Shown: piece after piece, positions 1 through 64,000 of the stretch
Layout: the number at the start of each line of letters is the position of its first letter
Position numbering within the stretch: the first letter of the stretch is position 1
Assembly (NCBI GenBank): GCA_038243585.1
Contig: JBBSQY010000010.1
Location: 19,802 to 83,801, forward strand
Direction of reading: 5' to 3'
From: Candidatus Sumerlaeales bacterium
Lineage (GTDB): Bacteria > Sumerlaeota > Sumerlaeia > Sumerlaeales > Sumerlaeaceae
Length of the DNA stretch: 64,000 nt
Program-made: the position numbers and the translations under genes
The notes under the pieces: generated by a model
Databases searched by the model: none
What the model was told of the DNA's origin: nothing
What the model saw: the letters and a program-made list of their open reading frames with translations, nothing else

Positions 1-515
1 CCGTGCGGAAGAATTTCCCCGAGGCGCATATCGCCTTGGTGCCCCGCCATCCAGAGCGGTTTCAGGAGGTTTGGACGCTGCTGAAAAATCGCGGCGTTTC
101 TGCTCGGCGCGTCTCGGACAACGCGACTTCCGGCGGAGCCGACCCTCACATCCACCTGATTGACTGCATGGGGGTGCTTACCAAGCTATACGGACTGGCG
201 GAAGTCGCCATTGTAGCGGGCAGCTTCGTTAATGGCATAGGAGGACATAACATTCTTGAACCAGCGGCTCACGGTGTGCCCGTCATCTACGGTCCCGATA
301 TGAAAGGCCAGCGCGATATGGCCCGCATCCTGTCACCCGACAATGGCGGGACGATTGCCACACCAGCCTCACTTGGCGCGGCAATAAATCATCTTCTTGG
401 AAATCCGTCAATAGCCCTGGAAAATGGAACACGCGGTCGAAACGCATACGAAGCGAATCGGGGCTCCGCATCTAGAAATATGAAAATTATAAACAAGTAT
501 TGCGAGGAAATTTAA
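1..515 (+). CDS. waaA: 3-deoxy-D-manno-octulosonic acid (Kdo) transferase, C-terminal part (5' truncated by window)
   Basis: Motifs LVPRHPERF, LYGLAEVAIVAGSF and GGHNILEPAAHGVPVIYGP are typical of WaaA/KdtA. Confidence 0.9.
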   Translation, partial: VRKNFPEAHIALVPRHPERFQEVWTLLKNRGVSARRVSDNATSGGADPHIHLIDCMGVLTKLYGLAEVAIVAGSFVNGIGGHNILEPAAHGVPVIYGPDMKGQRDMARILSPDNGGTIATPASLGAAINHLLGNPSIALENGTRGRNAYEANRGSASRNMKIINKYCEEI

Positions 516-516
516 C

Positions 517-858
517 ATGATAACCATACTTCGCATGGCGGGTCGCTTTTTTAAAACATGGTTTCTTTCATCGCCCGCCCATGACGCTTTTATAGCAGCC
601 TCGACCTCCACCATCAAGGAAGAACCATCAGTACCAGAAGGCGAGCCTGAATCCGTCCGATCGATTGCCGAGAACATTGATGATGATGCTACTATGGCCA
701 TAGACGAATCCACCGGTCAGGAACGTCGCCGCAACCGGGTGCCATCGGAGAGCCGGGCCATAGACTCATCTACCTTCAGCAATCTTGTAAAAGAACCGGA
801 AGCCGATAACGAACGCATGAGCCGCGTGCGAAAATTTGATGATGAAACCGGCGGGTAG
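517..858 (+). CDS. hypothetical protein, acidic and probably disordered
   Basis: 113-aa ORF starting 1 nt after the waaA stop; no recognisable motif. Confidence 0.55.
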   Translation: MITILRMAGRFFKTWFLSSPAHDAFIAASTSTIKEEPSVPEGEPESVRSIAENIDDDATMAIDESTGQERRRNRVPSESRAIDSSTFSNLVKEPEADNERMSRVRKFDDETGG

Positions 859-954
859 TAATGGTTGAGATGGCATTCGCAAAATAAGGACCGACTTTTC
901 GTCCTCTGAACAGATTCCGAGTTAAACAATACAAAACTATAAGAAATAGCTAAC

Positions 955-1170
955 AAAGCATCAGCAATTTAAGAGCCCTCAACAAGCTCGCGGAAGCGGG
1001 GTGAAAATCCCCCACGGCACACGCCGCTGTAACCGGTGACGATGTTCGCATAATAAAAATCCACTGGCCCATCAAGGCCGGGAAGGAAGCGAACAAAGGA
1101 CGACCCGGAAGTCAGAAGACGGAACTGCTCGATGCTCCCATATCAAAGGCTTCTCCGTGTGGAGAGAAGC
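955..1170 (+). ncRNA. cobalamin (B12) riboswitch with expression-platform hairpin
   Basis: GGAAGCGGGGTGAAAATCCCC (992-1012), GCCGCTGTAA (1023-1032), CCACTG (1061-1066), GGGAAGG (1080-1086) and B12-box-like GAAGTCAGAAGAC (1108-1120). P1 is AGCATCAGCA/TGCTCGATGCT. Hairpin GCTTCTC/GAGAAGC (1149-1170) precedes the ATG at 1185. Confidence 0.92.
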
Positions 1171-1184
1171 GAAGGGTTCAAAAG

Positions 1185-2000
1185 ATGAAACGTAGCATTT
1201 TGCAGACGATTTCTTTAAAGAATTCGTTTGGTCGCGTTGCTATGGCTGCGGCATTCAATATTACAATTTTCGCCGCGGTCGCCCAGACATTTCCGGACTC
1301 CGTGAAGGCTTTCGTACCGGGAGCCAATTCCGGACACGGACAAGCCTTTTATCCGGCGAACGTACTTGGTCCGCCACGCGGCACATCGAATCCCCAGGTT
1401 CCAACCTTTTCCCAAGCTGACCTGCTTTCCCTCGGCACGGGTGGTGCCATTACGCTGGAGTTTTCCAGCAGCCGCATAATTGATAAACCCGGTCCCGATT
1501 TTACGGTATTTGAAAACCCGGTGCAACCCTCTGGGCACCCGGAGCAGACCTATGCCGACACCGCCATTGTAGCGGTTTCAGATGATGGCATTGCATGGCA
1601 CACCTTCCCTTTTGACATGGTCAGTTCTGCTCCAAACAAGATAGCACTAAAAAGCAATTACGTTGGCTTCGCCGGAGTGCAACCGAGTCTCAGTTCACCA
1701 GAAAACGGCGTTTCACCTTTTGATCCGGCAGTAAGCGGCGGCGACCAGTTCGATCTGGCTGATTTAGGTCTGCCCCACGTTCGTTTTATCCGGATTACCG
1801 ATTCGGGCGATGCTCGTCATTTACCCGCTTTTGATTTGCATGGTGACATCGTATATGACTACGGCAACGTTCTTGATCCCGACCCAACAGAACCTGAAAA
1901 TGGAATAGCCGCAGGGTTTGATCTTGATGCCGTCGCCGGGATAAACACAGAGCCGTGGTCGCCTAACTCCGGGGTCCCGCACTGGTTTTTGTATGACTAG
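1185..2000 (+). CDS. secreted cell-surface protein, putative cobalamin-binding; C-terminal SGVPHWFLYD tail
   Basis: Signal-peptide-like N-terminus (..FAAVAQ; start may be 1242). Motifs SLGTGGAITLEF, PGPDFTVFENP, GGDQFDLADLGL and GFDLDAV. First gene after the B12 riboswitch. Confidence 0.7.
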   Translation: MKRSILQTISLKNSFGRVAMAAAFNITIFAAVAQTFPDSVKAFVPGANSGHGQAFYPANVLGPPRGTSNPQVPTFSQADLLSLGTGGAITLEFSSSRIIDKPGPDFTVFENPVQPSGHPEQTYADTAIVAVSDDGIAWHTFPFDMVSSAPNKIALKSNYVGFAGVQPSLSSPENGVSPFDPAVSGGDQFDLADLGLPHVRFIRITDSGDARHLPAFDLHGDIVYDYGNVLDPDPTEPENGIAAGFDLDAVAGINTEPWSPNSGVPHWFLYD

Positions 2001-2643
2001 GGCGCCCAGTTATATACGCGCTTTTACCCTCATTGAGCTTCTCATTGTTGTCGCAATTATTGCCGTACTCGCCGTGATTGCAGTGCCTAACTTTTTAATG
2101 GCGCAGCGCCGCGCAAATCAGGCGCGCTGCGCTACGAATCTAAAAGCCATCGCAGTGGCCCTTCAGACCTATAAAGTCGACATGAACAAATATCCACTCG
2201 CCGACGGAATCGCAGGCGAGGAGGAAAGCATGGCTGAGACCTTAATCGGAATGGGCCCAGCAGCCAACGGAAGCTGGGACGGTGTGCCGCGCATCCTGGT
2301 GCGTCTCGGTTACCTTGGATCTTCGACATACCTGTTTTGCCCTGAGTTCCGCAATCGCTTTCGCGGCGATCGGATGCAAAAATTTCGCTATGCTTACAAC
2401 AACAGCGCCGCCGACACCGGTGGAACAACCGGCGGAACCCATGACGTGGATCGCGACTCCGGTGACATTTGGTTCTGTCGATGCCTGTGGGTACCGGTAA
2501 AATATAGCTTCAAACCCGGCAGCAAAGACGTAAGTTTTCCCCACGGAGAGGACCGCACTTTGGAAAACGTTCTCTATTCCGACAGCCGAGTAACTCCCCG
2601 AGACGGACTTGACGACTACGAACAAGCCTATAATTTAAATTAA
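1993..2643 (+). CDS. prepilin-type N-terminal cleavage/methylation protein (pilin/pseudopilin-like)
   Basis: RA|FTLIELLIVVAIIAVLAVIAVPNF class III signal with Glu at +5. Internal FCPE and C-terminal HG..NVLYSDSRV resemble H-X9-DG-type pilins. Overlaps the upstream gene by 8 nt. Confidence 0.9.
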   Translation: MTRAPSYIRAFTLIELLIVVAIIAVLAVIAVPNFLMAQRRANQARCATNLKAIAVALQTYKVDMNKYPLADGIAGEEESMAETLIGMGPAANGSWDGVPRILVRLGYLGSSTYLFCPEFRNRFRGDRMQKFRYAYNNSAADTGGTTGGTHDVDRDSGDIWFCRCLWVPVKYSFKPGSKDVSFPHGEDRTLENVLYSDSRVTPRDGLDDYEQAYNLN

Positions 2644-2771
2644 AATGCGACCGAGACAAATCACTGAACTGGCATAAAACCGTTTACTTTCCAGCCCATC
2701 ATATGAAAACAGATTCAATCACTTAAACAGCAGCCGCTATCCTAATCCCAAACCGAACAAGGATACTAACC

Positions 2772-5700
2772 ATGTCGCGTCCTTCGAATCTCCAGCAATC
2801 ACGAACTTTTCCAGGATTGTTAACCGTTTCTGTTCTCACTATTGCGATTTGCTTGTCGGCGATTGGGCGCACCACAATGGCCGCCACCACCGCAGTTAAT
2901 CTTCGCTGCGAGTTGCGCGAGAACCCCGTCGGCGTTGACAGTCTTAGCCCGCGTCTTAACTGGCAAATCGCTTCCAACCTCGCCGACAATCCCGCCGGCC
3001 AATCCGCCTATCAGATTCTCGTCGCCACCAGGCAGGAGCTCCTCGCTCCTGAAAAGGCCGACCTTTGGGATAGCCAACGCCTAGAATCCAGCAGTACGCT
3101 TCAGATCCCTTACGAAGGCAAGCCGCTCAAGTCCAATCAGCAGGTTTGGTGGACGGTGCGCACATGGGACATTGACGACGCGCCATCACCGTGGGCAGCG
3201 CCTGCCCAATGGACAATGGGACTTCTCTCTCCCTCGGACTGGCAAGGCCAATGGATCGGCACTACACCCGCAGGTGGTGAAACAAAGCGGCCGATAGAAC
3301 AGGCTATGTGGATATGGTCGTCTGAAGCCCAGGATGCTTTGGATGAAGGAACCACCGCTGGTAAGCCCGCCTCAAGTGCCGTACGATATTTCAGGCTGCA
3401 ATTTACGCCGCCTGCCAACGCAGATGTGGCAAAGGCCCGCATTTACATGGTCGCCGACAACAAGTCACAAATTTACCTTAATGGGCAACATCTCGGCAAT
3501 CACGACGACTGGAGTGTGTTGAAAACACTGGAGACGGGAAATCTCATAAAGGCCGGCGCTCCGAATTGGCTGAGCATCAAGGTAAGCAACTCCGGCTCAA
3601 CAGCCAACTCCGCCGGGCTTGCCGCTGTCGTCCAAATCCCTGTAGCCGATGGAAGTATCTTCAGCGAGTTTACCAACGACAAATGGGAAACCAGCCGCGC
3701 GCCCGACTCTGAAGGCTGGCCGGCGGCCCTGGCAAATGAAACTACAGAGACCGCACAGTGGGCACCAGCACGCATCCTCGGCAAATGGGGCATGGTGCCC
3801 TGGCACAAAGTGCGCAGCGGAACTCACCCGATCCTGCCGATCCTGCGTAAAGAATTTGCACTTGATAGACCCATCCGCCGGGCTCTTACCCACGTCTCAG
3901 GCCTGGGCCATTATGTACTTTCCATCAACGGCAAAAAAGTTGGCGACCATTTTCTCGATCCGGCATGGTCGCAATACAAAAAAACCGTCTACTACAACAC
4001 ATTCGACGTAACGCCTTTCTTGAAGAATGATCTGAACGCCCTAGGAATCATGCTTGGCAAAGGGTTTTACAGCACGGCCGGAGATAGGCGAATCCATGGT
4101 TCATTTTCCGACCGCCCGCTTGCCCTCATGCTCCAGACAGACATTGAATTTGAAGACGGGACAACAACCAGGGTCGTCACAGACTCGTCCTGGAAATGGA
4201 CCAGCGGCCCCCTCACCCATAACAGCATCCTCGGCGGGTCGGACTACGACGCCAGACTGAATCCAGAAGGTTGGGACAAGCCCGGCTTCGATGATTCCCA
4301 TTGGCAATCGGCATTCAAAACGACCAACCCGGGAGGTGTCCTTAAAGCCGCGTTCGCTCCACCCATGCGACAATTCGAGAATTTCAAACCGGTCAGCATT
4401 GAAGAGCCTGAGCCGGGAAATTTCGTGTATGACTTCGGCCAGAATGCAAGTGCATCTCCCCGCTTGAAGATTATAGGCCCGGCTGGTTCGACCATTAAAC
4501 TGACCTGGGCCGAGCAGCGGAAGGGACAGGATCCCAATTCAAATAACGGGAAAGGTGTCGTCGATCAATCCGGCATCGGGCACGGTTACGTAACCTACAC
4601 CCTAAGGGGCGACAACCAGGAAGAGGAATGGTTCAGCGAACTCTTCTATACCGGATATCAGTATCTCGGACTAACTGGCGGCGTGCCTGCAGGCTATCCA
4701 AACCCTGATGGAAAACCTGTTGTGACAGAACTTACTTCTGTTCATGTCCGCACAGATCAGCCGATAGTCGGCGCCTTCGCCACATCTAATCAAATGTATA
4801 ACCGCATTGATCAGATGGTGGATTGGGCCGTCCGCAGCAATCTCGGCCACGTGTTTACCGATTGCCCCACTCGCGAAAAACTGGGTTGGCTAGAAGTGCC
4901 GTGGCTCATGTGGGCATCCGTGGCGAGCCGCTACGACATTGGCGGTTACGGAGAGAAGATCGCCGGCGACATCCGCGACAGCCAGCTGACAAATGGTCAG
5001 ATCCTTACAGTCGCGCCCAGCTATCCGGAATTCGGTGGCGGCTTCCACTATACACCAGAATGGGGTGCCGCGGGCGTTTTCGTTCCTTGGGATTTGTACG
5101 AATGGTACAATGACCGCCGAGCGCTGGAACAGAATTACGAGATGATGCGTGGCTTTGTGGATTATATGGCCGCAACATCCGACAATCTCATTGCCGCTCC
5201 CGGCCTGGGCGACTGGTATGACTACATACCGGGCGAGCAACCTGGCGCGGCAAAGTACACGCCACCAGAGCTTAGCGCCACCGCAGTTTTCGCCGGATGC
5301 GCGGATATCGTATCCAGTTCCGCCGCTATACTTAAAAATCCTGCCGATCAGCAGAAATACGCAAAGCTAGCGTCTGAAATCAGGACGGCGTTCAACAAAA
5401 AGTTCCGGCAGGGTCCCGGTCAATATGCAAACAATGGCAGCCCGCAAACCGGTCATGCGATGGCGCTGGTATTTGACATCGTACCCCATGCGGAACGCGC
5501 TGCCGCGGCGCAGGCAATAGTCGATGACCTGGAAAAGCGAAACTGGCAGCAAACCTCCGGAGACGTTGGCTACCGCTTCTTACTTAACGCTCTCGCCCAA
5601 ACAGGCCATTCCGACGCGATCTTTAAAATACTTAACCGCGACGAACTAGGCAGTTACGCCTACCTGGTCAACTCCGGATGGACATCTCTGCCGGAAGCGT

Positions 5701-6110
5701 GGAATGCGAATCCCACCAGCAGCATGAACCACTGTATGCTCGGCCACATCCAGGAATGGTTCAGCCAGCACCTCGTCGGGATCGCGCCAGCACCGGGAAG
5801 TGTCGGATTTGACACCATCGCAATCCAGCCCACTCCCGGCGAAGGAGTCACATCTGCCACCGGCACATTAGATTCTCCGCGCGGTAAGATTACCGTCAAC
5901 TGGGAACAAAAAGACGGCTATTTTACCTGCGACGTCACTATCCCGCCGAACTCAACGGGTCTTATTCGCCTGCCTGTGCCTACCGATGCAATCATAACTG
6001 AAGCAGGAAAACCCATAGAAGAAAACAAAAGCATCATACGCCTGTCCCGTGACGGGTACAGGGAAGTCTTTCGCGTTCCCAGCGGCAGATACCAGTTCAT
6101 TGCAAAGTAA
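2772..6110 (+). CDS. alpha-L-rhamnosidase, glycoside hydrolase family 78, secreted
   Basis: LRCE..NPVGVD..PRLNW, DFGQN, TDCPTREKLGW, GLGDW, SMNHCMLG; N-terminal signal peptide. Confidence 0.92.
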   Translation: MSRPSNLQQSRTFPGLLTVSVLTIAICLSAIGRTTMAATTAVNLRCELRENPVGVDSLSPRLNWQIASNLADNPAGQSAYQILVATRQELLAPEKADLWDSQRLESSSTLQIPYEGKPLKSNQQVWWTVRTWDIDDAPSPWAAPAQWTMGLLSPSDWQGQWIGTTPAGGETKRPIEQAMWIWSSEAQDALDEGTTAGKPASSAVRYFRLQFTPPANADVAKARIYMVADNKSQIYLNGQHLGNHDDWSVLKTLETGNLIKAGAPNWLSIKVSNSGSTANSAGLAAVVQIPVADGSIFSEFTNDKWETSRAPDSEGWPAALANETTETAQWAPARILGKWGMVPWHKVRSGTHPILPILRKEFALDRPIRRALTHVSGLGHYVLSINGKKVGDHFLDPAWSQYKKTVYYNTFDVTPFLKNDLNALGIMLGKGFYSTAGDRRIHGSFSDRPLALMLQTDIEFEDGTTTRVVTDSSWKWTSGPLTHNSILGGSDYDARLNPEGWDKPGFDDSHWQSAFKTTNPGGVLKAAFAPPMRQFENFKPVSIEEPEPGNFVYDFGQNASASPRLKIIGPAGSTIKLTWAEQRKGQDPNSNNGKGVVDQSGIGHGYVTYTLRGDNQEEEWFSELFYTGYQYLGLTGGVPAGYPNPDGKPVVTELTSVHVRTDQPIVGAFATSNQMYNRIDQMVDWAVRSNLGHVFTDCPTREKLGWLEVPWLMWASVASRYDIGGYGEKIAGDIRDSQLTNGQILTVAPSYPEFGGGFHYTPEWGAAGVFVPWDLYEWYNDRRALEQNYEMMRGFVDYMAATSDNLIAAPGLGDWYDYIPGEQPGAAKYTPPELSATAVFAGCADIVSSSAAILKNPADQQKYAKLASEIRTAFNKKFRQGPGQYANNGSPQTGHAMALVFDIVPHAERAAAAQAIVDDLEKRNWQQTSGDVGYRFLLNALAQTGHSDAIFKILNRDELGSYAYLVNSGWTSLPEAWNANPTSSMNHCMLGHIQEWFSQHLVGIAPAPGSVGFDTIAIQPTPGEGVTSATGTLDSPRGKITVNWEQKDGYFTCDVTIPPNSTGLIRLPVPTDAIITEAGKPIEENKSIIRLSRDGYREVFRVPSGRYQFIAK

Positions 6111-6133
6111 AATTGGATTGCCATTTAAAATCA

Positions 6134-6173
6134 GAAGCCCAGGATAAACTCGTCCTGGGCTTCCTTATATTTT
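6134..6173 (+). terminator. intrinsic terminator-like hairpin between convergent GH78 and AhpD-like genes
   Basis: GAAGCCCAGGA/TCCTGGGCTTC 11-bp stem followed by a T-rich run. Confidence 0.7.
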
Positions 6174-6199
6174 GCTTCGTTAAAATAATTGGAGACGCA

Positions 6200-6222
6200 C
6201 ACAGGCGGGACGCCTATGCTAC
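6200..6222 (-). repeat. GTAG-type REP-like palindrome
   Basis: Minus strand reads GTAGCATAGGCGTCCCGCCTGTG: a GTAG tetramer plus imperfect palindrome CATAGGCG-TCC-CGCCTGTG, in an intergenic position. Confidence 0.6.
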
Positions 6223-6229
6223 TTCATAT

Positions 6230-6688
6230 TTACTTTTTCGAGTTCTTTATGCTTTCCGGCTCAGCGTCTGTTGCTACCATTAACCGGTTCCAGGTATTGA
6301 TCAACGTCACTGCCATCATGGCTTTCGCAAAGTCCTCTTCGCCAAGATGTTCCAGAACATCGTCGTAGATTTCATCGGGAACGCCTTCTTCAGAAATAAG
6401 GGTCATAGCGTCCGTAAGCGCTAAAACAGCCTTTTCCTTCTCTGTAAAAAACGGAGAGTCATGCCACGCCGTCAAGGTCATCAGGCGTTGATCGCTAAAG
6501 TTCAATTTACGAGCGTCTCCCACGTGCATGTCCAGGCAATAAACGCACCCGTTAAGTTGCGATGCACGCAGTTTTATAAGCTCCTGCAACGTCTTGTCCA
6601 GCCCGCTGTCATTTATAAACTTGCCCAACACTGTCAATGCTTTGTAGCCTTCCGGCAGAACCTCTTTAAACGATACGCGATGTTGCAT
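6230..6688 (-). CDS. carboxymuconolactone decarboxylase / AhpD-like family protein
   Basis: ELIKLRASQLNGCVYCLDMH (CxxC) and INTWNRL. Confidence 0.9.
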   Translation of the reverse strand: MQHRVSFKEVLPEGYKALTVLGKFINDSGLDKTLQELIKLRASQLNGCVYCLDMHVGDARKLNFSDQRLMTLTAWHDSPFFTEKEKAVLALTDAMTLISEEGVPDEIYDDVLEHLGEEDFAKAMMAVTLINTWNRLMVATDAEPESIKNSKK

Positions 6689-6919
6689 GGAATATGGCTC
6701 CTTAGTTTAGAAATCTTTATACAGATGCTAGCTGATTGGCTGCGGTAAAATTCCCATCATGGGGGTCGTGAGAAATCGCTACTGTTGTGAATCAGGAAAA
6801 GGTAAAATAGATCCGCTTTTTTTACATTATCACCTTCTCAGCGTTCTCGCAACAAATCCCACCGCTCGTTGTAGCCAAGGGAAACCCAGTAAAAAACACG
6901 AAAATCCACAGGAACTTCC

Positions 6920-8593
6920 ATGCCAGAATTCGTCTACAGCATTCACCGTCTCAACAAAAGCTACGGCCAGAAACAGATACTTAAAAACATCAATCTCTCC
7001 TTCTATCCCGGTGCGAAGATCGGCATCGTCGGCGATAACGGATCCGGGAAATCGACTCTGCTACGCATCATGGCAGGTACAGACAAAGACTTCGACGGCA
7101 CTGCTGAACCCATGAAGAACATTCGCGTGGGTTACGTACCCCAGGAACCCCGTCTGGACGAAACGAAAAATGTCCGCGAGAACCTGGAAATGGCTTTCGC
7201 TGAAACGGTTCGCCTGCTCAAAGAGTATGAAGAGATTGCCAACAGCATGGGCGAACTCGAAGGCGACGCCATGGACAAGGCGCTGGATAAAATGGCCACC
7301 ATGCAGGACAAGATTGAAGCGGTGGACGGCTGGAACCTCGACCAGAAGCTTGCCGTCGCCAGCAACGCCCTCGTGCTGCCTCCCGACGAAATGGACGTAA
7401 CGAAGCTCTCTGGCGGAGAGCGCCGCCGAATCGCCCTGGCGAAAGTTTTGCTTGAACAGCCGGACGTTCTTCTGCTGGACGAACCTACTAACCATCTGGA
7501 CGCGGAAACCATCGGCTGGCTTGAGCAGCAGCTCAAGGAATATGCCGGAACGGTCATCATTGTTACTCATGATCGTTACTTCCTCGACAACATTACCAAA
7601 TGGATTCTTGAACTGGACGCCGGATCCGGCATTCCGTTCGAGGGCAACTATTCCTCCTGGATCGAGCAGAAACTTGAACGGCTCACTCAGCAGGAAAAGA
7701 AAGCGTCTCCCCGCCGCAAGTCGCTGGAAAGCGAACTTAAGTGGATACGCATGAACACCGCTGAACACCAGGAACTCAGCCGCAACCGACTCTCGGATTT
7801 TGAGCGCCTCGTTGCCAAGGAACGTGCAGAGGGCGACGGTGAAGAATCCGGCTTCCGCATTGCTCCCGCCGAGCACCTGGGCGATCAGACCATCGAAGCG
7901 GACAAAGTCACCAAAGGCTATAACGATGTTGATCTCATTAAAGATCTGACATTTAATCTGCCCAAGGGTGCGGTCGTTGGAATCATCGGCCCCAACGGCA
8001 CCGGCAAGACGACCCTGTTCCGCATGATTACAGGTCAGGAACAGCCCGACAGCGGTGCTGTCACCGTCGGAAGCACCGTTCATCTGGCCCACGTCGATCA
8101 GCATCGCGACAGCCTCAACGGCGACAAATCCGTATACGACGAAATCAGCGAAGGTAAAGACGACATTGACTTCGGCAAGCGCACCATCCCCGCCCGCAGC
8201 TACGTGTCGCAGTTCAACTTTAAGGGTGGCGATCAGCAGAAGCTGGTTAAGAATCTGTCCGGCGGTGAACGCAACCGCGTCCATCTGGCCAAGCTTTTAA
8301 AGAGCGGCGGCAACGTAATCCTTCTCGATGAGCCCAGCAACGACCTGGACGTTAACTCCTTGCGAATGCTGGAAGACGCCATTTCCGGCTTTAGCGGCTG
8401 CGTCATGGTCATCAGCCATGATCGTTTCTTCCTGAACCGCGTCTGCACCCACACGCTGGCTTTCGAAGGCGAAGCAAACGTCCGCTGGTTTGACGGCAAC
8501 TACGAACAATACGAAGCATGGCGGAAGAAAGAATTCGGCGACGAAACCGGAAACCGGAGAGCCCGATACCGGAAGCTGCCTCGGGCGATCTAA
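6920..8593 (+). CDS. ettA: ABC-F energy-dependent translational throttle protein EttA
   Basis: LSFYPGAKIG, two Walker A motifs (GDNGSGKS, GPNGTGKT), LSGGERNRVHLAK, PFEGNYSSW; 557 aa. Confidence 0.92.
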   Translation: MPEFVYSIHRLNKSYGQKQILKNINLSFYPGAKIGIVGDNGSGKSTLLRIMAGTDKDFDGTAEPMKNIRVGYVPQEPRLDETKNVRENLEMAFAETVRLLKEYEEIANSMGELEGDAMDKALDKMATMQDKIEAVDGWNLDQKLAVASNALVLPPDEMDVTKLSGGERRRIALAKVLLEQPDVLLLDEPTNHLDAETIGWLEQQLKEYAGTVIIVTHDRYFLDNITKWILELDAGSGIPFEGNYSSWIEQKLERLTQQEKKASPRRKSLESELKWIRMNTAEHQELSRNRLSDFERLVAKERAEGDGEESGFRIAPAEHLGDQTIEADKVTKGYNDVDLIKDLTFNLPKGAVVGIIGPNGTGKTTLFRMITGQEQPDSGAVTVGSTVHLAHVDQHRDSLNGDKSVYDEISEGKDDIDFGKRTIPARSYVSQFNFKGGDQQKLVKNLSGGERNRVHLAKLLKSGGNVILLDEPSNDLDVNSLRMLEDAISGFSGCVMVISHDRFFLNRVCTHTLAFEGEANVRWFDGNYEQYEAWRKKEFGDETGNRRARYRKLPRAI

Positions 8594-8607
8594 ATACTAA
8601 AGCAATT

Positions 8608-8706
8608 TTAACGCAGAGACGCAGAGAATGGGAGGACGCAGAGAGCAGGTCGTGTAATCTCTGGTCCTCACTTTCAACCCTCTGCGTCTCCGCGACTCTG
8701 CGTTAA
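8608..8706. repeat. ~100-bp intergenic inverted-repeat element built from ACGCAGAG units
   Basis: TTAACGCAGAG-ACGCAGAG..ACGCAGAG on the left mirrors CTCTGCGT..CTCTGCGTTAA on the right. Confidence 0.75.
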
Positions 8707-8718
8707 GGTTTTTAAACG

Positions 8719-9228
8719 TTGAATTCTAACTTTACAGATCCCGCCGAACTTTTGGCCGTCGTAGATAAAAACGATAACGAAATCGGTTCCGAGCGCCGCG
8801 ATATAATCCACCGCGACAACCTGCTCCATCGCGCCATCCATTTGTTCGTATTTCGCCATAACGGAGAACTCCTTCTCCAACAACGCAGCGCTAAAAAAGA
8901 CCGCTACCCGCTCCACTGGGAATGCGTAGGAGGCCACCTCGGTCCCGGTGAAACTTACGACGCCTGCGCAATCCGAGAAGGCGAAGAAGAACTTGGCATT
9001 CATATAACCCAAGTCGAAAAAATCTGCAAACTACCTGCCAGCCCAGCCACCGACTACGAGTTTATTACAGTTTACCGAACAACAACAAATGCCACACCCA
9101 AGCCTAATCCCGACGAAATCATTGCCACCCAGTGGCAAAAACCAGCCCAGTGGCAAAAGGAAATTGAAGCAACCGCCCGCCAGTTCTCCCCCACCCTGCT
9201 CCACTCAATAATCAAAAGTGGATTATAA
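8719..9228 (+). CDS. NUDIX hydrolase (IPP isomerase type-1/YfcD-like)
   Basis: LHRAIHLFVF, LLQQRS..KD and the Nudix box GGHLGPGETYDACAIREGEEELGI. Confidence 0.85.
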   Translation: MNSNFTDPAELLAVVDKNDNEIGSERRDIIHRDNLLHRAIHLFVFRHNGELLLQQRSAKKDRYPLHWECVGGHLGPGETYDACAIREGEEELGIHITQVEKICKLPASPATDYEFITVYRTTTNATPKPNPDEIIATQWQKPAQWQKEIEATARQFSPTLLHSIIKSGL

Positions 9229-9280
9229 AACTAACGCTTTGCTTTTCCTTCGCGTTTTTTGCGCCTTAGCGTCAAAGTTT

Positions 9281-10711
9281 TTATACCTCCACCAACTCCC
9301 CGTCTACCTCAGGTTCCGACTCCCCCACCGCCACGCCAAACTTTTCCAGCCGGTAGCGCAGCGTTGCGCGGCTCATGCCAAGGAGTTTCGCCGCTCGGCT
9401 TTTGTTTCCGGCTGATCTGTCCAGCGCCTGCATTAACAGGTCTTTTTCATGCTCTTCCATGTTAAACCCAGCCGCCGGAATCAGGAACTTCCCACTGTTT
9501 CCTGCTTCTGCACCCATGCCTCCCCCGAACATCCCTGACCCGGTTACGAACGCAAGATCATCCTTTGTCAGCATGTCACCCTGAAGCAGAATCACCGCTC
9601 GCTCGATGGTGTTTTGCAGTTCCCGCACGTTTCCCTGCCAGCTGTTCGCCATCAGTAAGGTCTCGGCATCTTTAGCAATATCCGCGGGACGCCGTCCCAT
9701 CTCTCCGCAGAACTTCTTAAGGAAAAACCGCGCAAGCGGGATAATATCTTCGTGCCTGTCCCGCAGCGGAGGCAGATGAATTGGAAATACGTTTATCCGG
9801 AAAAACAGATCCTCTCGAAAGGTTCCCGCCCTCACCGCCCCACGCAAATCTTTATTTGTCGCGGCAATAAACCGCACGTCTGTCTTGATCGTCCGGTTGC
9901 CACCCACTCGCTGAAACTCCTGCTGCTCAATGGCCCGTAGCAGCTTCGCCTGCACGGAAATGTTCATTTCGCCGATTTCGTCCAGGAAAAGTGACCCGCC
10001 GTCCGCCTGTTCAAACTTGCCAATCTTCCGGTCTGTCGCACCCGTAAACGATCCCTTTTCGTGGCCAAAGAGTTCGCTCTCAAGCAGATTATCAGGAATC
10101 GCGGCGCAGTTTATCGCCACGAATGGCTTATGCTTGCGCCCTCCGCTGTCATGGATCGCCCGCGTAATCAACTCCTTGCCGGTCCCACTCTCGCCGTACA
10201 CCAGCACGTTTGCATTGCTGTTTGCCACCGCCCTCACGCAATCCAGCACCCGCTTCATGCTCGGCGCTTCCGCCACCATCCGGCCCACGTTCAGTTTTTC
10301 TGCCACGAGTTGACGCAGATTCCGGTTCTCGTCCATAATCCGGCCAAAACTCAGCGCCCGCTCGATGGAAACGTTCAACTTCGTCTCTTCGAACGGTTTC
10401 GTCACATAATCGATGGCTCCCGCCTGCATCGCCTCGACCGCGTTTTCAATGGAACCGAACGCAGTGATAACAATTACCGGCGTACATGGTGAATGCTCCT
10501 TGATCTTTTTTAACAGTGTCAGTCCGTCCATGTTCGGCATCCGCAAATCGGTAATAACGGCGTCGAAATGCCCCGCCTGAAAATGCTCCCAAGCCTCGGC
10601 ACCATCCGGCGCCAGCGTCAGGTCATATCCCTGCGTGCTGAGCAGCATTTGCAGCAAACGCCGCAAGCGCTCCTCATCTTCAGCTATTAATATTCGTGCC
10701 TCTTGCGCCAT
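9281..10711 (-). CDS. sigma-54-dependent response regulator (NtrC/AtoC family)
   Basis: Receiver DLRMP, GESGTGKE, ESELFGHEKGSFTGA and a Fis-type HTH. Confidence 0.95.
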   Translation of the reverse strand: MAQEARILIAEDEERLRRLLQMLLSTQGYDLTLAPDGAEAWEHFQAGHFDAVITDLRMPNMDGLTLLKKIKEHSPCTPVIVITAFGSIENAVEAMQAGAIDYVTKPFEETKLNVSIERALSFGRIMDENRNLRQLVAEKLNVGRMVAEAPSMKRVLDCVRAVANSNANVLVYGESGTGKELITRAIHDSGGRKHKPFVAINCAAIPDNLLESELFGHEKGSFTGATDRKIGKFEQADGGSLFLDEIGEMNISVQAKLLRAIEQQEFQRVGGNRTIKTDVRFIAATNKDLRGAVRAGTFREDLFFRINVFPIHLPPLRDRHEDIIPLARFFLKKFCGEMGRRPADIAKDAETLLMANSWQGNVRELQNTIERAVILLQGDMLTKDDLAFVTGSGMFGGGMGAEAGNSGKFLIPAAGFNMEEHEKDLLMQALDRSAGNKSRAAKLLGMSRATLRYRLEKFGVAVGESEPEVDGELVEV

Positions 10712-10713
10712 AG

Positions 10714-11913
10714 CTATTTCCCTTCCGTGACAGGCAAAAGTATTTCTATAACCACGCCGGGTTTATCCTCGTTGTTGCACGCGCTGATCTTTCCACGATG
10801 GCTTGTGATGATCTGATGCACGATGGAAAGCCCGAGACCGGTGCCTGCGGACTTGGTCGTAAAAAAAGGATCGAAAATTTTGTCTATGTCCTCCTGACGA
10901 ATGCCCTGTCCGTTATCCATGAACCGGATGCGAATACATTTGTCTGCGACATCCGCCCGAATAGCCAACACTCCTCCACGGGGACAGGCGTGTTCAGCAT
11001 TGATGATCAGATTGAGAAAAACCTGGTGCAGCAGGTCTGGGTCAGCCTGGGTGAAAGGCAGGTGCGAACACATTGGAGGCTGCACGTGAAATTGCTTGTT
11101 ACGGGCTGCACCCTGATAACTGTTGGCCACTTTGCGGATGATATCGCCCACGTCCACAGCTTCTCGCATGAGCGGCTTTGGTCGGGCAAACGCCAGAAAG
11201 TATTTCATCCGCTCGTCAAGACGACGCACTTCATCTTTAATGTAGCTTGCGGCCTCTCGACGCTGCTCTTCGGGGCGCTTTTCGTTCAGCACAATTTCTA
11301 CGCTGGACATTAGAATACCTAGCGGATTTTTGATCTCATGTGCAATTCCGCTTACCAGAGAACCCAGCATCACAAGGTTCCGATTCTCGATCAGCTCATC
11401 TTCCAGCCGTTTCCGCTCCTCGTTGTCGCGAATCGCGTCCAAATCCGGGTCAGAAAGCGTAACCGCGAAAACAGGTGGCATACCTCCACATGTACATTCA
11501 TCATATCTTAAGCTAGTGATGCGGACGTGGGTTCGCTTGCCCAGATGATTCAGGAAAAACTTTGCTGGTTCAGGGCTATTCGAAGTCGAGAGCTCAGCAA
11601 AAATTTCTCGAACCTTAATAAAGTTTACATCCGGAAATGTCTCAGTCACAAATGTTTCAAGTTCAATGATGCCGTCAGAATCGCAGTTGCTGTAACGTGC
11701 CCGAGCTTCCGGATTGGCATATAGGACAGTTAAATTGGGAGAAGAGACTAGCAGGGTCGAGTCAGAAAGACCTGCCACAAAACTCAGCAGATCAGGCGAT
11801 ACCTGATTTTCCACAGTCTTCGCGCCGTGGTTGCCGGTGCCGGTTACCATACAATTTCCCTCAAAAGTTCGGTGTATATTTTTACCATTCCAAACATGGC
11901 TTAATTCAGCCAC
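10714..11913 (-). CDS. sensor histidine kinase (cytoplasmic, PAS-like N-terminus); start uncertain
   Basis: AHEIKNPL H-box, NLIINA, DNGQGI, FFTTKSAGTGLGL; abuts the response regulator. Confidence 0.92.
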   Translation of the reverse strand: MAELSHVWNGKNIHRTFEGNCMVTGTGNHGAKTVENQVSPDLLSFVAGLSDSTLLVSSPNLTVLYANPEARARYSNCDSDGIIELETFVTETFPDVNFIKVREIFAELSTSNSPEPAKFFLNHLGKRTHVRITSLRYDECTCGGMPPVFAVTLSDPDLDAIRDNEERKRLEDELIENRNLVMLGSLVSGIAHEIKNPLGILMSSVEIVLNEKRPEEQRREAASYIKDEVRRLDERMKYFLAFARPKPLMREAVDVGDIIRKVANSYQGAARNKQFHVQPPMCSHLPFTQADPDLLHQVFLNLIINAEHACPRGGVLAIRADVADKCIRIRFMDNGQGIRQEDIDKIFDPFFTTKSAGTGLGLSIVHQIITSHRGKISACNNEDKPGVVIEILLPVTEGK

Positions 11914-12093
11914 ACAGCCTTACCGATGTGTATCCTTTTAACCCATCAGCGCAGTATTCCCGGCAAGATCTGCTATGGATCAAATTGATGACATCAGCGC
12001 CCTGAATCATCGAAAGTAACATCTTCCCCACCTCTACCTCGTTCAATAAATTTTCCGATTGACCCTGCAGTCGCCGCACGTAAGCAGATACTT

Positions 12094-12870
12094 ATGACAA
12101 GCGTAATAATCAGCGGCCCGTTTGGGCGTATGGGTCAGGCTCTATGCCGCCTCGCGCGCGAACATAGTGACATGAACCTACTAGGCGGGTTAACCGCGTC
12201 AGAAGCAAGTCCGAGCGCCACGGCTATCCATGATTTGGCTCTGTATATAAATATGGCCAGCATTCCGGTCCATCAGCGCCCGTATGTGGTTATTGATTTT
12301 ACGGAACCCGGCGCGACTCTATCCCGTCTTAAAGAGGCCGTAGAGTTCAATATCCCCGTCGTCATCGGCACGACCGGATTCTCATCCGATCAGTTAACAG
12401 AAATTAGCGAACTCAGCTGTAAAATTCCCATCCTACTCTCAGCCAATATGAGCCTCGGGATTAACCTGCTCCTCGATATGGTGGAGAACCTGGCTGGCCG
12501 CCTGACCGAATATGACATAGAAATAACAGAAACCCACCATCGCCTGAAAAAGGACGCCCCCAGCGGCACTGCGCTGGCCTTGGCCGGAGCCGCCGCCGCT
12601 GGTCGTAACGCCAGCCTCAACGACATTGCTGTCCACGGACGCACCGGTCTTACGGGCACGCGTCCACCCGGAGAAATAGGAATTCACGCCATACGTGGCG
12701 GCGACGTTGTTGGTGACCACACCGTGCTGTTCGCCGGGTTGGGCGAGAGGATCGAACTAACTCACAAAGCAAGCAGCCGAGACACCTTCGCCAACGGTGC
12801 CCTCTTTGCTGCCCGCTTCCTAGCTACCCAGTCCCCCGGTCTGTATACCATGAAAGACGCCTTAGCTTAA
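12094..12870 (+). CDS. dapB: 4-hydroxy-tetrahydrodipicolinate reductase
   Basis: GRMG, IDFT, VIGTTG, ETHHRLKKDAPSGTA, RGGDVVGDH. Confidence 0.96.
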   Translation: MTSVIISGPFGRMGQALCRLAREHSDMNLLGGLTASEASPSATAIHDLALYINMASIPVHQRPYVVIDFTEPGATLSRLKEAVEFNIPVVIGTTGFSSDQLTEISELSCKIPILLSANMSLGINLLLDMVENLAGRLTEYDIEITETHHRLKKDAPSGTALALAGAAAAGRNASLNDIAVHGRTGLTGTRPPGEIGIHAIRGGDVVGDHTVLFAGLGERIELTHKASSRDTFANGALFAARFLATQSPGLYTMKDALA

Positions 12871-12874
12871 ATCT

Positions 12875-12914
12875 AAAGTCAGAAACGGATTTTCCTTTTC
12901 TGACTTTTGCTTTT
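12875..12914. terminator. bidirectional terminator-like hairpin between convergent genes
   Basis: AAAGTCAGAAA/TTTCTGACTTT inverted repeat with T-rich flank. Confidence 0.55.
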
Positions 12915-12943
12915 CGCAGTGATATCGTGCCATTCTGTTAAAC

Positions 12944-15052
12944 TTACTTCCGCTCCACCTTTAGCTTCGTGCCCGCCGTCCCGCTCACTTCATACGTTGT
13001 CGCCACATCCGCATCCACAACGAAATTCCCACGAACTGGGTCAAAATACTCTCCGTCTACCGTATCTTGAATCAGACTTATAACGCGGCCTGGCAGCTTC
13101 GGCATTTCGCTGCCACTCACTGATACCCCGGTATCCTGATCGACCAGAGATATATAAACCCTGTTCTCTGCAAAGTTCTCGCGGACCTTCCGCAACACAT
13201 CGCCGAAATTGAGCAGCTTCTCTCCACCAGGATTTCGCTTTGCCTCGACCGACTGCCGTGCTGCCGCGTCACTAATAACAATGTCATACTCGCCGTCCGG
13301 CAGGCCCACCGGTATATCAAACGAGTAAGTCATCCGAACCGGCTCCTGTCGAAACGGACGCAGCAACCACTCAACGGTCGCCCTCTCTCCTGGCCGGTAG
13401 ACATCTTTTTCCATAATTGATGACTCAATCTTTGCCTGACGAAGCCGATCCATCACGCGCATCTCAAAAGAAAATTCTTCTACTCCGACAGGCTTGAACG
13501 GGTTATTCATTAAAATACCCGTATCGGCCATAGCTCCGAAAACGGCCATTAAGGTTCCGTTTGCGTCAGAGCTATAGTTTTCAGCTGACACGGTCGTGCC
13601 GTCATCCAGTTTTATAGAGTAAGAATAAAGCGCGGCGGAATCTCCACCCGTCCGCGCAGCGGTTCCAATGCTCTCCAGTAACGTGGTTAAAACCAGCCCA
13701 GGCGACATTCCCCGATCATTCCACACCCGATAATTAAACTCCCGCTTTCCCTGATAGTGCGGGTCGCTAATAGTCGCAATCACCGGAAACATCTTTGCCG
13801 TCTGCCCAAATAATCCGCCAATGGCCGGCAGACGATCTTCGCGAACCATGCCAATTTGGCCTACCGACTCTCCCAGCTTGAAAGGTTTTGTTCGGCTTCT
13901 GACAATATCGGTAATGCGTGCAGCTGCCATGGGACAGTATACGGTTCCGTTTTGGAACATAGGGTGTCCAAAAGCGATCAACCGATTACCGTTACGCCAA
14001 GTCACCGTCCCCACTCCGGCCATGTTCATATCTCCTTCCACAAACGGAATGGCCAGGCTGGACCCGCCAACAATGGAATCAGAGAGTTCCTGAAGATTTT
14101 CAACAGGCCCGCCGGGAGCATTTCTCGCCAGAGTTGACGGTATAACGAAATCGGTCGCGGTCATTGCCTGCGCCTCCTGCCCGGTGGATACCACGTTAAG
14201 GCTCGGAAAAACCGAAGCGGCCAGCTGCGACGTCAACGAATGCTGGGAACTGATATATGCCGGAGCCGAAAGCGGCACTAATGTAAAAGAATCCGGCAGG
14301 TTATACTGCTGCGCAATCCCGGATTCGAAGTCCGACCTGCGGACCTGCAACGGCTGAACACTTTGCCCCGGCATTGCCACCCGCTTTAAATTCTCCATGG
14401 ATGGATCCAGTTTGAGTGCCATAAAATTATCAAAGGATCCGAAGCCTCCACCCGCTACAGAATCGTCCGGTTCCTGTGCCGGGATTACAGGCGTGCTGTT
14501 GTAGACACCCAACATCGCCTCTATGGGCGTCACCCCCGCCAGCGGATCGTCCACATCAGTAAAGCCGTATGCCACGGCACCGATTAACTTACCATCCATA
14601 TACACCGGGCTACCGCTCATGCCGGCTACAACGCCAATGCCGACCAGATGTGGGGATGTCAGGCGGCACATGATGATGTCCGTTCCCGCCAGCATTCGAT
14701 GTCTCACGCCGATAACTTCCGCTTCAAAACGCTCTGGCTCAAATCCGCTAAATACCGACATGCCGTAGCCCTTCATGCCGGGTCTGATGTCGGAAATGCG
14801 CATCATGGTTGCCTCATCGAAAGGCGTGGCCGAAACACTACCGGTTGTTTCTGGATATGTTATGGGCAAGCTTTCGGAGCTTAGCCCAGTGTCGCGATAC
14901 GAAAAATCCGGGTCAGGTGTCCGCGCATCCCTCACCACCGCAGTGGTTGCGATGTCATGGGCCTCACCTTCCACGGGTATTGTTTGCGCAACAACGCCAT
15001 TAACACCTGAAAATATAACCAAAGGCAAAACAAAATACCAGACCAAATTCAT
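12944..15052 (-). CDS. SpoIVB peptidase S55 domain protein, secreted
   Basis: IRPGMKGYG, GVVAGMSGSPVY.DGKLIGAVAY, AFGHPM; signal peptide. Confidence 0.85.
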   Translation of the reverse strand: MNLVWYFVLPLVIFSGVNGVVAQTIPVEGEAHDIATTAVVRDARTPDPDFSYRDTGLSSESLPITYPETTGSVSATPFDEATMMRISDIRPGMKGYGMSVFSGFEPERFEAEVIGVRHRMLAGTDIIMCRLTSPHLVGIGVVAGMSGSPVYMDGKLIGAVAYGFTDVDDPLAGVTPIEAMLGVYNSTPVIPAQEPDDSVAGGGFGSFDNFMALKLDPSMENLKRVAMPGQSVQPLQVRRSDFESGIAQQYNLPDSFTLVPLSAPAYISSQHSLTSQLAASVFPSLNVVSTGQEAQAMTATDFVIPSTLARNAPGGPVENLQELSDSIVGGSSLAIPFVEGDMNMAGVGTVTWRNGNRLIAFGHPMFQNGTVYCPMAAARITDIVRSRTKPFKLGESVGQIGMVREDRLPAIGGLFGQTAKMFPVIATISDPHYQGKREFNYRVWNDRGMSPGLVLTTLLESIGTAARTGGDSAALYSYSIKLDDGTTVSAENYSSDANGTLMAVFGAMADTGILMNNPFKPVGVEEFSFEMRVMDRLRQAKIESSIMEKDVYRPGERATVEWLLRPFRQEPVRMTYSFDIPVGLPDGEYDIVISDAAARQSVEAKRNPGGEKLLNFGDVLRKVRENFAENRVYISLVDQDTGVSVSGSEMPKLPGRVISLIQDTVDGEYFDPVRGNFVVDADVATTYEVSGTAGTKLKVERK

Positions 15053-15259
15053 AGAAAACCTTTCGGAAGGCAGTAACTTTCTCTGCCTCTTACGTCCCTT
15101 TGCATGTTTGCTTTTTGTAATATCTAATCTTTAGGCTTGCTTCCCATTAAACTTAACGCGCTCATCCAAACCTTATGGACTGGAAACCGCTCACTAGTGG
15201 CGACCGCGTCCACCGGATATAACAAACCCTATTTGATACGTAGATTGCTCCTTTTGTTC

Positions 15260-15988
15260 ATGCTGATGACTCAGAATCGAAAAACGTTTAATAAGCAGTG
15301 TCTTAATGCTCTGGCTGCTCTGGCGATTGTTTCATTTTCTGCCTGCGCGACGCAGAGAAAACCTGTCCCTGCGACGGACCTGCATGGTCATCAACGCGCC
15401 CGATTTGACATACCTGAAAATCGCCCTGCTCCCTCAACCGTTCCCTATGGGAAAACGGACTGGACCGCCGTAACAACCGCTCTCGGTGGCGCCGGCAAAA
15501 AAGCAGCGGATCTCACTCTTCAGGCTGGCGGGTACGGTAAAGCGGCGTGGGCCGGCACCGGCGGAAAAATCGTTGATCTCGCAGCTGGTAAGATTGTAAC
15601 AGACCGACCCGGTGTCAGCAGCACTTGCGGATACGCCTGGCCTACAAATGGAAAAATCTCCCGCGGTTTCCGTCCGTCGGACAATCATAAAGGCCTGGAC
15701 ATTACGAACGAAATTGGAACCCCGATTTTCGCGGCTCGTGCCGGTAAAGTGATCTATGCCAGCAACGAGCTTTCCGGATTTGGCAACTGCATCATCATAC
15801 AGCATGATCCAATTTGGACGACCTTCTATGCCCACAATGATCAGAATCTGGTGCAACCCGGAGACGTCGTTCAGTGTGGGCAACTTATCGCAGAGCTTGG
15901 CCAGACTGGACGCGCAAGCGGTCCGCATCTGCATTTCGAGATCCGGCAAGACGGAACTCCGCTTGATCCTCACCCGATGCTACCATAA
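15260..15988 (+). CDS. M23 family metallopeptidase lipoprotein (NlpD-like)
   Basis: Lipobox FSAC, WPTNGKISRGF, HKGLDI, YAHN, GPHLHFEIR. Start placed at ATG 15260 (or 15266), not 15137. Confidence 0.88.
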   Translation: MLMTQNRKTFNKQCLNALAALAIVSFSACATQRKPVPATDLHGHQRARFDIPENRPAPSTVPYGKTDWTAVTTALGGAGKKAADLTLQAGGYGKAAWAGTGGKIVDLAAGKIVTDRPGVSSTCGYAWPTNGKISRGFRPSDNHKGLDITNEIGTPIFAARAGKVIYASNELSGFGNCIIIQHDPIWTTFYAHNDQNLVQPGDVVQCGQLIAELGQTGRASGPHLHFEIRQDGTPLDPHPMLP

Positions 15989-16112
15989 TTTAAATGACTG
16001 CTAGTCTTGTTCGTGGATCCAACAGATTACTCCAATTCTTACAAATCATAAGCGGTGTGCGACATTCCTGAAAAACGACTATAAAAAGTCAATCCAGAGC
16101 CGAAAGACCTAA

Positions 16113-17633
16113 TCAGGAATCCGCAGGCTCCACCCATATTTCAGCAATGGCAAGACCGACGTCTCGCCCATCGCTGCGGGCAGGCTGAGCATTCAGCAGG
16201 CCCGGCTGCATAATACAAAGCTCTACAACTGGGGATTTGATTTTTTCAAGGGGCAAACTGATCTTTTGCCATCCATCATATGCCAACAGAAGTGGATACT
16301 CAGTGCCGTTCAAGAAAAACTTGGGTGAAGGTGTGTGAGTTTTCGCCGCGGTGGCATTATAAGAGATGGACAGCCTTGTAGAAGGGCCATTGTTTTTTAT
16401 ATAAAACACCGCAGCGGTCAGGAGATAGCGGGCAGTCGTTCCTTCTACAGTCTCAGCGCCACGTACACCTCGAACTACCATTCGATTTATAGCGTTGGCT
16501 GTAAGATCAAGATGGGTGGTGTGATGCCGGGCCGGCAGATAATCCCTAACGGCGGCAGCGGCATTGGAGGGGGCATCGGGAAGAGATACAAGTAAATCGG
16601 ACATAGGAATTGCTGGGACATCGGTCGGAATTATTGCAGGTTTTAGTTGGCGTTTTACGCCGCTCTTTATCGCATAAAGATTCATACATCCTGCGGTGAA
16701 ATCCAAAAGACGCGCAATTCTTCCTTTTACAAGCCGAGTGCTGAGCCGACGATTAAGATCAAATCCAATTTTCAGGCGCTGTTGTAAACGGTTGATGCGG
16801 TGTCCAAAACAAATGAAATAGCATTGGACCTGAATGTCGTGAAAACCGGCTGCCCGCAGTGCTTTATGATACCGCCGGAAATACGGACGTGTCTCATGCA
16901 TTCCCTCTTCATAATCAAGATCCCCCTGCTGATACTCTGCAGGGTCATCAATAATACTGGCCAACGGCTCTGAAATGAGTAAAAGTTGACCGTTTGGACG
17001 AAGAACCCGACTTGCTTCCCTCATAAACTGGTTCAGATCAAACAAATGATGCGCTACCGCGCGCAAAACGACGCAATCAAATGAACTATCGGGAAACGGA
17101 ATATTATCACCGTCCGCAATTGCACGATGAAACGCAGGGTCTGGGATTGGTTGTCCGGTAAGGCGCTCGCTGAAACTAAGATCAGTTGGGAGATTAAACG
17201 TCATCCAGCGAACATCATAGTGCAGATCATACATGTTTAGGTCTATTGCATATACATCCGCCCCAAGCTCCGTTAACTTATGGGCGACTTCACCACATCC
17301 TGCGCCCACGTCGAGTATTTTCGGATTTTTGGAAAAATCAATTCGGCTACAGGCCTGGTCAAAATAGGTGACCAAATTTTCAAATATAACTGCGCTCGTA
17401 TCCTCATGCGGGGCTAGACGGTCTCGCTCAATAGCACCGGACTTAACCTTACGGCAGAAATCGCGGTAGAGCAAAACTTCCCTTAACTTAAGATACCAAT
17501 CTTGTCCATATGCGACAAGGTAGGGCACACCGTCACGGACGGGATAAGTTAATTTGCAAGCAGCACAATATAAGGCAGCGTCGCCCGATTCAAGCTCGCC
17601 GGTGCACCGGGGGCATACATAAGGCAGGGTCAT
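16113..17633 (-). CDS. class I SAM-dependent methyltransferase with N-terminal Trm112-like zinc-ribbon and C-terminal beta-rich domain
   Basis: CPRC..L.CAAC..YPVRDGVP, ILDVGAGCG, PFPDSSFD, RVLRPNG. Confidence 0.8.
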   Translation of the reverse strand: MTLPYVCPRCTGELESGDAALYCAACKLTYPVRDGVPYLVAYGQDWYLKLREVLLYRDFCRKVKSGAIERDRLAPHEDTSAVIFENLVTYFDQACSRIDFSKNPKILDVGAGCGEVAHKLTELGADVYAIDLNMYDLHYDVRWMTFNLPTDLSFSERLTGQPIPDPAFHRAIADGDNIPFPDSSFDCVVLRAVAHHLFDLNQFMREASRVLRPNGQLLLISEPLASIIDDPAEYQQGDLDYEEGMHETRPYFRRYHKALRAAGFHDIQVQCYFICFGHRINRLQQRLKIGFDLNRRLSTRLVKGRIARLLDFTAGCMNLYAIKSGVKRQLKPAIIPTDVPAIPMSDLLVSLPDAPSNAAAAVRDYLPARHHTTHLDLTANAINRMVVRGVRGAETVEGTTARYLLTAAVFYIKNNGPSTRLSISYNATAAKTHTPSPKFFLNGTEYPLLLAYDGWQKISLPLEKIKSPVVELCIMQPGLLNAQPARSDGRDVGLAIAEIWVEPADS

Positions 17634-17893
17634 GTTCGCATTGTATTGCAGTTATCGTTTTAAAATTCCCACAGCACTTCCCTTCTTTGGCGTTCGGGTT
17701 GGATATTACCCGACCGGAGAAAATCCAAATGCTTATCCCTAATCTTGGAAACCGTTGAAATCCCGCTCTTCTAGCGACCGCGTCAGCTGTAAAGTAACAC
17801 GAAGACAATTCCTCCCGTGCCCGGCATACGATGCTAATGATTTATGTATGACGATTGTAACATTCTTTAACTCGTTATGTAGCACCAATTCTC

Positions 17894-19225
17894 ATGGACC
17901 CTGCCCAAATAAGGCGCGGATGGACTCTTCCCAAGTCTTTAAGCGCCCTACAATATCCCAATTACCGGCTGTTTATCAGCGGGCAAATCGTTTCTCTTAC
18001 CGGTGCCTGGATACAAAACACTGCCCTTAGCTGGCTCGTATATAACTTATTAACCCAAAGCAGCTTTTATCTAGGTCTACTTAATTTCGCCGCCCAAATC
18101 CCGATCCTGATACTCGGATTAGTTGCGGGTGCCGTCGCCGATTCCACTAACCGCCGTCGCCTGCTAATCTGGACCGAGTCGCTGTTTATGCTGGAATCTT
18201 TTGCTCTCGCCTGGCTTACTCTCACCCACAATATCGACGGTATTCCGCTTATTACTTTCGGGTCAGCCCTCGGCCTCGCCACCTTCAGCGGAGTGCTACA
18301 CGCTTTCGACCTCCCGGCCCGGCAGGCTTTTCTGTTGGAAATGGTGCCGCGACATCAGCTTCAAAACGCGATCGCCCTCAACAGCCTCACTTTCAACTGT
18401 GCCCGCATTATCGGCCCCAGCATTGCCGGCGTTTTAATAGCGCAAATGGGACAGCTCCGCCCTAACCAGAAAGGGTTTGGCGAAGGTATGTGTTTTCTCA
18501 TCGGCGCTCTGTCTATCAGCGCAGTTCTTTATAGTCTCTTCAGGATGAACATAAAATCTGTTCCTAGCCCGCCCGTTACTGATAGCCGGTTTAAGTATCT
18601 GACAGACGGGTTTCGTTATGTGCGCCATCAGCCTCACGTCCGGGCCCTGATGCTCCATTTGATGGCGATGGCGTTTTTTGGCATTCCATATTTGATTATA
18701 ATGCCTGTCTACGCGAGAGAAGTCCTGCTCGGGTCGGCCAACGTATACGGCTCGCTCATGACCGCCGTTGGAATCGGGGCAGTGTGCGGCGGAGTTCTGA
18801 TGACTCGCAGGCGCAGCATCAAAGGTATGGGGTCGCACATGAGCAGATGCGTGTTTGGTTTCACTCTCGCACTTCTGCTTTTGTCATTCAACTCAAGCTT
18901 TGTAATTGCGCTTGGCCTTCTAGCCATCGCCGGATTTTTTATGGTCATGGCCATGATCGGCAGCCAGACCCTCGTTCAAACTCTCATTCCCGAAGATATT
19001 CGGGGCCGCGTCATGAGTATTTACACAATGATATCCGTCGGATGTCTGCCCTTGGGCAGCCTGCTTAGTGGAGCTGTAGCTGAACAGTACGGAGTTCGCT
19101 GGATGCTCGCCGGCAACGCCGTAATATGTGCTCTCTCCACCACCTACTTCACATGGCGACTGCCCGTACTGCGAAAGCACGCTATGGCCACGTCCGAATA
19201 CCGGGCTGCCATAGGCGCCGACTAA
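17894..19225 (+). CDS. MFS transporter (MFS_3/DHA3-like)
   Basis: NYRLFISGQIVSLTGAWIQ, GAVADSTNRRRLL, FDLPARQ, RGRVMSIY; about 12 hydrophobic segments. Confidence 0.9.
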   Translation: MDPAQIRRGWTLPKSLSALQYPNYRLFISGQIVSLTGAWIQNTALSWLVYNLLTQSSFYLGLLNFAAQIPILILGLVAGAVADSTNRRRLLIWTESLFMLESFALAWLTLTHNIDGIPLITFGSALGLATFSGVLHAFDLPARQAFLLEMVPRHQLQNAIALNSLTFNCARIIGPSIAGVLIAQMGQLRPNQKGFGEGMCFLIGALSISAVLYSLFRMNIKSVPSPPVTDSRFKYLTDGFRYVRHQPHVRALMLHLMAMAFFGIPYLIIMPVYAREVLLGSANVYGSLMTAVGIGAVCGGVLMTRRRSIKGMGSHMSRCVFGFTLALLLLSFNSSFVIALGLLAIAGFFMVMAMIGSQTLVQTLIPEDIRGRVMSIYTMISVGCLPLGSLLSGAVAEQYGVRWMLAGNAVICALSTTYFTWRLPVLRKHAMATSEYRAAIGAD

Positions 19226-19298
19226 CCACCTCGTAACATTACCGCAATCATGCCCCATCTCAAGCTGCGAGTTGCAGCTCAGGGTTTAGTGTATCAGG

Positions 19299-19892
19299 CT
19301 ATTTACCAACATATCCGCCAGCACCTGTAACCATACCGCCTACGCCCTGGACGCCACCGCCTGCCAACGCAGCGCCCGGTTGTCCGGCATACGGATCAAC
19401 ACCGACCCCACCGCCAAAACCAACTCCCGGTGCGCCCGGGATAACCCCCTGAGGGGCCGCTGGCTGCTTGTTCGCAATCGAGTTTTTTAGCTGTAGTGAA
19501 ACCGCTGCCTGCCCTTTAACCTTCTCCTCATATGCTTCCGCAAGTTCTTCGAGCGTGTTCGGACCCGCAGGCGCTCCAGCGGGTGCAGAGGCTATTGGAT
19601 GCAACCTCGTAACCGCTACTGCCGGCACATAGCCAATCTCGCCGTTAAAAGCCAGCGTTACTATCTGACCATTCGATCCAAACGCTAAAAAGCGGCTATC
19701 CACCGGCAATGCACCAATAACCTGGTTTGTAGCCAGCGACTGCACTGCAATGGGTGAGCCAGGTGATTGCGCCATGGAAACCACCGTCTGCCATATCGGT
19801 TTACCATGTACAGGCACCGCCGCGAGCTCCTGGGCTACAGCAACAGAGGCCAATATTGAACAAACTGTAATACCGATAATTGCTTTTTTCAC
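19299..19892 (-). CDS. hypothetical secreted protein with possible SH3b-like domain and Gly/Pro-rich tail
   Basis: Signal peptide (..SVAVAQ), NGEIGYVP, low-complexity Gly-rich C-terminus; RBS-like GGAG upstream. Confidence 0.6.
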   Translation of the reverse strand: MKKAIIGITVCSILASVAVAQELAAVPVHGKPIWQTVVSMAQSPGSPIAVQSLATNQVIGALPVDSRFLAFGSNGQIVTLAFNGEIGYVPAVAVTRLHPIASAPAGAPAGPNTLEELAEAYEEKVKGQAAVSLQLKNSIANKQPAAPQGVIPGAPGVGFGGGVGVDPYAGQPGAALAGGGVQGVGGMVTGAGGYVGK

Positions 19893-19983
19893 GCCAGATA
19901 CTCCATGCTAAAAATCATAATATTACTACCATCAACCATCAAAGAAAACACAAAGCCAGAAAAAAGCAGTTATTAACTCCGGA

Positions 19984-21807
19984 CTAATTGGCGCTATACC
20001 GATAGTTAAACCGTCCTGCCGGAGCCACGTCCCCGTTCAGAAAAAAGTCCATAATCGTGTTTTCGTTCTGCATGTTATCCGACCACTTGAATTCAAAATT
20101 TATAGCGGTGCCGATCCCCAGCGCGCTCTGGGGAATTTCTAGTTCCATTTTGTTATCTTTCACGGAGAAAGCGACGCCGGTAACTTTCTCCCAACTCCAG
20201 CCTTCTTTAGACTTTTCTAAAATGGCGTCTTTATCCGGCGATTGGCGGTTCACTACATAATCATAGCCTTCCCAGCCGGTCTTTTTGTTCCTGTCTACGT
20301 CGATGAAAAGACGCATCCACGCTGGATCGCTGACGCACGTAATTGGACCGCTCGTTTCGATTAAAAAATACAGATTCTTAGCATCACGAGCCACCTTAGC
20401 TCGGGTAAAATCGTTACGCCCTGTATCGTTAGAATAGTATTTGCCCTGCCAGCCGGGGCTATCCCGGTGAAGCGTGCTTCCTATGTGAGCCTTGAACTCC
20501 GGCTCGACTGCGTCCCATTCTTCGAATATACCGTCTATTGCAATAGTGACCGGCTCAGATGCGGAGGCCGCGGGAGGCATCCCCTTGAAGCGCCGGATGT
20601 TACTGATCATCTGGTAATAATAATTATCGCCATGGCCGCCCTTCATTGGCTCGATGTCGCGACTATGCTCCTGACTGAACTGATCGGGAAATGCATTTTC
20701 CTGCCCATTCCACTCTTTGAACCGATTGGCTACCCACTCGTTCCATCCGGTGATAAAAATAAAATCCGGATTAATGTTCAGCGCACGGTCCCATTGCTCC
20801 TGAAAATTAAGGCCCAAGTTAACTGCATAAGGATCACCGGCATGGCCTCGGACATGGGTATAGCTCCTGCCAAAAGTAAGCGGAGCATTCATGGCAGTAA
20901 GACCACGTTCTTCCGACCAGTTTTGTCCAACACCCACGGGAACTTGCTCAAATCCACCGTCAGATTTCTGAAAAAACCCATGCTGGGGAAAGACCTGCAA
21001 CCAGCCCCAATGATCGGCCCGCTGCGGCCCGGTATCATAAAGCGGCTGACCGGGCCGGAATGTAAAGAATTCCCGGATTTCCCTGTGGACGGCAGAAGCA
21101 GCCTCATCACCGGGCACATCTACCAAGGTGTCGGGATAAGCCATTATGAGCGGTTTCCCCTGCCACTGAAACCAGAGGTCCCGGTAAAGGCCAGGCTTGT
21201 AAAGATCCTTATACAGCTCCACCATCGCCATCCGGCTACCATCCGTGCCACCAAAGGCGAGAAGAAAGGCTACTTGCGGTGTTTTGATTCCAGCCGTCCG
21301 TGCCTCCGTCCAGGCTTCGCACAGGGCCATGTAGGATTCTTTCCAAGTGAGGTGGCCATTTGTGCAGTCGAAAAAAACAACGTCCACGCCAGCATCTGCC
21401 AGCATTTCAGCGTGCTTACGCAACACCCAGCGGTCGCTGTTTCTGTAATAGCCAAAAAGCGGTTCATCCCAGAAAAAATAGCTATTGTTGAGCGGGCTGG
21501 GCTTCGGCCAGGCATAGTGGTAATAGTTGTCCGCTGCTTCTGGATTCTGTGTGAGTACTTCACGGATGTTGTGCGGCGGATTATTATGGAAGTTCATATG
21601 CCACGTCCAGTAAAATAACCCTACATACTTATCAGGTCTTACGTCGCCAACCTCCGCGTGAGTCGGCAGCTTTCTGCCAAGACCATCAGTGGCTGGCAAG
21701 GTAGCAGAATAATTAATCAGTTCCGGCCGGGCAGAAATCTGCGATATATTCGCAATACAACACACAATTAGAAGCCGGAAACAGACTGGTATAAAAGTAT
21801 TTTTCAT
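19984..21807 (-). CDS. secreted glycoside hydrolase-like protein (GH99/GH71-like barrel plus C-terminal beta-sandwich)
   Basis: VGLFYWTWH, WDEPLFGYY, HAEMLADAGVDV.FFDCTN, ITGWNEW, SRDIEPMKGG. Start placed at MKNTF (21807). Confidence 0.7.
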   Translation of the reverse strand: MKNTFIPVCFRLLIVCCIANISQISARPELINYSATLPATDGLGRKLPTHAEVGDVRPDKYVGLFYWTWHMNFHNNPPHNIREVLTQNPEAADNYYHYAWPKPSPLNNSYFFWDEPLFGYYRNSDRWVLRKHAEMLADAGVDVVFFDCTNGHLTWKESYMALCEAWTEARTAGIKTPQVAFLLAFGGTDGSRMAMVELYKDLYKPGLYRDLWFQWQGKPLIMAYPDTLVDVPGDEAASAVHREIREFFTFRPGQPLYDTGPQRADHWGWLQVFPQHGFFQKSDGGFEQVPVGVGQNWSEERGLTAMNAPLTFGRSYTHVRGHAGDPYAVNLGLNFQEQWDRALNINPDFIFITGWNEWVANRFKEWNGQENAFPDQFSQEHSRDIEPMKGGHGDNYYYQMISNIRRFKGMPPAASASEPVTIAIDGIFEEWDAVEPEFKAHIGSTLHRDSPGWQGKYYSNDTGRNDFTRAKVARDAKNLYFLIETSGPITCVSDPAWMRLFIDVDRNKKTGWEGYDYVVNRQSPDKDAILEKSKEGWSWEKVTGVAFSVKDNKMELEIPQSALGIGTAINFEFKWSDNMQNENTIMDFFLNGDVAPAGRFNYRYSAN

Positions 21808-22166
21808 AGAGTTAATGGGACTTCCGGAAAATTTATCGGTTAATAGTTTAACCAGCCATGGAGCTAACGAAACACCCAGCCGTATATGCGCGCATGGCCC
21901 GTTGTTCAACGAGCACACTTAACTGCTACTCATGAATATGATAGTTTATCTGCGATGGTGTGGCAGAACACCCTTTTAGATTTTCACAGGAACATAATTG
22001 ACAAATATCGGACAAACTCCTTGCAAATCCGTTTTTAAACTCGCTCCGCTATGTTCTGTGTGAGGCATATTCGTCCTCCAAGATTAAGGCAGTTTACAAC
22101 GCTTACGAACACTTGTGATTTCACCAATTTTTAGACGCAGCTATTGCGCTTTAAGGGGTCGTGTAA

Positions 22167-23504
22167 ATGAGTCATGATAACCAAAGTGGTAAATTTTCTC
22201 GCCGAACTTTTCTAATGGGCGCCTTGGCTTCGGCTACAATGCCTGCCATTTTTTCCACGAGATATGCCCGAGCGAACGCCGGCCCAAATGATACGATCCT
22301 GCTTGGATTCATCGGCGTCGGACGACAAGGCCGCCACGATATGAAGGAATGCATTCATCAGGGTATGGACGCCAATGTGCGTGTCGTGGCCGTGTGTGAT
22401 ATTGATTCCAAGCGAGTAACGTTGGCAAAGGAACTGGCAGAAAAAATATATAAGGAAGCCGGCGACAAAGTTACCGGTTATCCCGGCTGCACCGGATACA
22501 GCGACTTTAGAGAACTGATCAAACGGGAAGATCTGGACGGGGTCGTGATTGTGACTCCGGATCACTGGCATGCAATACCAGCCCATGCGGCATTAAAAGC
22601 CGGCAAAGACGTTTACCTTGAAAAACCAATGACCTACACTATTCCGGAAGGTCAGGCGCTGGTTAAAGCGGTTCGGGATAACAAGCGCATTCTGCAGGTG
22701 GGATCGCAACAGCGATCGTCTATCTATTTCCGAAAGGCGTGTGAACTGGTGCGCAACGGCCATGTTGGCCCTTTGCATACCATACGTGTCGCGCTGCCAG
22801 CGGACCACGGCACAGGGAACGCGGAAGAGGTGCCTGTTCCCACAAATTTAAATTATAATATGTGGATGGGGCCAACGGAAAAAGTTCCTTACGCGGTGGA
22901 CAGAGCGCACCCGCAGGATGGCTTTGGGAGACCGGGCTGGTTACAGAATGAGCGCTACTGCAAGGGTATGATTACCGGTTGGGGGGCTCACATGAATGAT
23001 ATTGCCCAGTGGGGCAATGGAACGGACGATTCTGGCCTGGTAGAGATTGAAGCGACTGCCGAGTTTCCAAAGCGCGGACTCTTCGACGTACATACGAAAT
23101 TTAAGGCGGAAGGCAAGTTTTCAAACGGAGTCAAACTCTTCCAGGAGACCGGCGAGGCGGGCGTCCGGTTTGAAGGCGATGACGGCTGGGTATTCGTATC
23201 GCGAGAAAAATTACAAGCGTCGGATCCGGCATTACTAAAGATAAAAACCGCTCCAGATGGTGTGCTGCTTTATGAGAGCAGCAATCACATGAAGAACTTT
23301 TTCGATTGTATGCGCAGCCGGAAAGATCCTGTTGCGCCTGTAGAGGTGGGCCATCGGTCCAACTCTATTTGCCTTATCACCCATATCGCAATGAAGGCCG
23401 GGCGAAAACTTACCTGGGATCCCAAAACTCAAAAGTTTACGAACGACGAGCAGGCGAACGCCATGCTTGATTACCCTCACCGCGAGCCATGGGCAACATT
23501 ATGA
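22167..23504 (+). CDS. Gfo/Idh/MocA family oxidoreductase, Tat-exported
   Basis: SRRTFL Tat motif, GFIGVGRQG, TPDHWH, KDVYLEKP, QVGSQQRS, WGAHMND. Confidence 0.92.
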   Translation: MSHDNQSGKFSRRTFLMGALASATMPAIFSTRYARANAGPNDTILLGFIGVGRQGRHDMKECIHQGMDANVRVVAVCDIDSKRVTLAKELAEKIYKEAGDKVTGYPGCTGYSDFRELIKREDLDGVVIVTPDHWHAIPAHAALKAGKDVYLEKPMTYTIPEGQALVKAVRDNKRILQVGSQQRSSIYFRKACELVRNGHVGPLHTIRVALPADHGTGNAEEVPVPTNLNYNMWMGPTEKVPYAVDRAHPQDGFGRPGWLQNERYCKGMITGWGAHMNDIAQWGNGTDDSGLVEIEATAEFPKRGLFDVHTKFKAEGKFSNGVKLFQETGEAGVRFEGDDGWVFVSREKLQASDPALLKIKTAPDGVLLYESSNHMKNFFDCMRSRKDPVAPVEVGHRSNSICLITHIAMKAGRKLTWDPKTQKFTNDEQANAMLDYPHREPWATL

Positions 23505-24487
23505 GGCATTTACTGGCTACTGCCTGCTGTCTGATGTTATCGGCTTCTGTCGGAGCAGAGACAGCAGGCACTTCCAGTACCTTTACTCTGAAAGCCGATG
23601 ATGCAACAGGCCAGCTAAACGCCGCTTTGGATGATTCCAGTATCTTTCTCTATAACTACGGTGAAGAGTGGAATCTGCCGCACTTCTATCCTTTTAATAC
23701 TCCCTCTGGAAAAAACTTACTCGTCCAGATTACCGAACCGTATCCCCACCACCGGGCATTCTGGGTATCGGATACAGTTATGCGGGACGGGGTTAAGGGA
23801 GACATTTATAACGGGTATTACAGCGGAGTTAAAACCGGAAAAAAGACGTTCGGTCCGCCGTTTAACACCGCGGTCCGGCACATGAGCTTCGACCTGACAA
23901 CAAGTACACCTGGCATGGCTGCAATTAAAGAGCATCTTGTGTGGGAGACCCAGCGGACGACCTCCACTTATCCCCTGCTCGATGAGCACAGGGATATTAA
24001 GCTTGTTGCTCTTGCGGGTGGAGATTACCTTGTGGATTTTTCTTTCCGGCTGGAGGCGAAATATGGAGACGTCAAGTTTATCAGCGATCCCGTGCATTAC
24101 TCCTGGCCGTACCTTCGGTTGAACTCAACCTTTAGTGGCACGGACGGCGGTGTGATTACGACTGACAGCGGGGCAACCGGCCAGGAGGCAACAAACCTGA
24201 AGCCGGCCCTTTGGATTGATTATTCGAACACGGTAGACGGCGAGACAGAAGGCGTTGCGATGTTTCAATGGCCTTACAAAGTCGACGAACCCCGCAAATG
24301 GTTGACCCGAGACTACGGGACATTTGGCCCCCGTCGCCCGGATAGCCAAAGTGGCAAGCCTTTCACCCTGAAACACGGTGACTCCCTTGCGCAACGGGTT
24401 GGTGTATTTGTACACCGTGGTGACGTTAAAACCGGAAATATTGGCGAGGTCTACCAGCAGTTTGTCGACGAGAAGCTCAGCCGATGA
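23501..24487 (+). CDS. DUF6807 ('PmoA-like' labelled) secreted beta-sandwich protein
   Basis: Signal peptide, PHFYP..TPSG, YPHHRAFW, WIDYS, W.TRDYG; ATGA overlap with the upstream gene. Confidence 0.7.
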   Translation: MRHLLATACCLMLSASVGAETAGTSSTFTLKADDATGQLNAALDDSSIFLYNYGEEWNLPHFYPFNTPSGKNLLVQITEPYPHHRAFWVSDTVMRDGVKGDIYNGYYSGVKTGKKTFGPPFNTAVRHMSFDLTTSTPGMAAIKEHLVWETQRTTSTYPLLDEHRDIKLVALAGGDYLVDFSFRLEAKYGDVKFISDPVHYSWPYLRLNSTFSGTDGGVITTDSGATGQEATNLKPALWIDYSNTVDGETEGVAMFQWPYKVDEPRKWLTRDYGTFGPRRPDSQSGKPFTLKHGDSLAQRVGVFVHRGDVKTGNIGEVYQQFVDEKLSR

Positions 24488-25710
24488 ACCGTAGACAATT
24501 TCTTCAAACTGCTTCAGCTATCGCGTTGGCTGCCGGCCTGCCACGCTCTGCCGGCGCGGCTGAGGCTTCCGGCGTTAAAATCAGCCGCGTAGACCTGTTT
24601 CCAGTAAGGTATCCGATGGTTGGATATTTTAAATTCTTCAGCGGCGCCAAGGGGGCAGGTGGGCGTGCGGCCGTAATTATAAAGATAACTGCAGACGACG
24701 GCAAAGTCGGCTGGGGCCAGTCAGTTCCAATACCACGCTGGAGTTATGAGACTCTTGAAACCGCAACTATCGTCTTACGGGATTACTTTGTGCCGGAGCT
24801 GATAGGGCGGGACCCAGCGGATATTGAAGGCGCGCTTTCGGCCCTGGACAAGGTCGTTGCTCCAAGCTTCACCACCGGAATGCCGATCACCCGCGCAGGA
24901 GTTGATATTGCGCTTCACGACCTGCTGGGCAAAATACACGGGAAAAATGTGAGCGAGTTGTGGGGGAAGGCCGCCGGGAGTTCCCTGACTCTTAGCTGGA
25001 CCGTCAACGTCACAAAAATTGAAGATGTTGATAAGGTAATGGGCGAAGGTCGCAGCCGTGGCTATCAGCATTTCAACATCAAGGTTGCTCCAGACCCCGC
25101 TTTTGATATTGAATTGGCAAAAGCTGTCCGCCGGCTGGCTCCGGACGCTTTTCTATGGGCGGACGCCAACTGCGGCTATGAGCCGGAAGCTGCCTTGGAA
25201 CTTGCGCCCAAACTGGCGGATGCTGGTGTCGATATCTTCGAGGCTCCAATCCGCCCCAACCGTATTTCCGGCTACCAGGCTCTCAGGAAGCAGGGCGCGC
25301 TGCCGATTCTGATGGATGAAGGCGTTGTCTCGCCCGTGGAACTTGAGGAATTTATCAAGCTTGGTATGCTTGATGGAATGGCCATGAAGCCAGCTCGTTG
25401 TGGCGGTCTGCTTTCCAACAAACGCCAGATTGAATTGTGCGAGCACCACAACCTGATGTGGGTTGGCAGTGGCCTTACAGATCCGGATATTTCCTTTGCG
25501 GCGTTGCTGGCCTTGTACGGTGCCTATGGATTGAAAAAGCCGGCAGCGCTGAACGGTCCGCAGTTCCTCACTGCTGACGTGTTGAAGAAACCGATCAAAG
25601 TGGAAAACGGCGTTGTTCATATTCCTCAAGGGCCGGGGCTGGGAATTGAAGTGGATGAGGACAAGGTCATTGATCTGATGAAAAGCAGTGGCGGGGATAA
25701 GCTTTTATGA
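24484..25710 (+). CDS. mandelate racemase / muconate lactonizing enzyme family protein, Tat-exported
   Basis: NRRQFL Tat motif, GWGQ, DIALHDL.GK, DAN, FEAP, MDEG, KPARCGG, PGLGIEVD. Confidence 0.88.
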   Translation: MNRRQFLQTASAIALAAGLPRSAGAAEASGVKISRVDLFPVRYPMVGYFKFFSGAKGAGGRAAVIIKITADDGKVGWGQSVPIPRWSYETLETATIVLRDYFVPELIGRDPADIEGALSALDKVVAPSFTTGMPITRAGVDIALHDLLGKIHGKNVSELWGKAAGSSLTLSWTVNVTKIEDVDKVMGEGRSRGYQHFNIKVAPDPAFDIELAKAVRRLAPDAFLWADANCGYEPEAALELAPKLADAGVDIFEAPIRPNRISGYQALRKQGALPILMDEGVVSPVELEEFIKLGMLDGMAMKPARCGGLLSNKRQIELCEHHNLMWVGSGLTDPDISFAALLALYGAYGLKKPAALNGPQFLTADVLKKPIKVENGVVHIPQGPGLGIEVDEDKVIDLMKSSGGDKLL

Positions 25711-26630
25711 TTTTCAAAGTTTTGCTTTCATTCGGGGTGCTTCTTTTGGCATGTCCGTTAAATGCGATAGAGTTTGTAGAAGACCCGGCAACAACCGGTG
25801 TCGTGACTGTGCGTGATGGAATGACCAACGTGCTCAGTTATAACTTTGGTGATCAGCTAATGGCGGGCGTTGATCCAAAATACACCCGTTCTTCCTACAT
25901 CCATCCCCTCTACTCCCTGGATGGCGAGCCACTTACGGACGACTTTCCTGCCGACCACCACCACCACCACGGAATTTTCTGGGCCTGGCCCGTAGTTAAG
26001 GCGCGGGGAGAAAAAACGCAAAACTGGCATCCGCACGTCCCGTCACTACGCCACCACATGGTTCGTTGGACCAAAGAGACTTCGGGTACTGCTACTGCTA
26101 TACTTGCTATTGAAAACCGCTGGCTGCTCAACGAGAAGGAAGAAGTGGCGCAGGAAAAGGTTACCCTGCTGATACATCCTAAAGAAAACGACAGCCGCGC
26201 CATTGACGTGGTGATCAAGCTCGAGGCAGTGGGTGGTCCTTTGACCCTGGAAGGCACGTCTGAGGGGAACAAAGGCTACGGCGGCTTTTGCTTTCGGGGC
26301 GCACCGGATTTTAAAGGTGCGAAAATATTGACCGACACTGGAACCCAGGAAAAGGACGTTGTGGACGAGTCTCAGAAATGGGTGGATCTTTCAACCGACA
26401 AACACGGCATGGCAATTTTTTCTTCTCCCGACCACCCGGACTATCCACCTAAATGGATGGCCCGCAACAGCTACGCCGGCTTTATGAACGTTTCCTGGCC
26501 CGGCCTGTCCACCAGAGTCCTGGAGCCCGGCAAGCCGGTCACACTTCGTTACCGGCTATATGTCCACTCAGGGCCGGCCGAGCCTGCCGCACTTCAGCAG
26601 GCTTACGAAAACTATGCTGCAATGCAGTAA
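25707..26630 (+). CDS. second DUF6807 ('PmoA-like' labelled) secreted protein
   Basis: Signal peptide, YIHPLYSLDG, DHHHHHGIFWAW, GYGGFCFRG, LRYRLYVH; ATGA overlap. Confidence 0.72.
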   Translation: MIFKVLLSFGVLLLACPLNAIEFVEDPATTGVVTVRDGMTNVLSYNFGDQLMAGVDPKYTRSSYIHPLYSLDGEPLTDDFPADHHHHHGIFWAWPVVKARGEKTQNWHPHVPSLRHHMVRWTKETSGTATAILAIENRWLLNEKEEVAQEKVTLLIHPKENDSRAIDVVIKLEAVGGPLTLEGTSEGNKGYGGFCFRGAPDFKGAKILTDTGTQEKDVVDESQKWVDLSTDKHGMAIFSSPDHPDYPPKWMARNSYAGFMNVSWPGLSTRVLEPGKPVTLRYRLYVHSGPAEPAALQQAYENYAAMQ

Positions 26631-26695
26631 CTGCCCAACCCGGCAATAAAAACGAAAAGTAGGCGTCCGCACGTCATACGCCCTCAGAATCCAGT

Positions 26696-28189
26696 CTAAG
26701 AAGCCGCAACCTTAAGCTTCTCTTTCTGCTCTTTTTTGACAGTCTTTACCTGCTCAGCCTCGGGACGATTTTTGTAATAGTCGTCCAGCGGGAAGCAGCC
26801 GGAAATAATCCCATTACGCGGCGCCGTGGTGCAGTCGGAGAAAGTGCGGCAGATCAGCCTTGTCTGAAGCTCGCCCTTTTCCAGCGAATCTGCAACGATC
26901 CGGGGGTAAGAAAGTACCATCCGACCAATACCGACCATATCCGTCCAGCCTTCCCGCACCAGCGCCTGCGCAGTCTGGGGAAGGAATTCCTGCAGATACG
27001 TTAGACCGGTACTGACGACCGGCAGATCAGGAACTGCAGCTTTCAGTTTTTGAACAACCTGAATTTGCCGATCAACATTGATCAGCGGATCTTCCGCCGG
27101 CTGGTATCCATCAGACGGCGGATAAATGGCCGGCCTCTGGATATGTGGCACATAATAAGGTGATCCGCAGGTGACATTCAGAACCGCAACTCCCCAGGAC
27201 TTCAACATTTTCATGTATTCGATTGGTTCTGAAAGATCATACTCGACAGGGTTATCCTTATTAACGCCAAAGCCAAATCGATACGGCAAGGCGTCAGAGT
27301 AATCTTCTGGAATACCCGGTCCGAGGTTCCCGCCTACTGCGCGAGTGGAGTCCGGTTTAAAGGGAACAAAATCAAAAGCGGAAAGCCGGACGCCTATTAT
27401 CAACCGCGGCGCTACCTGACGGATGCCCTCAATGATTTCACGGGCAACCGTACTACGTTCCTCCAGCGTCTCCCCCCCGTACCGGCCGGGGCGGGTATAA
27501 GCGGAAAGGAATTCGTGGAGCAGATATCCGTGACATTGTTTCACGTCCACAAACGGCACGCCCGCCCGATCCGCGATTTCCGCTGCGAGAACATAATCCT
27601 CAATTAGCGCCTTCACATGGTCATCCGTCATAATAGGATGATCCGCCGACAGGCCAAACTTGCGGTTGAGAATCGGATGCGAATAAGCTATCTGCGGTTC
27701 CAGCTTTTTTTTATCATTTGGTCGGCAGAACCTTCCGGAATGGGTCAGCTGAAACCCCCACAGCAGGTCATCAGCCGTACCGAAATCTTCCCTGTGGGCC
27801 TCCAGAGCGCCTTCGGCTGCTTCCATGATAGGACCAATTGTGTTGTCGTTAATAATCAGCTGATTAGGGTTGGCGCGTCCGTCGGGGCGAACAGCTACAG
27901 CCTCCATACCCCAAAGCAACTTAGCGCCTGAACGCCCAAATCTGTCCCAGCGGCGACGCAATGTATCCGTCGGATGCCCGTCGGTTGTCGCATCCCATCC
28001 CTCCATGGGATGGATGCAATACCGGTTACCAACTTTAAAGCCGCCGATATTTATCGGGTTCGCAAGCGGCGACGAATCTCCCGTTGAAATAGCATCATCT
28101 ATTGGAAATTGAATCCCCAATTCCGTCATACGTTCGCGCAATGCTTCAGCGGATTTAATACCTGTAAGTCGTTTTATATCGAGAGTCAT
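26696..28189 (-). CDS. NADH:flavin oxidoreductase (Old Yellow Enzyme family)
   Basis: NRYCIHPMEGWD, EAVAV, QLTHSGR, CHGYLLHEFLS, YGG..EER, C-terminal CRTFSDC. Start probably MTLDI (28189). Confidence 0.85.
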   Translation of the reverse strand: MTLDIKRLTGIKSAEALRERMTELGIQFPIDDAISTGDSSPLANPINIGGFKVGNRYCIHPMEGWDATTDGHPTDTLRRRWDRFGRSGAKLLWGMEAVAVRPDGRANPNQLIINDNTIGPIMEAAEGALEAHREDFGTADDLLWGFQLTHSGRFCRPNDKKKLEPQIAYSHPILNRKFGLSADHPIMTDDHVKALIEDYVLAAEIADRAGVPFVDVKQCHGYLLHEFLSAYTRPGRYGGETLEERSTVAREIIEGIRQVAPRLIIGVRLSAFDFVPFKPDSTRAVGGNLGPGIPEDYSDALPYRFGFGVNKDNPVEYDLSEPIEYMKMLKSWGVAVLNVTCGSPYYVPHIQRPAIYPPSDGYQPAEDPLINVDRQIQVVQKLKAAVPDLPVVSTGLTYLQEFLPQTAQALVREGWTDMVGIGRMVLSYPRIVADSLEKGELQTRLICRTFSDCTTAPRNGIISGCFPLDDYYKNRPEAEQVKTVKKEQKEKLKVAAS

Positions 28190-28307
28190 TATGTTAAGAA
28201 GCCTTGACACGCGATTTCAAAAAATCCAATAAAAAACGTATCTGTTCAACAGGAGATCATCTATCCAGCCAAGCACTGATAAGCTAAAGCATACGACCCA
28301 ATCGACC

Positions 28308-29717
28308 ATGGTCGGATCGTCCGTCAAAGTGGTGGAAGTCCAATCGTATATGCGTCAAATGCGCAGCCGCATGCCCTTTCGCTTTGGCACGACCGTTATG
28401 ACCGGAATGCCGGTACTTCACCTTCGCGTTTTAATGACAGACGAAATGGGCAGGTCATTTGAAGGCTGGTCAGCCTGCGGCGTCGTCTCCATGTGGTTTG
28501 ACAAAGACTACTCGAAACCGGAATCGCAGCGAGAAGCCGACCTCCTCTACAGTGTAGGCAAAGCCATAGACGGTTATCTTCAAGCCGGAAGCGGCTCAGC
28601 CTGGCATTTACATCAAACGGTTGAGCCGGAAGTGCGCCGGCACCTGACAACGCATGGACTTAATGCATTAGCGGCTGGCTACGGCATAGCACTTGTAGAT
28701 TCCGCTATTATTGATGGTGTATGTCGAAACTCGGGCGCGTCCTTTTACCAGGGACTAAAACACGGAATCCTGGGATTTGATCCAGCAATAGCTGACGCAC
28801 TCCCCCGGCAGCCGACGCCCTCCATAGCCCTTCGTCACACGATCGGCCTTGGCGATCCTCTCGTTGCCGGTGATGTTTCAGAATCCCTGACCGACGGCCT
28901 TCCGCAAACTCTTGAGCAGGTTATTGACAGTTATGGCGCTAAGTTTTTTAAGATCAAAATTAATAGCGACATCGAAGCATCCCTGGACCGACTCAGGCGT
29001 ATAACCTCTGTCTTAAATAGTCGATCCGTAGAATACAGGGCGACCCTTGATGGCAACGAGGCCTTTCCCGATATGGAAAGTTTCCTGGAATTTGTTTCAG
29101 CTTGTGCGAGCACGTCTGATTTACGACCGCTTTGGGAGCGCGTCCTCTGGATAGAGCAACCAGTAGCCCGACACAGCGCACTGGATGACTCAGTTCTTCC
29201 CTCCCTGAGACAGATTTCGGCGATGAAACCCGTAATTATTGACGAATCTGACGATGATGATTCCGTCTTAGGCCGTGCACTGACTTTAGGCTACCGCGGC
29301 ATCTCCGCTAAAAACTGCAAAGGTATTTTCCGCACCCTTCAAAGTTTTCTCACGATTCAGAATGCGCCCGCCGACGCTAATCTTATCCTGTCGAGTGAAG
29401 ACCTCACGAATCAGCCAATTCTCCCCAATCATCAGGATCTGTGCGTAGCGGCGGCCCTCGGAATATCCCATTCAGAAAGAAATGGACACCACTTCTTCCG
29501 CGGGTTTGAATTCCTGTCGGCAACCGAGCGCGAGCAGGCGTTACAAGAATATCCATCGCTTTACGAATCCACGGCCACCGGGATTCCGTCTTTGCGCTTT
29601 TTAAACGGTGATATGTCAATGCATGAAATTAACTCGAGTGTAGGATTGGGCGTTGTTTCCCCGCCGAACTGGCAGGCAATGGAACCCATTGCATTACCTG
29701 GCCGCCTGCTGCCGTAG
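28308..29717 (+). CDS. enolase-superfamily (mandelate racemase-like) protein
   Basis: RMPFRFG, FFKIK, LDGNE, IEQP, IIDESD, SAKNCKG, ERNGHH. Confidence 0.75.
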   Translation: MVGSSVKVVEVQSYMRQMRSRMPFRFGTTVMTGMPVLHLRVLMTDEMGRSFEGWSACGVVSMWFDKDYSKPESQREADLLYSVGKAIDGYLQAGSGSAWHLHQTVEPEVRRHLTTHGLNALAAGYGIALVDSAIIDGVCRNSGASFYQGLKHGILGFDPAIADALPRQPTPSIALRHTIGLGDPLVAGDVSESLTDGLPQTLEQVIDSYGAKFFKIKINSDIEASLDRLRRITSVLNSRSVEYRATLDGNEAFPDMESFLEFVSACASTSDLRPLWERVLWIEQPVARHSALDDSVLPSLRQISAMKPVIIDESDDDDSVLGRALTLGYRGISAKNCKGIFRTLQSFLTIQNAPADANLILSSEDLTNQPILPNHQDLCVAAALGISHSERNGHHFFRGFEFLSATEREQALQEYPSLYESTATGIPSLRFLNGDMSMHEINSSVGLGVVSPPNWQAMEPIALPGRLLP

Positions 29718-29805
29718 GTAGAACTCTTAAAAGAAGGCTGTTTCTAAGGATCGGTTTAAATTATAGCAGCGCAAGCACCAGATTTACAATAAGACAGGCA
29801 TATCC

Positions 29806-31578
29806 ATGAGTAAAACGCAAACCCAGTCAAAAGCTGAATCAGCGGTTCTGAAGCAACAGGACGCGGTAACCTCTTCCCGAGTGGAAAGAGATCGGCAGAT
29901 ACTAGTAAAGGCGCACTCGCGTGGAGGTATTGCTCCAATAGGAGCATTTTTGCGGCTATCCGGGCCTGGATGGCTCCAGAGCGCCATCACCCTGGGCGGC
30001 GGCTCGCTGTCAGGTGCTTTATATTTGGGGGTCCTCGGCGGTTATAGTTTCCTATGGCTTCAGCTGCTGGCGATAATTCTTGGAATCATTATGCTTGGCG
30101 CAATATCCTACGTTACCCTGGCCACCGGACAACGGCCGTTTCAGGCCATCAGGCGCTTCATAAATCCTGTGCTGGCATGGGGCTGGGCAGTTGCCTCAAT
30201 CGTCGCAAGCCTTGTGTGGTGCCTACCGCAGTTCAGCCTCAGCGTCGCGGTCGTGCAGCAGAATCTTTTGCCTGGATTAGTCGGGCCTGAGAGCGCGCTG
30301 GGTTTGATAGGCGGCAAGATTCTCATTTGTGCCTTACTGCTGGCCATTGCGACCACGATTGTGTGGCGCTACGCTCGCCCCGGCAGAGGCATCCGCATTT
30401 TCGAAGCCATCCTCAAAACAATGGTTGCGGTCATAGTCTTTAGTTTTGTGGGTGTTGTTTTAAAACTGGCCTTCAGTGGAGACGGATTACCCTGGGCCAG
30501 TATTTTTGCCGGATACATCCCAGACCTGACCAGTTTTACCCGACCGGCTGCAACCTTTCTTCCCTTCCTGAACGAAATTGCACCTGATCAACGGGATTTC
30601 TGGACAAAAGCCATCGTGTCGCGTCAGCAGGATGTCATGATAGCCGCAGCAGCGGCAGCCGTCGGAATCAACATGACGTTTTTTCTGCCATATTCCATTC
30701 TTGCCCGTGGATGGACACGAGAGTTTAAAGGCCTTGCGATATTTGATTTGGCAACAGGCCTGGCGATTCCGTTTGTCCTGGTCACTTCCTGCATAGTTAT
30801 TGCTTCGGCCAGCCAGTTCCACACGAAACCGGGAAAAGGGCTTTTGAATGACGGAACTCCAACGGCAGGTATACAGCGGGAATACAATTCACTGCTGGAA
30901 TCCCGGTTAAACAACGGCGGTAGCGGAGCTGCAAAAACTTCGATACTTTCGCCTGAAGAGAAGTCGGCGCAGGTAAATGCCCTTCCGCAGGCGGAGAAAG
31001 AAATGGCGGCCATGCTTGTTAACCGCGACGCCTTCCAGCTGGCTGATTCCCTCGCCCCCCTTACCGGACGAGTAGTATCACAATGGTTGTTCGGAATCGG
31101 TGTGCTGGGCATGGCGCTTTCCACCGTTATTATGATGATGGTAATAACGGGAGTTGTATTGCGGGAGATGTTTGACTGGCCCCAGGGAGGGACCAAGCAA
31201 CGACTGGGCAGTATGCTCGCGGGCGTCGGAGTACTTGGTCCATTTGTATGGTCTGGAAAAGCCCTGTTTTGGCTGGCGGTTCCAGCGTCTGTTGTCGCCA
31301 TGACACTTCTGCCAATCGCCTACTTCACCTTCTTCTTGATGATGAACTCCCGCAAACTTATGGGCGAAAACCTGCCGAGAGGAGCCCACCGGGTCGTTTG
31401 GAACGTGCTCATGATCATTGCCACTTTAAGTGCATCAATTGCGGCAGCATGGAGCATCTGGACGAAGTCCGGCTGGATAGGAACCGGGGCTGCGATAAGT
31501 TTTATCGTTTTAGCTATTGTCGCTCAGTTTGCAAAAAAATCTGACCATACAGAAACAGAAGAAAGAGCAAATGCTTAA
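29806..31578 (+). CDS. NRAMP-related membrane transporter (non-canonical)
   Basis: GPGWLQSAITLGGGS, GYSFLW, about 11-12 TM segments; lacks DPGN. Confidence 0.75.
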   Translation: MSKTQTQSKAESAVLKQQDAVTSSRVERDRQILVKAHSRGGIAPIGAFLRLSGPGWLQSAITLGGGSLSGALYLGVLGGYSFLWLQLLAIILGIIMLGAISYVTLATGQRPFQAIRRFINPVLAWGWAVASIVASLVWCLPQFSLSVAVVQQNLLPGLVGPESALGLIGGKILICALLLAIATTIVWRYARPGRGIRIFEAILKTMVAVIVFSFVGVVLKLAFSGDGLPWASIFAGYIPDLTSFTRPAATFLPFLNEIAPDQRDFWTKAIVSRQQDVMIAAAAAAVGINMTFFLPYSILARGWTREFKGLAIFDLATGLAIPFVLVTSCIVIASASQFHTKPGKGLLNDGTPTAGIQREYNSLLESRLNNGGSGAAKTSILSPEEKSAQVNALPQAEKEMAAMLVNRDAFQLADSLAPLTGRVVSQWLFGIGVLGMALSTVIMMMVITGVVLREMFDWPQGGTKQRLGSMLAGVGVLGPFVWSGKALFWLAVPASVVAMTLLPIAYFTFFLMMNSRKLMGENLPRGAHRVVWNVLMIIATLSASIAAAWSIWTKSGWIGTGAAISFIVLAIVAQFAKKSDHTETEERANA

Positions 31579-32956
31579 TACCGATATGAGCCTGCGGGCT
31601 TCTGACCTACTTCCCGCTATTACCCGTATGTGGGAACTTTCCGCGACAAAAATCTCGTCCATAGAAAAGTCCTGGAGCGCTCAGGAAGGGTCGCCGGTCT
31701 TTACGATCGACGGCAACTATACTGCTCAGGGGTGGACGGAATGGACCCAGGGATTTCAATATGGGTCGGCGCTGTTGCAGTTTGACGCTACTGATGACAC
31801 AGCATTTCTTGAAATAGGACGACGTAAAACGATCGAAGTAATGGCGCCGCATATCACCCACTTCGGGGTTCATGATCACGGGTTTAACAATGTAAGCACC
31901 TACGGCAATCTGTGGCGCATGATGGAAGAGAATCGCATTACCTTTCAGCCGGATGAAAAACATTTCTGCGAACTCGCTTTGAAATGTAGCGGAGCCGTAC
32001 AGGCGAATCGCTGGACCCCTACCGCCGATGGTGGTGGGTTCATTCATTCCTTTAATGGTCCACACTCCTTGTTCGCGGACACCATAAGGTCTCTGCGCTC
32101 TCTTGCCCTTGGCCACCGTTTAGGCCACTGGCTTCTAGGAGAAAAAGACTCCCGCGTTTCACTGTTGGAGCGCCTTGTCCAGCATGCTCAGTCCACCGCC
32201 GAATACTCCGTTTACTATGGAAACGGCCGGGACTCTTATGATATCCGTGGTCGTGTCGCCCATGAATCGGTGTTCAACACAAAAAACGGAAACTACCGGT
32301 GTCCAAACTCCCAACAAGGCTACTCCCCTTTCACCACTTGGACCCGCGGTCTCGCCTGGATTGTCTGCGGCTATCCTGAGTTGCTAGAGTACCTCGAAAC
32401 CATCGACGATGCCGCCCTGGAACCCATGGGAGGTCGCATCGCCATCGAAACCATGATGCTGGATGCGGCACGGGCAAGCGCAGATTTTTACATCCAGCAT
32501 AGTCCTTCTGACGGAATTCCATACTGGGACACCGGCGCACCAAACCTGCACAAACTGGGTGACTATCTCAATAATCCTGCTGATCCGTTCAATAATTATG
32601 AACCGGTAGACAGTTCGGCCGCTGCAATCGCCTGTCAGGGGCTGATGCGTCTAGGTCGCTACCTCTCCCGCCGCGCAGATAACGCCGGATCAGCCTATAC
32701 GCAGGCAGGCCTGACAGTTCTCCGCCGTCTTCTCGAAGAGCCATACCTCAGCACCGACAACGCTCACCAGGGACTACTTCTACATACCATATATCATCAA
32801 CCCAATGGTTGGGACAACATACCGCAAGGCGCAAGCATTCCGTCCGGAGAATCCTGCATGTGGGGCGATTATCATCTGCGAGAAGCGGCATTTTACGTCC
32901 AGCGCCTGAGCAACGACGCACCTTACTATACATTCTTCGGACCGAGGAGTAACTAG
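31571..32956 (+). CDS. GH88-like (unsaturated glucuronyl hydrolase-like) glycoside hydrolase
   Basis: WTEWTQGF, HDHGF, TWTRGLAW, PYWD, DSSAAAI, WGDYH; ATG 31571 overlaps the transporter stop. Confidence 0.8.
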   Translation: MLNTDMSLRASDLLPAITRMWELSATKISSIEKSWSAQEGSPVFTIDGNYTAQGWTEWTQGFQYGSALLQFDATDDTAFLEIGRRKTIEVMAPHITHFGVHDHGFNNVSTYGNLWRMMEENRITFQPDEKHFCELALKCSGAVQANRWTPTADGGGFIHSFNGPHSLFADTIRSLRSLALGHRLGHWLLGEKDSRVSLLERLVQHAQSTAEYSVYYGNGRDSYDIRGRVAHESVFNTKNGNYRCPNSQQGYSPFTTWTRGLAWIVCGYPELLEYLETIDDAALEPMGGRIAIETMMLDAARASADFYIQHSPSDGIPYWDTGAPNLHKLGDYLNNPADPFNNYEPVDSSAAAIACQGLMRLGRYLSRRADNAGSAYTQAGLTVLRRLLEEPYLSTDNAHQGLLLHTIYHQPNGWDNIPQGASIPSGESCMWGDYHLREAAFYVQRLSNDAPYYTFFGPRSN

Positions 32957-32959
32957 ACC

Positions 32960-33745
32960 ATGTCGGCAAACTCAACCCGAAAAGTTGCCCTTGTAACCGG
33001 CGGAGCAAGAGGCATTGGCCTTGGTATCTCCGCCGCGCTGGCCAAATCCGGCTTCGACCTGGCTATCTGCGGCGTACGCGATTTGGCTGCCGTAGAAAAC
33101 GCTATTGCCGGCCTCGAAAGCGCTGGTGCGCAAGTTCATTACTGTCAGGCCGACATTAGCATTACCGATGACCGGCAGCGTTTGGTGGACTTCGTTAAGG
33201 AAAAGTTCGAATGCCTTAACGTGCTAATCAATAATGCGGGAGTAGCCCCGACGGTTCGGGCGGACATACTTGAAGCCGACGAAGAAAGCTTCGACCGGCT
33301 CATGCGCATTAACTTAAAAGGTCCCTACTTTCTGACCCAGCTGACGGCGCGGTGGATGATCGAACAGCGACAACACGACGCCTCGTTTAGCGGTTGCATT
33401 ATCAATGTGTCTTCCATATCATCGTTTGTTGCGTCAACCTCCCGGGGCGACTACTGCCTGTCTAAAGCGGGAGTCAGCATGTCGACAAAACTTTGGGCAA
33501 CGCGTCTGGGAGAATTTGGACTGCCGGTTTATGAAATTCAGCCGGGCATTATTAAAACAGACATGACCGCAGGCGTAACAGATAAATATGACAACCTTAT
33601 AGCAGGCGGCTTGTTGCTGGAAGAAAGATGGGGAACCCCTGAGGATGTTGGGCGAGCTGTAGCCACTCTGGCTCGCGGAGACATCCCTTATGCTACAGGC
33701 AACGTAATTCAACTGGACGGTGGGCTGGGAATCCAAAGGCTTTAA
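32960..33745 (+). CDS. short-chain dehydrogenase/reductase (FabG-like, probably sugar-acid reductase)
   Basis: TGGARGIG, NNAG, YCLSK, PGIIKTDMT. Confidence 0.9.
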   Translation: MSANSTRKVALVTGGARGIGLGISAALAKSGFDLAICGVRDLAAVENAIAGLESAGAQVHYCQADISITDDRQRLVDFVKEKFECLNVLINNAGVAPTVRADILEADEESFDRLMRINLKGPYFLTQLTARWMIEQRQHDASFSGCIINVSSISSFVASTSRGDYCLSKAGVSMSTKLWATRLGEFGLPVYEIQPGIIKTDMTAGVTDKYDNLIAGGLLLEERWGTPEDVGRAVATLARGDIPYATGNVIQLDGGLGIQRL

Positions 33746-33952
33746 CCTTCCGCCACATTTACTCTCACAACGTATGAAGCTTAATTAATAATAATATTGT
33801 TTGAAACGTAACTCGCACCAAGTTTTCAAGCACACTTAATATCAAAGTCAGACTGAGATAATGGCTTCGCACCTGACTTTGAAATATCAAAATGGGCCGT
33901 GCGCTTTTACCTGTATTGCCTAAAATGCGGAAGAACTGAGGTTCAATTGACA

Positions 33953-34627
33953 ATGTCAGAAACGATCATTAGTGACCCTCATCGAGACAGTGAAACTCTA
34001 ATACACGGTCCATCGCCGGAGAGTTCGGCTGCAACCATGATTTTGCTACATGGCCGCGGTGGAAGCGCTTTAGGCATGCTGGAACTCTTTAAAACCTTGG
34101 GTACGGATAATGTTGCCGCGATCATTCCCCAGGCACATGATCGAACATGGTATCCATATTCGTTTCTCGTGCCGTTGGCAGAGAACCAGCCTTACTTTAC
34201 CTCAGCCATTGCGCGAGTGGATTCAGTTATTACTGATTTGGTATCCCGCGGCGTCCCCCGACAGAAAATCATAATACTAGGTTTTTCTCAGGGGGCTTGC
34301 CTGGCAACGGAATATGTAGCACGGCACCCGCGCCGTTATGGAGCAGTTGTAGCCCTCTCCGGCGGGTTTTTTGGTCCCTCGACAGACCTGGCAAACTACC
34401 ACGGCAGCCTGGACAGCACTCCTGTATTCATGGGAGCTGTCGATCCTGACTCTCACGTACCATTTGAGCGGGTTCAAGAAACGGCATTAATTCTAAATAA
34501 ACTGGGTGCGGATGTAGAAATGCGGCGCTACCCCGGCTTGCCTCACAGTGTTAACCAGGATGAGCTGAACGTTTGCCGCAATCTCGTCGATCAGGTAATT
34601 TCCGCTAGTTTCATAAAGACGCCATAA
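33953..34627 (+). CDS. phospholipase/carboxylesterase (alpha/beta hydrolase)
   Basis: LLHGRGG, WYPYSF, GFSQG, DSHVP, HSVN. Start at MSETI. Confidence 0.88.
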   Translation: MSETIISDPHRDSETLIHGPSPESSAATMILLHGRGGSALGMLELFKTLGTDNVAAIIPQAHDRTWYPYSFLVPLAENQPYFTSAIARVDSVITDLVSRGVPRQKIIILGFSQGACLATEYVARHPRRYGAVVALSGGFFGPSTDLANYHGSLDSTPVFMGAVDPDSHVPFERVQETALILNKLGADVEMRRYPGLPHSVNQDELNVCRNLVDQVISASFIKTP

Positions 34628-34879
34628 ACATTACCTGCTTATGTTGTTTGCGTCACACTCGCGGAGCCGCCACATGCAACCGACACGTTCTTCGCACCAC
34701 CACCTGCAATTTTACTACAAATGTTAAATGCACTTAGACCAGTTAGAAAATCTGAAGCCAATGTTGGAGTTTACATCAACCCCGCCGATGGCAATCCCGA
34801 CGAGAAATCGGGTGATGCTGATTATTAAACTCTACAGAGCATCGGCAAAGTCACATCTGACGCGCCTATCGAAATTGAT

Positions 34880-36109
34880 TTGACCAGTTTGTCAAACCCA
34901 CTGAAGACTCGTCGCAAGCCACCGTCTCTTTTGGCAATCAATGGCGGCTCGTCGAGCATCCGCTTTGCGTTGTATGAGAACGTAGAACCATTGCGGCAGA
35001 GCTTGGTTGGGAAGGTGGATCGCGTCGGTTTGACCGGCATGACTTTAACCTTCACAGACTCTGCCGCACCAACCCCGAAACGTCGCATCATCAAGATGGA
35101 TGATCACCAGTCGTCCGTCACCTTTCTACTGGATTGGCTAGAAAGCCAGCAGGTGTTCGCCACGGTTGCAGCGGTGGGACACCGGGTGGTGCACGGGATG
35201 ACGCATAGCAAACCTGAGCTAATCACGCCCGAGTTGCTCGCAGATTTGCGCCGCATCACACCGTATGACCCAGAGCATCTTCCGCTTGAAATCGAATTGA
35301 TGGAGGCGTTCCACCAACACTATCCGGCATTGCTCCAGGTGGCATGCTTTGACACCGCGTTTCACCAGACCATGCCACGAGTCGCCAGTATGCTATCAAT
35401 TCCTCGGCGCTACGAAGCGGCTGGCGTTCGCCGGTACGGCTTCCACGGTTTGTCTTACGAGTTCCTCATGGAGGAACTTGCGCACCTTGGCGACCCGGCG
35501 GCAACGAAGGGGCGCGTGATACTCGCTCATCTCGGCAACGGTGCAAGCGTGGCCGCAGTGCGCGACGGCAAAAGCATCGATACCAGTATGGGTTTCACAC
35601 CGACGTCGGGATTAGTGATGAGCAGGCGCTCAGGGGATCTCGATCCAGGACTTGCCTCCTACATGGCGCGCACCGATCATATGAGTACAGCGCAATTTCA
35701 GCAAATGGTGAACCACGAATCAGGCTTGCTCGGAGTATCCGAAATTAGCTCTGACATGCGCGACCTACTCGAGCAAGAAACGCGGGATATCAGGGCGGCG
35801 GAAGCCGTGGCGTTGTTTTGCTATCAAACGAAAAAGTGGATTGGCGCTTACGCCGCCGCGCTTGGCGGACTCGACACGCTTGTTTTCGCAGGCGGCATCG
35901 GGGGAAACGTGCCGGTTATTCGCGCCCGCATCTGCGAGGGTCTCGGCTTTCTCGGAATCGAACTTGATGAAATACGAAATGCTGCAACTGACGCGGTAAT
36001 TTCTGCAGTCGCCGGCAGCGTCGCAGTTCGTGTTATCACCACAAACGAAGAATTGATGATTGCACGCTCTGTGCGCCGTATTCTGAGATTAGTGACTGGA
36101 AACCTTTAA
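34880..36109 (+). CDS. ackA: acetate/propionate kinase
   Basis: INGGSSS, GHRVVHG, FDTAFH, RYGFHGLSY, HLGNGAS, TSMGFTP, TNEELMIA. Confidence 0.93.
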   Translation: MTSLSNPLKTRRKPPSLLAINGGSSSIRFALYENVEPLRQSLVGKVDRVGLTGMTLTFTDSAAPTPKRRIIKMDDHQSSVTFLLDWLESQQVFATVAAVGHRVVHGMTHSKPELITPELLADLRRITPYDPEHLPLEIELMEAFHQHYPALLQVACFDTAFHQTMPRVASMLSIPRRYEAAGVRRYGFHGLSYEFLMEELAHLGDPAATKGRVILAHLGNGASVAAVRDGKSIDTSMGFTPTSGLVMSRRSGDLDPGLASYMARTDHMSTAQFQQMVNHESGLLGVSEISSDMRDLLEQETRDIRAAEAVALFCYQTKKWIGAYAAALGGLDTLVFAGGIGGNVPVIRARICEGLGFLGIELDEIRNAATDAVISAVAGSVAVRVITTNEELMIARSVRRILRLVTGNL

Positions 36110-36139
36110 AGATTAAATTGTCAAATTTGGCACACTGCC

Positions 36140-36175
36140 CCGGAGCTGCTGCAAAAGATGGACGCTTACTGGCGA
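36140..36175 (+). pseudogene. remnant of a phosphoketolase (xfp/xpk) 5' end
   Basis: Encodes PELLQKMDAYWR, matching the phosphoketolase N-terminus, which normally continues AANYLSVGQIYL. Here the frame diverges and stops about 13 codons later; lies directly after ackA. Confidence 0.7.
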
Positions 36176-36315
36176 TTCGAGCCAATGACACTCAGGATGA
36201 CCTGGTTTCGGCAATAAATCGTAACGCGGAAGCCATTCAAATAGTATATTAATAACCTTTTTGGTGGAAAGCAGCAAGATTTGACTTTTACCTTGCCATG
36301 TCGTGTTCTAAATAG

Positions 36316-39300
36316 ATGCCCCTAACTATACCTCCTTCCATGAAAGCCCGTTTTCGCCAACGCAGTGATGCTGACAAGTTGGTTAGACAATTTGGCATTG
36401 AGCAGCCACTAAATCAGGAGCTGTTAAGCACGCAACAGCTAGGGCAACAGGCCAGGCTTTTGGCACAAGCCCATAAAATTAGTGATGCTCACCGTCCTGA
36501 CCAGCTTCTACCTCGTCTTTCACAAAATGAAGCGGTGTTATTGCGTACACATAAAATCATTGCATCAGCAGCTGAACAAGGCAGCGAGATATCGACCATA
36601 GCGGAGTGGTTACTTGACAATTTCCACTTAATTGAAGGACAGATCCGCAAGGCCCGACTCCACTTACCCAAGTCCTATAGTCGCGAGCTACCTCGCCTTC
36701 TCAATGGCACGCATCGCGTTTATGATATAGTTCTAAAACTGATCTCGCACTCTGATGCGCGCCTTGACGCCGAGAACCTGGCATGGTTTATATCCGAATA
36801 TCAACAGGTGACATCTCTCAAACTAGGCGAATTGTGGGCTATCCCCATTATGCTGCGTCTTGGACTTATTGAAAACCTGCGCCGCATAGCATCCAAGATA
36901 ACTGCACGCCATGTGGAATATGAAAAAGCCGTTTACTGGGCAAATCGCCTGATGGAACAGGCGGAGACTGATCGTATTAAGCTGGTGGTTAAAGTCGCAG
37001 AACTTGCTATGTCAGATGTAACTCTCGAAAGCGCCTTTGTCACGGAATTTACCCGTCGCCTGCAAGGTCAAGCTACAGAGCAAACCTTCACCCTTGCCTG
37101 GCTGGATCAGCAACTGGCTCAAAAGAACACATCAGTCCGCCAGCTGGTCCAACTGGAAAATCACGCACAGGCCGCAGAGCAACTTTCCATCAGCAACTGT
37201 ATCGCAAGCTTGCGATCGCTAGATGCCATCGATTGGCGAGATTTCGTCGAAAGCCTAAGTTACGTTGAAAAAACGTTGCGCAACGATCCAGCAGACGTTT
37301 ACAAAAATTCCGATTTTAGTACACGAGACACTTATCGCCATGCGATAGAATCTGTCTCACGATATAGTCAATCGACAGAAGTTGAGGTCGCTGAACTTGC
37401 GGTAAAACTAGCCACTGATGCTGCGATTGACGGTATTGAAAGCGCACGTAAAGGTCACGTCGGCTATTACCTGGTGGGACCCGGGCTTAAACAGCTTCAC
37501 CAAGCGGTGAGAGCGCGTCCGGGCTTTCTGTCGAACGCCGGTGATTTATCCCGGAATCATGCTCTTTTTCTTTACCTTTTTTCGGTTATTGCCTTGGCCA
37601 CTATCGTAACTTTTTTTATCCTTACTTCACCTCTGGGCAATGTCTCTACATGGCTGGCTACTTTGCTCGGCATTGCTACTCTTTTTCTGACAATACAAAT
37701 AGCCTTAGATATTGTCAATCGCGCTGCAATGCATATTGTTAAACCACGCCGTCTTCCCCGAATGAATTTTGAACATGAGATTCCTTCGGAGTTTACGACG
37801 CTTGTTACCGTGCCGACATTGCTTACCAACACGCAATCCGTGGAGGAACTGCTGGAGGGATTGGAGGTTAGATTCCTTGCTAACCGACAGGAAAATATTT
37901 ACTTCAGCTTACTTACAGACTTTCCGGATGCTCCTCAAGGTCAAATGCCCGGTGACGCAGAACTGCTTGCACAGACAGTCACTGGTATAGAGTCGTTAAA
38001 CGAAAAATATGGCTCAACAAACCACGAATCACCGTTTTATCTTTTTCACCGCCCGCGGCTTTGGAATAATCAGGAAAACGTGTGGATGGGCCGCGAACGA
38101 AAACGCGGAAAACTTTCAGATCTAAACGCATTGCTGCGCGGCGAACGAAACGGCGCATTTGCTAAGACAGTGGGTGACATACAAGTCTTGCAGGCCGTGA
38201 AATTTGTCATAACCCTTGATACTGATACTTTACTTCCTCGTGACAGCGCCAGGGAACTTATAGGGACTTTGGCCCACATACTCAATCTGCCGGAAATTAA
38301 TGAGTCAACCGGTTGCGTACGGCACGGTTACGGCATTCTACAGCCCCGCATTAGCACAGACCTCCCTTCCAGATCGAAAACGATTTTCCACAACCTATAT
38401 GGTGGCCAGCCGGGAATTGATCCATACACTCAGACAGTCTCTGATGTGTACCAGGATCTTTTTTATGAAGGCTCTTTTATTGGTAAAGGCATCTATGATG
38501 TCGACGCGTTTCAGATTGCGTTGGAAAATCGTCTCCCTGATAATCGGATTCTAAGTCATGACCTTATTGAAGGATGTTACGCACGCTCAGGACTGCTCAG
38601 CGATGTCCAACTTTACGAGTCATATCCACTGCGGTATGCTACGGACGTCAGTCGCCGACGCCGCTGGATTAGAGGAGACTGGCAGATAAGTCTCTGGGCT
38701 TTTTCCAGTCCTCCAGACAAAGATGGAAACCCGGTTTGTAATCCACTGCACGGTATTTCCAGATGGAAAATTTTTGATAATCTTCGGCGCAGTGTTCAGC
38801 CTGCTGCAATGACGATGCTGTTTTTTCTGGCCTGGCTTACGCCCGTGCCATATATATGGACTGCTACTATAATCGCGTTGTTATCCGCTCCATATATTCT
38901 TACATCAATTATTAACCTACTAAAAAAGCCAGTGGATCTGCCTTTTACCGTTCATGCGTCACGCGGAATTAAAGATCTGCTTCGCCATGTGGGACAGCTC
39001 CTTTTTTCTATAACCATGTTACCTTTCGAAGCGGCTTTTTCACTGGATTCGATTTTCAGATCTCTCGTGCGAATGTTAGTTACGAAGCAACATCTCCTAG
39101 AATGGACCACATCCATTGACGCCGAGCGCAGTGCAAAATCAACTTTGACAGCGTCTCTATACCAAATGTCGGTAGCCCCTGTAATTACGATTGTTATCGG
39201 CATCGTCATTTGGTTATTTAATCCTCACGCTCTACCAGTTGCCGCACCGTTTCTCATTGGATGGTTCTTTTCGCCAGTTGTCGCTTGGTGGGTGAGTCGA

Positions 39301-42300
39301 ATATTGCCGGTCAACGTACCGCATTTATCTGCCGCACAAATCCGCTTTCTTGAGATTCGGGCACGAAAGATCTGGCGTTTTTTCGAAACATTCAGCGGGT
39401 CTGATAACAATTGGATTCCAGTTGATAATTACCAGGAATACCCCGTTACAGCCACGGCGCGACGTACGTCTCCCACGAATATTGGAATGGGGCTGGTCGC
39501 AAACATCGCAGCTCATGAGTTCGCCTATATTTCTACAGGAATGTTACTCGAGCGCACCGCCAACACTTTAAATACCATGCAGCGCATGGAGAAGTTTCGC
39601 GGACATTTCTTTAACTGGTACGATACTGTGTCGCTCCAGCCTTTAATGCCGAAATACGTTTCTTCTGTAGACAGCGGAAACCTTGCCGGGCATTTGCTCG
39701 TTTTGCGTCAGGGGCTGCTCGCCCTTCAGGAAAAAGCGGTGTTGTGTCCGCAACTTCGCAATGGGGTTGCTCACACCTTACAGGTCATCGTAGATGTCAT
39801 CAATAGCAGATCATCTGAGACATCAAAACCGATTCCTCCAGAATTGCTGGTTCGGTTAAAATCACTGGAAAATCAGCTGGCAAACCCTTGCGCTGGAATT
39901 GCTGAAGCAAAACACCTGCTTACGCTCTTATCCGTTGAAGCAGCCTCTCTTTTCCAAACCTTTGGTCAGGGACTGGATAGCGAAACCTCATACTGGCTTG
40001 ATGCTTTTCAGCACCAGTGTAATGATCTTGTTGCAGACTTGGAGCGCTCTGCTCCATGGACTGAGCTGGTTAAAGAATTAACGGATGTTATTGAGACTCA
40101 GTACTCCGATGATGTTACAAAGCGTGATCTACGGGATTTTTTAATCAATCTGAACGGTCACATTTCTTTGTCTGGACTTGCAAATTTAAGAAACATCGAT
40201 CTGCAGTTTTTGAAAACCGCCCCGGCACAGGACTCCAACTCAGACTCACCAATCGCTGCATTATTGCAGCAGCTAAATGAAGTCCTGCTAGCGGCCAGCG
40301 ACGAAGCGTCTTCAACCATTAAAGAAATAACAACTCTGGCGGATCTTTCCGGACAGCTGGCAAACTTTGAATGGGATTTCCTATACGACAAGTCGAGAAG
40401 TCTTCTTACAATCGGGTACAATGTTGATGAAGTTCGTCGTGATGAAAGCTTTTACGATCTGCTTGCCTCAGAATCCCGGCTCGGTAGTTTTGTCGGTATT
40501 GCTCAGGGGCATTTCCCGCAAAAGCATTGGTTTTCTCTAGGACGGCAGCTCACAACCTCTGGTGGACAGGCGGCTTTGCTTTCCTGGAGCGGCTCTATGT
40601 TCGAGTACCTTATGCCTAACCTGGTCATGCCCAGCTATGATAGTACTTTGCTGGAGGAAACTTGCAGAGCTGTTGTAGACAGGCAGATAGAATACGGCCG
40701 CCAGCGCGGCGTGCCGTGGGGGATTTCAGAATCCGGATATAACGTTGTCAATACCCAGCTGGACTATCAGTACAAGGCTTTTGGTGTGCCAGGACTTGGA
40801 CTGAAACGCGGCCTATCAAAGGATTTGGTCATTGCCCCTTATGCCTCCATGCTGGCGCTGATGATTGAGCCTGAGAAGGCATGTGAAAATATAGAACGAA
40901 TGGTTCTTCAAGGTGCTGAAGGTGCCTACGGGATGTACGAAGCGATTGACTATACCAGCGCTCGCGTGCCTCGCGGCCAGGCGTTTGCCATGGTGAGGTC
41001 ATTTATGTCACATCACCAGGGCATGAGCTTTCTTTCCCTGGCCTATATCCTCCTGAATCGTCCGATGCAGAAGCTATTTGCCATGGATCCCAATTTTCGT
41101 GCGACAGAGCTCCTGCTGCAAGAGCGAATTCCTCAAATTTCCCCGTTTTATCCTCACACAGTAGAGGTGGAAAATATAAGGACCGGCTCGTCTTCTGAAG
41201 AAGATTTAGTCGGCATCTTTAATACGCCAGACACGCAGGTTCCGGTAGTTCAGTTATTGTCCAATGGTCGCTACCACGTTGTTGTTACGGCAGCAGGTGG
41301 TGGATATAGCAGATGGAACGACATGGCTGTTTCGCGATGGAGAGAAGATCCCACTTGCGACAATTGGGGCCAGTTCTGTTATATCCGAGATGTCGAATCT
41401 GGAGAGTTCTGGTCTACGACTCACCACCCCACGCTAAAAACGACCCGCCGATACACAGCAATCTTTTCGCCGGGGCGTGCAGAATTCAGGCGCGTTGACA
41501 AGGACATCGAAGCCTACACAGAGATCGTAGTATCTTCCGATGACGACTTTGAATTGCGCCGCACAACTATTACCAACCGCTCTCTCACGCTGCGCAATAT
41601 TGAAGTGACAAGCTATTCTGAAATTGTACTTGCACCCCAGGCTTCGGACGAAACCCACCCCGCGTTCAGCAATCTTTTTGTCGAAACAGAAATTGTTCCG
41701 ACACACAACGCCATACTCTGCACTCGCCGGAAACGGTCCCCGGAAGAACACCATCCTTGTATGGTGCACATTATGGCAGTTCATTCTGCAAACATAGGTC
41801 CAGCTTCTTACGAAACTGATAGAACTAAGTTTATCGGACGTGGAAATAGCGTTGCAAATCCGGTAGCCATGAAGGTCCCATCCGCACTGTCAGGAAGCGA
41901 TGGCCCCGTGTTGGATCCCATCGTCTCAGTCCGGCGCACTGTTACCCTGGAACCTGGCGAAATCGCCATTGTAGATATTATTACCGGAATTAGTGAATCT
42001 CGCGAGCTTGCGCTGGACTTTCTCGGTCGATATCAGGATCGACATCAGGCAGATCGGACCATCGAACTTTCCTGGACTCACGAGCGCATACTGTTTCGCC
42101 ACCTTGCTTTATCCCGGAGCGTTCTACAGATATATCAGCAGCTGGCTAGCGCTGTGATTTTTGTCAGCAAAGCGTATCGGGCGCCAACGGCTACCCTTGA
42201 ACTGAACAAGCGAGCGCAGCCAGGTCTGTGGTCGCTAGGCATATCCGGTGATCTACCCATTGTCCTGCTACGTGTGGAGGATATGGCCCACCTGGCTTTG

Positions 42301-45069
42301 GTCCGCGAAACCCTTCACGTTCATGCCTACTGGCATGAAATGGGATTAAAAACCGATCTCGTTATCTTAAACGAAGACCGCTCTGGATATAGACAGTTAC
42401 TCCACGATGAGTTACTAGGGCTGATAGCTATAAGTGGTGAGCTGATTGACCGCCCCAGCGGGATTTTTCTGCGCCATAGCGATCAGATGACTGAGGATGA
42501 TCGAGTACTGCTGCAAGTCGCATCGCGGGTAATCCTTAGTGGCAACGATGGCTCGCTGGCCAATCATGCGGAACGGCGTCGTGCTAAGAATCCTGTCATT
42601 CCCAAACTGGAAAGATCGTTTAGGGCACGCCAGGATGATCCACCACCCATGCAGCCGCCTTTCCGCGAGCTTTCCTTCTATAACGGATTTGGTGGGTTTA
42701 CTCCCGATGGACGCGAATACGTCATTACAACTGACAGAAGAATCCGTACTCCAGCGCCTTGGGTTAACGTAATTGCAAACCCATACTTTGGTACCGTTGT
42801 TACAGAAAGCGGAGGTGGATACACCTGGCGGGAAAATGCCCATGAGTATCGTTTAACCCCATGGTCAAATGATCCCGTCAGTGACTCAACAGGTGAAGCT
42901 ATCTACATTCGTGACGAAGAGACTGGATCGCTGTGGTCACCAACACCATTGCCGGCTCGCAGCACAAACTCTTATGTCACACGCCATGGGTTTGGCTACA
43001 CGGTATTTGAGCATGAGTACCAGGGTATCATTACAGAGCTTTGGATTTATGTCGCAATGGATGCTGGAGTAAAATTCTCAGCGCTTAAGATACGCAACGC
43101 CTCTGGTAGACCCCGTCGGCTGTCTACGACTGCCTACGTAGAATGGGTGCTTGGAGAACTGCGTCGAAAGACCATGATGCACGTCAAAACCGAAGTGGAC
43201 TTACAGACCGGTGCGCTATTCGCCACCAACCCGTATAACTCAGAAATGGGAGATCGCGTAGCGTTTCTGGATGTAAACGTCCGCGAGCGTACCGTCACTG
43301 GCGACCGAACCGAATTCCTCGGCCGAAACGGAACAATGAGAAAGCCGGCAGCGCTTTCTCGTGTGCGGCTATCGAACAGGACCGGTCTTGCAATGGATCC
43401 TTGTGGCACCATTCAGGTGAAGTTGGATCTCGCAGACGGAGAAACTCGTGATATCGTTTTTCTTTTAGGGGCGGGGCGCGACAGGGATGACGCACGGGCA
43501 CTGGTGGAGCGATTCAACAAATTTGAACAGCCGCTCCAGGTCCTGGATAGCGTCTGGCAATACTGGAATAATACATTGGGCGGCATTAACATCGTAACAC
43601 CCGACAAATCCGTCGACCTCCTCGCCAATGGCTGGCTTCTATACCAATCCATTTCTTCGCGGATGTGGGGCCGAAGCGGCTTCTACCAATCCGGCGGAGC
43701 TTTTGGATACCGCGATCAGTTGCAGGATGCTATGGCACTTATCCATGTGCAGCCGGTCCAGTTGCGCGACCATCTTTTGCTGAGCGCAGGCCGTCAATTC
43801 CTTGAAGGCGATGTTCAGCACTGGTGGCACCCCCCTGCTGGACGAGGGGTTCGCACCCATTGCTCAGACGACCTCTTGTGGCTGCCTCTGGCCGTGTGCA
43901 GGTATGTAGATGCCATTGGAGATACTGGCATACTGGACGAACAGATAGAGTATCTGCAAGCGCCGCTTTTGGATCAGAACCAAGAAGCTCATTATGACCT
44001 TCCGGCACAATCTGGCCAGTCAGGCTCTCTATATGACCATTGTGTAAGGGCCCTCGAAAAAGGTCTGACTTCCGGCGCTCATGGTCTGCCGCTGATTGGT
44101 GGATGCGACTGGAACGACGGCATGAACCTGGTAGGTGCAGAAGGTAAGGGAGAGAGCGTGTGGCTGGCATTCTTCCTATACGACATCCTTCATAAATTCT
44201 CAAAACTGGCTGAGCAGCGGGGAGACCAGCAATTTGCTATGCGCTGCCTCTCTGAAGCAACACGCCTTCAGGAAAATGTGGAAAAACACGCGTGGGATGG
44301 TGAGTGGTACCGCCGCGCATACTATGATAATGGCGAGCCAATGGGATCTGCATCCCGAGATGAATGCCAGATAGATTCCCTTTGCCAAAGCTGGGCAGTC
44401 CTTTCAGGTGCGGGTGATCCTGAGCGAGTAAAGATCGCTATGGCGTCCCTGGATAAGCGCTTGGTCCGATCGGACGGCTCCCTCATCCTTCTCCTTGATC
44501 CGCCCTTCGACGACTCTGATCAGGAACCTGGCTACATCAAAGGCTATGTTCCTGGCGTCAGAGAAAACGGAGGACAATATACCCATGCTGCCATATGGAC
44601 AGTAATGGCATTTGCACGCTCTGGCGATGCCGCCCGCGCATGGGAGCTTTTCCGGTTAATCAACCCGATCAACCACTCATCCACCCCCGACCTGGTTTCC
44701 ACCTATCGCGTAGAACCCTACGTGGTTGCGGCGGATGTTTACGGGGCAGAGCCGCATGTGGGCCGAGGTGGCTGGACGTGGTATACCGGTTCAGCATCGT
44801 GGATGTACCGTTTGATTATTGAATCACTTCTCGGATTGGACCGCAAGATTGACATGCTGCACCTTGCGCCATGTCTTCCTTCAGACTGGCCATCATTGCA
44901 GATACATTACCGCTATTACGAGACGGTGTATCATCTCAATATGACACGGACAGGCAGCAGCAACAGCATTACCAGGATATTAATTGACGGAGTAGAGCAG
45001 AATTCGAAGACAGCTATTAAGATGGAGAACGATCATATAGATCACTCCGTCTCCATAGAGATAGGTTAA
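36316..45069 (+). CDS. ndvB: cyclic beta-1,2-glucan synthase (NdvB/ChvB/Cgs; GT84 with C-terminal GH94 phosphorylase domain)
   Basis: 2917 aa; EWLLDNF, ELWAIPIMLR, ERKRGKL, LSHDLIEG, RWIRGDWQ, SWSGSMFEYLMP, QSGGAFGYRDQLQD, DWNDGMN, ENGGQYTH. Confidence 0.93.
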   Translation: MPLTIPPSMKARFRQRSDADKLVRQFGIEQPLNQELLSTQQLGQQARLLAQAHKISDAHRPDQLLPRLSQNEAVLLRTHKIIASAAEQGSEISTIAEWLLDNFHLIEGQIRKARLHLPKSYSRELPRLLNGTHRVYDIVLKLISHSDARLDAENLAWFISEYQQVTSLKLGELWAIPIMLRLGLIENLRRIASKITARHVEYEKAVYWANRLMEQAETDRIKLVVKVAELAMSDVTLESAFVTEFTRRLQGQATEQTFTLAWLDQQLAQKNTSVRQLVQLENHAQAAEQLSISNCIASLRSLDAIDWRDFVESLSYVEKTLRNDPADVYKNSDFSTRDTYRHAIESVSRYSQSTEVEVAELAVKLATDAAIDGIESARKGHVGYYLVGPGLKQLHQAVRARPGFLSNAGDLSRNHALFLYLFSVIALATIVTFFILTSPLGNVSTWLATLLGIATLFLTIQIALDIVNRAAMHIVKPRRLPRMNFEHEIPSEFTTLVTVPTLLTNTQSVEELLEGLEVRFLANRQENIYFSLLTDFPDAPQGQMPGDAELLAQTVTGIESLNEKYGSTNHESPFYLFHRPRLWNNQENVWMGRERKRGKLSDLNALLRGERNGAFAKTVGDIQVLQAVKFVITLDTDTLLPRDSARELIGTLAHILNLPEINESTGCVRHGYGILQPRISTDLPSRSKTIFHNLYGGQPGIDPYTQTVSDVYQDLFYEGSFIGKGIYDVDAFQIALENRLPDNRILSHDLIEGCYARSGLLSDVQLYESYPLRYATDVSRRRRWIRGDWQISLWAFSSPPDKDGNPVCNPLHGISRWKIFDNLRRSVQPAAMTMLFFLAWLTPVPYIWTATIIALLSAPYILTSIINLLKKPVDLPFTVHASRGIKDLLRHVGQLLFSITMLPFEAAFSLDSIFRSLVRMLVTKQHLLEWTTSIDAERSAKSTLTASLYQMSVAPVITIVIGIVIWLFNPHALPVAAPFLIGWFFSPVVAWWVSRILPVNVPHLSAAQIRFLEIRARKIWRFFETFSGSDNNWIPVDNYQEYPVTATARRTSPTNIGMGLVANIAAHEFAYISTGMLLERTANTLNTMQRMEKFRGHFFNWYDTVSLQPLMPKYVSSVDSGNLAGHLLVLRQGLLALQEKAVLCPQLRNGVAHTLQVIVDVINSRSSETSKPIPPELLVRLKSLENQLANPCAGIAEAKHLLTLLSVEAASLFQTFGQGLDSETSYWLDAFQHQCNDLVADLERSAPWTELVKELTDVIETQYSDDVTKRDLRDFLINLNGHISLSGLANLRNIDLQFLKTAPAQDSNSDSPIAALLQQLNEVLLAASDEASSTIKEITTLADLSGQLANFEWDFLYDKSRSLLTIGYNVDEVRRDESFYDLLASESRLGSFVGIAQGHFPQKHWFSLGRQLTTSGGQAALLSWSGSMFEYLMPNLVMPSYDSTLLEETCRAVVDRQIEYGRQRGVPWGISESGYNVVNTQLDYQYKAFGVPGLGLKRGLSKDLVIAPYASMLALMIEPEKACENIERMVLQGAEGAYGMYEAIDYTSARVPRGQAFAMVRSFMSHHQGMSFLSLAYILLNRPMQKLFAMDPNFRATELLLQERIPQISPFYPHTVEVENIRTGSSSEEDLVGIFNTPDTQVPVVQLLSNGRYHVVVTAAGGGYSRWNDMAVSRWREDPTCDNWGQFCYIRDVESGEFWSTTHHPTLKTTRRYTAIFSPGRAEFRRVDKDIEAYTEIVVSSDDDFELRRTTITNRSLTLRNIEVTSYSEIVLAPQASDETHPAFSNLFVETEIVPTHNAILCTRRKRSPEEHHPCMVHIMAVHSANIGPASYETDRTKFIGRGNSVANPVAMKVPSALSGSDGPVLDPIVSVRRTVTLEPGEIAIVDIITGISESRELALDFLGRYQDRHQADRTIELSWTHERILFRHLALSRSVLQIYQQLASAVIFVSKAYRAPTATLELNKRAQPGLWSLGISGDLPIVLLRVEDMAHLALVRETLHVHAYWHEMGLKTDLVILNEDRSGYRQLLHDELLGLIAISGELIDRPSGIFLRHSDQMTEDDRVLLQVASRVILSGNDGSLANHAERRRAKNPVIPKLERSFRARQDDPPPMQPPFRELSFYNGFGGFTPDGREYVITTDRRIRTPAPWVNVIANPYFGTVVTESGGGYTWRENAHEYRLTPWSNDPVSDSTGEAIYIRDEETGSLWSPTPLPARSTNSYVTRHGFGYTVFEHEYQGIITELWIYVAMDAGVKFSALKIRNASGRPRRLSTTAYVEWVLGELRRKTMMHVKTEVDLQTGALFATNPYNSEMGDRVAFLDVNVRERTVTGDRTEFLGRNGTMRKPAALSRVRLSNRTGLAMDPCGTIQVKLDLADGETRDIVFLLGAGRDRDDARALVERFNKFEQPLQVLDSVWQYWNNTLGGINIVTPDKSVDLLANGWLLYQSISSRMWGRSGFYQSGGAFGYRDQLQDAMALIHVQPVQLRDHLLLSAGRQFLEGDVQHWWHPPAGRGVRTHCSDDLLWLPLAVCRYVDAIGDTGILDEQIEYLQAPLLDQNQEAHYDLPAQSGQSGSLYDHCVRALEKGLTSGAHGLPLIGGCDWNDGMNLVGAEGKGESVWLAFFLYDILHKFSKLAEQRGDQQFAMRCLSEATRLQENVEKHAWDGEWYRRAYYDNGEPMGSASRDECQIDSLCQSWAVLSGAGDPERVKIAMASLDKRLVRSDGSLILLLDPPFDDSDQEPGYIKGYVPGVRENGGQYTHAAIWTVMAFARSGDAARAWELFRLINPINHSSTPDLVSTYRVEPYVVAADVYGAEPHVGRGGWTWYTGSASWMYRLIIESLLGLDRKIDMLHLAPCLPSDWPSLQIHYRYYETVYHLNMTRTGSSNSITRILIDGVEQNSKTAIKMENDHIDHSVSIEIG

Positions 45070-45203
45070 CATTCAGCCAATATTGGTAGTGGTAAATAGA
45101 CGCAAAGCTCACCGGGGTAAATGGTTTGGAAAGTATCACCATTAAATCCTGCGTTAGGCTGAAAATTCGACTGCACGGCTTGTCGCTGTCCAGCGCATAC
45201 TTC

Positions 45204-48023
45204 CTATTTTATACGACTTCGGAGGATGAGCTTGCGAACTTCGTCGAACCACAGTACGACAGAAGCAAGTCCGGCGCACACGGCCCAGTGATGGACTTCA
45301 AGTGAGGCCGTTCGGAATGCGACCTGCAGGAACGGCACTTCAACAACCGCGACCTGGAGAATTACGCTAAGAAGAAGAGCACCCCACAGCCACTTATTAG
45401 TAAAGAGCCCGTGAAATGCCGAGGAATATTCCGATCTCGCATTCAGCGCATTAAACAATTGTGCGAACACGAGGGTCGTGAACCCGGCCGTACGTGCGAC
45501 ATCGAGAGAATCACTACCTGGCACGAGGCCGCCTGGCAGAAAGAGGTCGATGGTAAAAAGCGTGACAAGAGCCATCACGAGTCCAATCGAAACAATACCA
45601 CCCCACATGGTCCCATCAATTGCGCGGTCGGTCAGCTTGCGCGGGTTCCTCGCCATTACATCGTCAATTTCCGGATCGACGCCCATGGCCAGCGCCGGTG
45701 CAGAGTCCGTTAAAAGGTTGATCCAGAGTATCTGGGTAGCCAGGAGCGGAAGGACAACCATTTCATTTGAAACCCCCGACAAGCCAACGACCTTGGCTAA
45801 CACAACTCCAAGGAACACCGTAAGCACCTCGCCCATATTCGACGACAGCAGATAACGTAAAAACTTTTTAATATTATCAAAAATAACCCTACCCTGCCTG
45901 ACCGCCGCCACGATGGTCGCGAAGTTATCATCGGCGAGAATCATCCGCGCTGCCTCCTTCGTGACCTCCGTACCAGTAATGCCCATGGCAACACCAATAT
46001 CTGCGGACTTTAGAGCAGGAGCGTCGTTCACACCGTCACCCGTCATGGCTACGATTTGTCCGTCAGCCTGAAGGGCGTCAACAATCCGCATTTTATGTTC
46101 AGGTGCGACCCGCGCGTACACGGAGACCTCACGAACGACACTTAGCAATCCCTTCTCGTCCAGGGCGTCCAGTTCCGTGCCTGTCACGGCGCGCTCCCCC
46201 GGCGAAATAATGCCCAGGTCAGCGGCAATACGGGCAGCAGTTGCAGGGTGATCGCCAGTAATCATTATGATGCGAATCCCAGCCCGGTGTGCCTCAGTGA
46301 TCGCCAAGGCGGCTTCGGCGCGCGGCGGATCAATGATCCCGACAACTCCGGCATATATCATGTCGTGCTCAAGCGACGCATCTGCGGATTCTGCAGACAT
46401 CTCGTCATCGTGGGCTGAACTGCGGTAGGCAACTCCAAGGGTACGGAACGCCTCGGCAGACAGTGCTTCTATTTCTTCTACGGCCCGCTTTCGCAACTCA
46501 TCAGTCAGGTCGACAACATTTTCACCTACCTGCATCCGCGAGCAATTGCCAAGCAGCACATCGGGTGCGCCTTTGCTAAACAACCGATACGTACCGTCTG
46601 TCTTCTCACGATGCACAGTTGACATCATCTTACGTTCAGAAGTGAAAGGGATGTCTGACTGCCGCTCGAAACGATCCATGTGGGTAGTCGTACCCTCGAG
46701 TTTGGCTGCAGCTACAAGGAAGGCCGCCTCGGTCGGATCTCCCTGAATGCTCCAATCGCCATCATTTTCCGCAAGTTGAGCATCATTAGCTAAGGAGCCC
46801 GCCCCCAGCACTAGCTGAATTTCGTACAAAAGGGCATCGTCGGAAAGCGGTTCCTTGCCGTGCAGAACATCACCATCCGGGCGGTACCCCACCCCGGTAA
46901 CCTCTACAGAGCCCGAAGAGGTAACAACGCGTTGGATAGTCATCTCGTTGCGTGTAAGAGTTCCTGTCTTATCTGTGCAAATGACAGATGCAGATCCAAG
47001 TGCCTCGACAGAACTCAGTTTTTTTACCACAGCGTTGCGTTTAGCCATCCTGCGCACGCCGATGGAAAGCACTACGGACAAGATAGCCGGCAGCCCTTCC
47101 GGCACGGCTGCAACGGCAAGAGATACACCGAGCAAAAGAACGACAACAAGGTCACTGATAGACGTCACCCCGTTCATGACTATGATTGTACCCATAACGA
47201 GTATGGCGATGACGATAACAGAAATGCCCAGCATCCTGCCAATGCGTGTAACTTCGACCTGCAACGGAGTCGGCTCTTCAACCGTAGCGTCCAGCATATG
47301 CGCGATGGCGCCCACCTGGGTATCCATTCCAGTGCTTGTGACGATTGCGCGTCCCACTCCCTGGGAGACCGCTGTTCCTTTAAAAACCATATTGAGCCGG
47401 TCCCCTAGTGGGACAGTTTCTGTAAGTGGACGCGGATCCTTAGTTACAGCTTCGCTCTCGCCCGTTAGTGAGGCCTCTGCAACTCGCAACGCACTCGCTG
47501 AAATGAGACGCGCGTCAGCACCGACCGCATCACCTTCTCCAAGCACAAGGATGTCACCTTTAACGAGCTCAGATGACGGGATACTCGCCAGGATTCCGTC
47601 GCGAAGCACAGTTGATGCGGCAGCAGTCATGCTACTCAGAGCCGCAACCGCATCCGCGGCCCTGGCCTCCTGAACAAAACCCAGGATCGCATTGAGAAGG
47701 ATAATCGCCGAAATGACGATCACATCAATTGGCAAGCCATGGCCACCCTCGGCGATCCACGCGCCAAGTGAAATGGCAACTGCAGTGAGCAGCAGGTAGA
47801 TCAATGGGTCCTGAAACTGCGCAAGCAGTTTGCGCCAGGCAGGGATCGCTTTCGTGCCCCGAAGCTCATTGGGACCGAATAAGGTAAGGCGTCGTGCAGC
47901 TTCATTTGACGAGAGACCGACCGCGGGGTCGACGTCTATATCACGCGCAAGATCCGCGTGAGGGACTAAAGAAGGATCGTCAGCAATGTTCTTATTGTCC
48001 ATGTCTTTAGCATCGGTTACCAC
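45204..48023 (-). CDS. cation-transporting P-type ATPase (P2A, Ca2+-type); start may be 48002
   Basis: LTGES, VPEGLP, DKTGTLT, KGAPD, MTGDGVNDAPAL, QILWINLLTD. Confidence 0.95.
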   Translation of the reverse strand: MVTDAKDMDNKNIADDPSLVPHADLARDIDVDPAVGLSSNEAARRLTLFGPNELRGTKAIPAWRKLLAQFQDPLIYLLLTAVAISLGAWIAEGGHGLPIDVIVISAIILLNAILGFVQEARAADAVAALSSMTAAASTVLRDGILASIPSSELVKGDILVLGEGDAVGADARLISASALRVAEASLTGESEAVTKDPRPLTETVPLGDRLNMVFKGTAVSQGVGRAIVTSTGMDTQVGAIAHMLDATVEEPTPLQVEVTRIGRMLGISVIVIAILVMGTIIVMNGVTSISDLVVVLLLGVSLAVAAVPEGLPAILSVVLSIGVRRMAKRNAVVKKLSSVEALGSASVICTDKTGTLTRNEMTIQRVVTSSGSVEVTGVGYRPDGDVLHGKEPLSDDALLYEIQLVLGAGSLANDAQLAENDGDWSIQGDPTEAAFLVAAAKLEGTTTHMDRFERQSDIPFTSERKMMSTVHREKTDGTYRLFSKGAPDVLLGNCSRMQVGENVVDLTDELRKRAVEEIEALSAEAFRTLGVAYRSSAHDDEMSAESADASLEHDMIYAGVVGIIDPPRAEAALAITEAHRAGIRIIMITGDHPATAARIAADLGIISPGERAVTGTELDALDEKGLLSVVREVSVYARVAPEHKMRIVDALQADGQIVAMTGDGVNDAPALKSADIGVAMGITGTEVTKEAARMILADDNFATIVAAVRQGRVIFDNIKKFLRYLLSSNMGEVLTVFLGVVLAKVVGLSGVSNEMVVLPLLATQILWINLLTDSAPALAMGVDPEIDDVMARNPRKLTDRAIDGTMWGGIVSIGLVMALVTLFTIDLFLPGGLVPGSDSLDVARTAGFTTLVFAQLFNALNARSEYSSAFHGLFTNKWLWGALLLSVILQVAVVEVPFLQVAFRTASLEVHHWAVCAGLASVVLWFDEVRKLILRSRIK

Positions 48024-48313
48024 TTACAAAATCTCACACGGTGCATCATTGCAATCACCAGTCTCTGATAGGAAAAAGTTAGTCTCGATTTGATCGAGGA
48101 CCAAAGGAAGACGATCCCTTGTTCAGTTAGTCACAATAACTAATATGGCGAATTCCATAGCCACATAAGTCTACCCGCGGGAAACGCAGAAAAGGCCTCT
48201 TTAGAATTTGACCGCGCGCGACTATCGCAGATTCAGCACCGTCTCAATGTGGCCGATCCCGACATCGATTAAAGCCGGGTAAGACAACGAAGCTTACCAT
48301 CGAAGAATTGGTG

Positions 48314-49921
48314 TTAGTACAGGCTCCAGTCGTTGACATCGCTTGTATATGCCTGGATATGAAAGTAGTCGAACTTTGCTGAGAGTGCCCGCCCGCTTCC
48401 CGGTGACGAGGCGCCCAAGCCAACTTTTATGTCAATAAAGTTGACGGTTTGGGACTCAGCCATCTGCTGCCAGTTGATGCCATTGCCGCTAACCCAAAAA
48501 GTAAAAATGTTATCTGATTTGCGGATACGCATCCAGCAGTCTGCGCCGATGTCGGTAGGCTCCTGCTGCGCCGCGAATACCGCGTTAACCTCTACGCCTA
48601 CCTCGAATTTGCGTCCCGCTATCCATGCTTTGGAGAGCCGGATATAATTATTATGATCCTGCCAGACAAATAGGGATGCCTGCTCGAAGTTTTCGCCGGG
48701 TAAAAAATTGACCTTTGTTTCAATTTCAAAATCCGGGTACGGTGGATACTGGAGAAGTATGTTCTCCTGGTCTGCGGAGTCTGCCTGATAGATGTTTCCG
48801 ACGCGGGTGGTGGCATCTAGAACACCATTGGCGATAGCAAACCGGCTGCCGGCTTCATTGAACACCAGCCAACGATTGCGGTTAAGCGCGGTGCCGCTGA
48901 ACTCGTCGTCACCCCCTAGGGGAAACGGCGGTGCGCCAGAGGGCGCGGCTTGCATGGTCGACGAAGGCGCGCCAGGCACAGTCAGGTGATCGAATCCAGT
49001 GGGCTGATCAACAAACGCAATCTTATCGATAGCAAGCTGGCGGGCTCCGCCGCCGCTAAGCTGCTGATGAGTATGGTAGATCATCCACAGCTCCGTGCCA
49101 TCAGGCGATTGGATGACGGCGCAGTGACCGGGCCCACTGGTACTGGCTGTGCGCCGGACAATAGGATTGCCGCTGAACTTTGTCCACGGGCCCAAGGGAT
49201 TGGTGGCTGTGGCATATCCGACAGCATAGGCCGAAGTAGCATAAGAATGCCCGGAGTAGAGCAGGTAGTAGTAGCCGTTGTGCTTTACAATAAAGGGCGC
49301 TTCGTTCCATTTATTGGAGCCGCCTTCCCAGTTAGCGCTGGGGCTCAGACATAGGGTAAGCCCAGTAGTAAGACCGGTAAGGGTATTATTAAACTTAGCG
49401 ACATAGGTAAAACTTTCATTGTCTGGCGGATCAGATAAAGCCTGGGTACAATAGAGGTATATCTGGCCGTCCGTATCGAAGAAAATATGACCATCGATCC
49501 AGCCTTGACCGTCGTCAAACAGAGGTGCAGCTTCATCGACAAAGGGACCGAGTGGCGAAGCAGACTTGGCGACACATATGCGCTTGTAGCCGTCGCTACC
49601 GCCAGCGGCACTATAGACCATATAGTAAAAGCCATTATGTTTAACGACTTCTGGAGCCCAAAGGCTTGTGCGCCCCCAACTGGAAGCCGTCTTGGTATAG
49701 GCAAAGCCACGGTAACGCCAATTGACAAGGTCAGCAGAAGTCCACACGCGAAAGCCGTTAGACGAGCTGGTGTGGTAAAGGTAATATGTGCCGCCGTCAT
49801 ACAGTACCTGTGGATCAGCAAGGCGAACATCGAGGGGATTGGCAAAGGTGTCGGCACAGGCGGACCGAGTGAAGATAAGTATGGCAACAATAACCATCGA
49901 AAACTGCAGTTTAGTAAACAT
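48314..49921 (-). CDS. GH43 glycoside hydrolase with C-terminal concanavalin-like domain and SDVNDWSLY tail, secreted
   Basis: ADP, WAPE, IDG, NEAPF, GPGH (five-bladed propeller), AKFDYF; signal peptide ..RSACAD. Start probably 49921. Confidence 0.9.
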   Translation of the reverse strand: MFTKLQFSMVIVAILIFTRSACADTFANPLDVRLADPQVLYDGGTYYLYHTSSSNGFRVWTSADLVNWRYRGFAYTKTASSWGRTSLWAPEVVKHNGFYYMVYSAAGGSDGYKRICVAKSASPLGPFVDEAAPLFDDGQGWIDGHIFFDTDGQIYLYCTQALSDPPDNESFTYVAKFNNTLTGLTTGLTLCLSPSANWEGGSNKWNEAPFIVKHNGYYYLLYSGHSYATSAYAVGYATATNPLGPWTKFSGNPIVRRTASTSGPGHCAVIQSPDGTELWMIYHTHQQLSGGGARQLAIDKIAFVDQPTGFDHLTVPGAPSSTMQAAPSGAPPFPLGGDDEFSGTALNRNRWLVFNEAGSRFAIANGVLDATTRVGNIYQADSADQENILLQYPPYPDFEIETKVNFLPGENFEQASLFVWQDHNNYIRLSKAWIAGRKFEVGVEVNAVFAAQQEPTDIGADCWMRIRKSDNIFTFWVSGNGINWQQMAESQTVNFIDIKVGLGASSPGSGRALSAKFDYFHIQAYTSDVNDWSLY

Positions 49922-50303
49922 TCTGCGTTTATGACCTATCAGGCGGTTGACGCGTGGCAAGCGGTTTCTTAATGAGTCAATGCTGCTGCTCACTTTCGCG
50001 CTGTATTATTTCTGTAAGTGGTCCCGAAACACCATTATTTCCATCTCTAGAGGTTTAGATTCACAATATGATCTTCTCGAAACTCTCTCTTAGTGATGGC
50101 CTGCGATGAATCCCGGTTTGTACCGGGGATGAGCTAATAATCCGAGGTCACTTCTTAATCGAGATACACTGGGAAAAAACTTTTTCCCTCGACGGCGCGC
50201 AGTATCATCGCCGGTTCACCCGGACCTGACTCCCCTACTTCATCAGAGGATACACAGCGCCTTACCATGAAGAAAAATTGCGCGGATGTACGGCGGAAGA
50301 AAG

Positions 50304-50389
50304 TGGTGTCGGGGATGGGACTTGAACCCACACGAGGTTGCCCCCGCCAGCCCCTCAAGCTGGTGCGTCTGCCATTCCGCCACCCCGAC
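50304..50389 (-). tRNA. tRNA-Leu (anticodon GAG), CCA encoded
   Basis: Minus strand GTCGGGGTGGCGGAATGGCAGACGCACCAGCTTGAGGGGCTGG..GGTTCAAGTCCCATCCCCGACACCA with a long variable arm. Confidence 0.97.
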
Positions 50390-50590
50390 CCGGGGCACTA
50401 ATATACTACAGAGGAAGCCACGCCAAAGGCCGCAGCAGGCGTATATACTCATGCTTGCAGCTTATATTTTTCTTCGCTACAGCAAACCTGAAAAAGCGCT
50501 GGCTTTGCTTCACTGACTCTGTTAAGGGTGTGATGTTCTATTGTTTTCCGCAGTCGTTGCAGCATAGATTTTCTTTAATTTTAGAAGGGG

Positions 50591-51217
50591 TTATCTAGTG
50601 GGTCGCTCTGCGCCCGGATATGGTGTGGGCGCAACATACTGCCTGCGCCCCTTCGGCCATTCCACGCGCGTTGACTCAGTTGTCTCCTCACCGTGGTTTT
50701 TTAATGCAACAGCCGCTGCCTTCGCCTTCCTGAAATCCACCCCGTCAAACCGCACTGTCACCGGCTTCGTGAAAAAATCACCCTCCACCTTACCCAGCCG
50801 CCGCCCCTTGCCTGGCGAGATTTGCACCGCCACAATCCCACTTGATTGGGCGTCCTCTAACTGGATGTTTGTTCCGTAATGCGGACGATCTGCATCCCAC
50901 GTCTCATGCAACGTTGTAGAAGTTCCAATGACTTTATCCTTCAGCGACAGAACAGCCGCTTTCACTGTCGCCCCCGACACCGCACCGCCTGTTATACTAC
51001 TCACCGTCACCCGCAAATAGTGTGACTCATTCTCTGCCACATCTCGCCAACTGAGTGTTTTTCCATCAAAATCAAAATATGGCCGCGGCGCCTCAATTTC
51101 CAGATTTATAGAAATCTTCATCTCTTCTGAGGTTGTCGTATACTGCGCCGCTGCCTCGGCCACGCTTCCAGCCAGCACAGTTATCATCACTATAACCAGC
51201 AAAACTTTAATTAGCAA
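50591..51217 (-). CDS. periplasmic protein resembling the Tp34/p19/FetP iron-transport family, with degenerate ligands
   Basis: Signal peptide, ESHYLRV, HYGTNIQL, VQISP..RR..G.FF.KPVTVRF. GGAGG RBS suggests a TTG start at 51217. Confidence 0.55.
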   Translation of the reverse strand: MLIKVLLVIVMITVLAGSVAEAAAQYTTTSEEMKISINLEIEAPRPYFDFDGKTLSWRDVAENESHYLRVTVSSITGGAVSGATVKAAVLSLKDKVIGTSTTLHETWDADRPHYGTNIQLEDAQSSGIVAVQISPGKGRRLGKVEGDFFTKPVTVRFDGVDFRKAKAAAVALKNHGEETTESTRVEWPKGRRQYVAPTPYPGAERPTR

Positions 51218-51232
51218 ACTCGTAACCTCCAT

Positions 51233-51275
51233 AAAAAAAGCGGGTTGCCCCTTGATCACTCAAGAAACAACCCGC
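51233..51275 (-). terminator. intrinsic terminator downstream of eno
   Basis: Minus strand GCGGGTTG..CAACCCGC stem followed by TTTTTTT. Confidence 0.85.
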
Positions 51276-51294
51276 CACACTTACTCCGCCTGCG

Positions 51295-52662
<1,368 letters not shown>

Positions 52663-53301
52663 TCATACCCCTATCTCCTCTGATCAGCATTCAAAGTTGC
52701 CGTTAAGCACCCATGCGGGAATAGGCAGACCCGTTTCATTCCCCCAACGTTTCCTGAACCTTAATTTAAATTAAAGTGCGGAGACGCATTAAAAATCATC
52801 ATATTCCACAATCATCACACCAACATAAGACGCATTCAACCCGGTCCTCTTTGTCGTCAAAACGGTCACAAAAGAAATTTACAGGTTATTAAGCCCAAAC
52901 AACTCGCAGAGCCAGCACCCATATAGCCAAGCGCCCCAAAACCATCGAAATGGGCAAAAGGCCGCTCGACTTTGGCCCATATAGGAATCCGCAGAAAAAC
53001 TATTATGTTATAACTGGAGCGAAAAACGGATAGACTGGAAATCACCAAATTACAATTTATTAACGCCCATCCTCATGCCGAATATCTGCGGTTGCCGTAT
53101 ATACGATTCTGGGGGTTGAGGCGTGTCGTTGCGCGACGCTCGGTTCGTCGACGCTGTCCGCCGATGTGTCGAGGTACGGCGGGTTTTAGCCTGCCTCCTC
53201 AAATAAAGGAAAAAAAACTCGGTAACAAAATCCGGTTTTTTGAACCAGCCCTGCTTATACCAGCCCATTTTAAGTGAAGCACCACCGAAAGGAACACAAT
53301 C

Positions 53302-55416
<2,115 letters not shown>

Positions 55417-55448
55417 CTTTACACCACTTTTCTCCTAATAATAAACTA

Positions 55449-55483
55449 AAAACTCCGGGCCGCATATGCGACCCGGAGTTTTT
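55449..55483 (+). terminator. intrinsic terminator after fusA
   Basis: AAAACTCCGGG..CCCGGAGTTTTT. Confidence 0.9.
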
Positions 55484-55598
55484 CTGTGGTAAAGATGCAA
55501 TATCTCAGAGAACTTTCCTGAAATATATAAGCCATATCAGCGGGCGTATTGTTCTGAATTATTGGCATCGACAAGGTAAACTGAACCACTACTTTACA

Positions 55599-57191
55599 AT
55601 GCCCCTATTGCGATCCCACGTCATAGTATTCGTGTTCTTGGCTTTCCAGTCTGAGTTTAAAGCCCTCGCAGACACAATCGTATTGCACGGAGGAAGAACG
55701 GTCTCTGGAAAAATCGTGGCCGAGACCTCGCGCTCCGTCACAGTGGAAAGTCCCAATGGCCGGTTTACGTTTGCACGGGAAAAGATTTTATCTGCCACAA
55801 AAGAATCCCCCGTTCAGAATCAAATCCGGGAATTTGAGGCGCTATTGTCTAAGGGAAACATTGATTCCGCCATGGCAGTGTTCCAAGACAACAAGCTTTC
55901 CTCATTATTAACATCGGATAATCTAACCAGAATCTTGATCAATCGGCTGGAACCTGTCGCCACAGGAGCTATTTCAACGTCTCCGACCGCAGCATTACTG
56001 GCAAACCAGCTAATCGCAAAAAATACTTCGTCTCCTGAAATTTTGCTTTTTGCAGCCGCGTTAGCTGTTGATTCTGAAGTTCCGGAAACCGCTGTCAGCC
56101 TCTTGCAACAGATTGAGTTGACTGTTAATAAGCCGCTGATATGGTCTGCCACGACGGTGCATTCGCTGCTAAGCCGAATAGCAGACGGCGCAATTCGCAG
56201 AAAATACGGAACAGTCGTCGCCCTGCTTACGTCCGTGCAGAACCGGCTACCACTACCGTCTGATTTACTCCAAAACGATTCTCTGACTGTATACGGACAG
56301 ATAGATGAGCTAACCCGTAAAAAACAATTTTTGCAGGCTACCTCAATGTTTCGTCCTGATTTGTTCCTTCGCAGGGCAGATTTGTTTACTCCTTTGGCGG
56401 AGCGATTGCTGATTGCTATTCTCGCCGCACCGCCGACTAATTCCTCGCTGGCCGCGCTGGAATCCGCCAAGGTCTCTGTCATGCCGTATGTTGATAAAAC
56501 AGTTCGCTTGCGCTGTATGAAAATACTGATAAATCGACTGATAGAAACAAAGAGATCGATCGACGCACAAGCAATTGTCGATCAAACCGCAACACAGGAT
56601 TCGGACCTCGGTGCCACTCTTCAGCATCTGGTTGATTTTCAACAACGCCGTCTCACTCTGACAAACGACCAGCCAATGGAAATGTATAAGCTAGCCGCAC
56701 GGGGAAAATCCATGGGGCTGCTAAGTGAGTCTCGATCTATATTTGCGGCCCTCCAGTCAGACCCGCGGTTTTCAGAAACAGCAAGCCTACAATTGGCCGT
56801 AATAGATAACCTCCTGGTACAAGCACAATTCCGACAGCTGCAACGACTTTATGACTCTGACGATCTGGATCAGCTGAAAACTGAAGCGGCGGCTTTTTTA
56901 AATGCATCGCCACCAGATGAGTTTGCTCAGCAGACACGCAATTTGCTCCAGTTGGCGGACTTTCAAAACTGGAACGCTGATCGTTCCTCCCAAGGCAAGG
57001 CGGAAGCGGAGTACCAGCAGGCGGAACGCCTCGTCAACCGCGGCGAATATGATAGCGCGTTGGTTCACCTAAATCGAATTCAAATAGATCGGGAAGCTTC
57101 GGACGCCGCGACCAAGACTGAGAAATTAAGAAACCGGATTATGAAAGAAAAGTTAAAGAATCAGGTTAGGCCTCCAGACTTAACTCCTTAA
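55599..57191 (+). CDS. hypothetical secreted alpha-helical (TPR-like) protein
   Basis: Signal peptide ..ALAD, N-terminal DTIVLHGGRTVSGKIV module, then helical repeats. Confidence 0.65.
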   Translation: MPLLRSHVIVFVFLAFQSEFKALADTIVLHGGRTVSGKIVAETSRSVTVESPNGRFTFAREKILSATKESPVQNQIREFEALLSKGNIDSAMAVFQDNKLSSLLTSDNLTRILINRLEPVATGAISTSPTAALLANQLIAKNTSSPEILLFAAALAVDSEVPETAVSLLQQIELTVNKPLIWSATTVHSLLSRIADGAIRRKYGTVVALLTSVQNRLPLPSDLLQNDSLTVYGQIDELTRKKQFLQATSMFRPDLFLRRADLFTPLAERLLIAILAAPPTNSSLAALESAKVSVMPYVDKTVRLRCMKILINRLIETKRSIDAQAIVDQTATQDSDLGATLQHLVDFQQRRLTLTNDQPMEMYKLAARGKSMGLLSESRSIFAALQSDPRFSETASLQLAVIDNLLVQAQFRQLQRLYDSDDLDQLKTEAAAFLNASPPDEFAQQTRNLLQLADFQNWNADRSSQGKAEAEYQQAERLVNRGEYDSALVHLNRIQIDREASDAATKTEKLRNRIMKEKLKNQVRPPDLTP

Positions 57192-58512
57192 TCTTTCGAA
57201 GCAAGGTTCTCCGGCTAATGCCGAGCTGTTCCGCAGCCCGGGTGCGATTACCGCCACACGAAACCAACGTTCGCTCGATAACAAGGCGCTCGACCTGATC
57301 CAGCGGCACACCTAACGGAACCACAAGGGCTCCCGCCTGTCCTGACATAAGCGCTTCGGGTAATTCTTCCAGATCAATAGATGCCGAGGTGGAAAACAGA
57401 ACCAGATTCTCAACAACGTTCCGCAGCTGACGGACGTTTCCCGGCCAGTGATACTGCATAAGTTTCTGTAATGCTTTTTTCGATATATCGAGCTTTGTTT
57501 TTCCGTGCTCTTCCGCAAAATGATCAAGAAAAACCCTGATCATCAGAGGGATATCCGCTGCTCGTGCGCGCAACGGCGGAATAGTCACATGAACAACATT
57601 TAATCGATAATACAAATCTTCCCGGAACCGTCCTTCTTCTACCTCTTCCGCCAACACTCGGTTAGTAGCCGCCACGACTCTAACGTCCACCTTGACTGGC
57701 TCAATGCCGCCCACTCGAAGGAACTCCCGGGATTCAAGCACCCTCAAGAGTTTTACCTGCGTAGTCAACGGAATTTCTCCCACTTCATCCATAAATACGG
57801 TGCCACCATGGGCCAGCTCAAAAAGCCCTTTGCGCTGTTGGTTCGCTCCGGTAAACGCTCCCTTTTCATGACCAAAAAGCTCGCTTTCCATGAGTGACTC
57901 GCTCAGCGCCGCACAGTGTATGGGAACCATCGGCTTGTTTGCGCGACTACTGTTTTTATGAATAGCCCGTGCTACCAGTTCCTTACCTGTTCCACTCTCC
58001 CCTTCCACCAGCACAGTTGCGCGAGTATCAGCAATCGCCCGCAATCGGTCAATAAGCTGCTGCATCTCCTTTGTCTCACCCAGCATTTCCTCAAATCCAT
58101 AACGGCGGTCAATCTGCTTACGCAGCTCAACATTCTCCTTTCGAAGGGCCATGACTTCCATGGCTTTACTTACCTGGGCGCGCAATTCGTTTAGGTTAAC
58201 GGGTTTTGTAAGGTAAGTAAATGCGCCTTTCTGTAATGCATCAACGGCAGATTCCACAGTTCCAAACGCCGTTAAAATAATTACCAGCGGCGGCGTGAGT
58301 TTTTCCTGCGCACGATCCAAAACTTCCAGTCCATCTTTATCGGGCATTCGCAGATCTGTCACTACTACATCAACGTTTCGTTCGTCGAGGACAGTCAGGG
58401 CTTCTTCCCCGCCGTGCGCTAGTATCACTTCATAGGCACTCTTAATAAAACCTGCCTGCAGACTAGCCAGGTTGCTTTCGCTGTCATCTACCAATAGTAA
58501 AACGTTTGCCAT
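57166..58512 (-). CDS. sigma-54-dependent response regulator (NtrC/AtoC family)
   Basis: DLRMP, GESGTGKE, GAFTGA, FREDLYYRL, WPGNVRQL and a Fis-type HTH. Confidence 0.95.
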   Translation of the reverse strand: MANVLLLVDDSESNLASLQAGFIKSAYEVILAHGGEEALTVLDERNVDVVVTDLRMPDKDGLEVLDRAQEKLTPPLVIILTAFGTVESAVDALQKGAFTYLTKPVNLNELRAQVSKAMEVMALRKENVELRKQIDRRYGFEEMLGETKEMQQLIDRLRAIADTRATVLVEGESGTGKELVARAIHKNSSRANKPMVPIHCAALSESLMESELFGHEKGAFTGANQQRKGLFELAHGGTVFMDEVGEIPLTTQVKLLRVLESREFLRVGGIEPVKVDVRVVAATNRVLAEEVEEGRFREDLYYRLNVVHVTIPPLRARAADIPLMIRVFLDHFAEEHGKTKLDISKKALQKLMQYHWPGNVRQLRNVVENLVLFSTSASIDLEELPEALMSGQAGALVVPLGVPLDQVERLVIERTLVSCGGNRTRAAEQLGISRRTLLRKIKELSLEA

Positions 58513-58594
58513 TGTTACCCTTTTCTGATGTGCAGTGCAATTTATGCAGTAGGTCGTGTGAAGATGCTAAGTCAGAGATAGTTGATGTGCGTGT

Positions 58595-60022
58595 TTATGC
58601 TTTAGAAGGCCATGCCCACTTACTTCCGGCGATGTCTGCGTCGGAAGATGGTTCCACCTGCGGCGCAAATCGGGGTAGTTCCATGAAAAACGTGGCGCCG
58701 AGGGCTTCATGGTTATTAGCTGCCCACATTTTTCCATTATGCTCCTCCAGAATCTTGCGGGCGATAGCAAGTCCAAACCCGGACCCCCCTTTGCGCGTAC
58801 TGTAAAACACCTCGAAGATACGAGGTAAATTATCAGCGGAAATCCCTGGCCCGGAGTCTGATATGGAAAGCCGGAAATAATCTTTCGGCCGCGGCGAAAT
58901 CTCGATTTTAATTGATTTTTTAACGCTGCCGTTGAGAATTTGGATTGCATTAAGCAAGACGTTGCGGATTGCCTGATGCAACAGGTGCCGGTCTGCCTCC
59001 ACTATTGTGGTCGTTGCTGGTGGAGATTCCAGCTCGATACTAACGCCCTGAGCCTTTGCCTGCTCCGCATGAGAATCTATAATGTCTTCAACAAGACCCC
59101 GGAGAGGGAAATGTGAGTAGCCTTCCTTGCGAGGCAGTGCAAAATCTAAGAAGTTAGTGAGGGTGCTGTTTAATTGCGCCACCTCATTCTGAACGCGACG
59201 AGATAGTTCGCCGGTGCGGACCGCGATATCCGAATCTAAATCAGCTAAGTCTTCTCGAATCACTTCAAGATTGACGTTCATAGCGCTTAATGGATTTCGG
59301 ATTTCGTGGGCCAGACCGCTGGCTAATGTCCCAACATACGCCATTCGATCAAGCCGAGCGTTGTTTTCCTGAAGCTGAAGCTGGCGGAAAAAAAATCTCC
59401 ATAAAATATAAAAAATTCCCAGCAAGCACAGCAGCATGAGGAGGCACCCTAGAATCAAGGCGCGCGTAATCTGCTGGCTGCTTTCCTCGATCTTAACAAA
59501 TGTTGGCGATTCGAGTATCCGAAGCTGAATGCGTCCTTCTTTTCCGTCGCCCATTAGTATAGGAGTTGATATGTCAGTTGTATTTTCAGGTTTTGAAACT
59601 ACATCGACTTTTAGGTCTTTGCCGTCAGGCAATTCAATATTGTAGACACCCTGAGATGTGCCGCCCCTCTGCAGGTGAGCTTTGCCGCCAAACTCCTCGA
59701 TGTATCTGTCGCCATTGGGAGAAATTATTGCCGCCAGAACCAGAGAGTCGTTCAAAGAAAGATTTACCTGTGTCACGGCGCGCAGCCCCGCCTGCACGGC
59801 TGGATCTTCAAAATCTTCGCTGTTATGCGCCAACATTATTTCTCGAACCGCAACTGCCATGGATCGAGCCTGCTCCTGAGCCAGCTTCACCGCGTTTTGA
59901 ACAGTTGTTTTCTGCAGCGAATTGATGTAATAGCTGATGCCCGCAAAGGTCATAAATATTAACGTGAGAGCACAGGCAGCGTAGGTGACCACAAGCTTTT
60001 GCCTAAATGTAAGCCGGATCAT
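58595..60022 (-). CDS. membrane-bound sensor histidine kinase
   Basis: Two TM segments flanking a periplasmic domain; AHEIRNPL, DSGPGI, GSGFGL. Confidence 0.92.
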   Translation of the reverse strand: MIRLTFRQKLVVTYAACALTLIFMTFAGISYYINSLQKTTVQNAVKLAQEQARSMAVAVREIMLAHNSEDFEDPAVQAGLRAVTQVNLSLNDSLVLAAIISPNGDRYIEEFGGKAHLQRGGTSQGVYNIELPDGKDLKVDVVSKPENTTDISTPILMGDGKEGRIQLRILESPTFVKIEESSQQITRALILGCLLMLLCLLGIFYILWRFFFRQLQLQENNARLDRMAYVGTLASGLAHEIRNPLSAMNVNLEVIREDLADLDSDIAVRTGELSRRVQNEVAQLNSTLTNFLDFALPRKEGYSHFPLRGLVEDIIDSHAEQAKAQGVSIELESPPATTTIVEADRHLLHQAIRNVLLNAIQILNGSVKKSIKIEISPRPKDYFRLSISDSGPGISADNLPRIFEVFYSTRKGGSGFGLAIARKILEEHNGKMWAANNHEALGATFFMELPRFAPQVEPSSDADIAGSKWAWPSKA

Positions 60023-60420
60023 CTGTCGGGCCCGGCCGGCTCATTCGAAGAATGAAGCTCCTTCTCCAGTGCCAGCTTTAATTCTTGAGCAGCATACCTT
60101 TCAGCGCTACGTGCCATATCTCCAAGGTCTCGGACCGATAAGATAAGCAGTACAAACGACAAAATCATTAGTGCGCAAACATATATCAGCAGCTGACGAG
60201 CCGTATTAAGCTGAAGTATCCCATGTGATTCCGCGACAATGAGCAAACCTACACAAAAAATAAGCGCCGCCATTATTAGTCTTCGTCGCAGGCGCACAGG
60301 ATTACGGAGCCAGGGCACATCGATTTCTTTTCGCCGATAAACAAAGGTTTCCCAGATCACCAACGAAACAGCGACAACAATAATACCATATCCGAAAAAT
60401 TGAGCAACAAGAGCGTTCAT
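60019..60420 (-). CDS. hypothetical membrane protein (3 TM), coupled to the kinase gene
   Basis: Three hydrophobic segments; its stop overlaps the kinase ATG (ATGA). Confidence 0.7.
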   Translation of the reverse strand: MNALVAQFFGYGIIVVAVSLVIWETFVYRRKEIDVPWLRNPVRLRRRLIMAALIFCVGLLIVAESHGILQLNTARQLLIYVCALMILSFVLLILSVRDLGDMARSAERYAAQELKLALEKELHSSNEPAGPDR

Positions 60421-60465
60421 GGCAGTATTGGTCCACTACTGGAGCGGTATATTATTTTAGTTACC

Positions 60466-61443
60466 TCAAGCCGCGGATGATTCGGCTTCGACCAAACCCT
60501 GGATATATTCCACCTCGCGACGCAGTCCGTCTTCCAATGTTACTTGTGGAGAAAAGTTAAAATCCTTTACTGCATCGCTAACATCAGCACCAGTATTTGT
60601 CACGTCCCCAAGTTGCACATCTTCCCGAATTATATTTGCTTTACGACCAGCGAGCTGCTCGATCAGCTCAATAACGTTGTTCATGGATATCCGTGTGCCG
60701 CCGCCAATATTATATATGGCTCCTGGAGTGCCCTTCATTCCGGCAAGGATATTAGCTTCAACTATATCACTAACATACGTAAAATCCCGGCTTTGCAAAC
60801 CGGAGCCAAAAAGGCGAAATGTCTCACCGGTGAGTATGCTGCGAATTATACGATGAAATGCCATGTCTGGGCGCTGGCGGGGACCATATACGGTGAAGTA
60901 CCGAAGCGATACGGTTTCGACGCCAAAATTGTGATGGTACAGACACATCAAATTTTCAGCGGCAAGTTTGCTCACTCCATAAGGAGATACTGGACGCGTC
61001 AAATCTGTTTCTTTCATTGGAAAACGGTCGGTCTCGCCATAAACTGAGGAAGATGACGCGTATACAACGCGAATTCCTGGCCGCTGCTTACACGCTTCTA
61101 AAAGCTTCTGGGTGGCAAGAATGTTATTATGCGTATAGATTTCAAAATCCTTACCCCAACTAGCCCGGACACCAGCCTGCGCCGCCTGATGGTATACTAC
61201 ATCCACATCGTTGAGAATGGCGTGCCCGTCAGAATTCGGAGATTCAAACAGGTCACAAATATCTTTTTCGATTAGTTTGAAATTAGAATTTTCGCCGGAC
61301 CTGGCGAGATTTCGTTCCTTAAGTGCGCGAGGATAATATGGCACAAAGCAATCAATTCCCACAACTTTGTGATTAAGCTCTAATAACCGGTCTGATAAAG
61401 TGGAACCAATAAAGCCGGCAGCGCCGGTTACAAGACAACGCAA
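60466..61443 (-). CDS. NAD-dependent nucleotide-sugar epimerase/dehydratase
   Basis: LVTGAAGFIGS, AAQAGVR, ASSSSVYG, YGVSK, RYFTVYGPRQRPDMA. TTG start 61443 with upstream GAAGGGA. Confidence 0.92.
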   Translation of the reverse strand: MRCLVTGAAGFIGSTLSDRLLELNHKVVGIDCFVPYYPRALKERNLARSGENSNFKLIEKDICDLFESPNSDGHAILNDVDVVYHQAAQAGVRASWGKDFEIYTHNNILATQKLLEACKQRPGIRVVYASSSSVYGETDRFPMKETDLTRPVSPYGVSKLAAENLMCLYHHNFGVETVSLRYFTVYGPRQRPDMAFHRIIRSILTGETFRLFGSGLQSRDFTYVSDIVEANILAGMKGTPGAIYNIGGGTRISMNNVIELIEQLAGRKANIIREDVQLGDVTNTGADVSDAVKDFNFSPQVTLEDGLRREVEYIQGLVEAESSAA

Positions 61444-61495
61444 AGCAGCGTATCCCTTCGAACACAATTGATAATGTGAATATGGACATTCGTAT

Positions 61496-62347
61496 TTATT
61501 GCGAAGTCTCTCCACTCAATTTTTTAACGTCATCAGGATTGTCCAAGTCAACCCTATTTGCCGCCCCGGATGACGAATTCTCTTTTTTGGTAGAAGTTGG
61601 CTCTTTAATTTCTGGTACAGGGAGCAATCCTGTTCCGGTTTTCGAGCTTGCAGAACCTGGAACTGCAGTCGTGGCGCCCAAACCGGATGGATTATTATTA
61701 AGTATAATAGCCGCAGGTTTTTGCCCAGGTGCCAGCGTCTTCTTTTCCAGAGGGACATTGCCTTGTGTTGCCCCACCTGAAGACCGCACATAAGTTGAAG
61801 CTCCACCGCCGGAACCGACCCGCATCTGAAATTTACCGTTGACGTTGACCACTGAAATAATTCGTCCTGCTGTCTCCGTTACTTTTCCCTGTGCGTCACG
61901 CTGGTAAACAATAGGTTTCCCTTGGAACTCACCTTCCTGAGTTTCGGGATTATACTTGAAAATCTGACATGTAATAATCATCTCACCCATGCGCACTACG
62001 ACGCGCTTGCCTGTGGCAACCAGCGAGCTATTAAGGGTAATATAATCCATTTCGTCGGAGTTTAGTGTCATATCCTCGCTGGCAAAAATAACGCCCCGTT
62101 TGGCTGTGATGGACTCTAATTCTTTCGTAACTTCGTCAAATGTATAGATTAATTCACCGACGTTTTCATCCACCATCAGGGTGAATGGTTTTTCGCCACC
62201 CATTAATCCGCCCTGTCCTTGTCCCTCCGCGGCTTCTTTAACAGCTGGCATTGCCGGCTGACTGGTTTTGGATTGCTGTTGGGCATAAACAGCCAGATTT
62301 GCCGTGCTTGCCAGAAGTAATGACGCCAAGATAAGGTGCCTGAGCAT
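61496..62347 (-). CDS. LptA/OstA-like periplasmic beta-jellyroll protein
   Basis: Signal peptide; repeated beta-strand pattern (LNSDEMDY, LVATG..VVV, FQGKPIVYQ); follows the LptC-like gene. Confidence 0.6.
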   Translation of the reverse strand: MLRHLILASLLLASTANLAVYAQQQSKTSQPAMPAVKEAAEGQGQGGLMGGEKPFTLMVDENVGELIYTFDEVTKELESITAKRGVIFASEDMTLNSDEMDYITLNSSLVATGKRVVVRMGEMIITCQIFKYNPETQEGEFQGKPIVYQRDAQGKVTETAGRIISVVNVNGKFQMRVGSGGGASTYVRSSGGATQGNVPLEKKTLAPGQKPAAIILNNNPSGLGATTAVPGSASSKTGTGLLPVPEIKEPTSTKKENSSSGAANRVDLDNPDDVKKLSGETSQ

Positions 62348-62472
62348 AATATGTGGTACTCCGTAGAGACGGCATGGCCATCCAAAATGAAATTCAGTAA
62401 AATTGCTTCCCTAAACAACAAACCTGTAACCGAAAGATGTTCAACGACTAATAAAATTGAAAGACCTAAAAA

Positions 62473-63216
62473 CTAACGCAAATTCGGTGCTTCCAAGCGA
62501 GGAGGTAGTTCTATAAGTGGAGGTCTAACTGGTTTGTTCTTACCAATTTCTTCTACCTGATCACGCCATACCTCAAACCGTTCTTCCAATTCCTGCCTTT
62601 TGACGACAGGATCCCCGTCCAATTCGGTTGTTATTATACCAGTTTTTACGACAAAACGAGTGAGATCCTGCGCTGCTTCAAAACTTTTTCCTGACTGTCG
62701 TACCGGCGTCTTCCCTTTTGGCAGCAACATCATACTGTAGGAGGCAGGACTCTTAAATTTTTGTTCGCTCTCATCCCAAATTATTAGTTCAGAGTTAAGC
62801 TGCAGCGAATCGGTCGTCGGATCATCTTTTTGAGGATTTCGATAGAGAACATTACCTGCAAACTTCATGTCGTTCCTGGTGATGTCTTCAGCGGGACGAT
62901 CGGCAAGATATATCTGGCCAAGGTCTGCCTGCGTTACGCTGCGCGTTGCCTTGTCTTCCCCTATTGCCGTAACCTGAATTTCTTTAATAGTTAATTCATT
63001 TTCAGTCTGCGAAAATATAGACTGCTTTCCAAAAACCCTCTGCTGTACCAACCCGCCGGATGTCATATCTGCAGAAATGTTGGTTAGCACGATATCGGCC
63101 CGGGTATCTTTCTCAGGCGCTACGGACTCTGTGCCGACAAACTGCATGTCGGTACAGCCGATAAGCAAACCCAATGTCATAAACGCCGCTGTAAACCGGA
63201 CGTATCGATATTTCAT
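62473..63216 (-). CDS. LptC-like LPS export protein, probable lipoprotein
   Basis: Lipobox LLIGC, ADLGQIY, FAGNV, LNSELIIWD. Start at MKYRY (63216). Confidence 0.6.
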   Translation of the reverse strand: MKYRYVRFTAAFMTLGLLIGCTDMQFVGTESVAPEKDTRADIVLTNISADMTSGGLVQQRVFGKQSIFSQTENELTIKEIQVTAIGEDKATRSVTQADLGQIYLADRPAEDITRNDMKFAGNVLYRNPQKDDPTTDSLQLNSELIIWDESEQKFKSPASYSMMLLPKGKTPVRQSGKSFEAAQDLTRFVVKTGIITTELDGDPVVKRQELEERFEVWRDQVEEIGKNKPVRPPLIELPPRLEAPNLR

Positions 63217-63371
63217 CTTCGCATCCTTACCCATTTCGCCGATCACAATTGTGCATAAAACGAAATTCGTCACATGATTGTCAACTTTTCCGCTTTTAAG
63301 CACGTCAAATTTGTTGAACACTGGAATTTGGTTGTACTTGTAATGACTGAAATCAGACGGGTCGGGATGTT

Positions 63372-64000
63372 ATGGCTGAGTATTCTTATAAAGCACTGGA
63401 TAAAGGCGGGCGCGAAGTCAAAGGCGTCATTGAGGCCAGCAGTGAAGACGTTATTATTGAACGTCTCCGGAACATGGGCTACTACCCTCTTGAAGTTTCC
63501 ATCGAAAAGGCAAAGGCTGGCAGCGTCGACGTGCTCGCGCTTCCCGGTATCCGCAGCGTTTTCCACCGCGTTAAGCATAAGCATATCATGGTGTTTACTC
63601 GACAGTTCGCCACACTAATCGATGCGGGCCTACCCATTATCCGCTCCCTTGCCATTTTAAGTGAGCAGGTTGAGTCTGTCATTTTTAAAGAAAAGATAAA
63701 ACAGATTTCCAAAGACATTGAAAGCGGCGGCACCTTGTCGGAAGCGCTTTCGAAGCACAAAAAGCTGTTTGACGACCTTTACGTAAACATGGTGCGGGCC
63801 GGCGAAATAGGCGGTGTGCTCGAGGCGGTTCTGAACAAAATCGCCGAATTCCTAGAAAAACGCCAGGCCATCATCGGTAAAGTGCGATCCGCCATGATGT
63901 ATCCTCTGGTGGTTATTATCCTGGCTGGATTTATCGTGGCCTTCATTCTTGTCTTCATTGTGCCCAAATTTAAAGACATTTACGATCAGCTGGGCACGGA
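63372..64000 (+). CDS. pilC: type II secretion F family / type IV pilus platform protein (3' truncated by window; absent from the ORF track)
   Basis: Translated by eye: MAEYSYKALDKGGREVKGVIEA, FTRQFATLIDAGLPI, LSEALSKH, YVNMVRAGEIGGVLE, SAMMYP. Confidence 0.9.
   Translation, partial: MAEYSYKALDKGGREVKGVIEASSEDVIIERLRNMGYYPLEVSIEKAKAGSVDVLALPGIRSVFHRVKHKHIMVFTRQFATLIDAGLPIIRSLAILSEQVESVIFKEKIKQISKDIESGGTLSEALSKHKKLFDDLYVNMVRAGEIGGVLEAVLNKIAEFLEKRQAIIGKVRSAMMYPLVVIILAGFIVAFILVFIVPKFKDIYDQLGT

Follow-up and report, generated by a model that had tools for sequence, protein, structure and literature searches.

The window, a stretch of 64,000 nucleotides, belongs to a Sumerlaeota genome (G000; 89.7% complete) and was analysed together with a comparison set of 75 genomes of the phylum (labelled G000 etc.). 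A cobalamin riboswitch aptamer occupies positions 957-1136 of the + strand, as the original prediction had it: the Rfam covariance model RF00174 matches at 992-1120 (+) with 81.1 bits (gathering threshold 31.5; E 2e-18), the alignment spanning model positions 47-167 of 189. The start at 955 given in that prediction was also right, because the closing helix begins at about 957, pairing approximately 957-966 with 1126-1136. The aptamer fold has a z-score of -2.25 against 200 shuffles. A predicted expression platform follows at 1137-1184 (+) with a hairpin at 1149-1170, and in the minimum-energy fold, a single structure of low frequency, CCC at 1137-1139 is base-paired to GGG within GAAGGG (1171-1176), a sequence resembling a Shine-Dalgarno site. 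Since no T-run lies 3′ of this hairpin on the + strand, control of the operon would be translational, B12 presumably shutting translation off. Neither a sigma-70-like promoter nor a + strand terminator was found within 800-2900. For 900-2700 the listing contained no RNA holder, an absence that says nothing about expression. Downstream of the aptamer lie ORF1 (P0001; 1185-2000, + strand, 271 aa) and ORF2 (P0002; 1993-2643, + strand, 216 aa), which overlap by 8 nt, ATGACTAG. They are the signal-peptide protein with a W-x-L-Y tail and the prepilin-type protein that had been predicted, and the motifs named for the former are present in P0001. A rhamnosidase gene lies at 2772-6110 but is not counted as a member of the unit, because the gene after the pilin varies among relatives. 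The gene at 63372 does encode PilC/T2SSF, as had been proposed (PF00482, E 5.5e-36), but it is 60 kb away and was rejected as a linked gene.

P0001 has a predicted Sec signal peptide at about aa 1-33, which shows by eye a basic N-terminus, a hydrophobic stretch and AVA preceding Q, and a predicted beta-sandwich at aa 33-257. When its model (pLDDT 91) was compared with 48,161 chains, the best match was 8BLW_B, the H domain of BtuG1/BtuGH of Bacteroides thetaiotaomicron (Z 12.6, rmsd 3.0, 163 aligned), followed by 7BIZ_B, BtuH2 of the same organism (Z 12.5, rmsd 3.0, 155 aligned), the third-best Z being 9.1. Foldseek also ranked BtuH chains 1-3, with E-values of 9e-5 and 3e-4. The model thus has the globular beta-sandwich fold of the BtuH type, with 17-21% identity to BtuH structures over the aligned core. 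The resemblance to BtuH suggested in the original prediction accordingly held at the level of fold; at that of sequence no support was found: neither P0001 nor a profile of 99 sequences gave a PDB sequence match to BtuH2 at E up to 10, and PDB sequence searches with P0001, its profile, the protein of the second riboswitch and a propeller fusion (P0155) gave chance matches only. P0001 has no Pfam match, and it scores 43.4 bits against a cut-off of 120 with the LIC_13355 family lipoprotein model (NF033170). Because P0001 is free of Cys and has a single domain, departing from the full architecture of the BtuH lipoprotein, it is classed as BtuH-like and not as BtuH. According to the available text of one study, BtuH contacts B12 through Gln333, Asn399, Phe401, His476, Tyr510, Trp511, Trp577 and Leu578 (PMC8941943). 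Among P0001 homologues F-E-N is invariant, and in 54 of the 99 x-F comes next, where P0001 itself has V. The F-E-N-x-F pattern recalls N399-x-F401 as a sequence pattern only.

The C-terminus of P0001 reads S-G-V-P-H-W-F-L-Y-D, and its tail (1968-1997, + strand) fits a genome-wide consensus, [ST]-x-[VA]-x-D-W-x-[LI]-[YF]. Such tails are found in 74 proteins of at least 200 aa in G000, so that they are not special to this locus, and they may represent a putative sorting or surface-display signal. Of the 31 matches to the P0001 family within the phylum, 28 lie in cobalamin-riboswitch loci, and with a home-made nhmmer profile the same was seen for 69 of 79 GTDB loci. Fusions occur among relatives of P0001, with a YncE-type propeller in P0155, as in BtuGH, and with DUF4465/BtuJ domains in P0181. 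In a further, natural in-frame fusion, P0180, which has three members of 865 aa, a P0001-family domain and an H-X9-DG pilin make up one protein. A pilin motif occurs at 6/6 loci of P0001 homologues in the phylum and a TonB receptor at 0/6; outside the phylum a TonB receptor lies within the fetched DNA at 33/73 and the pilin motif at 0/73.

P0002 is a prepilin with a 10-residue leader (1993-2022), the mature protein being predicted to start from F1 (2023) and to carry E5. The features of a class III signal are present (a short basic leader, F1, E5 and a hydrophobic helix), with Ala and not Gly at -1, and both PF07963 N_methyl and TIGR02532 match above cut-off. A 54-residue helix (helix 3-54) precedes a conserved loop-rich head. 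The top 18 structural matches of the model are all pilins, of which the best is modest (Z 5.8, rmsd 3.0, 115 aligned), and the model fits the long helix packed on a beta-sheet head of a type IV pilin or pseudopilin. Foldseek found no match at E up to 0.001, which does not establish a new fold, and no known B12 binder was among the VIA-align structural matches of the head. A profile of the head retrieves only P0002 in G000 (E 1e-67; next 0.0056), which marks a single-copy orthologue family. G000 has 24 other similar pilins (25 in all), and P0002 orthologues are split from these 24 paralogues by a branch with an SH-aLRT of 97 in a quick tree without bootstrap. The head shows a median identity of 0.41 across families, and numerous positions with D, W, Y, R or P do not vary; invariant residues include D53, D61, W85, D86, R122, Y123, W150 and E181 of the mature protein. 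Comparison with H-X9-DG/DUF1559 pilins, called for by the original prediction, led to rejection of that identity: H-x9-DG occurs in 0/54 orthologues, PF07596 scores 21 bits against a cut-off of 23.3 over residues 43-78 only, and hhalign gives the head a probability of 0.2% against one H-X9-DG member. By eye, P0002 loosely resembles H-X9-DG pilins in the series CP ... Y-x-YN ... H ... N-x-L-x-x-D. Among the Atlas look-alikes of the head is a cluster in which 12% of the members belong to DUF1559, which is a lead only.

Gene neighbourhoods point to the pilin, and not P0001, as the constant partner of the riboswitch. An orthologue of the pilin is present in 68 of 75 genomes of the phylum, and in 52 of these 68, which belong to 14 of 18 families and are kin and not independent, it lies on the same strand no more than 3.9 kb downstream of an RF00174 match, the chance of such linkage being about 0.001 per gene. 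The recurrence of riboswitch and pilin in relatives thus agrees with what was predicted, and of the refuting conditions named there, neither the absence of a covariance-model match nor the absence of conserved linkage was encountered. It is hardly credible that the pilin merely happens to lie there as a member of an expanded family, outside the B12 regulon. There are indeed 25 similar pilins in the genome, and in 8 of the 68 genomes the pilin has no riboswitch (G005, G006, G032, G039, G040, G041, G051 and G063), a riboswitch elsewhere driving only tail proteins; against this stand the 52 genomes in 14 families, the distant homologues, in which the pilin follows the switch at 11 of the 20 loci scanned, and the overlap of the P0001 and P0002 genes.

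The protein that accompanies the pilin is less constant. At least 6 unrelated families of tail proteins are found beside the B12 pilin, so P0001 appears from sequence to be one of several interchangeable tail-bearing proteins, and of the proposed unit of riboswitch, surface protein and pilin, the linkage of the pilin is kept while the surface protein is exchanged. This variety would also suit a pseudopilin adaptor that exports or displays W-x-L-Y B12 catchers via a type II secretion-like machine, makes no contact with B12 and leaves B12 to enter otherwise. Of the similar pilins in G000, 10/25 adjoin a gene for a tail protein, whereas among all 2277 genes the figure is 153 (6.7%), and outside the phylum P0001 homologues bear different sorting tags, T9SS tails for example. 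However, 11 genomes of 6 families have the pilin as the leading gene behind its own riboswitch, and in G013, G042 and G058 the gene that follows it lies on the opposite strand. The P0001 homologue and the pilin have separate riboswitches, on different contigs, in G058, G042, G043, G045 and G033. The head is conserved although the cargo families would be unrelated, 74 tail proteins would have to be served by only 25 such pilins, and the outer-membrane step is left unexplained. We consider an adaptor unlikely.

Cobalamin is generally considered to require a TonB-dependent receptor for crossing the outer membrane. Omp85 and secretins in G000 indicate a diderm phylum, and the G000 genome, 89.7% complete, yielded no TonB-dependent receptor (PF00593, 0 candidates); a home-made TonB-receptor profile matched only N-terminal Ig-like repeats in it. 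As predicted, the window holds neither such a receptor nor BtuF/FecCD; BtuF-like and FecCD genes are missing from it because they are on other contigs (C1 and C41). The question raised there of whether relatives lack a BtuB-type receptor has a largely affirmative answer, since PF00593 receptors occur in only 12/75 genomes, one each, and are absent from 63/75. None is on a riboswitch-bearing contig or in the single-contig genomes G066 and G069, and 40 operon regions contain 0 genes for a TonB receptor or barrel. The pilin and the receptor are not mutually exclusive, because 7 of the 12 receptor genomes also keep the linked pilin. Two ExbD/TolR and TonB_C-domain gene pairs in G000 could energise an unrecognised outer-membrane importer.

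Such an importer would leave room for a filament-free pilin that is anchored in the inner membrane, binds corrinoids in the periplasm and feeds BtuF/BtuCD, B12 crossing the outer membrane by way of a pore not so far recognised, to which the ExbD-TonB-like pairs might supply energy. The two TonB_C-domain genes agree with this, as does the adjacency of the pilin to BtuF/FecCD genes at several loci: it is in operons with BtuF-like, ABC and FecCD genes in G046, L206 and L221, and with CobT in L231. Furthermore, Legionella PilA2 is reported to promote the acquisition of iron without needing PilT, PilD or piliation (PMC13170364). Processing and assembly are nevertheless favoured because E5, in 54/54 orthologues, and the prepilin leader are kept. 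The periplasmic role is already filled by BtuF, the 40 operon regions hold no barrel gene, and PilT is expanded across the phylum (75/75 genomes, 3-13 matches each). A filament-free binder therefore seems improbable, about to the same degree as the adaptor.

The phylum is nearly without B12 synthesis. CbiC occurs in 2/75 genomes, both of which lack the pilin and belong to one genus, on which the contrast between synthesis and pilin thus depends; G027, G070 and G073, which are 58-88% complete, have neither. G000 has MetH and neither MetE nor CbiC. Dependence on external B12 might suit an adhesin made under B12 starvation that attaches the cell to B12 producers or particles, where the catchers scavenge locally, and the Akkermansiaceae pilin-like MUL2A is proposed for attachment and substrate concentration in the part of the report available (PMC13174399). 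The varied partners of an adhesin should mean a varied head, whereas this one has many invariant residues. Entry without BtuB, linkage to btuFCD and cobT, and the parallel of a second pilin subfamily, whose gene immediately precedes that for heme oxygenase in 6 of its 14 genomes, would also be unexplained, which makes an adhesin a remote prospect. In G000 the heme-linked pilin lies at C33:9825-10439.

The pilin probably works in corrinoid acquisition in some way, judging from these associations. More specifically, there is an even chance that the pilin of the riboswitch operon is a B12 receptor or carrier across the outer membrane and the BtuH-like protein a surface catcher, and the odds are similarly balanced that the pilin carries the corrinoid in by retraction of a pilus through a secretin. 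B12 bound by the riboswitch would turn the translation of both genes off. P0001 would be exported and kept at the surface via its W-x-L-Y tail, with corrinoid in a predicted pocket of the BtuH type. P0002 would be processed as a prepilin and enter a retractile type IV filament as a minor subunit; the conserved head would take corrinoid directly or from the catchers. By analogy with DNA uptake, retraction driven by PilT might then pull the corrinoid-bearing pilin through the secretin to the periplasm, and a BtuF-like protein and a FecCD/ABC importer, suggested by linkage in relatives, would complete import and supply MetH. Weighing against this model are the 8 genomes whose pilin has no riboswitch, the 7 that keep both a TonB receptor and the linked pilin, the two ExbD/TolR and TonB_C-domain pairs, the operon regions in which no gene of the pilus machine was seen, and the searches that gave neither a structural match of the head to a known B12 binder nor a sequence match of P0001 to BtuH2. 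What would be new is the pilin step, drawn from comparative genomics only; the catcher and the switch are of known kinds.

In this diderm phylum, 73/75 genomes lack CbiC and 63/75 a TonB receptor, and the conserved riboswitch gene is a pilin, which likely serves an undescribed vitamin uptake route. If it imports B12, there would be an active outer-membrane route for small molecules driven by pilus retraction. It is conceivable, at somewhat less than even odds, that Sumerlaeota gave up TonB-dependent transport altogether in favour of import driven by pili, the dozens of paralogous pilins each being a substrate-specific receptor (corrinoid, heme) paired with W-x-L-Y catchers like SusC/SusD and pulled through a secretin by the expanded PilT set, and that the riboswitch betrays the ligand of the B12 pilin. 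Import of B12 by the pilin, if real, would also provide the large pilin expansions of TonB-poor phyla with their first ligand.

A search of mainly open-access literature found nothing on a B12-regulated pilin, or on a cobalamin riboswitch with a prepilin or DUF1559. Legionella PilA2 (iron; PMC13170364) and Akkermansia MUL2 (mucin; PMC13174399) are pilin-like proteins tied to nutrient uptake, as here, but in the available text of these reports neither involves a corrinoid or a riboswitch, PilA2 acts without piliation, and MUL2 is proposed for attachment. The H-X9-DG/DUF1559 pilins (PF07596) likewise form large paralogous families, and one is fused to a P0001-family domain (P0180), whereas P0002 orthologues lack the motif, match PF07596 below cut-off and N-terminally only, and have heads without a profile match. 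In DNA uptake by type IV pili, a pilin binds the ligand and PilT retracts it through the secretin, with minor pilins of the ComP type. The prepilin leader, E5 and pilin fold are shared with this system, ComP structures are among the structural matches of the P0002 model, and G000 has PilB, PilT, PilC and secretin, including 4 PilB/GspE and secretins on 3 contigs. Unlike in DNA uptake, a small cofactor would be the cargo, a metabolite riboswitch is the regulator, and the genes of the machine lie elsewhere; inspection by eye of the genes listed in the 40 operon regions showed neither a secretin nor PilB or PilT. With uptake of the E. coli type via BtuB-TonB and BtuFCD, as outlined in the available text (PMC8941943), the locus shares an uptake gene headed by a riboswitch and an inner-membrane ABC step in the genome or in operons of relatives, but the constant riboswitch gene here is a pilin and PF00593 is largely absent. 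The Btu system of Bacteroides thetaiotaomicron comprises BtuH2 (PDB 7BIZ), BtuG1/BtuGH with its H domain (PDB 8BLW), BtuB, BtuG, BtuJ and BtuFCD in the accessible parts of the reports (PMC8941943, PMC12751083, PMC13616437). A cobalamin riboswitch, interchangeable surface proteins, the BtuH fold and BtuF/FecCD partners are common to both, whereas P0001 differs from BtuH in being no lipoprotein (no Cys in the signal region), in lacking PKD domains and in its W-x-L-Y tail, and the Sumerlaeota operon has no BtuB, a pilin standing in place of the TonB receptor.

The gene that is kept with a B12 riboswitch across the phylum Sumerlaeota is a pilin. In the window, a near-complete cobalamin riboswitch lies, as originally predicted, ahead of two overlapping genes. 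Its core is matched by Rfam RF00174 at 992-1120 on the forward strand (81.1 bits, E 2e-18), and folding extends it by a closing helix that spans about 957-1136. The ORFs for P0001 (a secreted protein of 271 aa; 1185-2000, forward strand) and P0002 (the B12 pilin, 216 aa; 1993-2643, forward strand) share 8 nt. A Shine-Dalgarno-like GAAGGG is base-paired in the minimum-energy fold of the riboswitch region and no T-run follows it on the forward strand, so that the riboswitch presumably shuts off translation. A 113-aa acidic ORF (517-858, forward strand) without a Pfam or NCBIfam match separates the riboswitch from the gene with which the window opens, which is glycosyltransferase-like (KdtA-like, judged by eye). 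Downstream of P0002 is a GH78 alpha-L-rhamnosidase gene (2772-6110, forward strand), an order shared with G061 and absent from the other relatives read. The window also holds an ORF of 2917 aa (36316-45069, forward strand), a tRNA with a long variable arm (50307-50389, reverse strand) and a PilC/T2SSF gene (63372-64000, forward strand) running past the contig end.

P0002 bears a class III signal by HMM matches, and its model has a predicted pilin fold (pLDDT 95, best Z 5.8). The source genome, G000 (3.43 Mb, 99 contigs, 89.7% complete), whose nearest homologues with a name belong to Candidatus Sumerlaeota, encodes 24 further pilins similar to P0002, and therefore chance adjacency to the riboswitch had to be excluded. 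A head profile selects P0002 alone in this genome (E 1e-67; next match 0.0056). The D-x-T-N-G-T motif is present in 22 of the 24 paralogues and missing from P0002 orthologues, and a quick tree, which took in 28 of 54 orthologues, places orthologues and paralogues on opposite sides of a branch (SH-aLRT 97). The family is small: at 50% identity it makes up 28 clusters in a set of 1.84 billion representatives. An H-X9-DG identity is ruled out, the motif being found in 0 of 54 orthologues. Among 75 phylum genomes, the B12 pilin is present in 68 (E up to 1e-25) and a riboswitch match in 71. In 52 of the 68 genomes and 14 of 18 families it is at most 3.9 kb downstream of a switch and in the same orientation (counted with 106 switch positions, after removal of one sub-threshold row), against a chance expectation of about 0.001 per gene, with kin not independent; that it stands beside the switch by accident is extremely improbable. 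The fixed partner of the switch in relatives is the pilin and not the surface protein; a P0001 homologue is present in 30 of the 75. The pilin is the first gene after the switch in 11 genomes of 6 families, and in five genomes pilin and P0001 homologue are on separate contigs, each with its own switch. Among the 16 pilin-bearing genomes outside these 52, eight have less than 3 kb of contig upstream and eight are truly unlinked, neither Rfam nor nhmmer detecting a switch near the pilin in the latter. Orthologues without a detectable riboswitch are found at loci L184-L188, L190-L192, L215, L216, L220 and L224.

A reading of 40 operon regions shows that the switch is usually followed by up to three tail proteins (secreted proteins with a C-terminal W-x-L-Y tail), or by none, and then by the pilin; the tail proteins represent at least six unrelated families, BNR and PQQ propellers among them. 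Under a second switch of G000 lies an ORF for a 366-aa tail protein (contig C33, 5334-6434; locus L001, 242-1342), for which Pfam and PDB searches gave no match. Its homologues occur in B12-pilin operons of five genomes; in G021, G023 and G029 they sit together with P0001 and the pilin in one operon, and therefore G000 carries a split version. BtuF-like, ABC and FecCD genes come after the pilin in G046. Distant pilin homologues were found at 29 metagenome loci (taxonomy not given, some near-duplicates), and 11 of 20 scanned have RF00174 upstream; the orders include switch-BtuF-FecCD-ABC-two secreted proteins-pilin (L206), switch-pilin-FecCD-ABC (L221) and switch-pilin-CobT (L231). A role of the P0002-type pilin in corrinoid acquisition is probable. 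That it is an export adaptor is unlikely, and that it is an adhesin less likely still.

P0001 has no Pfam match and scores under the cut-off of NF033170, and 810 homologues were found. Its predicted structure (pLDDT 91) is closest to the BtuG1 H domain (8BLW_B; Z 12.6, rmsd 3.0, 163 aligned, 21% identity) and BtuH2 (7BIZ_B; Z 12.5, rmsd 3.0, 155 aligned, 17% identity), with carbohydrate-binding modules behind (Z 9.1); Foldseek also puts these two at the top. BtuH2 is described as binding B12 by this domain (PMC8941943). The proposed BtuH resemblance is thus borne out by the predicted fold but not by sequence searches, which do not reach BtuH2, and P0001 is therefore called BtuH-like and not filed as BtuH. 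Genomic context agrees with this reading: 28 of 31 family matches in the phylum are downstream of a riboswitch, and a riboswitch-like match is on the same strand in 69 of 79 GTDB loci, those returned among the best 80 of 541 confirmed P0001 matches (the profile was made from 29 switches of Sumerlaeota and recovered 40/40 positive controls). Among longer relatives, P0155 has a fused YncE-type propeller and P0181 a fusion to three DUF4465 domains, DUF4465/IPR027828 being presented as the BtuJ family (10.1101/2025.08.21.671476; PMC12751083). The tail of P0001 (1968-1997) is of a type found on many unrelated secreted proteins of G000, 74 in all with the consensus [ST]-x-[VA]-x-D-W-x-[LI]-[YF]; on P0001 it matches no model of NCBIfam or Pfam, and it is a candidate undescribed sorting signal.

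Parallels are found elsewhere. P0180 (865 aa; three full-length members, two sources) fuses a P0001-family (BtuH-like) domain in frame to an H-X9-DG pilin, with an autotransporter repeat, a dockerin and a PEP-CTERM-like anchor (by eye) in between, and links the P0001 catcher family to a separate pilin family. The basic tail of the anchor also serves as the prepilin leader, and prepilin peptidase would cut the polyprotein into two. In G000, 10 of 25 pilins have a neighbouring tail-protein gene, compared with 6.7% of all genes. One of these 10 heads a run of pilin, tail protein, MFS and heme oxygenase genes immediately 5' of the second B12 riboswitch (C33, 6922-10439; L234, L001). Fourteen of 75 genomes have this pilin, six of them with heme oxygenase no more than 2.4 kb downstream of it; the enzyme occurs anywhere in 12 of these 14 versus 24 of 75 overall, and the protein is a candidate heme-uptake pilin.

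The cells have an outer membrane and need B12, and they mostly lack both its synthesis and BtuB. The claimed absence of TonB receptors extends to 63 of 75 genomes, including G000 and the single-contig G066 and G069, but 12 have PF00593, one apiece and never on a contig with a riboswitch; seven of the 12 also keep a switch-linked pilin. Outside the phylum, a TonB receptor is in the surrounding DNA at 33 of 73 P0001-homologue loci (15 of the 33 served to train the profile) and the pilin motif at none, whereas six Sumerlaeota loci show the opposite pattern. CbiC is confined to G068 and G069, of a single genus, both without the pilin. G069 switches flank corrin synthesis genes; at L183 (G069:C1:2673000-2692999) two convergent riboswitches surround the cluster. 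G000 has MetH and no MetE match, unlinked BtuF-like and FecCD genes, Omp85, secretins on three contigs, and four PilB/GspE plus at least 10 PilT-sized ATPases (PilT family on C2, C5, C8, C22, C23, C31, C42, C75 and C93). PilT-family matches, which are not copy numbers, occur in 75/75 genomes (3-13 each); retraction motors are multiplied while TonB receptors are nearly absent. Two ExbD/TolR plus TonB_C-domain gene pairs in G000, which may be Tol or Ton, count against a clean TonB replacement. Closely similar gene pairs on different contigs (C1:24194-25832 and C81:1612-3256 for these pairs; C5/C75, PilT; C14/C67, pilin) would reflect either a recent duplication or mixed strains in the bin.

From the observed riboswitch, gene anatomy and distributions and the predicted folds, we infer binding, assembly and transport as follows. 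Tail-anchored catchers such as P0001 would gather corrinoid at the cell surface, the pilin head would then bind it, retraction would pull it through a secretin, and BtuF/FecCD would carry out the last import step. This best-supported reading has an even chance of being right. A filament-free periplasmic binder, for which Legionella PilA2 in iron uptake offers a described precedent (PMC13170364), is improbable. The cobalamin riboswitch and the B12 catcher are of already known kinds, and our literature search found no pilin in place of BtuB. A review (PMC13616437) describes a relay centred on BtuB.
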